From Tetramitus jugosus (Eukaryota > Protista > Heterolobosea), in contig OW569375.1 of assembly GCA_937625935.1 (NCBI GenBank), positions 372,001-436,000 of the forward strand: a stretch of DNA of 64,000 bases, read 5' to 3'. Made by a program: the position numbers and the translations under genes. This document shows positions 1 to 64,000 of the stretch, in pieces (the stretch's first letter is position 1; every line of letters starts with the position of its first letter). The notes beneath the pieces were generated by a model. That model saw nothing but the letters and a program-made list of their open reading frames with translations, made no database searches and was not told the origin of the DNA.

Positions 1-2
1 AC

Positions 3-554
3 TATGAGTGGACAGCCCAGTGGTACTCATACCTGTACTCAAGCAAGATTGCTATGATATTTTGCGTACTCAGCCCTGTTATACTCATTATAGCATCGTT
101 ATGTATGATTGTGACGTCCTTCTCCCTTGGATTCCGGATTGTGATATTCCCTCCAAAGAAAGTGTACTCACCAGCGATTGCCACCGCCACCATTCGAATT
201 CAGTTGCACACGCTGCATCCAATGAGAATGATTATCTATGCACTGTTGGTATTGATGGTTGTGATTCTAGCACCAGGAAGGAGTGACCCGAGCTACTTTT
301 ATGTATTCCTGATGATTCCGCTAGAGCTGTGCATGGGACTCTCAGCTCGAACCCTGAACTGGATGTTCTACTGTTGCTTTGCTCGGCGTTATACCACTGA
401 ATCGCCATACTTCTCAGAAATGATGAATCTTGGTTTTGAGCCCTTCTTCTGTGGATGCAAGGGAATTGAAGGATCTTGTTATGAATTCACACATTGCTGT
501 ACCGGCAGAGGCAGTGCCCGGACCGATGTAGAAATGAAGACATACAGGAAATAA
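3..554 (+). CDS. 3' part of a multi-pass membrane protein (begins upstream of window)
   Basis: Frame of ORF 54..554 is open back to position 3. Three hydrophobic stretches and a Cys-rich tail; family not recognised. Confidence 0.5.
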   Translation, partial: YEWTAQWYSYLYSSKIAMIFCVLSPVILIIASLCMIVTSFSLGFRIVIFPPKKVYSPAIATATIRIQLHTLHPMRMIIYALLVLMVVILAPGRSDPSYFYVFLMIPLELCMGLSARTLNWMFYCCFARRYTTESPYFSEMMNLGFEPFFCGCKGIEGSCYEFTHCCTGRGSARTDVEMKTYRK

Positions 555-681
555 ACAGGTGATCTCAACCATCCGATGTCAGTCCTGAACGGAGTTGATC
601 AGCAGGAGTTTTGAATCTCCGTTTTTGAAGAAGGCGGGAAAAAAAACTGTTGGCACAAAAAACAAAATCTCCAACCAAAAA

Positions 682-2243
682 ATGACAAACTTATTCCGTC
701 GATTCACACTGGCACTAGCAGTGTTGTGTGCTGTTGTGTTTGCATTCGTGCAAGCAGATGCCAAAGCAGACAAAATTACGTCTCTTCCAGGCTACACAGA
801 CCCTATTCGCTTTAATCAATATGCAGGCTACTTGCTTGCCAATGCTACCAACAATAGAAACTTGTTTTATTGGTTTGTTGAGTCACAAAACAACCCAAGT
901 ACCGATCCTGTATGTACTCTATCACACATGTCCTTGTTTTTGGTGAATGAGCTTTTTTTTTGTGTGTTGCGTCGATTACAGCGCTGGAAAAAAAACTTAG
1001 CTCACACACATAAACACGAATAATAATGTAGGTTGTCTTGTGGATGAACGGTGGACCAGGTTGCAGCTCTCTTGCTGGATTCATGAGTGAACACTCTCCA
1101 TTTACATTGCAAACAGACGGTAAGACACTCAAGACCAATCCCTTCTCATGGAATCGTGTGGCCAATGTCATTTATTTGGAATCTCCTGTTGGTGTTGGAT
1201 ACTCCTACTCTGACAATCCAAAGATTGATTACAATCAATTCAATGATGACAAGACTGCTAATGATGTGTATCATGCACTTGTGAGCTTCTTTGCAAAGTT
1301 CCCTCAGTACAGATCCAATGAATTCTATGTGTCTGGTGAGTCCTATGCCGGTCATTATGTGCCTGTGAGTACCTACCATATTCATATGGGTAATTTGCAA
1401 GGTGGTAATCCACGTATCAATCTCAAGGGATTTGTGGTCGGTAATGGTGTGACTGATGGTCGTGAAGACACAAACAGCATTCCTCCATTCATGTTCCATC
1501 ATGCACTGATTAGTCAAGCGTACTATGAAAACTCTTTGAAGGTGTGCAGTGGTGATTTCTACAAGAACCAAAATGTTCCACAGTGCAGTGAAGCATTGAA
1601 CAACATGTTTGTGATTATTGCTGGTGTCAATCCATATTGGTTGGCTGGTCCATGTGAAGGTGATCCATCTCCATTCGCATCTGCAGAAGAAGCATTGCAA
1701 AAGAGAGATTTGAACGGTACTCATCCATTGTTCCAATTGTGGAGAATGGCAAAGAAGGGATCCAACGGTGGAGCTCCATGTATTGACTCTGATCCAGAGA
1801 CTACTTACTTCAACACTCCTGAAGTGAAGAAGGCCATTCATGCCAGAGAGGACATCAAGTGGGAGTTCTGCAGTGATTCTGTCAATGAAAAGTATGACAG
1901 AAGCTACGACAGCATGCTTCCATTTTATGCCAAGTTGTTGAACTCTGGTTATAGAGCTCTTGTCTACACTGGAGACATGGACATGGCAGTGAACAGTTTG
2001 GGTACTGAAATGTCTTTGACCAAGTTGGCTGAGATGATGAAGTCCACTGTTGTTGATACTTGGAGAACATGGACCTATGAATCATCTCAAGGATATGGCA
2101 AGCAAGTTGGTGGTATGACCATGACTTACTCTAACAATTTGCAATTCACTACTGCTCGTTCCTGCGGTCACATGGTTCCATCAACTTGTCCTAGCCGTGG
2201 TTTCACATTGTTCAGCAAGTGGTTGGCCAATAAGCCATTATAA
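682..2243 (+). CDS. Serine carboxypeptidase, peptidase S10 (cathepsin A-like), secreted; exons 682-909 and 1032-2243
   Basis: Signal peptide; LFYWFVESQ, WMNGGPGCSS, ESPVGVGYS, GESYAG (catalytic Ser), GDMD, GHMVP. Intron 910-1031 (GTATGT...TAG) gives in-frame STDP|VVLWMNGG. Confidence 0.95.
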
Positions 2244-2284
2244 TAAAGGACATCGAGTGATTCTTTACGAACAAATGTGGATTT

Positions 2285-3226
2285 TTATTCGAACATGTCA
2301 TATCCCCAATGATCAACCGGATTGATATATCTTTCATTCTTATTGAGAAGCTTCATTTGCTCCATGTCTTGCTCTGAGAGTTCAAAATCAAATAGTTGAA
2401 TGTTCTTTTCGATCCGTTCTGGTGTGACTGACTTTGGGATGACGACAATATCTCTTTGCAAAGCCCATCGAAGCAAAACTTGAGCTGTGGTCTTGCCTAA
2501 TCGTTCCGCAATTTGCTTTACAACAGGATCGTTCATTGGTCCCTCAGGACGGTTCGATCCTAGTGGAGAGTAGGCCACAGTACGAATATCAGCAATCTGT
2601 CGCGATTGTAACACGAGCTTTTCTTGACTCAAATATGGATGAATTTCGACTTGATTGACCACTGGTTGAATAGTCGCGCTCGATGATAGATTCATCAAGG
2701 ATTGAGTTGAGAAATTACTGACACCAATGCTCTTCACCAACCCATCCTTGACCAATTGTTCCATTTGTTGCCACGTTTCATGCATGGGCGCTCTCTCCAA
2801 CAGAACAGGACTATTCTTACTCGATGGATCCGCTCTCTTCAACTTGTACTGCGTTTTATCATACAAATCAATTCCATTGTACACAATACTCAATGGCCAA
2901 TGAATCAAATAGAGATCCAAATAATCGAGCTTCAAATCCTTCAAGCTCTTTTCACATGCCTCTCGTACATGCTTGTGATGAGTGTTCCACAACTTTGATG
3001 TCACAAACAAGTTTTGTCTCTGTTGTCCTTTGTTGACACCTTGCTTTTGCAGTGCCGAACCAATGTCCTTCTCATTCAGATAAATGCTGGCACAGTCAAT
3101 GTGAGTATAACCAGATTTGAGAGCAGATTGGATGGAAGTATGGATCTGATCGGGTGTTGCTTGCCACGTACCCAGACCAATACTGGGCATCATTCGGCCA
3201 TTGTTGAGTCGAACCAATTGCTTCAT
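2285..3226 (-). CDS. Aldo-keto reductase (AKR1-like)
   Basis: MPSIGLGTW, HIDCASIY, LFVTSKLW, DLYLIHWP, IGVSNF, NQVEIHPY, IPKS motifs. Confidence 0.95.
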   Translation of the reverse strand: MKQLVRLNNGRMMPSIGLGTWQATPDQIHTSIQSALKSGYTHIDCASIYLNEKDIGSALQKQGVNKGQQRQNLFVTSKLWNTHHKHVREACEKSLKDLKLDYLDLYLIHWPLSIVYNGIDLYDKTQYKLKRADPSSKNSPVLLERAPMHETWQQMEQLVKDGLVKSIGVSNFSTQSLMNLSSSATIQPVVNQVEIHPYLSQEKLVLQSRQIADIRTVAYSPLGSNRPEGPMNDPVVKQIAERLGKTTAQVLLRWALQRDIVVIPKSVTPERIEKNIQLFDFELSEQDMEQMKLLNKNERYINPVDHWGYDMFE

Positions 3227-3584
3227 TTTGTTTTTATGCTTGGTGACGACGGAGGAACGACGGACAAATTCAATCCTATGAATGGTGAATTACTCTAAGA
3301 GATGGTTGTCATCAACCGAGCAATCAATGTGGTGGAAGTCACAGGTTCCTCTTTTCCTTCCAACAGAGTTGGTATCGTATCGGTTCCGAATCGGAACTTG
3401 TTCCAACACCAGATTGGAGGTTTTCTCTTTTGATGTGTTGGGAGAATCTCTTTTCATTATCCCGATGTCATCGCAACCGAGGGAGGTTATGACAACCTAC
3501 GAAACAACCAACAAACAAAGGTCAGAAAACTAACAAATCACTTTACCAAACCGCCATATATACTTCTGTACTAAACCTGTTATC

Positions 3585-4748
3585 ATGTCTGACAACAATA
3601 ACAACAATCATCCGAATGTGGATAACAACATGAGTGCTCCACCTCAACCTACTCAACAACAACCACCACAAGCACATGAGAATCACACTGCTCTTCCTCC
3701 TCAACAACAACAACAGCAGCAATACATGTACCAAGGATCTCCACCTCCTCAACAACAACAACAACAACAACAACCTTATTATTATCAACCACAACCACAA
3801 CAACAACAAGTAGCATATAATCCACAAATGACAATGCCTCAAATGGCCTATCAACAGCAACCACCCGTGGCAACTTATCCTCAACAACCAATGGTCATGC
3901 CTCAACAACAACAACAACAATATGCTTACAATCCACAACTACAACAACCACAACCACAACAACCAATGCCATATCATCCACAACAACCACAACAGCAGCA
4001 GCAACAAATGATGATGCAACAACCACAACAACAAATGATGGTACCTCAACAACAACAACAACAAGCGGTTGTTGCACTGCCACAGAATGGTGGATCCATG
4101 ATTGATCAAGTGTTTGGACCCAATTCAAGAGCACTTGTCAAACAGAGAATTGAACCGTTTGAGATGTTGACTGGATTCGAAACAGAGAACAAGTATGACA
4201 TTAATTTTGAGAATGGATACAAGGCTGTTGCCATGGAAGACAGTGAATTCTTTGCTAGGTGGTGCCTGGGTAGTGCTAGACCATTCAAGATGCACATCAT
4301 GTTCAAGGACAATAAGCAAGAGTTCTTAACTTTGGAGAGACCATGGAAATTCATGTTCCATGAAGTCAAAGTCTTTGAAACGTTGAACAATAAGAAGTAC
4401 TTGGGAAAGATTAAGCTTCGATGTTCTTTTTGCACAAAGGAAATGTCCATTTTTGATGACAAGGATCAAATGATTTATCAAATCATTGCACCATTCTGTT
4501 CCTTCTGGACGTTCTATATTGAGACAGTGGACGGTCAACGTGTGGGTGAAGTGCGTAAGAAGTGGTCTGGATTCCTGAAGGAAATGTATACTGATGCGGA
4601 CAATTTTGGTGTTCAATTCCCGCCAACTGCCACACCTACTCACAAGGCAGTCTTGTTAGCAGCCACCTTCTTGATCGATTTCTTGTATTTCGAGGACAAC
4701 CAAGGCAATCGCAACAACAGAAACCAGAGTATAATGTTCTCTAACTAA
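3585..4748 (+). CDS. Phospholipid scramblase (PLSCR family) with Gln/Pro-rich N-terminus
   Basis: EMLTGFETENKY, KKWSGFLKEMYTDADNFGVQFP and KAVLLAATFLIDFLYFE are hallmark scramblase segments. Confidence 0.93.
   Translation: MSDNNNNNHPNVDNNMSAPPQPTQQQPPQAHENHTALPPQQQQQQQYMYQGSPPPQQQQQQQQPYYYQPQPQQQQVAYNPQMTMPQMAYQQQPPVATYPQQPMVMPQQQQQQYAYNPQLQQPQPQQPMPYHPQQPQQQQQQMMMQQPQQQMMVPQQQQQQAVVALPQNGGSMIDQVFGPNSRALVKQRIEPFEMLTGFETENKYDINFENGYKAVAMEDSEFFARWCLGSARPFKMHIMFKDNKQEFLTLERPWKFMFHEVKVFETLNNKKYLGKIKLRCSFCTKEMSIFDDKDQMIYQIIAPFCSFWTFYIETVDGQRVGEVRKKWSGFLKEMYTDADNFGVQFPPTATPTHKAVLLAATFLIDFLYFEDNQGNRNNRNQSIMFSN
3650..4065 (+). repeat. Imperfect (CAA)n low-complexity tract encoding poly-Q/P
   Basis: Runs of caacaacaa throughout the scramblase 5' coding region. 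Confidence 0.85.
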
Positions 4749-4887
4749 AGAACGACTGTTTTCCCATTTTTTTCATTTTCTCCGACGGCAACTTCAACGA
4801 ACAATCATACCGTAGTCCACTTGCTGGGTGATCGTTAAATTTTCTTCTGACAGAGCGTGTAACGGTCAATTGTGTGACATTCGTTGC

Positions 4888-4905
4888 GCGCCAAAACTTA
4901 CGCGT
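4888..4905. promoter_or_regulatory. E2F-like site (GCGCCAAA, 4888-4895) next to an MCB-like ACGCGT (4900-4905)
   Basis: Exact matches in a locally CpG-rich intergenic segment upstream of 5341; function inferred. Confidence 0.3.
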
Positions 4906-5340
4906 CATGCACGATGACTGATTTCTGTTTCGTGGCGAAAAGTACAAGCGAGAGCGAAATAGGACGACACGTAGCGATAAAGCCTCCAGCGACGAAACAA
5001 GTTTCCATTCACCCATTTTATGGTGACTGAACATTTCATGTGTCACAGGAAAAGGGAGGAGCTAGTAGCCCGTTCGATCTGACGCGGCAGTGATCGTTCG
5101 AGGAGTACCCAATACGGTTCCAATGTCAAATAACCTCTTAAGTGCGTACAGAAGGAGCTCCTCGCACTCACTTCCAATCATAAAAACAACAAACAACAAA
5201 ACAATAACAAATCTCTCTCACTTCATTTCACTCATAACTAGTTTATTGAAACCAAATAGCTTTTAATCCATTGCTAGCTCTCCTTTCCTTTTTACTACCA
5301 AATAAGAAAACACTCCACACACCCAACACACATAACATCC

Positions 5341-5793
5341 ATGTCTCCTCATACCACCGCCACCTTGACCAATAACACCATGAACTCCTACAATACCAAT
5401 GAAACCATGAATGCTCTCTTTAGCAACACTCTAGTTACCAATAATACTACCACCATTTGCCCGAGCAACCATTTCTCTGACTCCTCCAACAATGAATTCC
5501 AAGAATTGACATTACCAAGCCCATCCACCACACTTTTAACTTTAACATTGGACGCTGCAGTTGCTCATCAAGGAGATATCTCTAACACCAGTGAACCAAG
5601 CTTTCTGAGATTTGTGGACGTGGACTCCCCGCTGTTTCCTAATCTCCATTGCGCTGAAACTAGTCAGCAAACCCCCCTGTCTAAAGTCCGTCGCGCAAGA
5701 TCATCCCCTCCTGGCGCGCCAAAACGGATCAGCAAGAAAACTGTAAGGACAAACGTTGATTTTTCAAGAATCACAAGACGATTGGTATTCTGA
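5341..5793 (+). CDS. Small Ser/Thr-rich protein ending in PPGAPKR...RRLVF (possible cyclin-binding regulator)
   Basis: ATG after an AC-rich leader like other genes here; C-terminal RxL-type motif; no firm family. Confidence 0.6.
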   Translation: MSPHTTATLTNNTMNSYNTNETMNALFSNTLVTNNTTTICPSNHFSDSSNNEFQELTLPSPSTTLLTLTLDAAVAHQGDISNTSEPSFLRFVDVDSPLFPNLHCAETSQQTPLSKVRRARSSPPGAPKRISKKTVRTNVDFSRITRRLVF

Positions 5794-6781
5794 ATAGATT
5801 ACTACCAAAACGATCTTGCCTCCTTTCCATCCAATCACTGACTCCTTCTTCTCGATCGACGACCATCCATGGTGATCGAACGGCTTCTCATACTCCAACC
5901 CCAATATCCAATTTTGAACAGCTGAAACAAACCAACAATTGTTGAAGCGTTTTTGACCATGAGCAACTCCTTTCGATAATTGTAAATAAATAGAGCTCGA
6001 AACATTCAAACACTTATCGCAATAATTCTCGATGGAAGATTCGTTGATAGTGATACCACCTGTGGTGGTTGTCAACGAGTACTTGTGGTTGTCAACTGGA
6101 TCTGAAGTAAGCTCTCTAATGATCAGGAGGAACTGAGCACGAACCCTTTTTTGCATCGCTTGACAAGAAATAATGACATGAATCGGAGCTCGAACACTGT
6201 TTCGGGAAGACTGTTGGAGAATTTTACAGTTTTTGACAAGAGATGTCAATTTAATGGAGGTTAGAATGTGGTTGGAGCTTTTCCTTGTTTGGTTTGGCGC
6301 CTCCTAACCACTCAACCACACTCCCAAAAGCTTTCATAGTTAGGTTTTACAATCTTTCTCTTCAAACAAAAGCAAACTAACCAACCTCTAATTAACACCT
6401 AATTAACAAAACACAGAGCTTGTTGTTACCCTGACACACTTTGTGGATCCTAGTGCACACATACAAAAAGCTATAACACAAGCTGCCCAAAAGCTAACAA
6501 GAGAGATCAAATAGAAGTAAACGTTTAGATACAAAACATGGTACATAAAGTTATTGTTACAGAAAAGAGTATGTACTAAGTCAAATTTATTGTATGCCAG
6601 AAATCTAACCCAACCATACACAACGATCTTTGAGATCTCTCATCATGTGACGTTCACTAACTTTTTGTATCTACTTCTTTCATTCTTCTTAACTTTATGA
6701 TGGTGGTGTTTTGATCTACTGGTGTGATCAATTGATCGTTTTTGTATGGTCCATGATCGCTCATGTTCTGTCATTACTCAC

Positions 6782-8409
6782 ATGCGAATAATGATAGGAT
6801 GGAGTTCATATTCAGCAGACAATGCACCTTGCGGCAGGTATGTTAATGATGTTTACTGTAGTTTTTGTATGAGAAGATGTGACTTCAAACTCACCCTATA
6901 ACTCACTCTTTATCTCTCTGACACGTTATTGATTGGTTGAACTACTAATAAATGTACGAAATGAAGATATGGCCATCGTGTCATAGCATATAGAGACAGA
7001 ATGATACTCCACGGTGGGTACAATGGAAGCACTAGATTAAATGACACTTTTGAGTTTCATCTGGGTAAGTGGTGGTTTTTGTGTATGCTTGTTGAAGAGT
7101 AACTGTTCTTTAGGATGGAGAAGAGCAGAGGAGAGATGGCGATCGTCTTTTGTGTGTTGTCATGCTTTTTTGTATTTGATGTTTTTCTTTGGTTTTCACA
7201 CCCAAAAAACTCCTCCATACCAACAGAGAAAAAGATTTGGCGTGAGATCCAACCACAAGACGATGTGAAACCCACTGAGAGAGATTGTCACTCGGCTGTC
7301 CTGTACAATCACTACATGATTATTTTTGGTGGAGGAGATGGATTTCATTGGTTGAACGATGTGTGGCAATTTGATGTCATCAGTGAGACATGGTCCAAGA
7401 TTGAGTGCTCTGGTGATGCTCCACCTGGTCGTGCAGGTCACTCTGCTAATATTTGGAAGAACAAAATGTACATTTTTGCTGGATGGAACGGTAGAAGAAC
7501 ATTGAATGATATGTATGAGCTGTGCTTGCGTACCTTTGTGTGGAGAAGGGTGGAAACGAAGGGAGGAACACCTTCGTCCAGAGATTCTCATACAACGAAC
7601 ATTGTGTCCGATACGATGATTGTTGTTGGTGGTGGTGATGGAAAATCAAGGCTCAATGATATGCACCGATATAATTTGAGTATGTTTTCTTTTGTTGTTA
7701 CAATGTGTATGCATGAGAAAGTGTTGGGCTAATTCATGATTCATTTGTGTTATCAGAAACGGAAACATGGGAGAGATTGGAGTGTATTGGAGAGGCAGAG
7801 GCTGGAAGAGCGGGTCATGTCAGCATCATCTTCGATGACAGACTATTCATATTTGGAGGTGGTGACGGAAGTAATTGGCTAAATGATGTCTACGAGTGCA
7901 ACATCAAGGCACCCAAGTGGTCGTTAATTGAACACACAACAGACTCTAGCAGTTCTATCGCTCCTGGTTGTTATGGTCTGTCTGCTGTGGCATATGAGAA
8001 TCAAATGATCATCTTTGGTGGAGGTGATGGCAAGAAGTGGTACAATAACATTTACACCTACAAGCTCGGTGATCACAAGAGAAAGCGCTACACAATGGAT
8101 ATGCTCAGTCTACAATTGGTTAGGCAAGCGTTCAGTGATGTAGACTTTGTGTTCGCTGCAGATCTTCCATACGAAATGGTACCACCTGAGAATTCCACTA
8201 CCAGAATTAGCAAAACACAAGAACCATCCATCTCTGCCAACACTGTTCAAAAGTCGACTTCCACATGTCAGGAATTATTGACTGTTGATCATTATGATGA
8301 CGATCATGAAGCAATCTCGTCACACATGGTGAGTGCGGTCTATTATGGAGCTTATGAGGAATACTTGGCCATGAGAGAGGACATCCTTGACAGTAATCAG
8401 ATTGACTAA
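6782..8409 (+). CDS. Kelch-repeat beta-propeller protein (LZTR1/RABEPK-like); exons 6782-6837, 6967-7064, 7227-7679, 7757-8409
   Basis: Six kelch blades (e.g. RYGHRV..LHGGYNG, RAGHSA..FAGWNG, RDSHTT..VGGGDG). Introns 6838-6966, 7065-7226 and 7680-7756 all preserve frame. Confidence 0.85.
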
Positions 8410-8705
8410 TGGTCAGTTTCTTGATCTAATCAAAGAATTGATGACTCGTTGGTGCCAAAGTCATCAAGTCCTCCGAGGCGCTAAGGTTAATTTTTCTGTG
8501 TTGGCACCATCCTAACCAATCTATATCTATATTCTAATATTCAGTGGTTATTCATTCACCAGATGAAACATCTAACTCTGACAACAGAGTATGTTGTCAG
8601 TGCATACACATTCGGTAGTGAATGAATGATGACCCATACATTGTAAAACTAATACACAAATCGTTACAAAATATGAACCTTATAGCTATTTTATTTCCCT
8701 GACCA

Positions 8706-9452
8706 TTACATGAGAATGAATTGACCCTTGAAACTTCTGATTACAGTTGCACAGAATACGAAGAAAGAAAAACACAAATAACTAGCCACTATCAATGTTA
8801 CTTTCACAACAGATCCCTGATGATTCTGCAATTCAAAGTGAGATGCGAGTGCCAGAGCTGCGTGATCGATCCAATGAGTCCAGCCTCCTAATGCAGGCAA
8901 TAACCAGAACAACAGTGACTTACCGTCTCCTGCAATTATAGAAGCTGCTTCATGCGCAAGATTTGCAACATCCTCATCAGCAATGACCAACTGTCTCGTC
9001 CTTCCTTCAACAATCATCGAATCACCTTGTGCTCCATTCTTGAAGCTCAACTTGCAGTGATCAACCTTCGTACTATCTAGTCTTCCGCTCATACATTGAG
9101 CAATGATCTCATTCAAGCGCTGAAGACCATTCACAAACTTTACAAATATTTTTACAATCGATGGATTCAACAGGACAAATGCAACCGTACAAACACACAA
9201 CGGAAAGCAATACAGTGCAAACATGGGAGATATCAATGGAGTCCCCAACAACAGCAAATAAATCAAGATGGATGATATCATGGTGAATATTGAAGTCCTT
9301 GAAATCTCGTTTGTGTTTTTTCCTTTTCCCAAAATAACAAAACAACTTCCTCCTTCATTTTCTTGCGAATGGGAGGAGTGTGGGGAAGGACAATGTGAAC
9401 ATGAACAATTGGAATCGAAGTCGGTAGGTGTTGCGATGTGATGATGGTTCAT
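8706..9452 (-). CDS. Hypothetical membrane protein
   Basis: About 248-aa ORF from first ATG with several hydrophobic segments; no recognised motif; start uncertain. Confidence 0.4.
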   Translation of the reverse strand: MNHHHIATPTDFDSNCSCSHCPSPHSSHSQENEGGSCFVILGKGKNTNEISRTSIFTMISSILIYLLLLGTPLISPMFALYCFPLCVCTVAFVLLNPSIVKIFVKFVNGLQRLNEIIAQCMSGRLDSTKVDHCKLSFKNGAQGDSMIVEGRTRQLVIADEDVANLAHEAASIIAGDGKSLLFWLLPALGGWTHWIDHAALALASHFELQNHQGSVVKVTLIVASYLCFSFFVFCATVIRSFKGQFILM

Positions 9453-10151
9453 GAAAGCCCGACACAACAGTTGGTTTTATGGTACAGGACAGTTGGTAGG
9501 TTTTGGTCGGTTCGCGAGTACTTTGTGACTATGGAGTGAATGGTTTCACTGTGGGAGGTTTTTCTTCTTCTCCAAAGGTCAGTTGGAAAGCTTCAGACAA
9601 ACTCTGCAGTTTCCACGCAGAAAATCAGAGATGTGCTGGCATAGTTCCAACGTGGTACATTCTCCGACTTCCTCTACGACAGATAAAAATACTTTAATGT
9701 CCTGATTTTCTCCAGTAACAACGAAGGAACTCCTTGGTTTTCATCTGAGAATTGCTTTGGAGATGATTCCACATGATTTTTTGGAGTTGTGAACAGATGG
9801 CCAGAAACATCATGGTGCACATGTTACAGTCAATGGACATTTCAAGAGACCAATTTTTTAACCTAGAATTCATCAATTCGGAACATCCAACTCAGCATAA
9901 TTGTATTATTATTATTCAACGAACATTAGAACTTGTCCCACCGTAAACAGAAAACGGTCCGCAGATTACCATAATTCCGGTGGTAAGTCCGTTGCGCCTT
10001 TTGAGTTTCCGCGCTAGTGCAAAAGATTCACCCATTGGAGCTTTGGGTGCTCATCTGACTGACACAAGGGAACAAAAACAACCAAACAAATAAATACACA
10101 CGTGACATCATTAACATTGATCATCAACAAACAACAAGAACAACAAAAAAC

Positions 10152-11108
10152 ATGAGTTCCTCCTCAACATCATCAACAACAACAACAACAATACAAAAAT
10201 ATGTGCCCACACGTGAAGTGTACACAATTGTCAATGAAGAAGCCAACAAGCGTCAACTAGAGCTATTGAACGAAACGGAACAATCCAAATTGGAAAAATT
10301 GAGTCAAGCATTGAGCTCTGACTTCCCACATGACATCAAAGACAAGGTAACACTTGTTCGTTTTCTCAAGGCTCGAAAATGGGATGTCGACAAGAGTGAA
10401 ACCATGTTTCGCAATCGAATGAAATGGATCTCAGAGTACAAACCACACAGAATCACACAAGACGAAATACGACCCTGTTCCGAAGCAGGAAAAGCTTTTT
10501 TTTATGGTAGGGATAAGCTAGGTCGGCCCATTCTCATTATTCGTGCATCTTGTCATCGTCACGGTGATAATCTCGACATGTTTTACAAGTATTTTGTGTA
10601 CTTGAGTGAGTTGGGTCAATTGATGGCACCGAACCCACCGCACAACTCGTACTTGATTGTGTATGATCGAGCGGGTAGCAATCGAAAAAATTTTGATCCA
10701 AAAGGCGCTCTAAAAATGATTTCGTTGGGTGATTATTATCCAGAGATGATTGGTAGTGCATGTGTGACTCAACCCAATTTTCTTTATCAAATGTTGTTTA
10801 ATGCGTCAAAAGCGTTCATGGATCCAGTCACCATTAGTAAGATTCATTTGTTTAGTACAAAAAAGGATGAAATGTTGAAACAGTGGTTAGAATTGGTGGG
10901 TGACAAGAGTCAAGTGTTGCCTGATATGGGTGGAAATGCGTCTCAGAGTCCATTGCAACACTATCCTCCAACGGTGCCCGACAAGTTTGTCTCAAAGTTT
11001 TATGTGACTCTGGGCGGAAAGGAAGAAGATGTTTCGGATGATGGAAGTGCATCGTTGGAAGATGATCTTTCACGTCCGCTCGATGGTGCCGAGGATGATT
11101 TGGATTGA
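10152..11108 (+). CDS. CRAL-TRIO/Sec14-like lipid-binding protein
   Basis: LVRFLKARKWDVDKS, GRDKLGRPIL, DYYPEMIG, FMDPVTISKI, LPDMGG. Confidence 0.92.
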   Translation: MSSSSTSSTTTTTIQKYVPTREVYTIVNEEANKRQLELLNETEQSKLEKLSQALSSDFPHDIKDKVTLVRFLKARKWDVDKSETMFRNRMKWISEYKPHRITQDEIRPCSEAGKAFFYGRDKLGRPILIIRASCHRHGDNLDMFYKYFVYLSELGQLMAPNPPHNSYLIVYDRAGSNRKNFDPKGALKMISLGDYYPEMIGSACVTQPNFLYQMLFNASKAFMDPVTISKIHLFSTKKDEMLKQWLELVGDKSQVLPDMGGNASQSPLQHYPPTVPDKFVSKFYVTLGGKEEDVSDDGSASLEDDLSRPLDGAEDDLD

Positions 11109-11735
11109 GAGTCTGTCTGACTTGGTTTTGGATTGGTTTTTTGCGTTGAGTAAAGTGCTCGCGTTATTAAACATCTTCTACTACATAAAAGAACAAACAA
11201 CCCTTCACAATTGTATCCGGATGATATCGTCAGACGAGTATTCTCCTCGCAACTATCACATTTCTGAGCATGTGCGGCCGAAAAGAGTTTAGTGCACCTC
11301 AGGAATGGATTGATACACACGCATTTGAATCATCCTAGCGGAAAGAGGAAGATTGGCACATCAGATGAAGCTTGATACTCATTCATCGAGTGTCGCGTCG
11401 CCGGTGATTTTACACACAAGGCGCGAGTCATTTTCCGGAGTTGATGCCCAAAGTTCTCCTTTGATCCTTTTTCAATGAAGGACACTCGAATATCCGATGA
11501 CACTTGAAGTGCAAAGGACGTGACATCCTACTCGTTCCATTCAGCAGACCAAAACTTGTCATTAAATTCTCGATTCGTTCCAACCAAACAAGTACTATCC
11601 TTGCTGAAAGGAGCATTGCCCTATACGCACCCCCATGATCCACCATCTTCATGATCCTCACAACATCTTTCCACACATTTCCATCTTCACAAACCAACAC
11701 ACAAGCGAGTACCCACCAGATTTAAAAGAGTATAA

Positions 11736-13907
11736 ATGACCATGACTTCTACTCCTACCAGTCCCATTGATCACATACCTTGCGTACTGGACAACAACAA
11801 CAATAGTATTGGTTGTAGTCACCAACCCATTTCTCCCAGTAAAGAAAAGAAGAATCTCGTCGCACACAATCGAAGACCTCACCATCACCACCAGACAAAG
11901 AAGAAGAGACCTCTGACGTCCCCTATTCGAACACCAGTACGAAAGCTCTTTGGTCATAATGACTGTAGCACACCTGCGACGACACCTACGACACCATCAA
12001 GTAGCAGTGATTGTTATGATTCGAGGTCACCTTACACTCCAATAGTGTCTTTCTCGCCACAAGACCTCATTCATCATCATCACCAGTGTGCAGATGATCA
12101 TCACAACCATTTGAACAGCAACAACAACAATAGTGAATGTCAGCAGAGCAATGAAGACTGTACAGCTCGGAATTTAGAGCTCGTATTGGATCAAATGACC
12201 ATTTATAATCACAGAAATAGAATTTCAGTGTCAGAGCTATGTCGTCGCTGGTGCTCCATTGCTCCCGATCACAAAATTCTATTGGTGTTTTTGCGATTCT
12301 TTGAGTGCACATTCTGTCAAGCTACGATTGCGAAAATTGCCGCCAATTTTAGCATGCTTCTACAGATGAACACGATTCCTGTGCTTGTTCATCAAGAGGA
12401 TGAGAGCTACGGAACAGAGTACTTTTCAAACAATGATGCTAGTGGTAGTGGCGGTGCGAGTGCATTGAAAAACTATCAACCCATTGTTCAACACTTGTAT
12501 CGCGTGTCTAACAACACGGTATCACAAGAGGCCAACCTCAATACCTACCATTTCTTTGGATTGGGTAAACAATCGCTGTGGGATGCTCCCATTCAGATCC
12601 AGAAGCGTCAAAAGCACTTGATGAAGCAAGGATTTCAACCCTATAGGCCATGGATGTCTCAAAAACTAAGTTATGCTTTCAGAATGCCTGGTATGCTTGT
12701 TTTAGAGATGGATCACACATTTGATCACACTCAGAGTCATGTCAGAGTGTGTAACCAGTTCAAGTACACGACCGTAGCAGACAATCCGAATCTGATGCGG
12801 TTGATCACTGTGACACCACTTGCTCAAGAACCCACACTTGCTCCCAATAGCAGTGACAGTAATAGCAGCTGTAGTGAAGACAGTTCAGATGATGAGTTAT
12901 CTGAGGTCGTATTGGACTATGATAGCAATGATGAGGATTATGATGTCAGTTGCTATGGATTAAGTTCCATGAGCGGTGATAGAACATTTCCAACCACAAA
13001 GAAAGAGACTGAGTTTCAAGTAGGAGAAAACAGTCATGATTGTCACAGCAGTACGATAGAGATTGAAGACAAGGACTTCATGTTCCGAAGTACGAGTCAA
13101 CTCTTGCTATTGAGTGAACTAGCACTGAATGGAATGTCTGGTGATGAGATTAGGCGACTAACTCTTGTGGATCCCTACAGTGACCTCTCTGAGACTGTCA
13201 AAGAAAAGAACAACAAAAAGGCGATGCGTCGTAAGCGACTCAATCGTTTCTTTTTCATCTGTGGTGCCGAGGAATGTTCCACTCCTCTCGAGAATTCGAA
13301 CAGTAGTAGTAGCAGCGGAGGCAGTTTTCTATCTCGAATCTCAAAAAGACTATCAAAGACATCACTATTGGAACAATCAAGAGGCAGTCTCTCTCCTCGG
13401 TCTCCTCGGTCACCGGTCTCACCTTGTGACAAAAACCAAACATCTGGTATGGCAAGTCCTAGTCTTGATGCCAGAGAACTTGAACTATCGTTTAATATCA
13501 CTGTCAAGCACATCATATCGAATGAAGAAACTAAAAAGTACTTCAAAATCTTCTGTGCAGAAGAAGCATCCATTGAGAATGTATTCTTCTTGGAGGCTGT
13601 AGACATCTACAACCACGCAGTAGGGATGCAACAGGACAACATTGCATCAAATCTGGCCATTCAAATTATGGAGACATTCCTGGACGAGCACAGTTCAGGC
13701 TCCAATGAACTTAACATCACTCAAAGCATCATTAATCAAATAAGGACAAAGTTTGAAGAATCAGGGCCTGTAGCTGATCTATTCAAGGATGCCGAGACTG
13801 AAGTATTGGTGAATCAGTTGAGAGACACACTCACTAGATTCAAAAATCGTCCAGAGTTCGTCACCGTGGTTCAACTATTAATGCGGGATGGATTGGATTT
13901 CTTGTAG
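11736..13907 (+). CDS. Fusion: AhpC/TSA-2 (PRXL2-like) thioredoxin-fold domain plus C-terminal RGS domain
   Basis: LLVFLRFFECTFCQ...IPVLVHQE...YHFFGL...FRMPGMLV (PRXL2-like). FKIFCAEEASIENVFFLEAV...ELNI...LFKDA...DTLTRF (RGS). Confidence 0.8.
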   Translation: MTMTSTPTSPIDHIPCVLDNNNNSIGCSHQPISPSKEKKNLVAHNRRPHHHHQTKKKRPLTSPIRTPVRKLFGHNDCSTPATTPTTPSSSSDCYDSRSPYTPIVSFSPQDLIHHHHQCADDHHNHLNSNNNNSECQQSNEDCTARNLELVLDQMTIYNHRNRISVSELCRRWCSIAPDHKILLVFLRFFECTFCQATIAKIAANFSMLLQMNTIPVLVHQEDESYGTEYFSNNDASGSGGASALKNYQPIVQHLYRVSNNTVSQEANLNTYHFFGLGKQSLWDAPIQIQKRQKHLMKQGFQPYRPWMSQKLSYAFRMPGMLVLEMDHTFDHTQSHVRVCNQFKYTTVADNPNLMRLITVTPLAQEPTLAPNSSDSNSSCSEDSSDDELSEVVLDYDSNDEDYDVSCYGLSSMSGDRTFPTTKKETEFQVGENSHDCHSSTIEIEDKDFMFRSTSQLLLLSELALNGMSGDEIRRLTLVDPYSDLSETVKEKNNKKAMRRKRLNRFFFICGAEECSTPLENSNSSSSSGGSFLSRISKRLSKTSLLEQSRGSLSPRSPRSPVSPCDKNQTSGMASPSLDARELELSFNITVKHIISNEETKKYFKIFCAEEASIENVFFLEAVDIYNHAVGMQQDNIASNLAIQIMETFLDEHSSGSNELNITQSIINQIRTKFEESGPVADLFKDAETEVLVNQLRDTLTRFKNRPEFVTVVQLLMRDGLDFL

Positions 13908-14298
13908 TTCCTCCTGCAATAAACTTGATCGGTCGAAGAATTTGAAACAAATACCCATCTTTTCCATTCTGGATTTTGGATAGCATCAGTTGAACGTTGA
14001 CTGTAGTCCTGAGAGATCCTCGACACAGGTTGACCAACCCAGGTAAAAAAAAGATAAAATTGGTTGCGGCAAAAATTGAACCGAATGTTATCTGATCGTG
14101 TATTAGGTGCTCCACATATTCATATCCTTTTCAAGGTCATCACATTCCTGAACAAGGATTGATTCTTGCGTAATACAATTGCGCAGTGAGGTGTTAATCT
14201 ATTTTAGATAGAATGCCTAGAATGTTAGTTTTCAAGCAAGAAGGTGCCAGAAAACCACAAGCCAAACCAACCCGAGAGAAACCAATACAACCAATACA

Positions 14299-15258
14299 AT
14301 GGGACTGTCACTTGCCAGTAGAATACTGAACGAAGATCTATTCGTCTCTTATCTCTGGGACAATAGCAGCAGCAAGGGTAACAAGATGATCTCTGATGAT
14401 ACATCATCAGAGAAACAAAAGAGTAACATGCATGACACAAGTTGTAAAGTTGAAGACAATTCTTCAACACCGCCATCAACAATCAAAGATACCAGCAATC
14501 ACAAAATTCTAGGTGCGAACAACTCAGTGTCATCAGTCAACTCCTGCGAACTTTCCAAGAATGAACCATTTCCCTGCATAAGTTCAAACAATGATGATCA
14601 CCTAGAGAACCTCAATAACAACGACACCAATCAAAAAAAGACATCCACGATTAATAACTGTTTTGTGAAACCAAGGAGAAGCCTCTCCACATGCCGGTTT
14701 ACCTCCAGACTCTCTGACGAACCAGACGACCAACTGCCAATGAAAGCTCAGATTTCACCATCACCAGAACCACACGAGGAAAGGTCTCCTCGTGCTGATG
14801 AAGATATTGATGGTTCCAATTTTGCATCAGCGCTTCAACCCATCATACGCAAGCAACTACTGACCGAAACGTGTAGCTTGGCCAAATCCTCTCAACGCCA
14901 ATACCCCACTTCGTCCACAATGAGCGACGAGGTGAGGCAGTTGCGAAAGGTTCTCAGTGAATACAAATTCCCGGTGCGTCGGTGCAGTGAAGAATATGAC
15001 ACTGAAGAGATGATCAATGAATCTTCTGACTATGAACAATACTATCGAAAGAGCTATTGTCATGTATCCGATGAAGAACAACCAGAACCCCCATCAAGAA
15101 AATCTTCACGGCGAAGCAGCTCCTCCACTAGATACTCCTCCATGAGCTCTCCTTGCTCAAGGAAGGGGAGCATCCGATATTCACAAGAGTGGGAAGAGGA
15201 TTATGGAAGTAAACATAATTCTCTGTGTCGTGATCCCACATTTGTCTATGCTACCTAG
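14299..15258 (+). CDS. Hypothetical Ser-rich, probably disordered protein
   Basis: 319-aa ATG-initiated ORF filling the intergenic space; no domain recognised. Confidence 0.6.
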   Translation: MGLSLASRILNEDLFVSYLWDNSSSKGNKMISDDTSSEKQKSNMHDTSCKVEDNSSTPPSTIKDTSNHKILGANNSVSSVNSCELSKNEPFPCISSNNDDHLENLNNNDTNQKKTSTINNCFVKPRRSLSTCRFTSRLSDEPDDQLPMKAQISPSPEPHEERSPRADEDIDGSNFASALQPIIRKQLLTETCSLAKSSQRQYPTSSTMSDEVRQLRKVLSEYKFPVRRCSEEYDTEEMINESSDYEQYYRKSYCHVSDEEQPEPPSRKSSRRSSSSTRYSSMSSPCSRKGSIRYSQEWEEDYGSKHNSLCRDPTFVYAT

Positions 15259-15429
15259 TGTAGTGTCCTGGAACCCAATATAAAAATTAAGCTAAGCTCT
15301 CCCTTAAGCATTGAACTACTTTGAGAGGCTCTCATCATCAAAAAACAAAAAAAGTTCCTGTGTGAATGAATCGATCACCACAGCAGAAAAAAACAACATA
15401 AAATTGATCACCACAGCATCAAAGCACAA

Positions 15430-18400
15430 ATGATGTTTCTCTCACCTTCCTCACCACAAAATCAACCACGGCCAAACACCATCAGAAGATCACAGAACAA
15501 CAATGACGAAGAAAATGATGATGAAATGAATGGCAATGGTGATCACGACTCAAATCAAGACCAAACCAAAACATGGTTCGATTTCTTTGTTCATCCAACT
15601 CAATTAGAACCACACGTACGTTGCATCAATTGACGCTTTTCATGTTGTTTTTTTCATTCTTCTCATCATGATATGAATGATGAATCTGACACTCGTCTCT
15701 ATTAGCTTTTACAACAAGAACAACAACAAGAAGTGTTGAAACCAACACCTAGTGAACTCTTGTCTGATTTTTTGCATCAGATTGATAAGACTGAGCAACA
15801 ACATTCTGAACTGTTGAATTCCATTGCAAATTCACAAACAAGCGCCAATACGCCCACTTCCTCTCCCTCTACACCTACTACTACTTCAACTACTACTGGC
15901 ACAACAATAAGTGCGAATAGTAGTAGTAGTAGTGGTAGCTCAACGATAGATGCAAGTGTTGATCAATCACCAGTGATTAGTGAAGCCAATCAAACATTGA
16001 TTACAGAGCTAATGAATCGATTGAATCGATTGTATCACTTGTGTTGTATCATTGTTGAAAAGTGTCATTATTCGTTGCATCAATTGACAAAATTAGTACC
16101 TGTTCATAATCAGAAAAAGTTACTGTTGAAACTCATGGAACATGGCAGTAGTGATAGTAGTAGTAGTGGTGAGAGTGGTGGAGATGGAGTGACGACGACG
16201 ACAATAACAACAGTGGAAAGTGGAAAAAATTGTGACATGTACAGTGTCATGTTTCATGTGTGGATATTGAAGGCGATATTGGGTGGTAGTAGTGGTAGTG
16301 GTATTGGCACTGCTAGTCATCGTATCATGGTTCGTAGTGGTGTTGGTAGTGGCAGTAGTAGTAGTAGTAGTGATTCACCTGGAAATGTGATGAATCATGT
16401 GATGAATCCAAAGCATGAACTCTCCTGTTTAACGACATCTGTGAATAAGAACGTGGCGATTACTGCGGAAAAGGAAGAAGAAGGAGTTGACGGCAAAGAA
16501 TCGTCGGTGATGACTGTAGCCTATGATTTGAATCATATTGGAGAGAATTCTGTCATGTACTTGGAAGGATGGATGAAAAACAATGAAACAACGAATGATG
16601 ACGATGCATCATCGTTTCAGGTGCGTGAAAATGTTGATATGAGTGTGATGATTGATATCGAAGAGATGACTGATCTCATGGCACAATTCTATTTTCGCAT
16701 TGAGCAATTCTCGAGAGCCAAACAATTGTTTTCATTGTTGTTGAATCGGATTGAATCCAAGTCGAAGAAGAAGCCCAGTAGCGGTGCTGACGTATGGAGT
16801 CAAAAACATGTGCAATTGATCAAGAGCATGATGAGCGCGTGTGATTGTATCATGAGAAGCGAGAGCGCACCGAATTTGGACCAGTATCGATTGTTGAAGC
16901 GCATAGAAACTGTGCTCGAGAGTATTGAATCAGGAGCGATCAATGCCAACTCTTACAGTGCAACCAATAGTTTATCATCGAGTGAGTTGATTGATTGTTT
17001 GTTGATGGATAATGTTGTCAACGCACTCTCACTCAATTACAGAGAACAATTGTTGTTGACTCAATATGTGTCGTTGCGAAGCGAGTCCGAATTGCGCAAC
17101 AAGGTTATTGGATGTAACATTGTGAAACATTTAATGAGCATACTCGGTCCTGCCTCTGCCACTGAACGCAACGAAGGGAGTGATGAGAGTGCACAATGGG
17201 AACAATATGTCACTTCATCCAAGCATCTGTCTAAATCGAACTTTATTTTGGCGTATGCTGTTAGTTATGCGGAGATGACATTGACCAGGCTACCGAACAG
17301 CAGTAATAGTTGGCGGACGAAGTTTGGTCAATTTATGATCCGTGCTGCCGAACTGGTTGGTGATGCTTTCAGCTTTGCCGTTCTGCTCTATTCTGCACCA
17401 GAGATTGAGAAGGCATCCAAGTGTGATCGATCATCATTAGAGAAACAATTGAACGACACCACTTCGGTTCACTTTTTGCAATTGAAAAAGTTTTTTGAGG
17501 GATTCAATATGGCCGAATGCACAAAATTTGAACCAATTCCCAAGAAGGTGTTTGAGACTGTTCAATCCAAGGTAGCAAGATTGGATCAAAGCGCTGCTAC
17601 GGACACTGATCGAAACATCTCGTCTACACGAAAGAGAAAATTCTCTGCTCTCGTTGAAGATCAGCACTACTTGGTATCCAAGCAAAAGAAGAGAACAGAA
17701 TCCGTACCTACAGAATTATATGTGCCCTATTTGTTGCACAGTGCACGTCAGCGTCTGTTCAATAGCAGCACAATTGATCCACTATCGTACAATCACGCAG
17801 CTCTATTGTTGCATGATGCCCTCTCTGATTTGAATCAACAAGAGGAAATGCACCACCGCACTGTTAAATTCGATCGTTCATACGAGTACGATGTCATTTT
17901 GGTCAATTTGGCTCACAAGAAATCACCAGCGTCTTCTCACAATGTGTTCAGTAGACCACCAACAGAGGGAACACCCATTAACATGGAGGAGTATGAGAAG
18001 CTTATGACTTTGTTGCAAGCAGATCGAAACAGCACCAATAGCTCAAGTATGGCATTTACCTATGAAGATGATAATCCACTCGAACAATCAGGCAATATCG
18101 TTCTGCCTCCGTTGCCCTTCTTGACTGAATTGTTGCGCTTGTTGGTTCATTTGGACGACTGGATGTTCATCAGGGATTATTTCAGTGTTCTGAGGGGCAA
18201 CGTGAGCAACAAGCAGTCACAATTGGGTGTCTTCTTCGAGTTTGTGATGCTGTTGCAAAATCTATACGAGTTTTCATTCGCGGATCAATCTTCAGACAAC
18301 TACCTCGAAGATATTAGAGACCTAACATTTGACATGATTCACAACTTACAGAGTAGCGGTAGTGTTGATTCTCATGGAGCTTCCTCGAAAGAACAGAAGA

Positions 18401-19263
18401 ACAACTTTTATTCTGTTATGGGTGCTCAGAATATGCGCTTCCAATTGCAAATGGCTTCTATTCTATCGTTTGCCCTTTGTTGCTTGAGGCGCTCGGGAAA
18501 CAAGGACATCGCCATCCGGGGTCACTACACTGATCTAGCTGAGTGTGTCTTTTCGAGCGATGTCCGCACCAACACCCCAGGTCATATATTGCCCGTGTGG
18601 AAGGGAAAGGAGCGAATGATTGATGATGCTGTGCATGATATGCTAAAGTACGTTTTGCAACAATTAGTCGATCATTACAGCGATGAACTGTGCAGCGAAG
18701 TGTCCAATGGTCACTACTATTACTTTACTCTGGGAGATTTGTGCTTTGAGAAGAAACAGTTCACTCAATGCCTTAAACATTATCTTCAAATAGGTCAAGA
18801 GCTATTGGATCGAGATCGAACTCCTCAACAAGTATTCGCCATCTATTCAGCTCATGCGTTGCATCCAATGATTCACTCATTGAGCATGCTTGGTGAATAT
18901 ACTGCCGCGTTTGCCTTGCACCAGTTCCTCCCCATTGTGACCAGCAATACCGCACAACAGCAAGACAACCCAGAACCACGCATCTTGGGATATGACAAGA
19001 GGGCTTTCACTGAACTCAGAGCTTTCAACGAAGTCGATAAGAAATGGCTGCTCTACTTCTGGGACCTCACATACATTGAACTGTTGGTGTTTATCGAGCA
19101 TGAGAAATCAGACAATGAGAATGAGAAGTTGCTGCTGCAGCACATACAAAGGAAGGAGATGAACACGAACAATCCACCTGCATTGAGAAGGATCTTTGTT
19201 GAACGATTGCAGCTGGAACTACTCCAGAAATTGTACGAACATGTCACAAGCAAGCAAGATTGA
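15430..19263 (+). CDS. INTS8: Integrator complex subunit 8 homolog; exons 15430-15615 and 15706-19263
   Basis: N-terminal TWFDFFV...LEPH|L..KPTPSELLSDFL resembles INTS8 SWFEFLL...LEKHL..DPAPVQLIVQFL. C-terminal FWDLTYIELLVF...EMNTNNP resembles IWDVTILEYLTY...ELNASNP. Intron 15616-15705 is GTACGT...TAG. Confidence 0.75.
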
Positions 19264-19307
19264 GAGCTGAAGAATAAACTCAGCTGCTAATGTAATTAAG
19301 TATATAT

Positions 19308-20765
19308 TTAGAACAAAACAGCCTTCAGTTGTGCTTGCCATGACTTGTACTTGGTGAGAGTATAGTCACCAACTTCAGACAGAGTGGCCAGAGCCTTCTC
19401 CAAATCTTGAATCGTGTGAGCGGCGCTGACACAGAAACGGACACGAGATTCAATAATCTCCGTGGCAGGACTACCCACGACAACAATGGCCAATCCTCTC
19501 TTGAGTGATTCACGAGAGAAACCAGGCATCTTGGCAGGATTGTACAACATGATAATCATGACAGGTGAATCCTCATCACCAACCACCTCAAATCCAATCT
19601 TTCTCAATCCTTCTCTGAAAAAGTTGGCATTCTCCTTCAATCTTGCCAACTTTTGCTTTCCAATATCCGTTCCGTCTTCTCCCGTGATAACCTTGAATGC
19701 AGACAATGCTTGTTGAGCGCATGGAATAGGCATCGTAGACGAATAGATGGATCCGAACGAAGTATCCTTCAAATAAGCAATCAACTGCTTCGAGGATGCA
19801 ATATAGCCTCCGACAGAGCCAAAACTCTTGGTAAATGTACCCATGAGAATATCGACATCATTTGGATCGACACAACAATGTTCGCACACTCCTCTACCAG
19901 TCTTTCCGATCGCACCAATCGAATGAGCCTCATCCACATACAGGTAACACTTGTACTTTTTCTTGATGCGCACCACTTCTTCCAAATGAACAATCTCGCC
20001 CTCCATGGAATAAATTCCCTCTACAATAATGATAATCTTTTTCCATGGTCGATGGGTTCTTGGCTGACCCTCAATAATCGAACTTCTCACCACACTCTCC
20101 AAACTCTTCATATTATTGTGCTTAAAAACACTGACTTTGGCCCCACTGCTTCTTGCTCCACTGACAATTGAAGCATGATTCAATTCGTCACTAATAATCA
20201 AGCATCCCTTGCCTGCCAATGCAGGAATCACTGTAGAATTGGTTGCATAACCCATACCAAACACCATAGAGTCCTCCTTGCCTACAAATCGAGCGACATA
20301 CTGCTCCAATTCATAATGAACAGAAGTGTAACCGTACTCTGTGCTTGGTGAACAAGCATTGACACCAAACTGATCCAATTTTTGAAAAACGTCTTCCGTC
20401 ACGTGTTTTGGATTCTCTGCAAAGCCCAAGTAGTTGTAACTGGCAAGATTGAAGCAATTAATGCTATTTTCAGTGAGTTCCAGAGTCTTGTTATAATCCT
20501 TGGATGTTCTCTCAATGACATCAATGTAGGCACCAGGTGATGACCGAATAGGTCGATTCCAACAGTCTTGAATACGAGTGTACATTCTTCTCTGATAAAA
20601 ATCTTCAAAGAGTTTAATGAGTGGGGCGTAGCCTGGTGGTGTGACCTTGTCTGGTTCAGAGACGAACCTTCGATAGAAATCACGCAAGTGACCAAATATC
20701 ATCAACAGTGCATAGTTGAGATAGGTTGTGACAATGGTTAATGTGGAGACATCACAGTTGGTCAT
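19308..20765 (-). CDS. LCB2: Serine palmitoyltransferase catalytic subunit (LCB2/SPTLC2)
   Basis: FYQRRMYTRIQDCWNRPI, NLASYNYLGF, EGIYSMEG, DEAHSIG, GTFTKSFG (PLP lysine). Start taken at MTNCD. Confidence 0.95.
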   Translation of the reverse strand: MTNCDVSTLTIVTTYLNYALLMIFGHLRDFYRRFVSEPDKVTPPGYAPLIKLFEDFYQRRMYTRIQDCWNRPIRSSPGAYIDVIERTSKDYNKTLELTENSINCFNLASYNYLGFAENPKHVTEDVFQKLDQFGVNACSPSTEYGYTSVHYELEQYVARFVGKEDSMVFGMGYATNSTVIPALAGKGCLIISDELNHASIVSGARSSGAKVSVFKHNNMKSLESVVRSSIIEGQPRTHRPWKKIIIIVEGIYSMEGEIVHLEEVVRIKKKYKCYLYVDEAHSIGAIGKTGRGVCEHCCVDPNDVDILMGTFTKSFGSVGGYIASSKQLIAYLKDTSFGSIYSSTMPIPCAQQALSAFKVITGEDGTDIGKQKLARLKENANFFREGLRKIGFEVVGDEDSPVMIIMLYNPAKMPGFSRESLKRGLAIVVVGSPATEIIESRVRFCVSAAHTIQDLEKALATLSEVGDYTLTKYKSWQAQLKAVLF

Positions 20766-21094
20766 TTTGTTTGTTGTTGTTGTTGTTTTATGTGTGTATG
20801 TGTGCTGATTGAGTTGTTGCTTTGCTTTCTTTGTATCAGAGTGGACCACGCTTTGAGAGCTTTTTGTCTCTGGGAGATATTTTGCTTGGCGGCAAAAATA
20901 AAAAATGCTCCGAAGTAAGCGTTGGAGCAAGTAGCTGTTGGCGGTATGAGGGAAAAAGGGCTTTTGGGGTAGTGGAGCGAGACTTGCGCGGGAAGCCGGA
21001 CAGCACAAGCAAATGATGATCCGCACAGCTGTTGTGTTTGGTTGACTGGCCGAGTGAGATCCTAAGCGTTATCGTAAAGTGCTGGCGTTGTTGT

Positions 21095-22276
21095 TTATAA
21101 AAATTCATTGATCATGTCCATTGCGACTCTCCACAACTTTTCTTGTTGTTCAACGTCGTAGGACACTGGATTACTCAGGGCAGGCATGCAATAGGAAAAG
21201 TACTTGCCTGAAACTTCCTGCACCTCTGGACTCAGTGCCAAATACAGAGTATTGACAGCGCCTTGAGATGGTGTCAGAGAATAACTCTTCACTAACAAAT
21301 CTTGAAGGAAGGTGGCCCAACGTGCCAAATTCGTATTGATATTCGTTGAGATAATACCAGGGTGCAAAACATTGACTGTCACATTGTTGCTCATCTTCTT
21401 CTCCTTCAAATATCGATGCATCTTGTATGTGGACATGATCTGACAGACTTTGGATTGCGTGTAGCCAATGCATGGATCATACTCATGCATAGTCTTTGGA
21501 GATATATTCTTCCAATTGATCACGCCAGTCCAGTGAGCTGCAGAAGACACATTCAAAATACGTGAAGGTCCATTCTTGTGCAACACATCCAACAACAAGT
21601 GAGTCAACAAGAAATGAGCCAAAAAGTTGCTTCCAAACTGTGTCTCATAACCTTGCTTGGTTACTTCAAATGGAGGTATCATGACACCAGCATTGTTAAT
21701 CAACAGATTGACCCTGTATTGAGACCGAATGACCTCTGTAGCAAACGTCTTGACCGAGTTCAAATCACCTAGATCACACTGCATCACAACCAACTTTCCA
21801 ATCATGGAATGCAAAAGTGGTGAACAGGAAGCTTTGGCCTGAAATTCCTCTTCAAGCTTTTTCTTGGCTTCATTTGCTCTCTGCAAGGATCGACATGCCA
21901 TAATGACATGATAACCATTGAGTGCCAAAACTTTGACCGTTTCATATCCGATTCCAGAGTTGGCACCCGTTACGATCGCATACCTTTGCTCTTCTGCCTC
22001 ACCATCACTCTTGTCTTTTTTCGAGTTTTGTTGTTGTTGATGAAACTCGACCAATGTTTCATCTAGAATGAGCTCTAGGCTCTTGTGTGACTTGTCTAGT
22101 TTGAGTCCATGTGGAGGCGTATGAGATGACATCCATAGCTTTCTCTTCAATGTTCCAATTGGATCGAGATCACATATGAGAAGATAGAGACCAAATGTGG
22201 AAAATTTGAGGAATGAGATGAATGCAAATAATCTTGCAATCAAGGATAATTCTTCGACAACTTGTTGATTGGACAT
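21095..22276 (-). CDS. Short-chain dehydrogenase/reductase, RDH11/12-WWOX-like, with N-terminal membrane anchor
   Basis: TGANSGIG, LINNAGVM, QFGSNFLAHFLLT, NVSS, YTQSK (YxxxK), HPG. Confidence 0.92.
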   Translation of the reverse strand: MSNQQVVEELSLIARLFAFISFLKFSTFGLYLLICDLDPIGTLKRKLWMSSHTPPHGLKLDKSHKSLELILDETLVEFHQQQQNSKKDKSDGEAEEQRYAIVTGANSGIGYETVKVLALNGYHVIMACRSLQRANEAKKKLEEEFQAKASCSPLLHSMIGKLVVMQCDLGDLNSVKTFATEVIRSQYRVNLLINNAGVMIPPFEVTKQGYETQFGSNFLAHFLLTHLLLDVLHKNGPSRILNVSSAAHWTGVINWKNISPKTMHEYDPCIGYTQSKVCQIMSTYKMHRYLKEKKMSNNVTVNVLHPGIISTNINTNLARWATFLQDLLVKSYSLTPSQGAVNTLYLALSPEVQEVSGKYFSYCMPALSNPVSYDVEQQEKLWRVAMDMINEFL

Positions 22277-23115
22277 GATGTCGTATTGTTTGTTGTTTGG
22301 TGTTTGTGTTGGGTGTGAAAAAGGCGCCAAAAAAGTGGTGCGGAAAATTTTCTTTCTATTTTGATGGTTGAGGATCTTCTCTCCTTTGAACTTCGGATCT
22401 CTTGATGGGCCAATCAAAATTCAAGAGAAGTTCAAAGGAGAGATGCCAAGGCTCTGATCGGACACTCACCATCTCCAACTGAACAAATAAAATCAATACA
22501 ACTCGTAACATGTCCCTCAAAACCTTACAAATTGTGATCGTTGTTCTGCAGATCTCCTTTGCAGTGAGCACATTTTTCAGTGCTGATGAGATAAGAGAGA
22601 GTACAATGTCTCATGAAATGGTCCAAAACTTTTACTTGAACTATATTCAGAGCACGAATCAATCAACCAATTACCCAGTGAGCAAAGAAAGACTCTGGTC
22701 AAGATACTCAACACTCATACCAACACTAGGTACTCTCCTCATGGAGATCGTTGTCGGTCTTCTATTGCACTTCTTGGACATAATGGTATGTCTATCTCAC
22801 GAATAAAAAATCTCCAAAGCAAATTCCTCTGTCACTTGAGATATTGTATTCCACTTGAAAAAAAACTGCCGTCATCGTAGTTGACTAGTCTATTAATACT
22901 TGTGTTTTAGCTAAAGTCGAACCAGCACAACGAAAAAAGAGTTCGTTCCAACAATTCTCGTGACCTGGTCAAAACAACGCCCATAGAGCTCTGGATTGAA
23001 TTAGCCTGCCTGAAGCCCAATTTTCCATCCTTGCATAACCACAAAATCTCTCCATTCCCTCCCTTGTACAATCATAACAATTCAATCCTATTTTAAACTA
23101 CATTCTTCCAAGTGC

Positions 23116-24690
23116 ATGACAGCCACACGATTACTCATAACATCATCATCACACCACATGACAGACACCAATTCCGAACGAACAGATGACTCTGCTGCGC
23201 TCGCACCAACCAACCACAGCGGCAAGACATCTGAACTTCGCAACAGAGCTACACCAATTGTACATCAAGACAATAGTGTTGAAGCTTCTTCAGGTGATGA
23301 TACCATTGTAAAAACAACTACCACTCTTCACCAGAGAAAAGTGACTGCCAATGTGGCTCAAATTGAAACATCTTCATTGAACAACAATAAGGTGACTACA
23401 ACGACCTTGACCACAGAATCGATCACAACGACATCTACCCAGAGAATAGAGTCACCGATGAGCATGAGAGTATCTCACTTTCCGCATGAACCAATGAGTA
23501 GACCTTCGATATTCACTCTTCCAGAACATCAAGGCTTCCTCAACTTGGCTGCTGTTCTCATGATTGGTTGGTGTGTCATCCAGATGCATCACACGCATTC
23601 CATGATTGGACAATTGCTTGATTTCGAGCTGCTCAGGCAATTAATGAGAGATTTTCCCATGCTCATGTTGTTGTGGGTCGGTGTCCTCTCATTTGAATGC
23701 ACGACTGCTGTCTTGTTTGAATATGCGTACACTCGGTTCAGTGTATTGAGGTCTGGCGGCGTTTTGGATAAGCTGACGATCCTGTGCTATGTAGCCAATG
23801 TAGCTACCATGTTTTCTCTTCCAGTGTATGTTGCACTCAACAGGGACATGAGTCCATTGTTGAGAGGAGCTTTGGCCATTCAAATCTGTGTCGCCGTGTT
23901 CAAATATCACAGCTATTTCATGACCAATCGATACTTGAGACAAGTGAATGAATCGAGAAAGAAGACTATTGTCAAACGATCTTTGATTTCACTCATTGGT
24001 GACTATGTTGACTTCATAACGATGCCTACGTTGGTCTATGAGAAGAACTTTCCTCGAAAAGACAAAATCGAATGGCGTTATGTGATCAAGGAGTCTACAG
24101 GTGCACTTATCTGCTTCTTGTGTCTCTATCTGATTATGCAAAATCATTTTGTAGTGTACCTGGACCGTTTAAACGAGATGCCATTCTACGGTCACTTGTA
24201 CATGTTGGGAGTGCCATCACTGTTCATGTGGCTCGTTGGATTCTATGGGGTGTTTCACTGCGTGTTGAATGTGATTGCTGAAGTGTCCAGGTTCCAAGAT
24301 CGAGAGTTCTACTTGGCATGGTGGGACTCAACATCCATGTCTCAATTCTGGAGATTGTGGAACCGAGCAGTGTACAAGTTCATGTGCAGACACATTTACG
24401 TAGAGAGTATGAGAACTGTTCCCTTCTTCAATCGAGTTTGGGCCGCAGTTTCCACCTTTGTCGTCACTGCCATCTTCCACGAGTATGTGTTGGCAGTGGC
24501 ATTCGGTCTCATCAGACCCTACTTTTTCACCATGATCTGTGTTCAGATCCCTTACGTCTTCTTGACTGACAAGTTCCTAAAGGGAACGCGAACGGGAAAC
24601 ATTGCCATGTGGGTTGGATTTGTAGTTGGTTTCCCACTCCTTCAGCTGTCTTATTCATATTCCTATTTGGCTAAAAGCTCAAAGCAATAA
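23116..24690 (+). CDS. MBOAT sterol/diacylglycerol O-acyltransferase (ACAT/DGAT1 family)
   Basis: FKYHSY, PTLVY, FHCVLNVIAE..RFQDREFYLAWWDS, FWRLWN, FHEY catalytic His; multiple TM helices. Confidence 0.92.
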   Translation: MTATRLLITSSSHHMTDTNSERTDDSAALAPTNHSGKTSELRNRATPIVHQDNSVEASSGDDTIVKTTTTLHQRKVTANVAQIETSSLNNNKVTTTTLTTESITTTSTQRIESPMSMRVSHFPHEPMSRPSIFTLPEHQGFLNLAAVLMIGWCVIQMHHTHSMIGQLLDFELLRQLMRDFPMLMLLWVGVLSFECTTAVLFEYAYTRFSVLRSGGVLDKLTILCYVANVATMFSLPVYVALNRDMSPLLRGALAIQICVAVFKYHSYFMTNRYLRQVNESRKKTIVKRSLISLIGDYVDFITMPTLVYEKNFPRKDKIEWRYVIKESTGALICFLCLYLIMQNHFVVYLDRLNEMPFYGHLYMLGVPSLFMWLVGFYGVFHCVLNVIAEVSRFQDREFYLAWWDSTSMSQFWRLWNRAVYKFMCRHIYVESMRTVPFFNRVWAAVSTFVVTAIFHEYVLAVAFGLIRPYFFTMICVQIPYVFLTDKFLKGTRTGNIAMWVGFVVGFPLLQLSYSYSYLAKSSKQ

Positions 24691-24918
24691 ATAGGAATAG
24701 ACTTTCCGTTTTTTGATATGAAATCTCGAAGAGTCAACTCTATTTTCGGTGTTGATCCCCAGATGTACATGATGGACATGTGAATCAGCTCAATGCACAT
24801 CAGTGTTCTGCGAGCGATATTAGTACCAAAAAAACAAACGATCGACCAAGGAAAGAAGAAGAACTTGTTGTTGGTTGATGAAAAAATCGCGATTCCACGC
24901 TCACAAGCTCAAACAGCA

Positions 24919-27667
24919 ATGACAGAAACACTAGGCGCTCCTCCACCCTTATCCTTGGAGGCACCTACGACACCCTCTGTGGATTATGACGACGAAGAAA
25001 TTCAATCAGAGAGTGAAGACATGCAAGAACCCATACTACAGAGACACCGTAACAGCACTCGAGCACAAGAACAGCCACAACAGAGACGGAAGAAGAACAA
25101 TCTGAGAATGAAGAGACGAAAGAGAGGATGGTACTCTTCAGTTGTAGAAGAAAGCTCATCGGATGAGGAGGACAACGAAATGGATGAAGACTATGAGAGA
25201 GCTACGGGATTTATAGACACTGGGTATGTGGTATCTGTTTGAGAGCTTTCATTTTGATTCGTCAGTACCTTGCTAACGAATCGTATCATTTTGCGCATCT
25301 CTATTATTATGTATGTGAATTATTTTACAACACAGATTTCGATATTTTTTGGCGGGTTGTATCGCTGTAATCCTCCTGGTGATTGTGATCTATGCAGTTG
25401 TAGTGTTCCTATGGAATAGTGTGCCCAATTCCTACATTGGAAACCCATTCTTATTGTTTGTGGAGGCATCATCCGATGCTCTCATTGCCTTTGCTTATTT
25501 TATCATTCCCTTCTTGCTCATATTTCTGGTGAGGAATCGGAAGGATTTGCCCTTCAATTGGATCTTTTTAATGTTTGGTGGCTTTATATTGTCCTGTGGT
25601 ATGACTCATTTTGTAAATACATTTGGGCCTTGGGTTCATCCACAGACACGGATCGTCATTCATGAGCGAAGCCTTTGGTTCACTGTTCTGTCGGCCTGTG
25701 TCAAAACCTTTACGGCCATTATCTCATTGATTACAGCGGTCGCATCATTTGGTTTGATGCCACTGGCTCTCAAGCTCCCCAGTCCAACTCGGTTACAAAA
25801 GGAGGTTGATACTCGGAAACAGGCAGAGCACGACCTTCAGAACCAGTATGAACGATCTCTGTTGATCTCGAGTATCACCAACAAGATTCGTAACTCGTTT
25901 CACACGCAAGACATTTTCCAAATTGCAGCGACGCAAATTGGTAGTGTAATGAGAGCTTCTCGATGCACCATTCATCGTTACAAGAGGAGTGCGTCAATGG
26001 AGAGAGCTCAGATTCCGTGCGAAGCAGAATACCTTCATCCAAACTTTCCCAGCAAGAGTTTCTTGGATGTTGATTTACCGATTACAGGGTTCATGACACA
26101 AGTGCTAGCCAATGATGATGTTCTTGTCGTACGAGTGAGCGAACTGCTCCGCTCTGATGATGATGAAGATCGGTTGGTTGGTACGATTCTATCTCGTTAT
26201 GAGGTCAGATCCATCATGTGCGTTCGGACATCATATCAAGGCTCTCCTAATGGCATAGTCATGCTCCACCAATGCCAGGGCAATCGAACCAAGTGGACAA
26301 CAGAGGATATGCGATTCCTGAAGGATCTAGCCGCTCAATTGGGAATTGCTCTCCAGCAGACATATCTATTGGAGAGGGAAAGGCAGAGATATGAACTAGA
26401 GATACAGAATGTGAAGCTGGAGAAGGCCAAAGAGACAGCAGAAAGAGAGAATAGGGCGAAAAGCGAATTTTTGTTAATGATGAGTCATGAAGTGAGAACT
26501 CCTTGCAATGCAATTATCGGTATGAACACTCTTTTACAAAAGTCTGAGTTGAACAATGAGCAATTTGAGATTACGCGTATTATCGAAGACAGTGGCAACC
26601 TACTTGTAGAAATTATTAATTCTTTCCTCGATTTCAGCAAGCTCGAGTCTGGCAAGCTGGAACTCCAAATGCAGCCCTTCCATCTTAGTCATGCACTAAA
26701 AGGTTGCATTGACATGTTTGTGATGAATGCTAAGAAGGAGAGGAATATTACAGTTCAGTTGAACCCAAACCACGATACACCCAAATATATCATTGGAGAC
26801 AAGTTTCGATTTCAGCAAATCTTAATCAACCTGATCAGCAACGGAGTTAAGTTTACCGAGTCTGGAGGAGAAGTGACAGTCAATACCGAGGTGGTGAGCC
26901 AAGAATCAGATCAGATTATTATTCAATTTTCGGTGACAGACACTGGCATTGGAATACCAGAAAACCAAATTCAGTATCTTTTCCAACCATTCAGTCAAGT
27001 TCACTCATCTGGTATGACTCGGAGATGCGGTGGTAGTGGTTTGGGCCTAAGTATCTGTAAGAAGTTGTGTGAGCTCATGAGCGGGCGCATTTGGGTGACA
27101 ACAAAGTCAGGAAAGGGTAGTACCTTTTATTTCATTCTTCCCTTTGGGGTGTGTGCCCCTTCTCCAGACTCTAATGATCCATCCGAGGACGGTGAGATCA
27201 CGGGTGTATCAAATTCTGAAACAGAGACCAATGAACCCACATTAGGAATAGAACCAAATTTCGACGCGAAAATATTAATTGCCGAAGACAATATCATCAA
27301 CAAAAAGGTGGTCGTATCTCTGTTGAATAAGGTTGGGTATCGACGAGTCGATGTGGTCAGTGATGGAAAGATGGCTGTCGAGGCGGTGCAACGAGAAAAT
27401 ATTGACAAGAAAGGAACTCAAGAGTATGAGCCTTATTCTTGCATCTTGATGGACTTGATGATGCCAGAGTTAGATGGAATAGAAGCTACAAAGATCATTC
27501 GAGGAATGCTGGCAGATTCCAACGAAAAGCATTTGAACATCATTGCTCTCACTGCAAACATTCAAACTGATATTCAATGTCAATGCAAAGAAGCAGGCTT
27601 TGACGAATTCTTGTCTAAGCCATTCAAGTTGGATCAATTGGAAGCAGTAATGAAAATATACAATTAA
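24919..27667 (+). CDS. Ethylene-receptor-like hybrid histidine kinase (ethylene-binding TM domain, GAF, HisKA, HATPase, REC); exons 24919-25223 and 25336-27667
   Basis: SDALIAFAYFIIP...FGGFILSCGMTH; SHEVRTP H-box; NLISNGVKFT, DTGIGI, FQPF, GSGLGL; REC AEDN/MDLMMP/SKP. Intron 25224-25335 (GTATGT..GCTAAC..CAG) is in frame. Confidence 0.9.
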
Positions 27668-27686
27668 TTATTAGCTCAGCTGTGGT

Positions 27687-28322
27687 TTATCGATTGTCTA
27701 TAATTGTATCGTGTCTCTTCCTCTTCTTCAATTCATCATCCTTCAGAACATCAATCAATTGAGGACCTCGTGCTAGCAAAGGACAGTTCGAATCAAAAGG
27801 TTCAAAGTTGTAGTACATGATACACTCGTAATGGTAGTCAATATCCTTCAAGTTGAGTACTCCTCCTCCTTCCATCTCATTCACTTCATCAATTTCTTTA
27901 ATGATTGCATTCTCTTCCATTGTTATTTCTCCCTGCTCCAAGTACTTTAATCTTTTCTTTACGCTGTAAGGACTGTTCTCATCAAAATGATAAACATCCT
28001 TTAATGTTTTTGTCAGATCCGAAATCTTAGTCTCTGGTAGCATCATGTCCTTCCACAATTGTAGATCGTGTATCGTTCCTTCATGTCTCTCTAAGATCTT
28101 CTGTTCAATTACGACAAGCGGAGTACTGTCCAGAACTCTTAATGAGAAACTTAAATGTTGCCACATGATCAATCGCAAGTGAAGTTTCACATAGCGGTCT
28201 TCAATTACCTCAAACTCCTCTTCAGACGGTGGCGTATATCTCGATGCATACTCTGTCAATAGTCGATCAATAACCTTGCGTGAAGATCCTCCAGCTTGCT
28301 GACCCCCCTTCTTTTTAACCAT
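27687..28322 (-). CDS. Hypothetical protein, possible ubiquitin-like fold
   Basis: Long ORF; probable start MVKKKGG (alternative 28376). YVKLHLRL...STPL..IEQKI..RH pattern is UBL-like (weak). Confidence 0.65.
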   Translation of the reverse strand: MVKKKGGQQAGGSSRKVIDRLLTEYASRYTPPSEEEFEVIEDRYVKLHLRLIMWQHLSFSLRVLDSTPLVVIEQKILERHEGTIHDLQLWKDMMLPETKISDLTKTLKDVYHFDENSPYSVKKRLKYLEQGEITMEENAIIKEIDEVNEMEGGGVLNLKDIDYHYECIMYYNFEPFDSNCPLLARGPQLIDVLKDDELKKRKRHDTIIDNR

Positions 28323-28424
28323 TTGTGTTGTGTCCTCGCGGCCTTTGATGGCGAACTTTGTTGGAGAACGCTCCATCTACGGTCGGTGAGAAAAATTGTC
28401 CGCTTTATTCATCAGCAAGTGAAA

Positions 28425-30252
28425 TCAGTCATACACTTCAAAGTTGTCATCAAAATCTTCAAACTCCTCATTGATATCCAAATCCTCGAAAGCGTGATCC
28501 TTTTTCTCAGTTGTCTCCTTGTTTGTTTGGATCTCATGCGGCTTTGCTACTCTTGAAGCCATTTCAATGGCTCCTTCTTTTTGTGACTTCTCTTGTAATG
28601 AGACTGTTGGTTGCTGAGCTTTTTCAACACCATTGACTTTGAGTTCTGGATAATTCTTGTTGTCTTTAGATTGACTGAGTCTATGTACAGGCGATGAAGG
28701 CATGCTAGAATAGAGGTCTGCAACTTTGGACGGCGGTAAAGTTTCTTCACCTGGATCAGTGTTACTGACGCCAGGGGTCTTCGCTTCTTCTTTCGCCTTG
28801 GATTGTTGACCGTCGACATGTATATCAATAGTTTCATTCCCCTGCACTGCGTTCATCGGACATAATTCAGTCTCTTTCATTCTAGAGTCAGTCCCGCATG
28901 CTGAGGATTGATTCCTGAATTCATCAGTGTCTGCCAAACTTTTAGAATATATTTCGATAGGGATGCCATCTTTACAATCTGGTAGAATATTCCTTGTGTC
29001 CAGGACTGGGACGAACAGATGTTTTCTCCTTTTCTGTTGACAGTCCATGTGCAGAACCATTTGAATATCTTCCTCGTTTCGTATTATGGTCTCAGCTTTC
29101 TGTAACCTCTTGAATATCTTTCTATTAATCGTAGGATCATTCATTTTGGAAGGCGATTTGGGCGCGAGAATATCTATGAGCGGAGAGAACCTCCTTTCAA
29201 TTTGATCGAATGGAGAATCGTCTCGTATATCTAACACTGCAAATCTACTGAATAAATAACCACTTCTTTCAAAGGATGTAAACAAGCTGTTTGCCAATGT
29301 GGAGCGATCAAAATATTCACAGTCTCTTCTCATCTTCACTATGTAGTTTCCATGGGAATAGCAAGAAAATGCAAAGGGTCGGGTTAGATTCTGTCTCCAT
29401 CTCATAATATTCTCTACCACCTCTAAGCTTGCGACCTGAAGTTGTGAAAGAAGTTTTGTCGTACTCTTTTGAATTGTTTTCATTTCTTCCGAATCGACAA
29501 TGAGCGAATATGCGTTCATTTGATCCAGTAGCAAGTCCCATATCCTTTCTCTCGTATCAATACTCCTCAACACCACAATGGTTCTGCTCTTGTGCAACAT
29601 TAACATATCAATTATTACAGCCAAATATTCTGGTTTAGGTTCTTCGCTATAGGCAAATATTCTCAGGTAGTAATGTTGATCAATCTTTGGTAACTTTAAC
29701 AACGTGGCGAGTTGTTTAAATCTAATCATTGAACACATGATCATTTTCAGTCTTCCGTAAAAATCACAACAAAAACATAACAAACAGTTCTTCTGGCACT
29801 TACTTTGTCTCAAGTTGGCTCATTTCGCTCCTACTCGATAGCAACGGAGCATTAAGTAACGAATTCGTTGTTCCATATTGATTTTGAGTCAAAGAACGTT
29901 TTGGCTTGAACACACTCTTTTGTTTCGAAGCAACTTGACTCCTCATCAGATTTTCATGATAGTTTTGGTCCCAGGACAATGGAGAGTGACTCAGTTCGTC
30001 AGTCTTTATGAGACGAGATCGCTGTTGGTTTCCTAGAGTTGGCTCACCCGATAAGGTTAATTCAATGGTTAGTGCCTTGCTATTGGTGTTATTGTGACCG
30101 AACTTTTGTTTGGAAGGAGATTGGTTTCTGGACAATCCTGAGCTCGCAGATTTTACTCTCCTGGGTTGAGTCATTTGTACAATGGGTTTTGGTTCGGTCG
30201 TCCTGTAATGGTAGTCATGTGCTATCGTATGGTTTGAAGCCTGAGAGCGCAT
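28425..30252 (-). CDS. Hypothetical protein; exons 30252-29804 and 29721-28425
   Basis: Intron 29803-29722 (GTAAGT...TAG) joins ORFs 29800..30252 and 28425..29813 in frame (ETK|FKQL). Start uncertain. Confidence 0.65.
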
Positions 30253-30549
30253 TAGAGGTAAGTAACTCTATTTTCCAAAGCAACGGATGCTTGAGCTTTT
30301 CACTGAACACGGGAACTCTAATTTCACCTGAAACGGCGCGAGTTCTCCGTAAATGAAAAGTTCCCGCCAAAAATCAATCATCAGCTTTGGATCAATCAAT
30401 GGCCTGGTCCTCAACTCCAATGAGATCAGCTCATGACTTGAACAGTCGGTCGTGATCTTGCCTTCATAAAAACGGTGAGTTTGCTTGGAACTTTCTTCTT
30501 CAATGAATTTGTTGAAGTATTTTTTGTTGTGAAAAAAAACACAAAAACA

Positions 30550-31422
30550 ATGCAAGTGAATGAAAAGCTCATTGACACACTGGTCATGCCCGGTGACGTG
30601 ATCACACTGTCCACCAAGAGTAGCTCTCAAGAACAAGGACGAAAACCAATACGGATCGGTCAAGGTATCGCTGCCAACGGACCTCAGCTTGTTTCGCAGA
30701 AATTCGGAGTTTTACGTTATTTATCCGCTCAGAACAAGTACTTTGTGGAGAGCGCGCAACAGACTGTGTACAATCAATTAGCACAGGATGACATGGTCAT
30801 TGGTGTCATCAAGGAGAGAGCTGGAGAGAACTACAAGGTTGAGATCAATGCACCTCACACTGCCACTCTGAATTTGACTTCGTTCGATGGTGCGACCAAG
30901 AGAAACAGACCAGATTTGAAACCGGGAAGTCTTGTCTATGCACGAGTCTCGACAGTCAACAGAGATTTAGATCCAGAGATTACGTGTGTCTCTTCGAATG
31001 CAGCCATGAGAAAGGATTGGGTGACTGGACTGAGCACGTTTGGAGAACTAAAGGACGGTTACATGATTCAAGTTGGTTGCGACGTGTGCAGAAGTTTGTT
31101 GCAACCGGACAATGAACTGTTGAAACAACTGGGAGAGAGAGTGCCATTTGAGATTGCTGTGGGGTTGAACGGTAGAGTCTGGGTTTGTGCCATGGATCAA
31201 CCAGCGCCATCGTCACTCATGCCATCTACAACACCATCCACAATTGATGCGTCACGTGCTGTAGATGCCCATGTCAAGGACACCATTCTGATTGCCAATG
31301 CCATTCAAAACATTCAATACCTGAGCAATGCACAACAAATTAAGCAATTGTTAGACAGATTATTCAGTGCACCACAGACACCAGCAAAGAGCGCTGTTGC
31401 TGGACGCAAGAAGAAAAAGTAA
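30550..31422 (+). CDS. RRP40: Exosome complex component RRP40
   Basis: VMPGD, DMVIGVI, FDGATKRNRPDLKPGSLVYARV, FGELKDG, FEIAVGLNGRVWV. Confidence 0.93.
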   Translation: MQVNEKLIDTLVMPGDVITLSTKSSSQEQGRKPIRIGQGIAANGPQLVSQKFGVLRYLSAQNKYFVESAQQTVYNQLAQDDMVIGVIKERAGENYKVEINAPHTATLNLTSFDGATKRNRPDLKPGSLVYARVSTVNRDLDPEITCVSSNAAMRKDWVTGLSTFGELKDGYMIQVGCDVCRSLLQPDNELLKQLGERVPFEIAVGLNGRVWVCAMDQPAPSSLMPSTTPSTIDASRAVDAHVKDTILIANAIQNIQYLSNAQQIKQLLDRLFSAPQTPAKSAVAGRKKKK

Positions 31423-31737
31423 AGAGTTGTTAAAAAAATTGTAATCCACTCAAAAATAGCGACTGGCAGCAAGCATTGAATCCTTCCAGGTATGATCCTG
31501 AAATATCGGGTCACATGTGCAACCATCATCACCCATCTCATCTTTTCGAAAGGGGGGAATTTTGATGACAATTTTAGCCTCTGCGCCTAGCACTAACTTT
31601 TTCGCCAGATGTTGCAAATAACAGGTCGCTGAAGGCAAGTTGCCAGTGTCTGTAACAAAGTATTTAAAACAACAACACAACAACAATATCAAATACCTAC
31701 CCAAACTATCATCTCTTATCAAGATTATTATCTGGAC

Positions 31738-32520
31738 ATGACTTTTTCGAAGATTATTCTTTCACTGCTCGTGCTGTGTCTTGTCACTTACACCTGTACC
31801 GCTAGATTACTAGAGTTCTCTGCTGGAACTAGAGGAATTTACAAGGGCGAACTATCTATGGGAGCATTCACCATGGATGTCTCTCTAGATCCACCAGCAG
31901 TCTCCTTCAAATGTACTACCAAGGCAGATAATACTGCTTGCCCTGTTACCAAAGTATCAAACGCCACAGTTACAATTGGTGCTGACTATGTTCTCGTTTC
32001 TGTGCCTGCTTCGGGTTCTGCTGCGGACAAGTGCTCCCAAGTTCCTGCATTCCAATATGGTGTCGAATCCATTGTTGAGTCCAATGGAATATCCAAGGGA
32101 TTCCTAGTTGTTTATTATAATCAACAGAACGTCACCATTGGTGAGAGATGTATCACTGTTGATGCCACTAAGGCAATGGTGGGTATTGATTGGATTAATG
32201 ATCAGAACTGTGTCGCTCTATCTGCAACAACAACTGCTGGATGTACCTCAACAGCTGCTAACCAAGCTGCAACAAGCTTTGTTGTCGCTGGAGCTTTGAG
32301 TGATAGAGAAGTTCTTCCAGAACCTTCTCCTTCAGCCACACCTTCCACATCTGGACAGAGCAGCACTGATCCATCTCATTCTCACGCTGACAGCAGCACA
32401 CAACCCAGAGATTCATCCAAGAAGAACACTGCTACAAGATCATACTTGTATTCAGCAGTTGCTGTTGCCATTGTGATAGGAACCATTATTGTGTCCCATT
32501 TGAACATTCTCAAGCAATAA
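31738..32520 (+). CDS. Secreted surface protein, probably GPI- or C-terminally anchored
   Basis: Signal peptide, Cys-containing ectodomain, Ser/Thr/Pro stalk, hydrophobic C-terminus. Confidence 0.75.
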   Translation: MTFSKIILSLLVLCLVTYTCTARLLEFSAGTRGIYKGELSMGAFTMDVSLDPPAVSFKCTTKADNTACPVTKVSNATVTIGADYVLVSVPASGSAADKCSQVPAFQYGVESIVESNGISKGFLVVYYNQQNVTIGERCITVDATKAMVGIDWINDQNCVALSATTTAGCTSTAANQAATSFVVAGALSDREVLPEPSPSATPSTSGQSSTDPSHSHADSSTQPRDSSKKNTATRSYLYSAVAVAIVIGTIIVSHLNILKQ

Positions 32521-32602
32521 GCTCCCAAATGCTACATGTGTAAACAAAAAACAGAAACTAACATCTGTTGCAAAATAAAATCAAAAACGACCACTACGTT
32601 CC

Positions 32603-33085
32603 ATGGAAGATCACCAATCATCAACAACAACAAACAACACTATTTTTCTCGTCAAACAAATAAACACGTATCTCAGTGATCGAAGTTCTCGATCTCATCT
32701 TCTCCAATTGCCCACTGTCCGAACCATTGGTCTTCTCAAGTGCTTTGATGTCAGTGAAAGCAAGGCTACTGTTGAAGATGAAGGATCTGTTCTTCATATT
32801 GACACTTCATTGATCCCTCAGTTTCATGCCCACTCAAACACTTGGTACACGTTTATTGGACAGATGGAGCAGCGCAATACCTTGCTAGAAGAAGCAGCAG
32901 AAGAAGAAAATCACCCCATGAGTCGTCGCCACAATATTTATTATGTGCTCAAAGCAAAAATCGCACACGAGATGCACGGAATGGACTCTAGTTCCATCAA
33001 ATTGTGGAAGCAGAGTCTTTTGGCGTGTCAAAAATTTTTAGGCGACAATGACATCCAGGAATACAATCGAAATTTGGACAGCTGA
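32603..33085 (+). CDS. TEN1: Telomere CST complex subunit TEN1 (OB fold)
   Basis: VRTIGLL..FD....A...D.G..L.IDT..I......WYTFIGQME...LKAKI....GMD..LW.QSL follows the plant/animal TEN1 pattern; size fits. Confidence 0.75.
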   Translation: MEDHQSSTTTNNTIFLVKQINTYLSDRSSRSHLLQLPTVRTIGLLKCFDVSESKATVEDEGSVLHIDTSLIPQFHAHSNTWYTFIGQMEQRNTLLEEAAEEENHPMSRRHNIYYVLKAKIAHEMHGMDSSSIKLWKQSLLACQKFLGDNDIQEYNRNLDS

Positions 33086-33543
33086 GAAGTGGAACAATGG
33101 CAAACTAGTTTTGAGCAGAATATATATTCGTTGTGAACAAACTCCCATAAGCTGAAATATTTGTCCTTGGACAGAATGCAACTTCGAATTCCCTTCAATA
33201 GTCAAACGCCGTGATAAGAATTCCCGGACATTGCCGGAGTTAATGTTCGTGTTTTTGTTCGAAAGAGGAATTTTCAAGTCTGGAATTTCCAGCCTATCGA
33301 TGTCACTCATCGACATCTAGCAGCACTCGAGGATATAGGGGGCATACATGCTGTGGTGATCAGTCAGTTGATTAAATGATTAGCCCGCTTCTCTTCTTTC
33401 AGCTTTGGTTGAACTGAACAACTGAGTTGTACGCGTGTGTTTTCCCTGGACAGAAACACGCATGCTTCCAACCATAAAATCATTTGTAGCTTACACAACA
33501 ACAAAAAAACAAACAAAAACACCAAAAAACTAGCAAGAAAAAC

Positions 33544-36105
33544 ATGTCCATGGGAAGAAGCACACGATTCCTGTGCTACCTACTGCTCCTCGTGAGCATC
33601 ATGGTCACATTCGCCACAGCAATCGACCCCAAATATCAACTGTTCAACCTTGAGAGAACACCCACTGGTTACCAAGGCCAATTGAAGCTCCAAGAGGGTA
33701 GTGGTCCATTCGGTAACGATATTCAAGACCTCAAATTCCAAATGTTCTACGAGACGAACACTCGTCTTCACATCAAGATCACTGATCTCAATGAACAAAG
33801 ATGGCAACTACCAAAGCAATTACTCAAGAGTGAATTGCCAAGTGTTGCTGCTGCCAATCCAAAGTACAATGTCGAATTCCAAAAGTATCCATTCGGATTC
33901 AAGGTCACTAGAAACGGTGGTGGAGGTGATAATGTCATTTTTGACAGCAGTACCAAGCCATTTATTTTTGAGGATCAGTTTATTCAGATTGGAACCCAGT
34001 TTTCAAGAAGAGATCCAAACATTTATGGATTGGGTGAGAGAGTGCATCCATTGAGACTCAACACGTCTGATGTTGCGTACACAATGTTCAATTTGGACAA
34101 TTTGAATCGTTTTAGAGAGAATTTGTACGGTACTCATCCATTTTATATGGAGTTGAAGGATGATCGCACAGCCTATGGTGTCTTCTTGTTCAATGGTAAT
34201 GCCATGGATGTTCGATTAGAGCCAAATGCACTCAGCTATAGAACCATTGGTGGTGTCATTGATTTGTACATATTTTTGGGACCTGAGCCAGAAACTGTTG
34301 TGAAGCAGTATCAAGAAGTGATTGGTAAGCCAATTTTGCCACCATTTTGGTCATTCGGATGGCATCAGTGCAAGTATGGATACAAGGATCTGGATGAAGT
34401 GAAGGCTGTTGTGAATACCTATGCAAAGTACAAGCTTCCATTGGAAGCCATGTGGAACGATATTGACTACATGGATGCCTACAAGGATTTCACATGGGAT
34501 CCACAGAGATACAACATTGAACAAGTGAAGAAGTTTGTTGATGATTTGCACAACAAGGATCAACGCTACGTTGTCATTATTGATCCTGCCATTGCAAATG
34601 AACCTGGATATGCTCCATATGACGAAGGTGTTCAAAAGAACATTTTCATCAATAGTGCACAGACTGGAAAGGCATTGGTGAACAAGCAATGGCCTGGATT
34701 GTCTGTCTTCCCTGATTTCACTAACCCAGCCACCACTGAATACTGGGCAAAGTTTGTTGAAAAGTTTATTACTGATGTGCCAATTGATGCCTTGTGGTTG
34801 GACATGAACGAAATCTCCGGATTCTGTGACGGTGTCTGTAACACTACTAGCAAAGTTAGAAAGACAAAGGCTGGACCATTCAGAGATGTGAACAATCCAC
34901 CATTTGTTCCAGATAATGGCGGTACCAGAACATTGGACTACAAGACTATGAGTATGGACGCAAAGCACTACCTCGGACAACAGTATGATGTGCACAACAT
35001 TTTTGCAAACTTTGAGATCAATGCTACTTTGCCATCTCTCCAGAAGGTCACAGGTAAGAGACCATGGATCGTCACTCGTGCTTCCTATGCTGGTATGGGT
35101 AGTCTTGCTACTCACTGGCTCGGTGACAATGAATCCACTTGGGAGTCTTTGAAGCTTTCCATTTCCGGAATGTTGAACATGAACATTTTCGGTATTCCGA
35201 TGGTTGGTGCTGATATCTGTGGCTTCATGGGTAACACTACCATGGAGTTGTGTGCCAGATGGACTCAATTGGGCTCATTCTATCCATTTGCTAGAAATCA
35301 TAACACTTTGGGCTCTATCCCTCAAGAACCATACGTCTTCGGTCAGGCATTCGTCGATATGACCAAGAACCTGTTGGCTGTCAGATACTCATTGTTGAAC
35401 TATTTCTACACTTTGTTCGCCGATGTTCACAAACACGGTGGTACTGTTGTCAGACCATTGTTCTTCGAGTTCAGCGATCCAAAGTTGGAATTTATTGACA
35501 CTCAGTTCATGATTGGTAGTGGTCTTTTGATTTCTCCAGTTGTCGCTGAAGGCGCAAGAGTCAGAGATGCTTACTTCCCAGGTGAGGACAAGTGGTACGA
35601 CTTCTACTCTGGTGCATTCTTGACCAAGGGTGGTGTGAGCAAGTCCTTGTATGCTCCACTGACCTTCATTCCTGTTCACGTCCGTGGTGGATCTGTTATT
35701 CCAAAGCAGTTCCCTGGTTTGACAACTTCTGAAGTGCGTAACAATCCATTTGAGATCTTGATTGCTCTCGATGATTATCACTCTGCTTATGGTACACTGA
35801 TCTTGGATGATGGCGACAGTGTTGACACATTGGAGAATGGTCAATACACTGAGATTAGCTATGATGCTGGAAAGATGGACGCAGGCACTATTTCTCTGAG
35901 CTCAAAGGTTGGAAAGAACGGATATGCAGCTGCTTCTCAAAGAATTGTTGGCCAAGTGACTGTATTTGGTGTTCCAAGCATCTGCCAAGTTTCAATCAAC
36001 GGACAACCTACCGCCAACTATGAAGTGAACAAGGAGTTCAATGTTCTAAGAATCAAGACTACATTGACTCTGACTGATCCATTCACAGTTTCTTTCGGAT
36101 GTTAA
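33544..36105 (+). CDS. Glycoside hydrolase family 31 alpha-glucosidase (lysosomal GAA-like)
   Basis: Signal peptide; IYGLGE, WNDIDYM, WLDMNE (nucleophile), HWLGDN (acid/base), GADICGF, FYPFARNHN. Confidence 0.96.
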   Translation: MSMGRSTRFLCYLLLLVSIMVTFATAIDPKYQLFNLERTPTGYQGQLKLQEGSGPFGNDIQDLKFQMFYETNTRLHIKITDLNEQRWQLPKQLLKSELPSVAAANPKYNVEFQKYPFGFKVTRNGGGGDNVIFDSSTKPFIFEDQFIQIGTQFSRRDPNIYGLGERVHPLRLNTSDVAYTMFNLDNLNRFRENLYGTHPFYMELKDDRTAYGVFLFNGNAMDVRLEPNALSYRTIGGVIDLYIFLGPEPETVVKQYQEVIGKPILPPFWSFGWHQCKYGYKDLDEVKAVVNTYAKYKLPLEAMWNDIDYMDAYKDFTWDPQRYNIEQVKKFVDDLHNKDQRYVVIIDPAIANEPGYAPYDEGVQKNIFINSAQTGKALVNKQWPGLSVFPDFTNPATTEYWAKFVEKFITDVPIDALWLDMNEISGFCDGVCNTTSKVRKTKAGPFRDVNNPPFVPDNGGTRTLDYKTMSMDAKHYLGQQYDVHNIFANFEINATLPSLQKVTGKRPWIVTRASYAGMGSLATHWLGDNESTWESLKLSISGMLNMNIFGIPMVGADICGFMGNTTMELCARWTQLGSFYPFARNHNTLGSIPQEPYVFGQAFVDMTKNLLAVRYSLLNYFYTLFADVHKHGGTVVRPLFFEFSDPKLEFIDTQFMIGSGLLISPVVAEGARVRDAYFPGEDKWYDFYSGAFLTKGGVSKSLYAPLTFIPVHVRGGSVIPKQFPGLTTSEVRNNPFEILIALDDYHSAYGTLILDDGDSVDTLENGQYTEISYDAGKMDAGTISLSSKVGKNGYAAASQRIVGQVTVFGVPSICQVSINGQPTANYEVNKEFNVLRIKTTLTLTDPFTVSFGC

Positions 36106-36198
36106 ATTAATATACACTTTTTCTTGCGGTTTGAATTTTTACTTTGCATGTGCATACTTTGAAGTTGAGAATTTTGTATGTTGCCAAAAGGTGACTCT

Positions 36199-36900
36199 TT
36201 AGTTCTTTTGGATCGGTAAGAATAATTTGAATTCGCTTGGTAGTTCATTCTCCGAATACAATCGATCACTAAAGTAGATTCGTCTAATCCTGCAATTGGC
36301 ATGAATTTGCACTTGCAGAGTTTCTAGATAGTTCGTTCCGTAGGCTCTTCTTGTAAAATCTGATAAATTGAATTGTATTTGATTCCAACCTTCGTCTAAA
36401 CGCATAGGCATCGTACAAATGAATGGTTTTACTCTTGTTGTCGTCTGGTAATTACTAGCCCGGAACCTTCTCTTTATATTCTTGTCATCCAGTACTTGGA
36501 CCTCAAATGTAAAGTACTTTTTCAGCTATTGATTTAAAAATGGAGTGAATAAATGGGTCAAAGGGAGAACTCACTTAACACAACTTACATTTTTAATAAT
36601 CATCACAAGAAAGGGTAGTTTTATACCAAGTGTTTTCTTTGCATCTGCTGGACATGTGATAAAAGTGGTGCTGACATTTGTTCCAATAATTTCAAGCACA
36701 GATGATTGAATGTCTTGATCAGTGATTCTCTTGATGTGACCGTTCCTCACTAACGAATCAATCAGAGTCAATTTATGGATCATATCACTGCTTGTTCACA
36801 CACAAGAGAACATACCTTGTTTATCCCAAATTTGTAATGGTTTAGAACCAATGCTGTAAAGAATGGACAGAAATCCGGATTGGAATGTGTTTTTAAACAT
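36199..36900 (-). CDS. CFAP20: Cilia- and flagella-associated protein 20 (BUG22); exons 36900-36816, 36749-36589, 36525-36199
   Basis: Spliced product [39 protein letters not shown]...LGIKLPF...[18 protein letters not shown]. Two GT-AG introns of 66 and 63 nt. Confidence 0.96.
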
Positions 36901-37133
36901 GGTATGTACAGATAGATGGGATGTTGGGTTCACGACTTTAAAGTGTAAATGAACTATTGAGAAATGTAGGTTTTCGTTTCAGAAGCGGTAGATGAGCAGT
37001 TTTGTTGGTTACCACGATCGTTTTTCAGTAGTTGCAACGTTGGGAATTCAGGCGCGCAAATAAAAAGGCGGCAGTCTTTCGCTCGCGAACAAATAGCTCA
37101 TTTCCAGAAAATCGGCGAACTCCACATTTCCTC

Positions 37134-38783
37134 ATGAGTTTGGAAGCACAAGCAAAACAAAATCAAACAGAAAACAAAGCAATGAACAACTACGAAAACG
37201 ACGATGAATATGACGACGAAGACAACCACCATAACCACCACGAGATTCTCGTCAACAACCACTTTCGCCACATTCCTGGTCCAGCCGGAGAAATTTTCAT
37301 CAGTGATGATCATTTGAAGAATCAGCAACTGTATCAGCAACAGTTTACTCAAATGCAACAAAGTAAAAAAAATTCAAGTAATAACAGTAACAATAATAAT
37401 AATAGTAACATGAACAATAGTAACAAGGAAAAGAAGCTACAAGAGGAATTTGAGAAAAATTTGCGAAATTCATTGGAAAAGTTTTTGATTGATAATGGAT
37501 TACCTAATGGCATGGACATTTGTCGAAACAATAGTATCATTTTTATGAAGAGTGGTAATCATTTTGAGAAGAAGGTGACGTTGGCTGCCATGTGCGTAAA
37601 GAATATCATTCGATATGATTCTGTTCAATCGGCTAGTGTTTTACTGTGTGATTTCTATCGGTCTCCTTCATCGTCATCGACTACGCATCACTCTTCCTCA
37701 CCACAACCTCATGGTGTAGGTAGCAGTAGTGGTACTAGTGTTGCATCGTCGAACACGGGTGGATTATCGGATGAAAATCTGATTGAAGCAACTATTCATC
37801 GATCTGTGATTGAAAAGTATCCCCATGTGCTGACACCGGGAACGTTGTTACTACTCAAAAAGTTTTGTTTGTTTCATCCTTCGCCAAGAACGCATCACTT
37901 GATATTGACACCAAAGAATATTGTCAACATTTTTTCATCTGGAGCGGCTCAGAAGCGAATCGAGAAGAGTTTGGGGATTAGTTCGTCTCAGACAAGTTCA
38001 GTCTCTTCTTCATCTTCTTCCTCATCGAGCAGTACTAGAAGACCCGAGAAACAAACAGATAGGAGCTCAGTCTCCACGACAAATGTAGATAGAGTTGAAG
38101 AGAGCAGATCTTATCACCACCATGAAGAGGAGCGAGTGATGGAAAATGTGGAAGAGAGAAGATCACATGAACAATTGAGCACTGTTGTTCGGTTTTCGAG
38201 TCACAATAAGGATAGTGGTGCTGATAGAATTAGTAACGATGCTCCTCGGAGACCATTCGTATTACCTCCACCACCCAGTACAATCAAACAAAAGAACAAG
38301 AGAACATTGGAAGAGCAGCAACGAGCATCAGTGTACCCCAAGCCACAGTTTTCAAGTGTCTGAAACAATAGTAACAACAACGAAATCGATACAGATATGG
38401 AAATCACTGATACAATGGATGTATTGTCAGACGCAAAGGAATTGTTGAATTATCCTGATCAAGCATCTCAAGTCCTAATACCTGATGGGGATACTGAGCA
38501 AAATGATATGCAAATCAATGATGAGCCTCCTCAAAAGAAGGCACGCTTAATGGAGGATGATGATGACGATGAGGAGGAGGAGGATAATGTTAGTGATGAC
38601 AAACAACAACAACAAACACAAAGCACCCAATCAAAGGAACAACACTATGCTCCAGCAGATGATTTTGATATGTTTAATCATGAACTCTATGCAGATGAAG
38701 AGCAAGATGAGAGACACACCCTAGGAGACCACATTGACAACTTGGAAGTTGAAGATATCCAGAACGAGGACGAGTTCTTCTAG
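37134..38783 (+). CDS. HROB: HROB/C17orf53-like OB-fold protein (MCM8-9 cofactor); reading frame interrupted by TGA at 38361-38363
   Basis: IPGPAG motif and IEATIHRSVI...LTPGTLLLLKKF.LF.PS...HHLILTPKNIVNIF. ORF 38397..38783 is in the same frame after one TGA. The conserved part ends before 38363. Confidence 0.75.
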
Positions 38784-38939
38784 GAGATTATCCTTTTGTA
38801 TTTATTCGGAGTAAATTCTCCGCTTTTCTTCTTGCAAAATTTGGAACTTTCAAAAAAATGACCGTTACATTCGAGAAACTTTTCAAACAAATCAAAATTC
38901 TCGAGAAACGAAGCTCGAAACCATATTGATCGAAACCAT

Positions 38940-40361
38940 ATGAGAAAAAGTGTCATTCCATTGAATAATCGGCGCAGACTTGCGCTACAGAAGCAGCAAC
39001 AAGAAGAAGCTTCTTCGAAACGACCTGACTTTCAAAACCTGGAACAAGTCATTGAGTATTACTTGTGCTTATCATTAAAACAAGATGATGCTGTTGTTGG
39101 TTCCTTCATGTTGAATAGTACAGGTGGTTCCCAGTCGAGTGAACCAGAGAATCGAAGCAACACGTACCACAGTCCATTTAGTCAACGAGAATTTTCTCAG
39201 GTGCAATTCTCCTCTCCCGCCCTCGCCCGATCGAATGTTCCAACACAATCAACGCCAACTACGGCTGAACAAGGCGAGACGGAATGTTTGTCGTCGGCGG
39301 AACTTCAAAGGAAATATCGAGAATTGTATCCGATTGGCTTGTCTAATGTGATCCCAGAGGTGTTCCATGCTCTGAATGAGACATCAGACCGATTATTGTC
39401 TCAAATGAGCAAGGAACAGCACAGTGATCATGAAACGGTTGTTGAAGAAGACTTCAATTCTCAATCGAATGAGAGTAATGGTAAACGTGTGAGTGAATCG
39501 ATGGCAAAGGCTCACTTTAACAATGAACATGTTCAGAGCTTGTTTCGGAATTTGTTTAAGCCCAAACTTTTTTTGCTAAAGAGTTATGACCAAGGGTTAA
39601 GAGAGCAGTTGGATCAAGTCAAATTGAAAGCCACGAGGGACAAGTTTATTCGTGAGCTTCAAATTCAAGTCCTGCTTAGCTTTTTGTTCTTGTTAAAGCT
39701 GTACTCGACAGATCGAATCAAACCAAAGAAATTAGACATGATTTCTGGATTGTTGAGCACTTGCAAGGGATTCTATTATGACTCGGATGAAATGTTCAAT
39801 GTCTTTCTGCGGAAAACAATGTTAATCGAACCATTGCTGTCAAAGTTTCCTCGTGCACTTATAGCCCTGTTCAAAAAGTTTTTGTTACCTGTTCCACCAG
39901 AGCTCCAATCAAGTGCTAATAAGAAGAACAATCGTTTAATCTTGATGAATGGTAGTAGTGAGAATAATCATTTGACATTCCAAGAAGAAGCAGTTGGCGG
40001 AAGCACTCCTGGAGATAAGAAGATTGATGATGATGAAGAGGACGCGTATCAGGAAAGCAATACTTACGAGGAGTTAATGGCTAATATGAAGAAGAAAACA
40101 GATGTTTTCAGTCGTCGTCTGTTGCTCGATACACCATCTAGGACCTTTAGAATGCCCTCTTCCATGACTCCAATGGGACCACCTCCACCGACACCAGAGG
40201 TCACCTACACTCGAGGTGTGAATGTTGCACCTACTCCAGATTTCGGTATTGCAACAACAGGCAGAAAGAAGAAGCGAAAATTCATGCAAACGAAGAAGAT
40301 TCTAAACTTTAGTTTGCCAGAGGGTGATCCTGAACCAAAGCGACAAAAGGTTGCAACCTAG
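38940..40361 (+). CDS. Candidate Sld3/Treslin (TICRR)-like replication initiation factor
   Basis: IRELQIQVLL resembles the Sld3/Treslin RE.QLQ motif, followed by FLRK...FPRALIALF and a C-terminal cluster of TP sites plus a basic NLS. The gene is secure; the family call is tentative. Confidence 0.5.
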   Translation: MRKSVIPLNNRRRLALQKQQQEEASSKRPDFQNLEQVIEYYLCLSLKQDDAVVGSFMLNSTGGSQSSEPENRSNTYHSPFSQREFSQVQFSSPALARSNVPTQSTPTTAEQGETECLSSAELQRKYRELYPIGLSNVIPEVFHALNETSDRLLSQMSKEQHSDHETVVEEDFNSQSNESNGKRVSESMAKAHFNNEHVQSLFRNLFKPKLFLLKSYDQGLREQLDQVKLKATRDKFIRELQIQVLLSFLFLLKLYSTDRIKPKKLDMISGLLSTCKGFYYDSDEMFNVFLRKTMLIEPLLSKFPRALIALFKKFLLPVPPELQSSANKKNNRLILMNGSSENNHLTFQEEAVGGSTPGDKKIDDDEEDAYQESNTYEELMANMKKKTDVFSRRLLLDTPSRTFRMPSSMTPMGPPPPTPEVTYTRGVNVAPTPDFGIATTGRKKKRKFMQTKKILNFSLPEGDPEPKRQKVAT

Positions 40362-40439
40362 TTATGAGGATTCAGTACTGTATAAAAATGTTGATATTGC
40401 CATTGTTTGGAACAATGGGAACTTAACCAAATAATCAGT

Positions 40440-43400
40440 TTATCGATCTATTTTATCAGCAGTTTCAAAGATTGAGTCGACAAATGACAACGCCAATCCG
40501 TAATCTGTCCTGATCCGGATCTGGGTGCTCACTGATTCGTCTTGCTCTGTGATGGGTTGGCACCAAAGGAGTAAATGATACTTTGGTGGCAGGAATACAA
40601 TGGCACATTCGGGTTTGGATGGAACAATAAATGGAGCTAATGTAGGACAGTTGTCTTTGAAATTCCAATCTTTGTGCATGACTCGAACAGACTCTGTCCA
40701 TTCGGTTGACTTCACATTCTTATGTTTCGGTGATCGAAGAGAGTTCGTGCTCGAATTGGTTGGAATCTTTCTTCTTCGTTGTCTCGTCTCTAACAAAATA
40801 TCTGTGGCTTTCATTGTCCATATGGCATCGAACAAAATCTCCTCCAAACATTGATGTGAGTACTTCTGGCGAAGTAGATCAGTGAGTGGCAGCGGCAGGA
40901 ACAAATCCTTAAAATTGATATTTAAGTTGTTCAGTTGTGTGACGCATAGAACCCCTGTGTCAATGTGATTGGTTCCAAAATGATCTACGGACTCATCTCG
41001 ATTGTTCTGAGCGCTATTAGACGCAGTGAACTGAGCATTGACTTGGAATACTCCAGGTAAAGGCCTAGTGGGATAGAAATGAAGTGTAAAAACATGCTCT
41101 GATAGTGAGGTTGCATTCTGGGCAATCGGAGGACTCAAGAAGGGAACCCTAACTGGCTTGATATTGGTCAAATGATGTGTTTGAGCACCTGAAAAGCTCA
41201 TTGTTAAGCCATAAACCTTGGCAGATGGCATCATTGGATCGCCTAGCTCCTCTCTGCTCTGAACTCTTTGCTTATTTACTTCCTCCCTTGTGGCATATCG
41301 CAACTTGAATTGCAACTCAATTTTGACAGCTGATATTGCAGACTCTGATGGTATGTTTGGTTCTGGTAGAAGACTTTCGTTGATATTATTTCCATGAGTC
41401 AATTTGAGAAGTTTGTTCATTTTAACCAAATGAACGTAGTGAGATCTGACAATATCTGCTATGGTTTCGTCACTGCACTCTTGTTTTCGGTTAATCGCTT
41501 CCTTTTGTTGAGTATCTGACACATCGTTTGTTTCGATACGTTCTAGATACAAGAATGGTAGAATGCGTTGTATTTGATTAGATGGCTTGTTAATGGCCGA
41601 TTTTGTGCGCAACATTCTCATAGTATCTCTATACTGAGCAGCTCGTTCATTCTCATCCAATGATAGAATATCTTGCAAGATAAATGCGAGCTTCTCCCCT
41701 TGTAGTGTAGTAAATAATCGATAATAGATATTGGCCCTATCCTTAATATCAACATTTTCATAATTTTTGCTCAACACGTGCAGTAAATTAATAAGGGGAT
41801 CATAGGCTGCGTGCGTTGATTTATCACTATCTCTAATACTAATGTTCACCATTGCTAATCGACAAGTCTTTAAAATTTCATCGCCAACTTCCCAATCTCC
41901 CGCCTGGCAAATGTGCTCCTGTCTCATATATTGGTATAAATAAGTTAATAAATTAAATGGGTCTATGAATGGATCCTCTGCAATGCGTTGTATGAGAGGA
42001 AAATAATAATGGATACTTTGAGAACGACTAGATAGCAGGCACAAGCGAGATTCCAATGAAGATAAGAATGATTTCGTGATTGTGAGATACTGTTCTGGAT
42101 CTGCAACTGATTTTGCAAATTCTTCGTACTTGTCAATAAAGTGTATCACGTTTTCTAGAATAAATGACTGTATCTTCCGATTTACACTTTGTGCTTCGAC
42201 CTCTCGGTCAATCATTTGAACCATATAATAATAGATGCGATTGTAATAAGAGGGTTGCTTCTGTAGCAACCGGAATAGAAAATCGAAAATGATATCGACT
42301 CGTCTGTTCTGTCCCCTCAGCTCCTTAAAGAAAAAGTAATCGTTCAAACAAACGAGAACATCCAACAGATTATCGCCTTTTTGGACAGTCCCACTACCTC
42401 TTGAAGCTGTTACATTATTGCTATATGACGCCGTTATACACTTGAGTTTCGCCTCCTTCAAAATAAGATCATCGAGAGACATTGGGAAAAATTGTCGATA
42501 GTATTGTTGCAGGAAGGAGGAATTTTGCGCATGTACCGTCCTTAATAGAGATATCATCCAATGCACTGCTAATGTTCTAAAATGAGAAGGCATCGAATAG
42601 TCTCTCATCATCCATGTCAACTTCATCAGCAACACTGACTCGTCATTCACATTCACCTCCATGTTTGTGCTGCTAAAATGCTTCAAAACTCGGTAAAAGT
42701 AGTGGAACTGAAGCGGATTCATTCCATAAATTTCACCCTTGAAGCAGTTACGAATCACATGAATGGGAAACTCTGTGAATGGAACAATGCGAAACAAGTG
42801 CTCCAATATGGTCGTTTCTCCCCAAACAGAAAACAAGGCACAATTCTCAACAACAAACGATAAGCACTGATGCACTTCCTTCTTCAAATCTGGAAGCAAG
42901 TAAGGTACAGTAATATTGTTTGACAGTGGAGACATCATATTGCTTGATCCATAACTCTGCATTACACTCGGAATAACAAATTTGATGGCAATACCATGAC
43001 CGTCATTCCCTACTCCAGTACTATAGTGCTGGTGATTGACATAAAAGTCATTATTGACAGCAAATCGATTTCCTCCACTGCTCACCGCAGTCGTCATTGT
43101 TGCCGTAGGTTGCTGTTGATGATAAAGCATCAATATTTTCTGTATCCAATTGTCCAAAACAATCATCAACAGTGTCGTATACGATTGAAGAATGTGAGAG
43201 CTTTCATTCTGACACAGTCGCAACAAATGAAACACATAGGACGACAGGAGACCAGGGTATTGACACTCTAGTTCATAGAGACACTCACAACACATTTGAC
43301 GAATCATTCGATTTTGAGAGCTCTGAGAAGACACACATGTCAACAGATAGGACACAAATGATTGAAATGTAGATTGATCCTTCTGGATCACATCCAATTC

Positions 43401-43899
43401 AATCATCATTGAACCAATGCATGTAATAATCTAATAAACAGCACACAAACACGATATCAAACAACCAACAACATCCATCATACCACATGGATCAACTTTT
43501 AATCATATGAAAACAACAACAACAACAAAATTTACATTAAATAGAGAAAAATATCGTACGTACATGTGAATCAACAAAAGCATTATTCTGATGATTACGA
43601 TTCTGTTGTAAAATGGCCATTAATCGCTCAAATGTCTCACAAAACAATGAAATATTGTTCTTGAAGAGAGGAGAACACTGATCCTGCAGATAATGTAAAT
43701 GATAGAGTTGAAAAGAATGATTATAAATGTCATTGGCACTTAAAACCACAAAATCTTGTTGTAGGTTCTGCTGCTGTTGTTGTTGTGAGCTTGAATGTTG
43801 TAAGATGTGAACAATTTGATTGATAATTTCAATCACAGCTGATGTGTTGTTGTTGTTATGGTGAAGGAGCAACCCTTCATCGAACAACAAGGGAAACAT
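40440..43899 (-). CDS. AP5B1: AP-5 adaptor complex subunit beta-1; exons 43899-43564 and 43430-40440
   Basis: RQMCCECLYELECQYPGLL, DIKDRANIYYRL, VFLPPKYHLLL...IRIRTD. Intron 43563-43431 (GTACGT...TAG) is in frame. Confidence 0.8.
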
Positions 43900-44074
43900 G
43901 TGAAAGCTTTTTATGTTTGTTCTCTCTGCAAATACGCGGGTATTTTCTCCGGTTGCATCGGTGTATTTCCGGCAGCTAAAAATTCTGATTGGTTGGAGGT
44001 GAATTTGAGTTGTTTTGAGAGAAGATGTGCCAGCTGGGAATTGAAAACCAACAACACAAAAAGATCATAACACC

Positions 44075-44989
44075 ATGGAGTCTTCTTTCTTGAAAGGAAG
44101 AGATTTGGATCAGAATCTCATCCCTGTTATTTCACTTGAAAACTATGAGCAAAACTATGAGAGAATAGCTCAGGAGATCAAGAGAGCATGTGAGACCATT
44201 GGTTTCTTCTATTTGAGTAACCATGGGTTAGAGGAACAAGCACGTGAAGTGTTTCGATACTCGCAGCAAATGTTCACCGGTCTGACACAGAGCCAGAAGG
44301 ATCAATTCAAGATTACGAGTCACAGTGGAAATCGTGGCTATTGTTTGAATGCTGCCGAGGAGTTGCAAAAGGGTGTTGTCGATAACAAGGAAGCTTTCAA
44401 TGTTGGCAAGCCAGAAACGGATGATAATCAATCGTGTTGGCCAAGCGATTTAGATTTGCCAGAGCAGATTGCAGATTTTAGGCCAAAGATGCAATCCTTT
44501 TATGACTCGTGTCATGAATTTGTAACGAACAGATTGTTGAATTGTTTGGCAATTGGTCTGGGTTGGGAGGAGAACTTTTTTCAATTGAATCATACCGAGA
44601 AGCCTCATACGTTCCGATTGTTGCACTATCCACCTGCGAGAGAAGCGTCTGGAGAATTGAGTATTGCTGCAGGAGAGCACTCGGACTATGGTACGATCAC
44701 TCTATTGTTCCAGGATCAAACTGGTGGCTTGCAGGTCCGTGATTTGAATAACGATTGGGTCAATGTGACACCAATTGAAGGAACCATCGTGGTCAATATT
44801 GCAGACCTGTTGCAGAAATGGACCGATGGTAAATATGTGAGCACAAAGCACAGAGTCATTCAAAAGAAGAGTAGCTCTGATCGATACTCTATGGCCTACT
44901 TTGTCCACCCAAATCCAAAAACGCCAGTCAAGGAGACTACAGCCATCGAGTACTTACTGATGCGTCTCAACGACACGCACAAGTATTGA
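44075..44989 (+). CDS. 2-oxoglutarate/Fe(II) dioxygenase, IPNS/DIOX (ACO-like fold) family
   Basis: IPVISL, ACETIGFFYLSNHG, RLLHYPP, HSDYGTITLLFQD (HxD), STKHRV, RYS. Confidence 0.93.
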   Translation: MESSFLKGRDLDQNLIPVISLENYEQNYERIAQEIKRACETIGFFYLSNHGLEEQAREVFRYSQQMFTGLTQSQKDQFKITSHSGNRGYCLNAAEELQKGVVDNKEAFNVGKPETDDNQSCWPSDLDLPEQIADFRPKMQSFYDSCHEFVTNRLLNCLAIGLGWEENFFQLNHTEKPHTFRLLHYPPAREASGELSIAAGEHSDYGTITLLFQDQTGGLQVRDLNNDWVNVTPIEGTIVVNIADLLQKWTDGKYVSTKHRVIQKKSSSDRYSMAYFVHPNPKTPVKETTAIEYLLMRLNDTHKY

Positions 44990-45232
44990 TATTGGACATC
45001 AATCGTATTTGCTTCCATTATAAATTATTTTGGATGATACTTTGCAGTGTGGAAAGTTACACAATTTTGGTTGTATTCATTTATTCCGATGTTCTTTTTT
45101 TATGGTCCGGGTATGGGCTTGGTCAACTGAGTGGTCGCGACTTTCATCTTTCGGACAACATGAGCCGCTCTTCCAACAGAGAAACCAAACCTCTACTTCC
45201 ATACTACCTTCATACTCCCGATCTCAAATACA

Positions 45233-46111
45233 ATGGTTGAGACAAAAACCAAACGAAAGAAAAAGAACTCCTTTGTCAAAGATGACGTGAATCAGGAAGC
45301 AACAATTAAAACAGATACTGTTACAATCGAACACATGGACCCTGTATTGGACAAGGTAGAAACATCATTTGAGAAACAAGTCGTTCACAAGGACAATGTC
45401 CACGAACATCACATCCAACCAACAATCGAAGTCCGGGAGAAGCCCATCGAACGACAAATTTATCACCCAGAGGAGTGTATCACTGTCAAGGAAGAAGCAA
45501 TTTACTCCACTCAAGGAGAGAAAGGGATTGATGATGCATTGAAGAACCTTGGATTGGGCGAGAGTATATCTAACCAGATTAAATCTCAAATCATGTCCTC
45601 TGTGGAGCGAACAAGGGTCGATGAGGCCAATGAAGATACAATCCAAGTCAGTGTGTCCGAGAGGCCCTCCTCCTCATCCACGACTGTCCGATCATCGATG
45701 CCTATCGAAACGAATTCTGAAGTGAGAATCGAAAGGGAAATCATTGTTCGAAGAGTGACAAGAGAAGTTCACGTTCAACCAGTCATCTATATCCACGAAC
45801 CGAGAATTGTCGAAGAAAAGGTGTTTAGAGAAGTCGAAACAGTGCCCACGAGGTCCATTGTCGAAGATTCATCAATCACCATTGGTCACAGTCCAAGAAT
45901 TGTCGAACAACCAAGATCTATCTCTTTTGTTGATCGTCTCAGAGATGCATTCTTTGCCAAGCGAGACTCTCACCAGAGGATTATTCCTCATCGAGCTCCG
46001 ATTCGCTCTCAGATTGGAGATATCCATATCCTGGGTCCTCCACCTCCACGAGTTGAACCCAAAGAACGAATCACTACTCGAACTACCACCTATGGAACAA
46101 CATCATATTAG
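45233..46111 (+). CDS. Hypothetical V/I/E/R/P-rich protein with an internal repeat
   Basis: 292-aa ORF; HEHHIQPTIEVRE and REVHVQPVIYIHE are related segments. Confidence 0.65.
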   Translation: MVETKTKRKKKNSFVKDDVNQEATIKTDTVTIEHMDPVLDKVETSFEKQVVHKDNVHEHHIQPTIEVREKPIERQIYHPEECITVKEEAIYSTQGEKGIDDALKNLGLGESISNQIKSQIMSSVERTRVDEANEDTIQVSVSERPSSSSTTVRSSMPIETNSEVRIEREIIVRRVTREVHVQPVIYIHEPRIVEEKVFREVETVPTRSIVEDSSITIGHSPRIVEQPRSISFVDRLRDAFFAKRDSHQRIIPHRAPIRSQIGDIHILGPPPPRVEPKERITTRTTTYGTTSY

Positions 46112-46711
46112 CCACTGACACCTCATGCATTCTGTATTTGAAGGGTATAAACAATTCTCGTATTTAGAACTTTTTCCCGCATTTTTTGCGGCGTTTTCCT
46201 GCGGACCAGAACTTTCTTCCGCGTTTCTTCACTTTGTTGAAGCCAAGCAATTCCAGCCCTCTTTGATTTGAATTCTCCAACGGAGTCAAAAACAACTCAG
46301 AGCTGCGCACCCAACATTTCTCTGTTGTGAGCAATCATTCTTTCGTGATCCTTGTTGAAATTTCCTTCCAGCTCAGCAACTTCATATTTAATCAACAACC
46401 AACACGACTACCCAACACACAGCAATAACGAATAGCTATTTTGTTGTTTTTTGAAGTTCAAAATAGCTCAATTCATCCATCCATCTCAACGTTCTCTCAA
46501 AGTTGATTCATCTTATCACGATTGTTGGGTCCCACTCATCCACACCCCCCAACTCAAACAACCACCCCTGTTTTGTTAAAATCAAATACCGCTTCAATTC
46601 AAATTGATTTGCGTGAGAGAATCTCTATTTTCACAACCAACAACCAACAAAACAACCAACCAATAGACAACATAAATTATAGTAGAATACAAAAATTGTA
46701 TCCTGCACGAA

Positions 46712-49700
46712 ATGACCATCCGAGAACTGAATCGCGAACAGCGACCAAAATACAAAAATCATCATGTCGATGATGACAATGATGATGAAGAAGCAACGAC
46801 ATCACCATTGGATGACATGATGATACGGCCCATTGATGACAACAACAACAACAACAACAATAGCAACATACCATCTCCACCTTCTTCTCCACTGCAAGTG
46901 ACTTTTGATGACAACAACAACAACAATCATAGTAGTAGTACGAGTAGTGACTCATTTGATGAAAATTCCAATAGTAATAACAATAACAATAGTAGTAGTA
47001 GCAGCAGTAGTAGTAGTAGTGGTAGTAGTATGCCTCGGATACCGAGTATTGGAAGTTCATTAATGATGATGAGTCCACTCACCGGAAATCCATTTAGTTT
47101 TCCTCATTTACGGTCCAGTAATTCTCTCTACGAGTTGGAAACATTGTCCAAATCTGCATCTTCGATATCATTGTCAAGTTACCTCAAAGACTTTCCCATT
47201 TCTTCCAGCAGTAGTAGCAGTAGTTTGAATCATAATAATAATAATAACAGTAATAGTAATAATAACAATAATAATAATAGTAATAACAGTCAAAATAATG
47301 ATCAAGTGGATTTGATGAAATCAGCGTCGACTTATTCATTGAGTGATTATGTGAGTTCGGCCAATTTGTTGAAATCACCATCGACTAGTTCTCTCAGTGC
47401 ACTTCAAAAATCATCATCTAGTTCATCATTATCCGAATTGCATGCTTCTTCACTGTTAAAGAGCAGCTCTTGTGCTTCCTTTAGCAAGTATCAAGTGTGT
47501 GATGATGTTGATGATGATGATGGCGTAGATGTGAATGTAGATGTGGATGGTATCGGTTGTGATCATAACGAGAATGATGATGATCAACATCACAAGAGTA
47601 GCAATATTGATTCATCTGGAGATGGAAGTGGTGTAAATAACATGAATAATAACAATCAGAAAAAGAAGAAAAAGAAGAGTAAGAAGAAGAAGAAGAAGAA
47701 TTTGAATGATGATGATGATGAGAGGAGTGAGAATTTGAGTGATGAAACGATGAACAGGAATGAACGTGAACAATTGTCTTCCTCTTCACGAATGACTCGT
47801 CCATTGTCCAGTGGTGTAAATTTACTGCCTTCTTCAGCATCGATCATTAGTCCATTGGATTCTGCTGTGAATAGTGTTGATCATGGTGCTGTTGTTGTGA
47901 ATAATCGAAACAATAACAGCCTACTTCCATCGCTGTATGATCGATTATTGGGCAGTTCTGGATCTGCACAGAACAGGAACGCCCCGGCAATCAATGTTAC
48001 GCAACCAATTCCTCCACTGTCACAACAGAATCATCATCATCAGCATCCTCATCCTCATAATCACAATCATCATTCATCATCTAACCACTCTCATATGACT
48101 TCTGCTTCTTCCTCCTCACCACCACCTCCACCATACTCTCATGTTCCTCAGTCTCATTCTCATTCTCACTCACATTCTTATCCTGCACCATCGGCTACTC
48201 CTGCTCACCATCCACATCATCCACAGCATCACCACCATCCTCATTGTCCTCATCATCCATATTCTCATCACCATCAGCCATCCTATCAGCACTCTTATCC
48301 TGTTGCTCCACCATCCTCCTCATCTGAACTGCCTCCCAATAACCCTCATCTGTACAAGCAATATTCAGCAGCATTTGGTAGCGCTCCTCAGAACACCACT
48401 GCGCCACTTTCATATCCACCATTTGGTTTCAACCCTGTTCAACCATCTGGATCATCGATACGTATGCTCGAAAATCATCCCTATTTGAACGTAGTAGCTC
48501 CCACGGATCCTTATGTGCCTCAGAGTCATTTGCCTCATCAACATCATCAACATCCATCGATCAATATTCAACAGCAGCAAGAGAGTGCGCACATTCATCC
48601 ATCTTCGGTCAAAGTGCACAATTATTCTATGCATACTCATCAAGAAGCGCCACCACAGCGATCCTCGTCGCCTCCAATCTCTACGTTTGAACAATTTAAC
48701 AAAAGACAGAGCGAAGAACAGCCAATGTATGTACCAAAGCAGATGTAACTGTATTTTTTTCTCCTTACGCGTTCAATAGCACTCACTAACTTCTCATTTT
48801 AGTTTGAATCCAACTCTGGACCCGAACATTCAAGTACCACAGGGAGAATATGTAAAGATCAATGGAGAAATGTACAATGATCGCGGTTACAAAATTTGTG
48901 GTCACTTAAATCAACATAGTAAGCCCTGTCAGAGAATAGGAAAGTGTCCCTTCCATTGGAAGCTAACCAAGGATAAGGAAGAGGGTGAAAGTACAGCAGG
49001 AACAGGGAACGATAACGGATCTCCGGCATCAAATACGGAGGAGTCCGATTCAACTCCCGTAAAGAACGAAGTGGCAATTTCTGAGCAATTCAACCAAACT
49101 GCCACAGCAGTTATGCCTGCACCGCCACAGAGGACACCCATGAAACGCGGCCCATACAAGCAGGGATGGTCAAAAGAAGAACATTTATTGTTCCTCAAGG
49201 GTCTAAAACAACACGGCAAGGGAGCATGGAAGGAAATATCAACCATTGTCGGAACTCGTACACCCACTCAAATTCAGAGTCACGCCCAAAAGTACTTTTT
49301 ACGCCAGAAGCAAAAGGTGAAGAATAAGAGAAGTATCCACGACATTACAATGGATGATTTGAGTGGAAATAATAATGGTAGAGGTGGTAGAGATGATCCA
49401 GATGAAGAGGAGAGTGATAGCGATTCCTCTGAGGAAGAGATCACTCAAAGTGCAAACAAGAGAGCAAAAACAATGCATGATGCTCCCAGTAACACAATGG
49501 ATGCTCCCCCAGCAGCTATTGTGACAACACAAGCACGGTCATCACCTCCTTTGCCAATGAATCAGCTCACTCCTCAAGCGCTTCACAATGCCCATGCAGA
49601 TTTCCAAAAGATGGTTACCATGTTTCCAAACATCCATCCAAATGTGCTGGCTCAGCTTATTGCTATGAACTCTTTGCAAGCCACTACTGCGAACCAACAG

Positions 49701-49778
49701 CCTGAAGGCACCAACAATTCTTCGCCACCAACAATTGATTACTCTCTTCTCGCGGACCAGAGACAAAAAACAACGTGA
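46712..49778 (+). CDS. SHAQKYF-class single-repeat Myb transcription factor with Zn finger and long low-complexity N-terminus; exons 46712-48726 and 48803-49778
   Basis: WSKEEHLLFLKGL..HGKGAWKEIS..VGTRTPTQIQSHAQKYF and KRSIHDIT; CGHLNQHSKPCQRIGKCPFH. Intron 48727-48802 (GTATGT..ACTAAC..TAG) is in frame. Confidence 0.85.
46838..48300 (+). repeat. Trinucleotide low-complexity tracts (AAC/AAT/AGT/GAT/AAG/CAT) encoding poly-N, S, D, K and H
   Basis: Directly visible runs inside the Myb gene. Confidence 0.85.
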
Positions 49779-49833
49779 CACAATTAGTTTTGATAAAGGA
49801 CCAACTATCAGCAAAAACTAAGCATGATTATAG
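49727..49833 (+). repeat. About 107-bp direct repeat, copy 1 (copy 2 at 51005-51119)
   Basis: accaacaattgattactctcttctcgc(g/a)gaccagagacaaaaaacaac...gattatag is present at both loci with a few substitutions and an 8-bp indel. Confidence 0.92.
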
Positions 49834-50180
49834 GAGCAGAATTGAGATCCGCCAGCAATCAGCCATATAGAGGGTGAATGCCAGTCAAGTGTGGAAATGC
49901 ACCGTCTGTAATTTGAGTACAACCACTCATATCGAGTGTATGAATACCCTCTGTGATATTCATGCAGCCACTCATATCGAGCCCATCTCCCAAAGTTCGT
50001 ATGAGTGTTCTCTTATTGGACATAAATAATTGATTGAATTTGAACAGATTAATGCCTTTGCAAGTGTAACTCAATTGTAACCATTCTCGAGTGTCACAAA
50101 ACTCAATAATGTTCAACCATGTATCCCTGCAAAGCGCAGAACAAATTTCAATTGTGGACCGTTCCTTTCATTGCGCATGG
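49818..50180 (-). pseudogene. Deleted, frameshifted F-box/LRR pseudogene
   Basis: Retains NIIEFCDTREWLQLSYTCKGIN (identical to the 52104..53195 gene), remnants of about three LRRs, and the stop region of the 51104 gene, with internal deletions. Confidence 0.85.
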
Positions 50181-50195
50181 TTTCATCAGTCACAC

Positions 50196-50276
50196 GTCCT
50201 CAAACAAGATGTGATCGTTCAAGTGATCCAGAAGTGAAAGAAGTCTCGAAGCAATTCTTGATAAATTACACTGCTC
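50196..50276 (-). pseudogene. Remnant copy of the 5' part of the 53244..54578 gene
   Basis: gtcctcaaacaag(a/g)tgtgatcgttcaagtgatccagaagtgaaagaagtct matches 54438 onward. Confidence 0.8.
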
Positions 50277-50698
50277 GAACTATGGAGGGAGCTCAATTTG
50301 TTCGCTGAGAGACCACATGAAAGATTACCAGGTTTATAGTGATCAATCCAGGAATGGGAAGAGAGCTGGTTAAGGAACGTGATTTATTGGTGGAAATCAT
50401 CAGAATTTTCTATGGGACTGAACGAAACAGCTTGAAGGAGGCTGGAAGATGTGGTCATCGACAATTCACAGATATGCGCTTCAACATGAATCTGGTTCAT
50501 ATCCTCCACGGCCGTTTAAGAAAAGAAGGGTTCTTTTCTGAATTCTCCTCCATGTAACTCGGAATATTATTGTTGTAAGGCATTCTTTTACGGTTACCGA
50601 AGCTTTTAAAAGTTAACGCAAATTGTTTGAGGAGAACCAACAACCATCAAAACAAATCGATATTGCAAACCCCGGCCCCCTCATATGTCCCTCTAGTT

Positions 50699-50893
50699 AT
50701 GAGTTCAAAAGTGGAGAGAGTTCAATTGGCTGAAACAAAGAAGGCTGACAAAGGTGAACACACGAAACAACCAAAACAACAAAAGCCAAAAGACTGTAAG
50801 AGAAAGAGATCTGCGGATGAGCAGCGAATTGAAGCAGAATTTAAGAAACTCATGGAAATAATGAATGAAGGCTACGACCCGGTGCCATTTTAA
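50699..50893 (+). CDS. Small basic/charged hypothetical protein (64 aa)
   Basis: ATG-initiated with protein-like composition; no homology recognised. Confidence 0.3.
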   Translation: MSSKVERVQLAETKKADKGEHTKQPKQQKPKDCKRKRSADEQRIEAEFKKLMEIMNEGYDPVPF

Positions 50894-51004
50894 TACACTA
50901 AATGCCAAGCCTATCCTAGAACTTGACACACTAGTAATAAAAATCCGCAAATGTAGTGATTTATCAGAAGGGGAAATGTGAAACTGACAAAATGACAGTA
51001 CGGG

Positions 51005-51119
51005 ACCAACAATTGATTACTCTCTTCTCGCAGACCAGAGACAAAAAACAACATGATACAATTAGTTTTGATAAAGGACCAACTATATGTTTATCAGCAA
51101 AAACTAAGTATGATTATAG
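51005..51119 (+). repeat. About 115-bp direct repeat, copy 2 (duplicated Myb 3' end plus LRR gene stop region)
   Basis: Matches 49727-49833. Confidence 0.92.
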
Positions 51120-51970
51120 TTCTTCATCCCAAGAAGAGTGATCGAATTGGACTCACAATAGCCAACCACTTTTTCAATGAAAGTCTTGTCTCTTCCACTC
51201 TCAGACCAACCGAGAGTGTGAATTCCCTTCAAATACAAAAGTCCCCTCTCGGTAATTGATTCTTGATCGCATCCATTCATTTCAAGTCTGTGAATGCCTG
51301 TCAAGTAACGAAATGCATCATCAGTGATATTCTTACACCAACTCATATAGAGTGTGTGAATGCCAGTCAAATGAGGGAAGGCTTCGTCCGTGATTTGTTG
51401 ACAACCACTCATATAGAGAGTGTGAACTCCGGCCAGATGAGAAAATGCCTTGTCTGTGATATTCTCACAACCAATGAGGCAGAGTGTATGAATGCCAGTC
51501 AAATGAGGAGCGGAATTATCGGTGATCCGCCAGCAGTCAGCCATGTAGAGAGTGTGAATGCCAGTCAAGTAAGGAAAAGCACTGTCTGTAACTTGGGCAC
51601 AACCACTCATATCGAGAGTATGGATGCCCTTAATGTGACAAAATGCACGATCTGTGATATTCTTGCAGCCACTCATATCGAGTGTGTGAATACCTTCCAA
51701 AAATTGGAAATGCTCATCCGTAACAGATGGATTCTCAGTCAAGTAAACATTAAACAATGTTCCTCTTCCCACTTGAAACCAGTGGTCAATTTCCTTCTTA
51801 CTCAATGTGTGCTTTAGAGATCTCCTCTTGTTGAACATGAGCGATCGATTGAATTTGAATTCATTGATGCCCCTGCAAGTATAACTCAATTTCAACCATG
51901 AATGAGTGCTACAAAACTCGATTATTCTCGACCAGGCGTCCTTGCAGAGCGCAGAACCAATCTCTGTCAT
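51104..51970 (-). CDS. F-box-like plus about 7 cysteine-containing 22-aa LRRs, paralog 1
   Basis: LCKDAWSRIIEFC...LKLSYTCR (F-box-like), then GIHTLxMxxCxxITDxAFxxL repeats. First ATG at 51970. Confidence 0.88.
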   Translation of the reverse strand: MTEIGSALCKDAWSRIIEFCSTHSWLKLSYTCRGINEFKFNRSLMFNKRRSLKHTLSKKEIDHWFQVGRGTLFNVYLTENPSVTDEHFQFLEGIHTLDMSGCKNITDRAFCHIKGIHTLDMSGCAQVTDSAFPYLTGIHTLYMADCWRITDNSAPHLTGIHTLCLIGCENITDKAFSHLAGVHTLYMSGCQQITDEAFPHLTGIHTLYMSWCKNITDDAFRYLTGIHRLEMNGCDQESITERGLLYLKGIHTLGWSESGRDKTFIEKVVGYCESNSITLLGMKNYNHT

Positions 51971-52103
51971 TTGTGTGAAACTCTTTTCCAAGTTTCTTGC
52001 TTTTGGAACTTCTCATTGTTTGAATAATTTCCCGCGGTGTTACAATAAAAGAGGCACTTTTACTTTCCCTTCTTAGTGACCGCTCGAGGTTGTGAAAACC
52101 GAG

Positions 52104-53195
52104 CTAAGTTGATCGGAGTTTCATCCCAGCAAGTACAATTGAATTAAACTCGCAATGGGCAACCACCTTTGCTATGAAACGTTTGTCTCGGTTGTTAAAG
52201 AACCAAGTAAGTCTGTGGAGACTCCTCAAATACGATAATACTTTCACTGTGATCGATTGTTGATCACATCCATCAAGATCAAGCGCGTGAAGATCAGTCA
52301 AACGAGCAAATGCTTTATCTGAAATATTCTTGCAGCCAGTCATATTGAGTGTGTGAATGCCACTTATATGAACAAAAGCCTTGTCAGTGATTTGGTGACA
52401 ACCTGTCATATTGAGTGTGTGAATACCACCCAAATGAGAGAATGCACTGTCTGTTATTTGACTGCAATAACTTATATCAAGTGTGTGAATACCGGTCAAG
52501 TAATGAAATGCTTGATCTGTAACTTGCTTACAACTACCAATATCAAGTTCGTGGATTCCGACCAAATGACGGAATGAATGATCTGTTATTTGACTGCAAT
52601 TACTCATATTCAATGTATGAATGCCGGTCAAGAATTGAAGGGCTTGATCCGTGATCTGACTACAACCATCCATATCAAGTGTGTGAATACCTGTCAGATA
52701 GGGAAATGCCTTGTCCGTAATCCGAAAGCACTTTCGCATATAGAGTGAATGAATGCCCACCAAATTTGTAAACGCGTTGTCAGTGATATCCTCGCAAAAA
52801 GACATAGAGAGTGTATGAATGCCCTTCAAGTTCTTAAATGCTTGATCTGTGACTCGTGCACAATGATTCATACTCAGTTTATGAATGCCCTCCAAAAACT
52901 GAAAATGCCCATCCAACACTTTTGTGTTTCCGTTCAAGTGAACATTGAACAGTGTTCCTCTTGCCAATTGAAACCCTTGCTCAATCTCGATTTCTCCCAA
53001 AGTTCGAATGAGTGTTCTTCTCTTATTACGCATGAACAATCGATTGAATTTACACTGATTAATTCCTTTGCAAGTGTAACTCAGTTGTAACCATTCTCGA
53101 GTGTCACAAAACTCAATAATGTTCGACCATGTGTCCTTGCAAAGTGCAGAACAAATGTCCACCGTGGATTCATGCACATGACCATGTCGTTGCAT
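52104..53195 (-). CDS. F-box-like plus about 10 cysteine-containing 22-aa LRRs, paralog 2
   Basis: Same architecture and clear similarity to the 51104 gene, with three more repeats. Confidence 0.9.
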   Translation of the reverse strand: MQRHGHVHESTVDICSALCKDTWSNIIEFCDTREWLQLSYTCKGINQCKFNRLFMRNKRRTLIRTLGEIEIEQGFQLARGTLFNVHLNGNTKVLDGHFQFLEGIHKLSMNHCARVTDQAFKNLKGIHTLSMSFCEDITDNAFTNLVGIHSLYMRKCFRITDKAFPYLTGIHTLDMDGCSQITDQALQFLTGIHTLNMSNCSQITDHSFRHLVGIHELDIGSCKQVTDQAFHYLTGIHTLDISYCSQITDSAFSHLGGIHTLNMTGCHQITDKAFVHISGIHTLNMTGCKNISDKAFARLTDLHALDLDGCDQQSITVKVLSYLRSLHRLTWFFNNRDKRFIAKVVAHCEFNSIVLAGMKLRST

Positions 53196-53243
53196 TGTTC
53201 TCTTTATTTTGTTGTTCTACTTTCAAAGAACACAGATCGGACT

Positions 53244-54578
53244 TTATCCTGACCCGAAGGTTTTTTGATCGAAACTGAAGGCAGCAATTAAATCATGGGG
53301 AACCTGGTGACCCATATTGTAGGTATCCTTTGTTGATAAGTCTGCACACCAACGATACTTGAAGTACGAAACTAATTGTTGGCCCTCTGAAAATACCTCG
53401 AGTGGCAGCCTGCACTTCAAATAGGTGTTGTGTGACTTGTTCTGTTCGAACAACTCATCACTCGATTGACTCACAGGTGATATCCTTCCATGAGAACTCA
53501 CCCAAGCCTCATAACCAATGAGCAGATCTTTTTTCGAGTCACATGTCTCTTCTTTGATTAGTGCATGAATCTCCCTCACGAGATCAAACAACCAGAGCAT
53601 ACTCTCCTCTGCGAATCCATCACGCCATATTTCATTGTCCGTGTCGACAACATTTGCAGCCAAATGAAGTAAGTCCAGTTGGGAGTAACTGGCTTCGAAC
53701 TCTGCTTGCCATAATTTGAAATCTTCAAACACCCACTTATGACCCTGAAAGCAATGGATCACTTCATGAAACAGAGTGATCACTCGGAACTCATAGTCTC
53801 TGAACAGTCGTCGCGAACCTACCTTGTGAGATGTCCTCACCTCTTTCCAATACTTCCAATGTTCGTCAGTGAACAAATTGGCATCGGGAAACAGGACTAC
53901 TCCACTAGAGCTTGCTGAGTAGTTCCACTGATGTTCTGCTGTAAACTCTAAATTCTCATCATCTGGTTCTATGTGGAGCTTTTCACCATGTACCACCTTC
54001 TTTGTGTCGAGTACATACCCTGTTTGTTCTTGCACAAACGACAATACCTTTATGGCGGAATTAAGGACCTCCACATTCAATCTCTCATAATCGAACACAT
54101 TCGTGTGCTGCAGTTTTGCTTCAATTATTTCAATGAGCCACAATCGATCTTCTTCGTCCAAGCATTCACCGCCATTGGTTATCGTACTCGCATCACCACC
54201 ATACTCTTTTGTCTCCATAGAAATGCTATGCCGGATGAATACAACGACACCCTTTTCCTTCTCCTTGTTGCCGCTTGCTAACTCCGCAGATTTTCTCCCT
54301 TCCAACAACAATGATACCTCATTCCATTCCAGTATGAGATCAAAGAGCAAAAGATCCTTCTGAAGGGCATGACTGGCCTTCTTGAGAAACCTGACAAAGA
54401 ATGCATGGTGACGTCGACCAAGTGACGACACAGGCTTGTCCTCAAACAAGGTGTGATCGTTCAAGTGATCCAGAAGTGAAAGAAGTCTAGAAGCAGCTCT
54501 GGCACTCAACTCTTGATGAATTACATTGCTCCAATGTTTTCTCCTGTCCACCACCAGACCATGGTCATTGTTCATCAT
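53244..54578 (-). CDS. Uncharacterised protein with HExxH zincin-like motif
   Basis: TLFHEVIHCFQ followed by AEFEA (candidate third ligand); 444-aa intronless ORF. Confidence 0.65.
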   Translation of the reverse strand: MMNNDHGLVVDRRKHWSNVIHQELSARAASRLLSLLDHLNDHTLFEDKPVSSLGRRHHAFFVRFLKKASHALQKDLLLFDLILEWNEVSLLLEGRKSAELASGNKEKEKGVVVFIRHSISMETKEYGGDASTITNGGECLDEEDRLWLIEIIEAKLQHTNVFDYERLNVEVLNSAIKVLSFVQEQTGYVLDTKKVVHGEKLHIEPDDENLEFTAEHQWNYSASSSGVVLFPDANLFTDEHWKYWKEVRTSHKVGSRRLFRDYEFRVITLFHEVIHCFQGHKWVFEDFKLWQAEFEASYSQLDLLHLAANVVDTDNEIWRDGFAEESMLWLFDLVREIHALIKEETCDSKKDLLIGYEAWVSSHGRISPVSQSSDELFEQNKSHNTYLKCRLPLEVFSEGQQLVSYFKYRWCADLSTKDTYNMGHQVPHDLIAAFSFDQKTFGSG

Positions 54579-55228
54579 GATCAGCAGAAACAGCTTTTAC
54601 GCAGAAAGAAAAGCAGAATGAAATGTTCTGATGGATCCTCCAAAAATACCTTTCCTCCAAAGATGAATGTGATGGTTCAACCCAACCAGAACAAGATTGC
54701 TTGAACAACATTCTGCTCAAGCAAGAAGAACAACATTCTGTGAGATTTCGAGGTGCGTGCGGCAAATTATGAGGAAATTTTAGCACAGACCGGAGCGCCA
54801 CTCTTAGACTTTGCGATTTTGCCTGCCACTACCCATACGAGAAAAAAAACACAAACACCAAAAAAACCTTCATATCATTATCACGATACAAAACGATACA
54901 CACACACATAGAGAGAACATAAAAACACTCAACCCTTCCAACAACAAACTACCAACCCCTCTTTGATTGATCAAAAAAAAACATACACTTTTTTTTCCCG
55001 CCCAAAATCAATCAAATTTTTTTTACACCCTCTAGAGCTTTTCTTCTCAACAACTCACCACTACCACACTTTTAGAGAGAGAACAATACAAAATATTTGT
55101 TCAAACAAGTATTATCATTAACGAACACAGAGACACACACGACACTTGCACTCAACAGTTTCATATATAAACTACGCACGTACACAAAGATCAACAACAA
55201 CAACAACAACAACAAGAAACTAGAAAAA

Positions 55229-56094
55229 ATGTCCACCACAACAGCTGAAACTAACAACAACGAGAACACTATCGCCACTACTGCTACTGAGGCACAAGAA
55301 GTTCAAGACTCTCCACGTTCAACTAAATCAGTTATTCAACATCCATTGGAGCACACATGGGCACTGTGGTTCCACAATCCTTCACAAAAGACAAATGCTG
55401 CCAATTTTTTCATGAATTTGAATCAAGTGTATGCTGTTTCAACCATTGAACAATTCTGGGGTTTGTATAACCATGTGATGACTCCAAGTAAGCTTGGTAT
55501 GGGTTGTACCTACTATTTGGTATGTGTCAATGCTAGATTGTGATTATGTTGCTTTTTTTCTGCTGTTTGAATGCTTTTTTTTGCAACTCCAATTTTGTTC
55601 AATACTAACACACACATTCACTCGCATCCATTCTTATTCTATTTTCTCCATGATACTACTACTATACTCAGTTCAGACAAGGTGTTCAACCAAAGTGGGA
55701 AGATGAAAACTGTGTTGGTGGAGGTGAATGGTTGCTTCCATTGGACACAAAGGGCATCAAACCAGATCAAGCCAAACAATTGATGGATCAATATTGGTTG
55801 AATGCTATGCTTGCATGCATTTCTGGTGATGCATTTGGTGAGTATGAAGAGTACATTTGTGGTGTTGCAGCCATGATTAGAAAACAACCAAGGATAAGTC
55901 TGTGGATCCGTAAGACACCTGATGACAAGACTATTTTGGCCATTGGCGAAATATTTAGAAATGTGGTTCTCTTGTTGGATGCTGACTTGAGTGACGAAGA
56001 AAAGAGACAAGCTTCCATGTTCAAGGTTCAATTCAAATCATTTGCTGATCAAATGAAATTCATCAGAGATCCAAGATTCCAAATTCCAAAGTAA
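55229..56094 (+). CDS. eIF4E: Translation initiation factor 4E family member; exons 55229-55519 and 55672-56094
   Basis: HPLEHTWALWF, EQFWGLYNH, YYL|FRQGVQPKWED, GGEW, ISLWIR. Intron 55520-55671 is GTATGT...CAG. Confidence 0.93.
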
Positions 56095-56777
56095 GATCAA
56101 CAAGCCCTTGATTTTACTGTTGTCAAGTGTGTGGGTAATGCGTGATTTTTCACAGTCATGAGCACTTGATAATGATGATCACTTAATGGTGTGATGAATG
56201 TAGTCGTCATCAAATAGAGTCGTAGGAGGTGGTGATGGTGGTGTGATGGTGGTGATGATGAGTATGGTGTGAAATGCGTGTGTGTTTGTGCGGTGTTGTT
56301 GATCCGTCCATGGAGTACATGATTATCTCACACAGTTGGCATGTCTGTTGCAATTATTGAACCTAAAATGCAAGACTCTCCTCTGTGTGTATAGTCATCA
56401 TTATCGTCATGATGTGATCTTGCCTCTATTTGTTAACCAATGCCCACTCACTCAGTCACGCATCCATCCACTCCTCTCACATTATCACACTTGCTGCTTT
56501 GGGTGAGAAACAGTGATGACCTATTCTATTTTCACTGTTTCTACCTCAGAATCACTTCCATTACTTGATCAGTACTGGACCATTCATTACCCACACCGTT
56601 TCGCAAGAAGCTTTTTACTCATTCCCAACAATCATTATTAGAAATACAACAACAACGAAAACATCAAAGAAAAAAACATCAATAAAACCGAACCAAAACC
56701 ACAACATTCAAAGTGCATCCTTCACTTTTCTCCAACCAACAAAAAACACCGCAACAGCAAATACCAAGTGAACTACA

Positions 56778-57950
56778 ATGGGAGAAGAACAAGATCAAGA
56801 AGTGAACGTCTCCTCTCCATTGCCAACCACCACCACAACTTCATCATCTACCGATGTTGATCATCAATCAAACAATACCAATGACAATAACAACAATCCA
56901 ACAACCACAATAATCACAACAACAAATGAAGGCGAACAAGATGAAAAAAGATACTCCAAATACCTTCAAAACTTTTTCCCATACCTCACATCAAAGATCC
57001 AATACGACTCTGAAGATGCACTCTCCTATCTCACACCATGGAAGGACGCCATAGAAGTAGCAGACGAAATCAACAAAATTTGTCGCATGCACACTGGTCA
57101 ATACCCCAATCATATCATTGATGGCACGGGTGGACTCGGTGGAAACACTCTTGGCTTTCTCAACTATTTTTGGAATCATCGATTAAGTGGAAAACGTGTG
57201 ACAATGATTGAGATGAACAAGCAGAGGTATCCCATGTCACTCAACAATGTGAAACTGTTTATTGATGATCATAGAGCAAACCAAGAACAACACAGTAGAA
57301 GTGGTAGAAGTAGTGGTAGTTATGATGATGCAGTATCATTTCAGTCATTTAATGAAAATTTTGTGTCGTGGTGGAGACGAGAAGGCTCTAGAAAGTACAA
57401 CAATTTTGCAACGTTGGTGTTCATGGATCCTCCATGGGGAGGACAAGATTACAAGCAACATGAAACGATTCATGACTTGTATTTGGATGATGAACAATCA
57501 ACAACAGTCAATGATGATGATGATGATGATGATAAGGTCAATAAGAATGCAAGTGAAAATGATGAAGGTGAAAAAAAGACGAAACAAATTTCAATCAAGG
57601 ACTTGGTCATGGAGATTTTGTCGAGTGGTGTCATGGGTGTTGTTCTCAAGGTGCCTCACAATTACAGAGATCGTACTCTAACGGAACATGACTCTCGCAT
57701 GAGATTGAGGTGCTATGTCATGAAAAAGGTCAAGTACATCATTATGTTTGCACCTGGTAGTGGTGGGAGTGGTGGTGGCAGTCGCAGTAACAAGCCAGCT
57801 CCCTCTGTTGGTGATAGAAGTCGGTCAACAGCGAGAGATCAAGGAAGGTATGAATCGAGTAGAGATGGTGGTAGCTATGGAGGTCGATCCGATAGATCTT
57901 CTTCGTCGTACAGAGAAAGTCGTCATCATCCATACACTCGCCGAAATTAA
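56778..57950 (+). CDS. RNA cap guanine-N2 methyltransferase (Tgs family), DPPWGG variant
   Basis: SYLTP, IIDGTGGLGGNTLGF (SAM motif I), IEMN, FMDPPWGGQDYK, VLKVPHNY; RS/G-rich C-terminal tail. Confidence 0.82.
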   Translation: MGEEQDQEVNVSSPLPTTTTTSSSTDVDHQSNNTNDNNNNPTTTIITTTNEGEQDEKRYSKYLQNFFPYLTSKIQYDSEDALSYLTPWKDAIEVADEINKICRMHTGQYPNHIIDGTGGLGGNTLGFLNYFWNHRLSGKRVTMIEMNKQRYPMSLNNVKLFIDDHRANQEQHSRSGRSSGSYDDAVSFQSFNENFVSWWRREGSRKYNNFATLVFMDPPWGGQDYKQHETIHDLYLDDEQSTTVNDDDDDDDKVNKNASENDEGEKKTKQISIKDLVMEILSSGVMGVVLKVPHNYRDRTLTEHDSRMRLRCYVMKKVKYIIMFAPGSGGSGGGSRSNKPAPSVGDRSRSTARDQGRYESSRDGGSYGGRSDRSSSSYRESRHHPYTRRN

Positions 57951-58308
57951 AACATGTTCTTAAACGAAATGGTGGTACTTCACTTTGCCACCTCACTCAC
58001 TGTAAATTCCTCGTCGTCACGCCCACTCATTCGACTGGTTTACAATGAACTATACCTTCAGGTTACTCAAAGGACTTCAGCCTGGACCTGTCTAAGCCAG
58101 TCCAGCATGAATCATTCAGACATTAGCACGTCAGAGACCGGGCTGAAAATCGATGGCGGAGAAATTGATTACCTCGCCTTGGAAGGCAGCGAAGATTCTA
58201 CGCGGGCACATCATCCAACAGAAAAGCTTTTCTCTCACAACATCCCAAACAACCACAAACAAATATTCATATCACCCACCATAGTATCATTCTTATTTTT
58301 TTGTGACC

Positions 58309-59186
58309 ATGGCCACCCAACAACAACAACAAGCTAAACCAACTGCTGAATACCTGTACAAAATCCTTGTCGTTGGTGATATAGGTACTGGAAAAACGAG
58401 TATCATCAAACGTTATGTTCACAACATTTTCTCTGGTAGTTACAAATCCACTGTATGTCATCAAACTTGTGTTTTTTCAACATTTTCAAATTTGTAAGCT
58501 TTTGAGTGTCTACTGACAAAAATTAAAAATATGATGATTTATTGACCTATCCATTTCTATACAGATTGGTGTTGATTTTGCACTCAAAGTTCTTCAATGG
58601 GACAATCAAACTGTGATTCGATTGCAATTGTGGGATATTGCTGTATGTATTCATCATTTCTCATCATCTCTCATCTCTCATCGTTCACACTGTTTTCTCA
58701 TGTTCGCTCTTGATGACTCACACACATACACAAACAACACAATAACAGGGACAAGAGAGATTCGGTAACATGACAAGAGTGTATTATAAGGAAGCTGTGG
58801 GTGCGTTGGTAGTGTTTGACATTACTCGTCCACCAACATTTGACGCTGTTTTGAAATGGAAGAGCGATATTGAACACAAGGTATTCCTGCCTGATGAGAG
58901 ACCTATTCCTTGTGTCCTATTGGCCAACAAGTGTGACTTGGCCAATGCAATCAACAAGTCTCAAGAAGAGATGAACAGTTATTGTGCAGAGAGTGGATTT
59001 GCTGGTTGGTTCGAAACGAGTGCCAAAGATTGCAAGAACATTGAAGAAGCAGTCAAATTTTTAGTGGAGAAGATTTTGGAGAATCATGTGGAGATGAATC
59101 AAGCAAACAATAGTGATGCTTTGAATTTGAATGATGTGCAACAAAATTCATCTGCTGAGAAGCCAAAGGGTGGATGCTGTGGTTAA
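58309..59186 (+). CDS. RAB32: Rab32/Rab38-family small GTPase; exons 58309-58452, 58565-58642, 58749-59186
   Basis: GDIGTGKTS, YKST|IGVDFALK, diagnostic WDIA|GQERFGNMTRVYYKEA, NKCD, ETSAK, C-terminal CC. Confidence 0.92.
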
Positions 59187-59406
59187 GTATGACCATCATC
59201 AATTATCATCAACCTCTCCACTCTCATTTGTGTTATGATCCCAACGATGATAACAACAATAATCATCATATAATTATTTTGTGCAATAAAACAAAGCAAC
59301 TAATTTTGTAGCTGTGATTGTTACTGTATGTGCACAGGCAGAGACTTGGAGAAGAATGGTGCTTTTCCGTATTGTTTACATGCTTTGATTTTTACTTGTG
59401 GATAAT

Positions 59407-60699
59407 TTACTTGGTCACTCTGTACTTCTTGACTTGGTCCAAAAGCTTGCGTGCTTCAGCATTGTTCTTGAAGTGATCTCTGACTGGTTGCAAGATACCG
59501 TTCAGTGCCTTGGCAAGAGATGGCTTGACATCACCTGGATGCAATGCACCACTCTTAAAGTCCTCTTCGAATGTTTCATATTCTTCGTACAACTTGTTTC
59601 CACCATTCTTCTCTGATCGCTCGACTTCAAACTTGCCGTTTCTTGGGAAGATAATGTACTTGACGTATTCAACAACAGGGTTTCCATCAATCACCTTCTC
59701 TGGACAGAATGCACTCTTAATCTTGGAGTTGACTTCAGTTTCACTGTCTTCCATGAAAATGGCAGATCTTGGATCAGACTTGGACATCTTCTCACCAGTC
59801 AAACCGAGAAGCATGTGATGAGAGAGAATCACAGGCTTAAACTTGCGCTTTGGCTCAGACTTGTCGCAGTATTCTCTAGCGAGAACGTTAACCTTTCTCT
59901 GATCCATACCCAATTGGCAAATATCGGCCTTCAAGAAGAAGATATCAGCACATTGCATACATGGATAAAAGATTTGAGCAGCACTGAGGTCATCCTTCTC
60001 TGATCTGCCCATAATTTGAGAACATCTCAAAATTCTGGCCAAATTGTTCTTTCTGGCAATGTCCAGAACAAGCATCCAGTACTCATTTGGCTTCTCATTG
60101 ATAATTTGACTGCTCCAGACAAATTCAACATTGTCAAGGTTCATTCCAGCACTCTTCCACACTTCAATCATGTATTTTCCAACAGTTTGAATCTTCTTCA
60201 AGTCTCCACCCATCTTGTTGTTCATCAGAGCGAACCAATCAGCAACCAAAAAGATGAATTTGCAACCAGAATCAGTCAACTTGTTGACATTGATTGCCTT
60301 CATGATACCTTGAGCAATGTGAACTCTGCCTGATGGCTCAAATCCATCATAGCAAACGGGTTGTGGCTTCTTGCTGACCAATAGTCTCAATTCTTCTTCT
60401 TGGATGCACTCTTCACCGACAGACAACATTTGCTTGACTCTTGCTTCATCAGCTTCACTCAATTCAATAGCACTGTGTTGATTTTTTGTTGTGTGTGTGA
60501 GAAACTGACAAAATATTCATTCATGCAAAAGCTAAGCACAAAAAAAAAATATCTCAATGAAAATAATTTACCTCTTTTCAAGCTTTTTGGCACCTTCTTC
60601 ATCGTTGGCGATTGGTTGTTCTTGAACAATTTGTTCAGCAACAGTTGTTGCTTGTGGTTGTTGTTCCTCTTGTTGTGTTGGTTGTTGCGTGTCAGACAT
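59407..60699 (-). CDS. TyrRS: Cytosolic tyrosyl-tRNA synthetase (short archaeal/plant type); exons 60699-60572 and 60472-59407
   Basis: CYDGFEPSGRVHIAQG, YPCMQCADIF, QLGMDQRK, KMSKS, LHPGDVK. Intron 60571-60473 (GTAAAT...CAG) is in frame. Confidence 0.95.
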
Positions 60700-60836
60700 G
60701 TTTGTTTTCGCTTTTTTTGTTGTTGGGTTGTTGAGAGAGCTGGAAGATTTCCTGTGAATCGGGGAATATGCAGGTGCACTTTACAAAATGAATAGTCGTA
60801 GATCTTTTATGCAGTGGTTGGATGTCACGCATAGAC

Positions 60837-63800
60837 TTATAGCTTTCCAAACTTGAACTTGTTGTAGATGAAGGAGGACAGTTTGCCTGCCGGCTTTTGA
60901 AGTACTTGGTTGGAGAATGGTGCCCATATCTCCAGTCCATTCATTTGACTGGCTGCGGCAAAGAGTACCCATGATATCTCTTGCATGAGCAGCAAATTTC
61001 TTTGACAGTGCTCCTTTTCGGTGTGGGATTTTTGGATGGCGATCCATTCATTGTCACTGGCATAGGGCGGAGTGAGCAGATTGTAGTTGCATGAATCGGT
61101 GTTTGGTCTCATCTGAGCAAATTCCAATCTTGCATTCTCATCAAACAGATCGACACCCAATGTTTGATTGGAGAGTCTCCTTGCAACAGAGAATCCTCTC
61201 GATTTGTTCATCTTTTGTTTCATGTACAAATTAAGGAAGAACTTGTCGTCAGTCTTCTCAAAGTGTCCCACGTCGATAACGAACAGATCTCTCAGATGAT
61301 ATCGCTTTGAGTGCTTCTTGTCATGATCCTTCTTTGTGTAATCGTACTTGACAGTGTAGTAGGACTTATCGGTCAGCAGCAAGAATCTCTCCTGCTTCAG
61401 TCCGTCCTTGTTGATCTTGATAACCTTGTACGCCTTGATAAACTTCTCCTCAAACAATAAAACTTGCTGTTTCATCTTTGCGATCGCTCCTTCATCTGAC
61501 GCGGGCAACTTGTTGTACGGTTCATTATTGACCAAATTAATCACGGCTTGTAGTTGTAATGGCCCATTGACTGCCTCTCGTGCTAATTTTTCGAGCACTT
61601 CGATTGGGTTTTGGAGAGCATTTGATAGAACATCTGGCCGAGGAACACTGATCATGCTCTCGGTATCCTTTGGATTCAACGTTGAAGTACGTTTGAATTT
61701 CTTAATGTTACTCATGAACAAATTGTTCAACTGGGCAACAAAGTCTTTGACTGGAATACTGTTCATTTCATCAAATCCCACATTGTAGTACAGTGTTCCA
61801 TCGTTTAATGCGTGGACACTTGACTTTTCCTTGGATGGTTCATATAGTACAGATGATATTTCCGCGAATTGTACTACAATACGCCTCACAGCTTGCAACA
61901 AAGCTTGACTGTGGTGAGTAGACTGATCGCAATACGTACCAATGCTCGTTCTCAGATTGTCCCACATGTTTCGCTTGAGAAGATGGAGCGCTGATCGTTT
62001 TTGATCATCAGTTTTCAGATTGTCAAAAAACGTCCAGTCAACTTCAATTGCCAGAGAGTCAAAGGCAGTTGTATTCGAAGCTTGAATCGAACTTCTTTTG
62101 ATCATGGATTCATACTGACGCACATATGTTGATTCAATGTCTTTCTTCTTCTGTTCATAGTCAATGTTTGATCTCTTTACGAGCTCGAAGGCCTTTCGCT
62201 GTAGGGATCTAACATCAATTTGCTTAAAGTGATTAAGAGCCATTTGAGCGAACAAGGACAACAATTGATCATCACTCTCGACAAGATTTTGGATCTTCTC
62301 GTAAGCACCGTTTTGTACCAGTATCTCTCTACAGTCTGATGATAATGCAGTATTGCATAGCACGTTGCATACAGTCTCCTGAATGGTAGAGTTTTCGCAA
62401 TCGAGTAGAACAACTAAGATCTCACATTGTGCAATCTGTTTCCTATTTGCGTCAATGCTGCTCAAGTGTAGAAGAGATGCAACAACGTTTTCAACCAGAG
62501 AGGAGGATAAGGAGTGACAGTACGGTATCAGAGCCTCTACAGCACGCAGTTTTGTGGCATATATCGAGTTTTGTTCCAGTTCTACCAAGCTCTTCACGCA
62601 ACTATTGAGGAGTAGTTGAATCTTGTGTGTTCGACTGCTGGTGGATTCACAGTTGATCGATTTACTTGGGGATCCGTGATTAGTGTTCGCAAATTTGTGC
62701 AGCAAACGAATCAACATCTGCAAGCCACCCAGTTCGGCCACAGTTATCTGAGTCATTCGATTCTTATCGGACATTTTGCTAATAATTGTAATCACATCCA
62801 CAAAATAGTCACTGGTGTCGTGTGCAAGCATTGGCACTACTAACTCCATACCACCCAAGCGCACAAATTGGTCACGCACTTGACTACTCTTTGCCAGTCG
62901 ACCAATCATGAACAAACTAATCTCTTTGAAAACACTTGATTTCAAAAGCTCGATTAATAGTGGGAGAAGGCCAAGATGTGCCACTTGATCACCAGATACT
63001 TTCTCCTTTGCTACATGATTCTTTAGTGCTTCAAGCAACACAAACAATATTTTTTGGTTTGATTCAACTCTATAGTCCAGTTGTAACATCCAATCAACTG
63101 AACGATGTATTGGTATGCTTTTGTCGAGCAATTGAATGCAATTATTGATTAAAGTTTCATTCTCCAGGTTCATATGTCTCAATATTAAGAATCCTGCAGT
63201 TTGCAATGTGCTATTATTTGATTCACCTAACAAAAGAGACATTGTATTCGCCATGTCCCTTTGGATAATGTCAGAAATGCCTGACAGATTCTCTCTGTTA
63301 GAAATAATATTGCCCAGTAGTTTGGCTAAATTTAGACGTGTGGATTCCTCTACTGTACTCGATTTTAAGAATGAGAGGCATTTAACATAGAAACTATCCT
63401 TGCCATTGAATTTATCAATGACCGTAATGATTGTTCTTGGTTCATACTCTGCAATCTCAGCCAAAAACAATGAGAGCTCGGATGCATAGGTCAAGTTGGA
63501 TGACATGAATTGGTTCATAATTAATTTTGCTCCGTTCATTGGCTTACCTTGAACGAGAACATAGAAATTGTCTTCCTCCACTGGCTTATCGACCTTTAAT
63601 TGCGCAATTAGATAGTCTCGTGCAATCTTTGTGGAACATAGCTTTGATAGAATATTGACGATAATATTGAAGCAAGAGTCAACATTGTGTGGCACTGTTG
63701 AGCTTTGCTTACGTTCAGTTGCCTGCAAAAAACATAAAATTGACAACAACAATTCAATGACGTTCATGCCCTCCAAATGAGTAATCTCTTCCACTCTATT

Positions 63801-63998
63801 CTGCTTTGCGCATACTAGCTTGATCACGAGCAAGAGTTTCTCTAGCATCGTAACAAACTCTGGTTCATGAATAGGCATTGTTTTCACTGACAAGCTGGCA
63901 TTGTAATCTTTGCGCGATGGTTTAAGAAGTTCTATCAATGTGTTGATCAGTGGTTTCAATGGACACTTTTGACCAATGGTCTCACAATTGTTACTATT
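60837..63998 (-). CDS. Armadillo-repeat protein with C-terminal hSac2/PH-like domain (5' end beyond window)
   Basis: ARM-like units (LGGMELVVPML, LGGLQMLIRLL, NGAYEKIQNLV); KINKDGLKQERFLLLTDKSYYTVKYDY resembles hSac2. Frame is open to the window edge. Confidence 0.7.
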   Translation of the reverse strand, partial: NSNNCETIGQKCPLKPLINTLIELLKPSRKDYNASLSVKTMPIHEPEFVTMLEKLLLVIKLVCAKQNRVEEITHLEGMNVIELLLSILCFLQATERKQSSTVPHNVDSCFNIIVNILSKLCSTKIARDYLIAQLKVDKPVEEDNFYVLVQGKPMNGAKLIMNQFMSSNLTYASELSLFLAEIAEYEPRTIITVIDKFNGKDSFYVKCLSFLKSSTVEESTRLNLAKLLGNIISNRENLSGISDIIQRDMANTMSLLLGESNNSTLQTAGFLILRHMNLENETLINNCIQLLDKSIPIHRSVDWMLQLDYRVESNQKILFVLLEALKNHVAKEKVSGDQVAHLGLLPLLIELLKSSVFKEISLFMIGRLAKSSQVRDQFVRLGGMELVVPMLAHDTSDYFVDVITIISKMSDKNRMTQITVAELGGLQMLIRLLHKFANTNHGSPSKSINCESTSSRTHKIQLLLNSCVKSLVELEQNSIYATKLRAVEALIPYCHSLSSSLVENVVASLLHLSSIDANRKQIAQCEILVVLLDCENSTIQETVCNVLCNTALSSDCREILVQNGAYEKIQNLVESDDQLLSLFAQMALNHFKQIDVRSLQRKAFELVKRSNIDYEQKKKDIESTYVRQYESMIKRSSIQASNTTAFDSLAIEVDWTFFDNLKTDDQKRSALHLLKRNMWDNLRTSIGTYCDQSTHHSQALLQAVRRIVVQFAEISSVLYEPSKEKSSVHALNDGTLYYNVGFDEMNSIPVKDFVAQLNNLFMSNIKKFKRTSTLNPKDTESMISVPRPDVLSNALQNPIEVLEKLAREAVNGPLQLQAVINLVNNEPYNKLPASDEGAIAKMKQQVLLFEEKFIKAYKVIKINKDGLKQERFLLLTDKSYYTVKYDYTKKDHDKKHSKRYHLRDLFVIDVGHFEKTDDKFFLNLYMKQKMNKSRGFSVARRLSNQTLGVDLFDENARLEFAQMRPNTDSCNYNLLTPPYASDNEWIAIQKSHTEKEHCQRNLLLMQEISWVLFAAASQMNGLEIWAPFSNQVLQKPAGKLSSFIYNKFKFGKL

Positions 63999-64000
63999 GC

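Follow-up and report, generated by a model that had tools for sequence, protein, structure and literature searches.

Knowledge of ethylene receptors comes chiefly from plants, and the locus described here raises the questions of whether an amoeba possesses an intact receptor of this type, where such a gene would have come from, and to what output it would be connected. The original prediction, made from the DNA alone, was that the window (the whole stretch of 64,000 nucleotides analyzed here, C32:372001-436000) encodes an ethylene-receptor-type hybrid histidine kinase in a protist with no sign of plant origin, and that this kinase represents an undescribed system. The last part goes too far, given that ETR-type receptors were reported earlier in early-diverging fungi, Capsaspora (CowczHK2), Acanthamoeba, and the diatom Fistulifera (Kabbara et al. 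2018, PMC6324907). By their published description, those kinases resemble the protein analyzed here in possessing three helices, all ethylene-perception residues, and a non-plant host, but they belong to other supergroups than this amoeba. None was reported in Excavata in that survey (PMC6324907), and we found no earlier report of an ETR-type receptor in Excavata or Discoba in the literature.

The explanation that we favor, with a probability of roughly 0.6, is that the gene encodes a membrane-bound hybrid kinase of the ETR1_N family that would employ Cu(I)/ethylene-type sensing, signal through an HPt/RegA relay, and be of bacterial origin.

Gene structure and domain architecture

The receptor gene consists of two exons on the plus strand and encodes a protein of 878 residues (Table 1); residue numbers are counted from the open frame 25349-27667, which comprises 772 amino acids. 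A six-frame search of the genome for ETR1_N indicates a single copy. In run X1 (record 1; culture-type data), a transcript contig with 98% identity to the receptor joins positions 25222/25223 to 25335/25336, that is, the intron is removed in RNA, and pieces of the receptor transcript are present in the soil metatranscriptomes X2 and X3. The X2 contig, which comes from a related strain, contains indels that are out of frame upstream of 24919 and in frame downstream and thus supports the ATG at 24919 as the start codon; the start proposed originally at this position is consistent with the two-exon model. Among the 34 listed differences between the window and the X1 receptor, 19 are synonymous and 15 non-synonymous, and at the level of coding sequence, replacements are fewer than neutrality would give. 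The charged N-terminus comprises 106 residues, and exon 1 supplies the start codon and a charged extension of 101 residues; no Pfam domain was found in exon 1, scanned as part of the frame 24793-25239. Database searches were performed with exon 2, and exon 1 was scanned against Pfam alone.

Table 1. Features of the receptor gene and protein, with positions in the window and residues numbered from ORF 25349
Feature	Position	Residues	Strand	Basis and remarks
Exon 1: ATG and N-terminal extension, charged (acidic and basic)	24919..25223		+	Exon end fixed by spliced contig
Spliceosomal intron, 112 nt, GT..AG, phase 2	25224..25335		+	Spliced transcript contig
Exon 2: remainder of receptor to stop codon	25336..27667		+	ORF, Pfam, spliced contig
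Extra N-terminal membrane helix TM0, before three canonical helices	25337..25414		+	Hydropathy segment 1-28
ETR1_N (PF25487), three TM helices	25451..25777	35-143	+	Pfam, 89.5 bits
Cys83...His87, predicted Cu(I) ligands, helix 2, one turn apart	25595..25609	83-87	+	Alignment; role from PMC10266040
GAF	25904..26353	186-335	+	Pfam
HisKA, dimerization/phosphoacceptor	26456..26653	370-435	+	Pfam; His380 codon 26486-26488
HATPase_c, catalytic	26795..27145	483-599	+	Pfam; N, G1, F, G2 boxes
REC receiver	27272..27649	642-767	+	Pfam; acceptor Asp702 codon 27452-27454

All five Pfam matches (ETR1_N, GAF, HisKA, HATPase_c, and REC) are above the cut-off, in the order that is also found in Arabidopsis ETR1, a subfamily 1 receptor: ethylene-binding domain, GAF, histidine kinase, receiver. 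The phosphoacceptor H380 lies within the motif SHEVRTP, the kinase boxes are located at 494 (N), 531 (G1, DTGIG), 545 (F), and 562 (G2, GSGLGL), and the receiver retains E646/D647, D702, T735, and K757; as in ETR1, the kinase and receiver residues are intact. Pfam analysis and motif reading recovered, with unbroken motifs, the GAF, the complete HisKA/HATPase module, and the REC domain with its acceptor Asp that had been recognized from the sequence alone. The GAF domain is of the generic Pfam type and contains no bilin-type Cys-His dipeptide (0 of its 4 Cys are followed by His), unlike the cyanobacteriochrome type of light and ethylene sensor represented by SynEtr1, which is characterized by a bilin-binding Cys-His in the GAF domain.

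The sensor domain and its predicted ligand

The ETR1_N match covers positions 2-97 of the 97 in the model, with a score far above the curated cut-off of 27 bits, and was confirmed by a six-frame genome search. In this domain, D43, Y50, I53, P54, I80, C83, and H87 are spaced by +7, +3, +1, +26, +3, and +4 and are shifted by a constant offset of +18 from ETR1 D25, Y32, I35, P36, I62, C65, and H69, and K119 is the equivalent of ETR1 Lys91, a comparison that rests on published residue numbers and the Pfam model (the PDB matches for ETR1/ERS1 are cytosolic pieces only). The codons for D43 (GAT, 25475-25477), C83 (TGT, 25595-25597), and H87 (CAT, 25607-25609) were read directly. In ETR1, D25, C65, H69, and K91 are documented as necessary for copper/ethylene binding and signaling (PMC10266040), and I35, P36, and I62 have been named as essential (PMC6586836).

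Across 218 proteins with an ETR1_N domain that were aligned with phmmer, the seven columns are conserved at 99% (D), 100% (Y), 95% (I), 99% (P), 98% (I), 100% (C), and 100% (H), and the window protein carries the consensus residue in 7 of 7; the D43 and K119 columns, which correspond to the ETR1 D25/K91 pair, are both conserved at 99%. The seven ETR1-spaced residues of the original prediction are thus all present, in near-invariant columns, and a misalignment of the Cys and His, which had been considered, did not materialize, with C83 and H87 falling in columns of complete conservation. As read from the translated gene, the protein is an intact hybrid kinase that keeps every ETR1 residue known to be required for Cu(I)/ethylene binding along with every catalytic residue of the kinase and receiver.

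Several features set this sensor apart from its relatives. Unlike ETR1, the amoeba receptor has an extra first helix and a charged N-terminus, lacks the N-terminal Cys pair that links ETR1 dimers by disulfides, and has a longer TM2-TM3 loop, which also exceeds that of bacteria by about 10 residues. In its N-terminal part, it resembles the receptors of plant subfamily 2, with their additional hydrophobic segment. TM0 is conserved at 58% in a sister amoeba (L002 9804-9875), whereas neither TM0 nor the N-terminal extension is present in any of the bacterial ETR1_N proteins compared; in most bacterial proteins among the best 150 matches listed, the ETR1_N domain begins about 20 residues into the chain, which leaves no room for TM0.

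It is rather unlikely, although not to be taken lightly, that the domain binds copper but senses a cue other than ethylene through the same relay, the candidates being copper or redox status, oxygen-related signals, CO, isocyanides, larger alkenes, or another small pi-ligand. This is a divergent member of the family, with 89.5 bits against 120-154 bits for bacterial domains, the longer loop, and non-consensus residues at four positions of the 218-protein alignment (V38, F59, A116, and S133), and in the sister amoeba the position equivalent to Ile35 is occupied by Thr. Moreover, about 5,700 cluster representatives carry an ETR1_N domain. Of the bacterial members, which number in the thousands, most are uncharacterized, and, to our knowledge, very few representatives have ever been tested, which leaves some doubt about what a divergent member binds. 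Conversely, the protein retains the seven residues that ETR1 requires for ethylene binding as well as the Asp-Lys pair, and ethylene binding has been confirmed in members of the family as distant as plants and Synechocystis (PMC10266040), which argues for ethylene-type sensing.

Relatives, origin, and host

The receptor is 62% identical to the sister amoeba protein P0001, and a neighboring housekeeping peptidase is 61% identical. A word-indexed search with the sensor region matched bacterial proteins and that of the sister amoeba, and nothing else. Beyond the amoeba pair, the best sensor matches among those listed are cyanobacterial, at 40-53% identity, and because none exceeds about 53%, no donor can be named. 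Cyanobacterial ETR1_N kinases, a class that includes Synechocystis SynEtr1/Slr1212 and the multi-sensor hybrid kinases of Coleofasciculus, Oscillatoria, and Nostoc, provide the closest sensors and GAF-kinase-receiver parts among the matches listed, the latter part being 36-39% identical, at about 78% query coverage, to kinases of Scytonema, Rivularia, and Nostoc. Some cyanobacterial hybrid kinases combine ETR1_N, GAF, and REC as the amoeba receptor does, whereas bacterial ETR1_N proteins usually possess PAS or bilin-binding GAF domains and often a fused HPt. The proteins with the nearest sensor domains are rich in PAS domains, and the nearest kinase cores come from proteins that lack the sensor; a mosaic gene may therefore be involved.

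For the kinase core, more than 100 bacterial kinases reach 300-330 bits, whereas none of the amoeba's own paralogues exceeds 227 bits. In the kinase tree, which has long branches and a polytomy and was built without plant, fungal, amoebozoan, or diatom receptors, the paralogues form one side of a branch marked 100*, apart from the receptor pair. By sequence similarity, bacterial kinases are nearer to the receptor than the approximately 30 kinases of the amoeba itself are, and its kinase part also resembles bacterial hybrid kinases much more than it resembles ETR1. The intron, the fourth membrane helix, and the charged N-terminal extension suggest that the gene is likely an old transfer from a bacterium that has since been domesticated. 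The common ancestor of this amoeba and one sister lineage would have acquired it from a bacterium, probably a cyanobacteria-like one, and the intron, the fourth helix, and the charged cytosolic N-terminus would have been gained thereafter.

Vertical inheritance from an early eukaryote, or acquisition from another eukaryote (plant, alga, fungus, or amoebozoan), appears doubtful. We take the core of the sensor domain to be about equally similar to plants and cyanobacteria, which counts for such an origin. So does the presence of ETR-type receptors in several eukaryote supergroups (PMC6324907), but a full-length search, in a collection that includes Naegleria, Willaertia, and Acrasis proteins, shows no match with an identity between the 62% of the sister amoeba and the 38% of cyanobacterial kinases, the Arabidopsis ETR1 kinase fragment 4pl9 matches at 1.6e-21 compared with 4e-56 for bacterial kinases, and 0 of 24 Naegleria gruberi kinases were classified as ETR-type by Kabbara et al. 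(PMC6324907).

With regard to the host, HSP90 is 77% identical to that of Willaertia and 76% to that of Closterium; identity alone did not settle the organism, and a tree was therefore needed, in which the genome falls on the heterolobosean side, with green plants excluded. On the evidence of this marker, the host is a soil amoeba of the Naegleria/Acrasis group, and the contig is not plant or algal; together with the splicing and expression of the gene, this bears out the non-plant setting of the original prediction. Although the best matches of the receptor are bacterial, it is extremely improbable that the locus is contaminating DNA (bacterial, plant, or algal) or a nonfunctional gene in decay, and these readings, along with a plant origin, were rejected as far as sequence data allow: the spliceosomal intron is removed in RNA, the gene belongs to a contig that is at least 436 kb long, adjoins a eukaryotic MBOAT gene, and matches its neighbors in GC content, the frame is open with all motifs intact, the sister-amoeba orthologue is conserved like a housekeeping gene, synonymous differences predominate, and green plants are excluded by the HSP90 tree.

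A candidate relay and its meaning

The genome contains approximately 30 HisKA loci, an HPt protein on contig 11 (295 residues, 46.9 bits, phospho-His motif HTLKGSS), and, on C5, C12, and C17, three RegA-like REC-PDEase_I genes, two of which encode a fused C-terminal HPt. Also identified were two copper P-type ATPases that exceed the cut-off of TIGR01511 (copper-translocating) and a small HMA protein, similar to copper chaperones, in which an MxCxxC motif is present. Hence, for the HPt, response regulators, and Cu ATPase that had been named as parts to look for, the genome yielded an HPt, three REC-phosphodiesterases, and two copper ATPases. For PF04873 (EIN3), this genome and the control genomes alike gave no match in a six-frame, exon-by-exon search.

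Complex prediction for REC and HPt gave 0.37 vs 0.00 for the best control, a result graded as weak support; similar complexes have been solved, model memory may thus contribute, and we do not take the score as proof of binding. Between runs, at least 69% of contacts coincide, and the partner pLDDT is at least 77. Of 78 solved complexes, 51 attained the mark, compared with 2 of 108 mismatched pairs.

All REC domains found outside hybrid kinases are in the three RegA-like cAMP phosphodiesterases, which makes cAMP the likely output, and the receptor probably feeds a cAMP-controlling relay; given that the approximately 30 kinases share few HPt and RegA proteins, this link is generic. RegA and upstream kinases have been described in Naegleria, and RegA controls encystation in amoebae (PMC3906536). 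The part types of the Dictyostelium/Acanthamoeba relay, kinase to RdeA (HPt) to RegA, are the same in this genome, and we infer a receptor-to-RegA link of the same kind, although here two of the three RegA-like proteins have their own C-terminal HPt, and no kinase of Dictyostelium is known to possess a domain for ethylene binding. The expected output would also differ from the CTR1/EIN2 output of ETR1.

Under our favored explanation, Cu(I) held at Cys83/His87, with Asp43, would bind ethylene or a similar small unsaturated ligand in the helix bundle. The Asp43-Lys119 link would transmit this effect to helix 3, with the GAF/coiled-coil region modulating autophosphorylation of His380. The phosphoryl group would pass from His380 to Asp702 and on to an HPt, either the contig-11 protein or that fused to the RegA-like enzymes, would reach the receiver of a RegA-like phosphodiesterase, and would set the cAMP level that, by analogy with other amoebae, may control encystation or another stage switch.

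Ethylene accumulates in waterlogged, root-rich, or microbially active soil. It is a tentative possibility that this amoeba lineage reads ethylene as a soil cue, in a manner different from that of plants, by way of a bacterially derived copper receptor, HPt, RegA, and cAMP/PKA, to govern encystation, excystation, or feeding, and the receptor bears on whether plant or microbial ethylene is detected by soil protists. With this gene, Discoba (Heterolobosea) joins, as a new branch, the eukaryotes over which this known receptor family is scattered, and the gene would provide a clear case of a eukaryote domesticating a bacterial sensor gene, with an intron, a helix, and an N-terminus gained. We know of no catalogued protist or fungal homologue with an assigned function. 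This receptor is unusually testable, being single-copy, expressed in culture-type data, and present in soil metatranscriptomes, and with all response regulators being cAMP phosphodiesterases, the output is concrete and measurable. If true, the route from ethylene through HPt to RegA would be the first case of ethylene signaling in a eukaryote other than plants for which the output of the pathway is defined.

Gene structure, domains and predicted binding residues

The 772-codon open frame in the six-frame list (25349-27667, + strand) has no ATG at its head. An upstream ATG at 24919 starts a frame followed by a GT donor after 25223, an AG acceptor finishes at 25335, and, because exon 1 is 305 nt long, base 25336 of exon 2 fills codon 102, whereupon the frame enters the long ORF; this two-exon model, whose exons entered the analyses as separate pieces, encodes a protein of 878 residues. 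In a contig of 98% identity to the window, from the public sequencing run X1, 25222/25223 is joined to 25335/25336 and the 112 nt with GT..AG ends are absent, which shows that the intron is genuine and that transcripts of the gene are made and spliced. The start codon at 24919 is supported by a contig from run X2, a more distant strain, in which the indels 5' of this position (14 nt in total) are out of frame and those just 3' of it keep the frame (+3, -3). Pieces of receptor contigs with 95-99% identity were also found in soil metatranscriptome libraries from at least two separate studies; one piece enters the intron unspliced, so that DNA carry-over may explain it. The X1 transcripts show 34 listed differences from the window, 19 of them synonymous; the 15 that replace an amino acid fall mostly in linkers. 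This pattern indicates purifying selection.

The predicted succession of an ethylene-receptor-type sensor, GAF, a complete HisKA/HATPase module and a REC domain with its acceptor Asp was recovered by Pfam (Table) and in the motifs of the kinase (H380 in SHEVRTP, with the N, G1, F and G2 boxes) and receiver (E646/D647, D702, T735, K757), residues being numbered from ORF 25349-27667 (full-length numbering adds 106). The predicted D43, Y50, I53, P54, I80, C83 and H87 likewise have exactly the spacing of ETR1 D25, Y32, I35, P36, I62, C65 and H69; the full list of these seven binding residues in ETR1 reportedly appears in Wang et al. 2006 (PNAS). In an alignment of 218 ETR1_N-bearing proteins, conservation of the seven columns is 95-100%, with the receptor carrying the consensus residue at all of them; K119 aligns with a column of 99% Lys. 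In ETR1, copper is coordinated by C65 and H69; binding of both copper and ethylene depends critically on D25, which is coupled to helix 3 through K91 (PMC10266040). Residues essential for its ethylene binding include I35, P36 and I62 (PMC6586836). By every sequence-level test of membership, the protein belongs to the ethylene-binding-domain family and has the ETR1-type architecture.

Table. Features of the receptor, its neighbourhood and other loci of the T. jugosus genome (G000; C, contig; L, locus)
Feature	Location	Strand	Remarks
Receptor exon 1	24919-25223	+	305 nt; ATG at 24919 to GT donor
ETR1_N	residues 35-143		Pfam; 89.5 bits, cut-off 27; model positions 2-97 of 97
GAF	residues 186-335		Pfam, far over cut-off
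HisKA	residues 370-435		Pfam, far over cut-off
HATPase_c	residues 483-599		Pfam, far over cut-off
Response_reg	residues 642-767		Pfam, far over cut-off
MBOAT-family membrane O-acyltransferase	23116-24690	+	upstream neighbour; eukaryotic-type; single 524-codon frame
Convergent gene downstream of receptor	27687-28376	-	no Pfam domain
Cytosolic HSP90	G000:C9:374571-376103 (L031)
RegA-like (REC plus PDEase_I)	G000:C5, L016 1116-4121	+	C-terminal HPt
RegA-like (REC plus PDEase_I)	G000:C12, L017 3384-5927	-	C-terminal HPt
RegA-like (REC plus PDEase_I)	G000:C17, L030 about 2420-4687	+	third gene

Host genome and origin of the gene

The assembly consists of 56 contigs (26.35 Mb), with the window at 372-436 kb of contig 32, and the GC content of the receptor gene is that of its surroundings. 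The receptor and the convergent gene end only about 19 bp apart (27667-27687), and overlap of the two 3' untranslated regions must follow. For the cytosolic HSP90, the best named matches come from Willaertia magna (77%), Naegleria (75%) and Acrasis kona (74%), against 76% at most for plants, and the HSP90 tree places this genome on the heterolobosean side of a branch (100*) separating it from green plants and algae. A plant or algal contig is thus rejected. Short JGI metagenome contigs carry HSP90 copies 99-100% identical to this one, so public environmental data include the organism itself or a very close strain. Elsewhere on contig 32, three similar hybrid histidine-kinase paralogues (58.6, 62.5 and 86.3 kb) have identical HisKA scores, suggesting recent duplication.

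P0001 is the sole close homologue in two large protein collections, with 62% identity across the whole protein and about 70% across the sensor; it is encoded on a 27-kb metagenome contig (L002) bearing eukaryotic genes. Orthologues of two of its neighbours are adjacent on contig 25 here (61% and 38% identity), so P0001 comes from a related amoeba. M16 peptidase and ARID genes flank the receptor in this sister (L002 828-5996) and are neighbours at G000:C25:164283-170843 here, so that synteny around the receptor, on contig 32, is broken. Receptor divergence between the two amoebae is about that of a housekeeping peptidase.

Below P0001, identity falls to 38%, and the next best full-length matches are cyanobacterial hybrid kinases of Scytonema, Rivularia, Phormidesmis, Nostoc and Oscillatoria. 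No donor can be named. The full-length search, in a collection holding proteins of Naegleria, Willaertia and Acrasis, returned no intermediate-identity protein from any of the three, and the 24 kinases of Naegleria gruberi include no ethylene-receptor homologue (Kabbara et al., PMC6324907). The sensor alone matches 5,663 cluster representatives, the best at 45-55% identity among the matches listed, where those named are cyanobacterial (Coleofasciculus, Chroococcidiopsis, Lyngbya, Nostoc) along with some Rhodocyclaceae; its protein-atlas neighbours are bacterial ETR1_N clusters too. More than 100 bacterial kinases match the kinase-receiver core at 300-330 bits, but the best of the amoeba's own kinases reaches at most 227 bits. 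In the kinase tree, a strongly supported branch has the nine sampled paralogues as one of its sides and keeps them apart from the receptor pair, in a region containing a polytomy and long branches.

The simplest reading of these comparisons, which covered bacterial kinases, the sister's receptor and the amoeba's own paralogues, is that the gene is bacterial, probably cyanobacteria-like, and was acquired before the split of the two amoebae and domesticated afterwards. Its origin could be mosaic, given that sensor and kinase part differ in their nearest neighbours, and a eukaryote-to-eukaryote route is possible.

Proposed signalling route

By analogy with ETR1, Cu(I) on Cys83/His87, with the help of Asp43, would bind an alkene, and Lys119 would pass on the resulting change. 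The HPt domains, response regulators and copper ATPases sought for a phosphorelay and its copper supply were all found. Copper could be supplied by two P1B ATPases of the copper-translocating type together with a small HMA protein bearing an MxCxxC motif, a supply such as most eukaryotes have. The genome has about 30 HisKA loci, about 40 REC matches and three HPt domains, one in a 295-residue frame on contig 11 with the canonical HTLKGSS motif and two as C-termini of REC-PDEase_I proteins. Because all REC domains found outside hybrid kinases belong to three REC-phosphodiesterase genes, RegA-like cAMP phosphodiesterases appear to be the point where the two-component network converges. Two of these three bear a C-terminal HPt, a fusion not known from Dictyostelium RegA. 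In Dictyostelium, sensor kinases act upstream of RegA; the protein also occurs in Naegleria, and encystation of Polysphondylium and Acanthamoeba is under its control (PMC3906536).

The receiver and the contig-11 HPt domain were also modelled together; the predicted complex scored 0.37, the best control 0.00, a result graded by the tool as weak support. Ethylene is reported to lower ETR1 kinase activity; if it did so here, RegA activity would fall, cAMP would rise and encystation would be favoured.

Distinctive features and novelty

Hydropathy reveals four hydrophobic segments rather than three, the first of them (TM0) and a charged 106-residue N-terminus both preceding the Pfam ETR1_N domain. 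Most bacterial homologues start ETR1_N about 20 residues from the N-terminus and thus lack both. A four-helix topology would put the N- and C-termini in the cytosol. TM0 is kept at the sister locus (L002 9804-9875, 58% identical), upstream of the called gene and in another frame, implying an additional intron there that separates TM0 from helix 1. The gene call in the sister (L002 9804-9950) lacks this first helix, and the sister's receptor has Thr at the Ile35-equivalent position. The loop between TM2 and TM3 exceeds that of bacterial domains by about 10 residues. Unlike in cyanobacterial SynEtr1, direct reading of the GAF domain found no Cys-His dipeptide, so a bilin photosensor of that kind is unlikely. 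Compared with plant receptors, the amoeba receptor has a bacterial-type kinase, an additional helix and N-terminus, and a different expected output.

The original prediction of an undescribed system goes too far, as PMC6324907 describes similar receptors from early-diverging fungi, Capsaspora, Acanthamoeba and one diatom and reports none for Excavata. Beyond that study, a literature search combining ethylene receptors with Heterolobosea, Discoba or Acrasis found nothing. What is new is therefore the supergroup of the host, the kind of receptor being known, and the output of this putative ethylene receptor is plausible and measurable.
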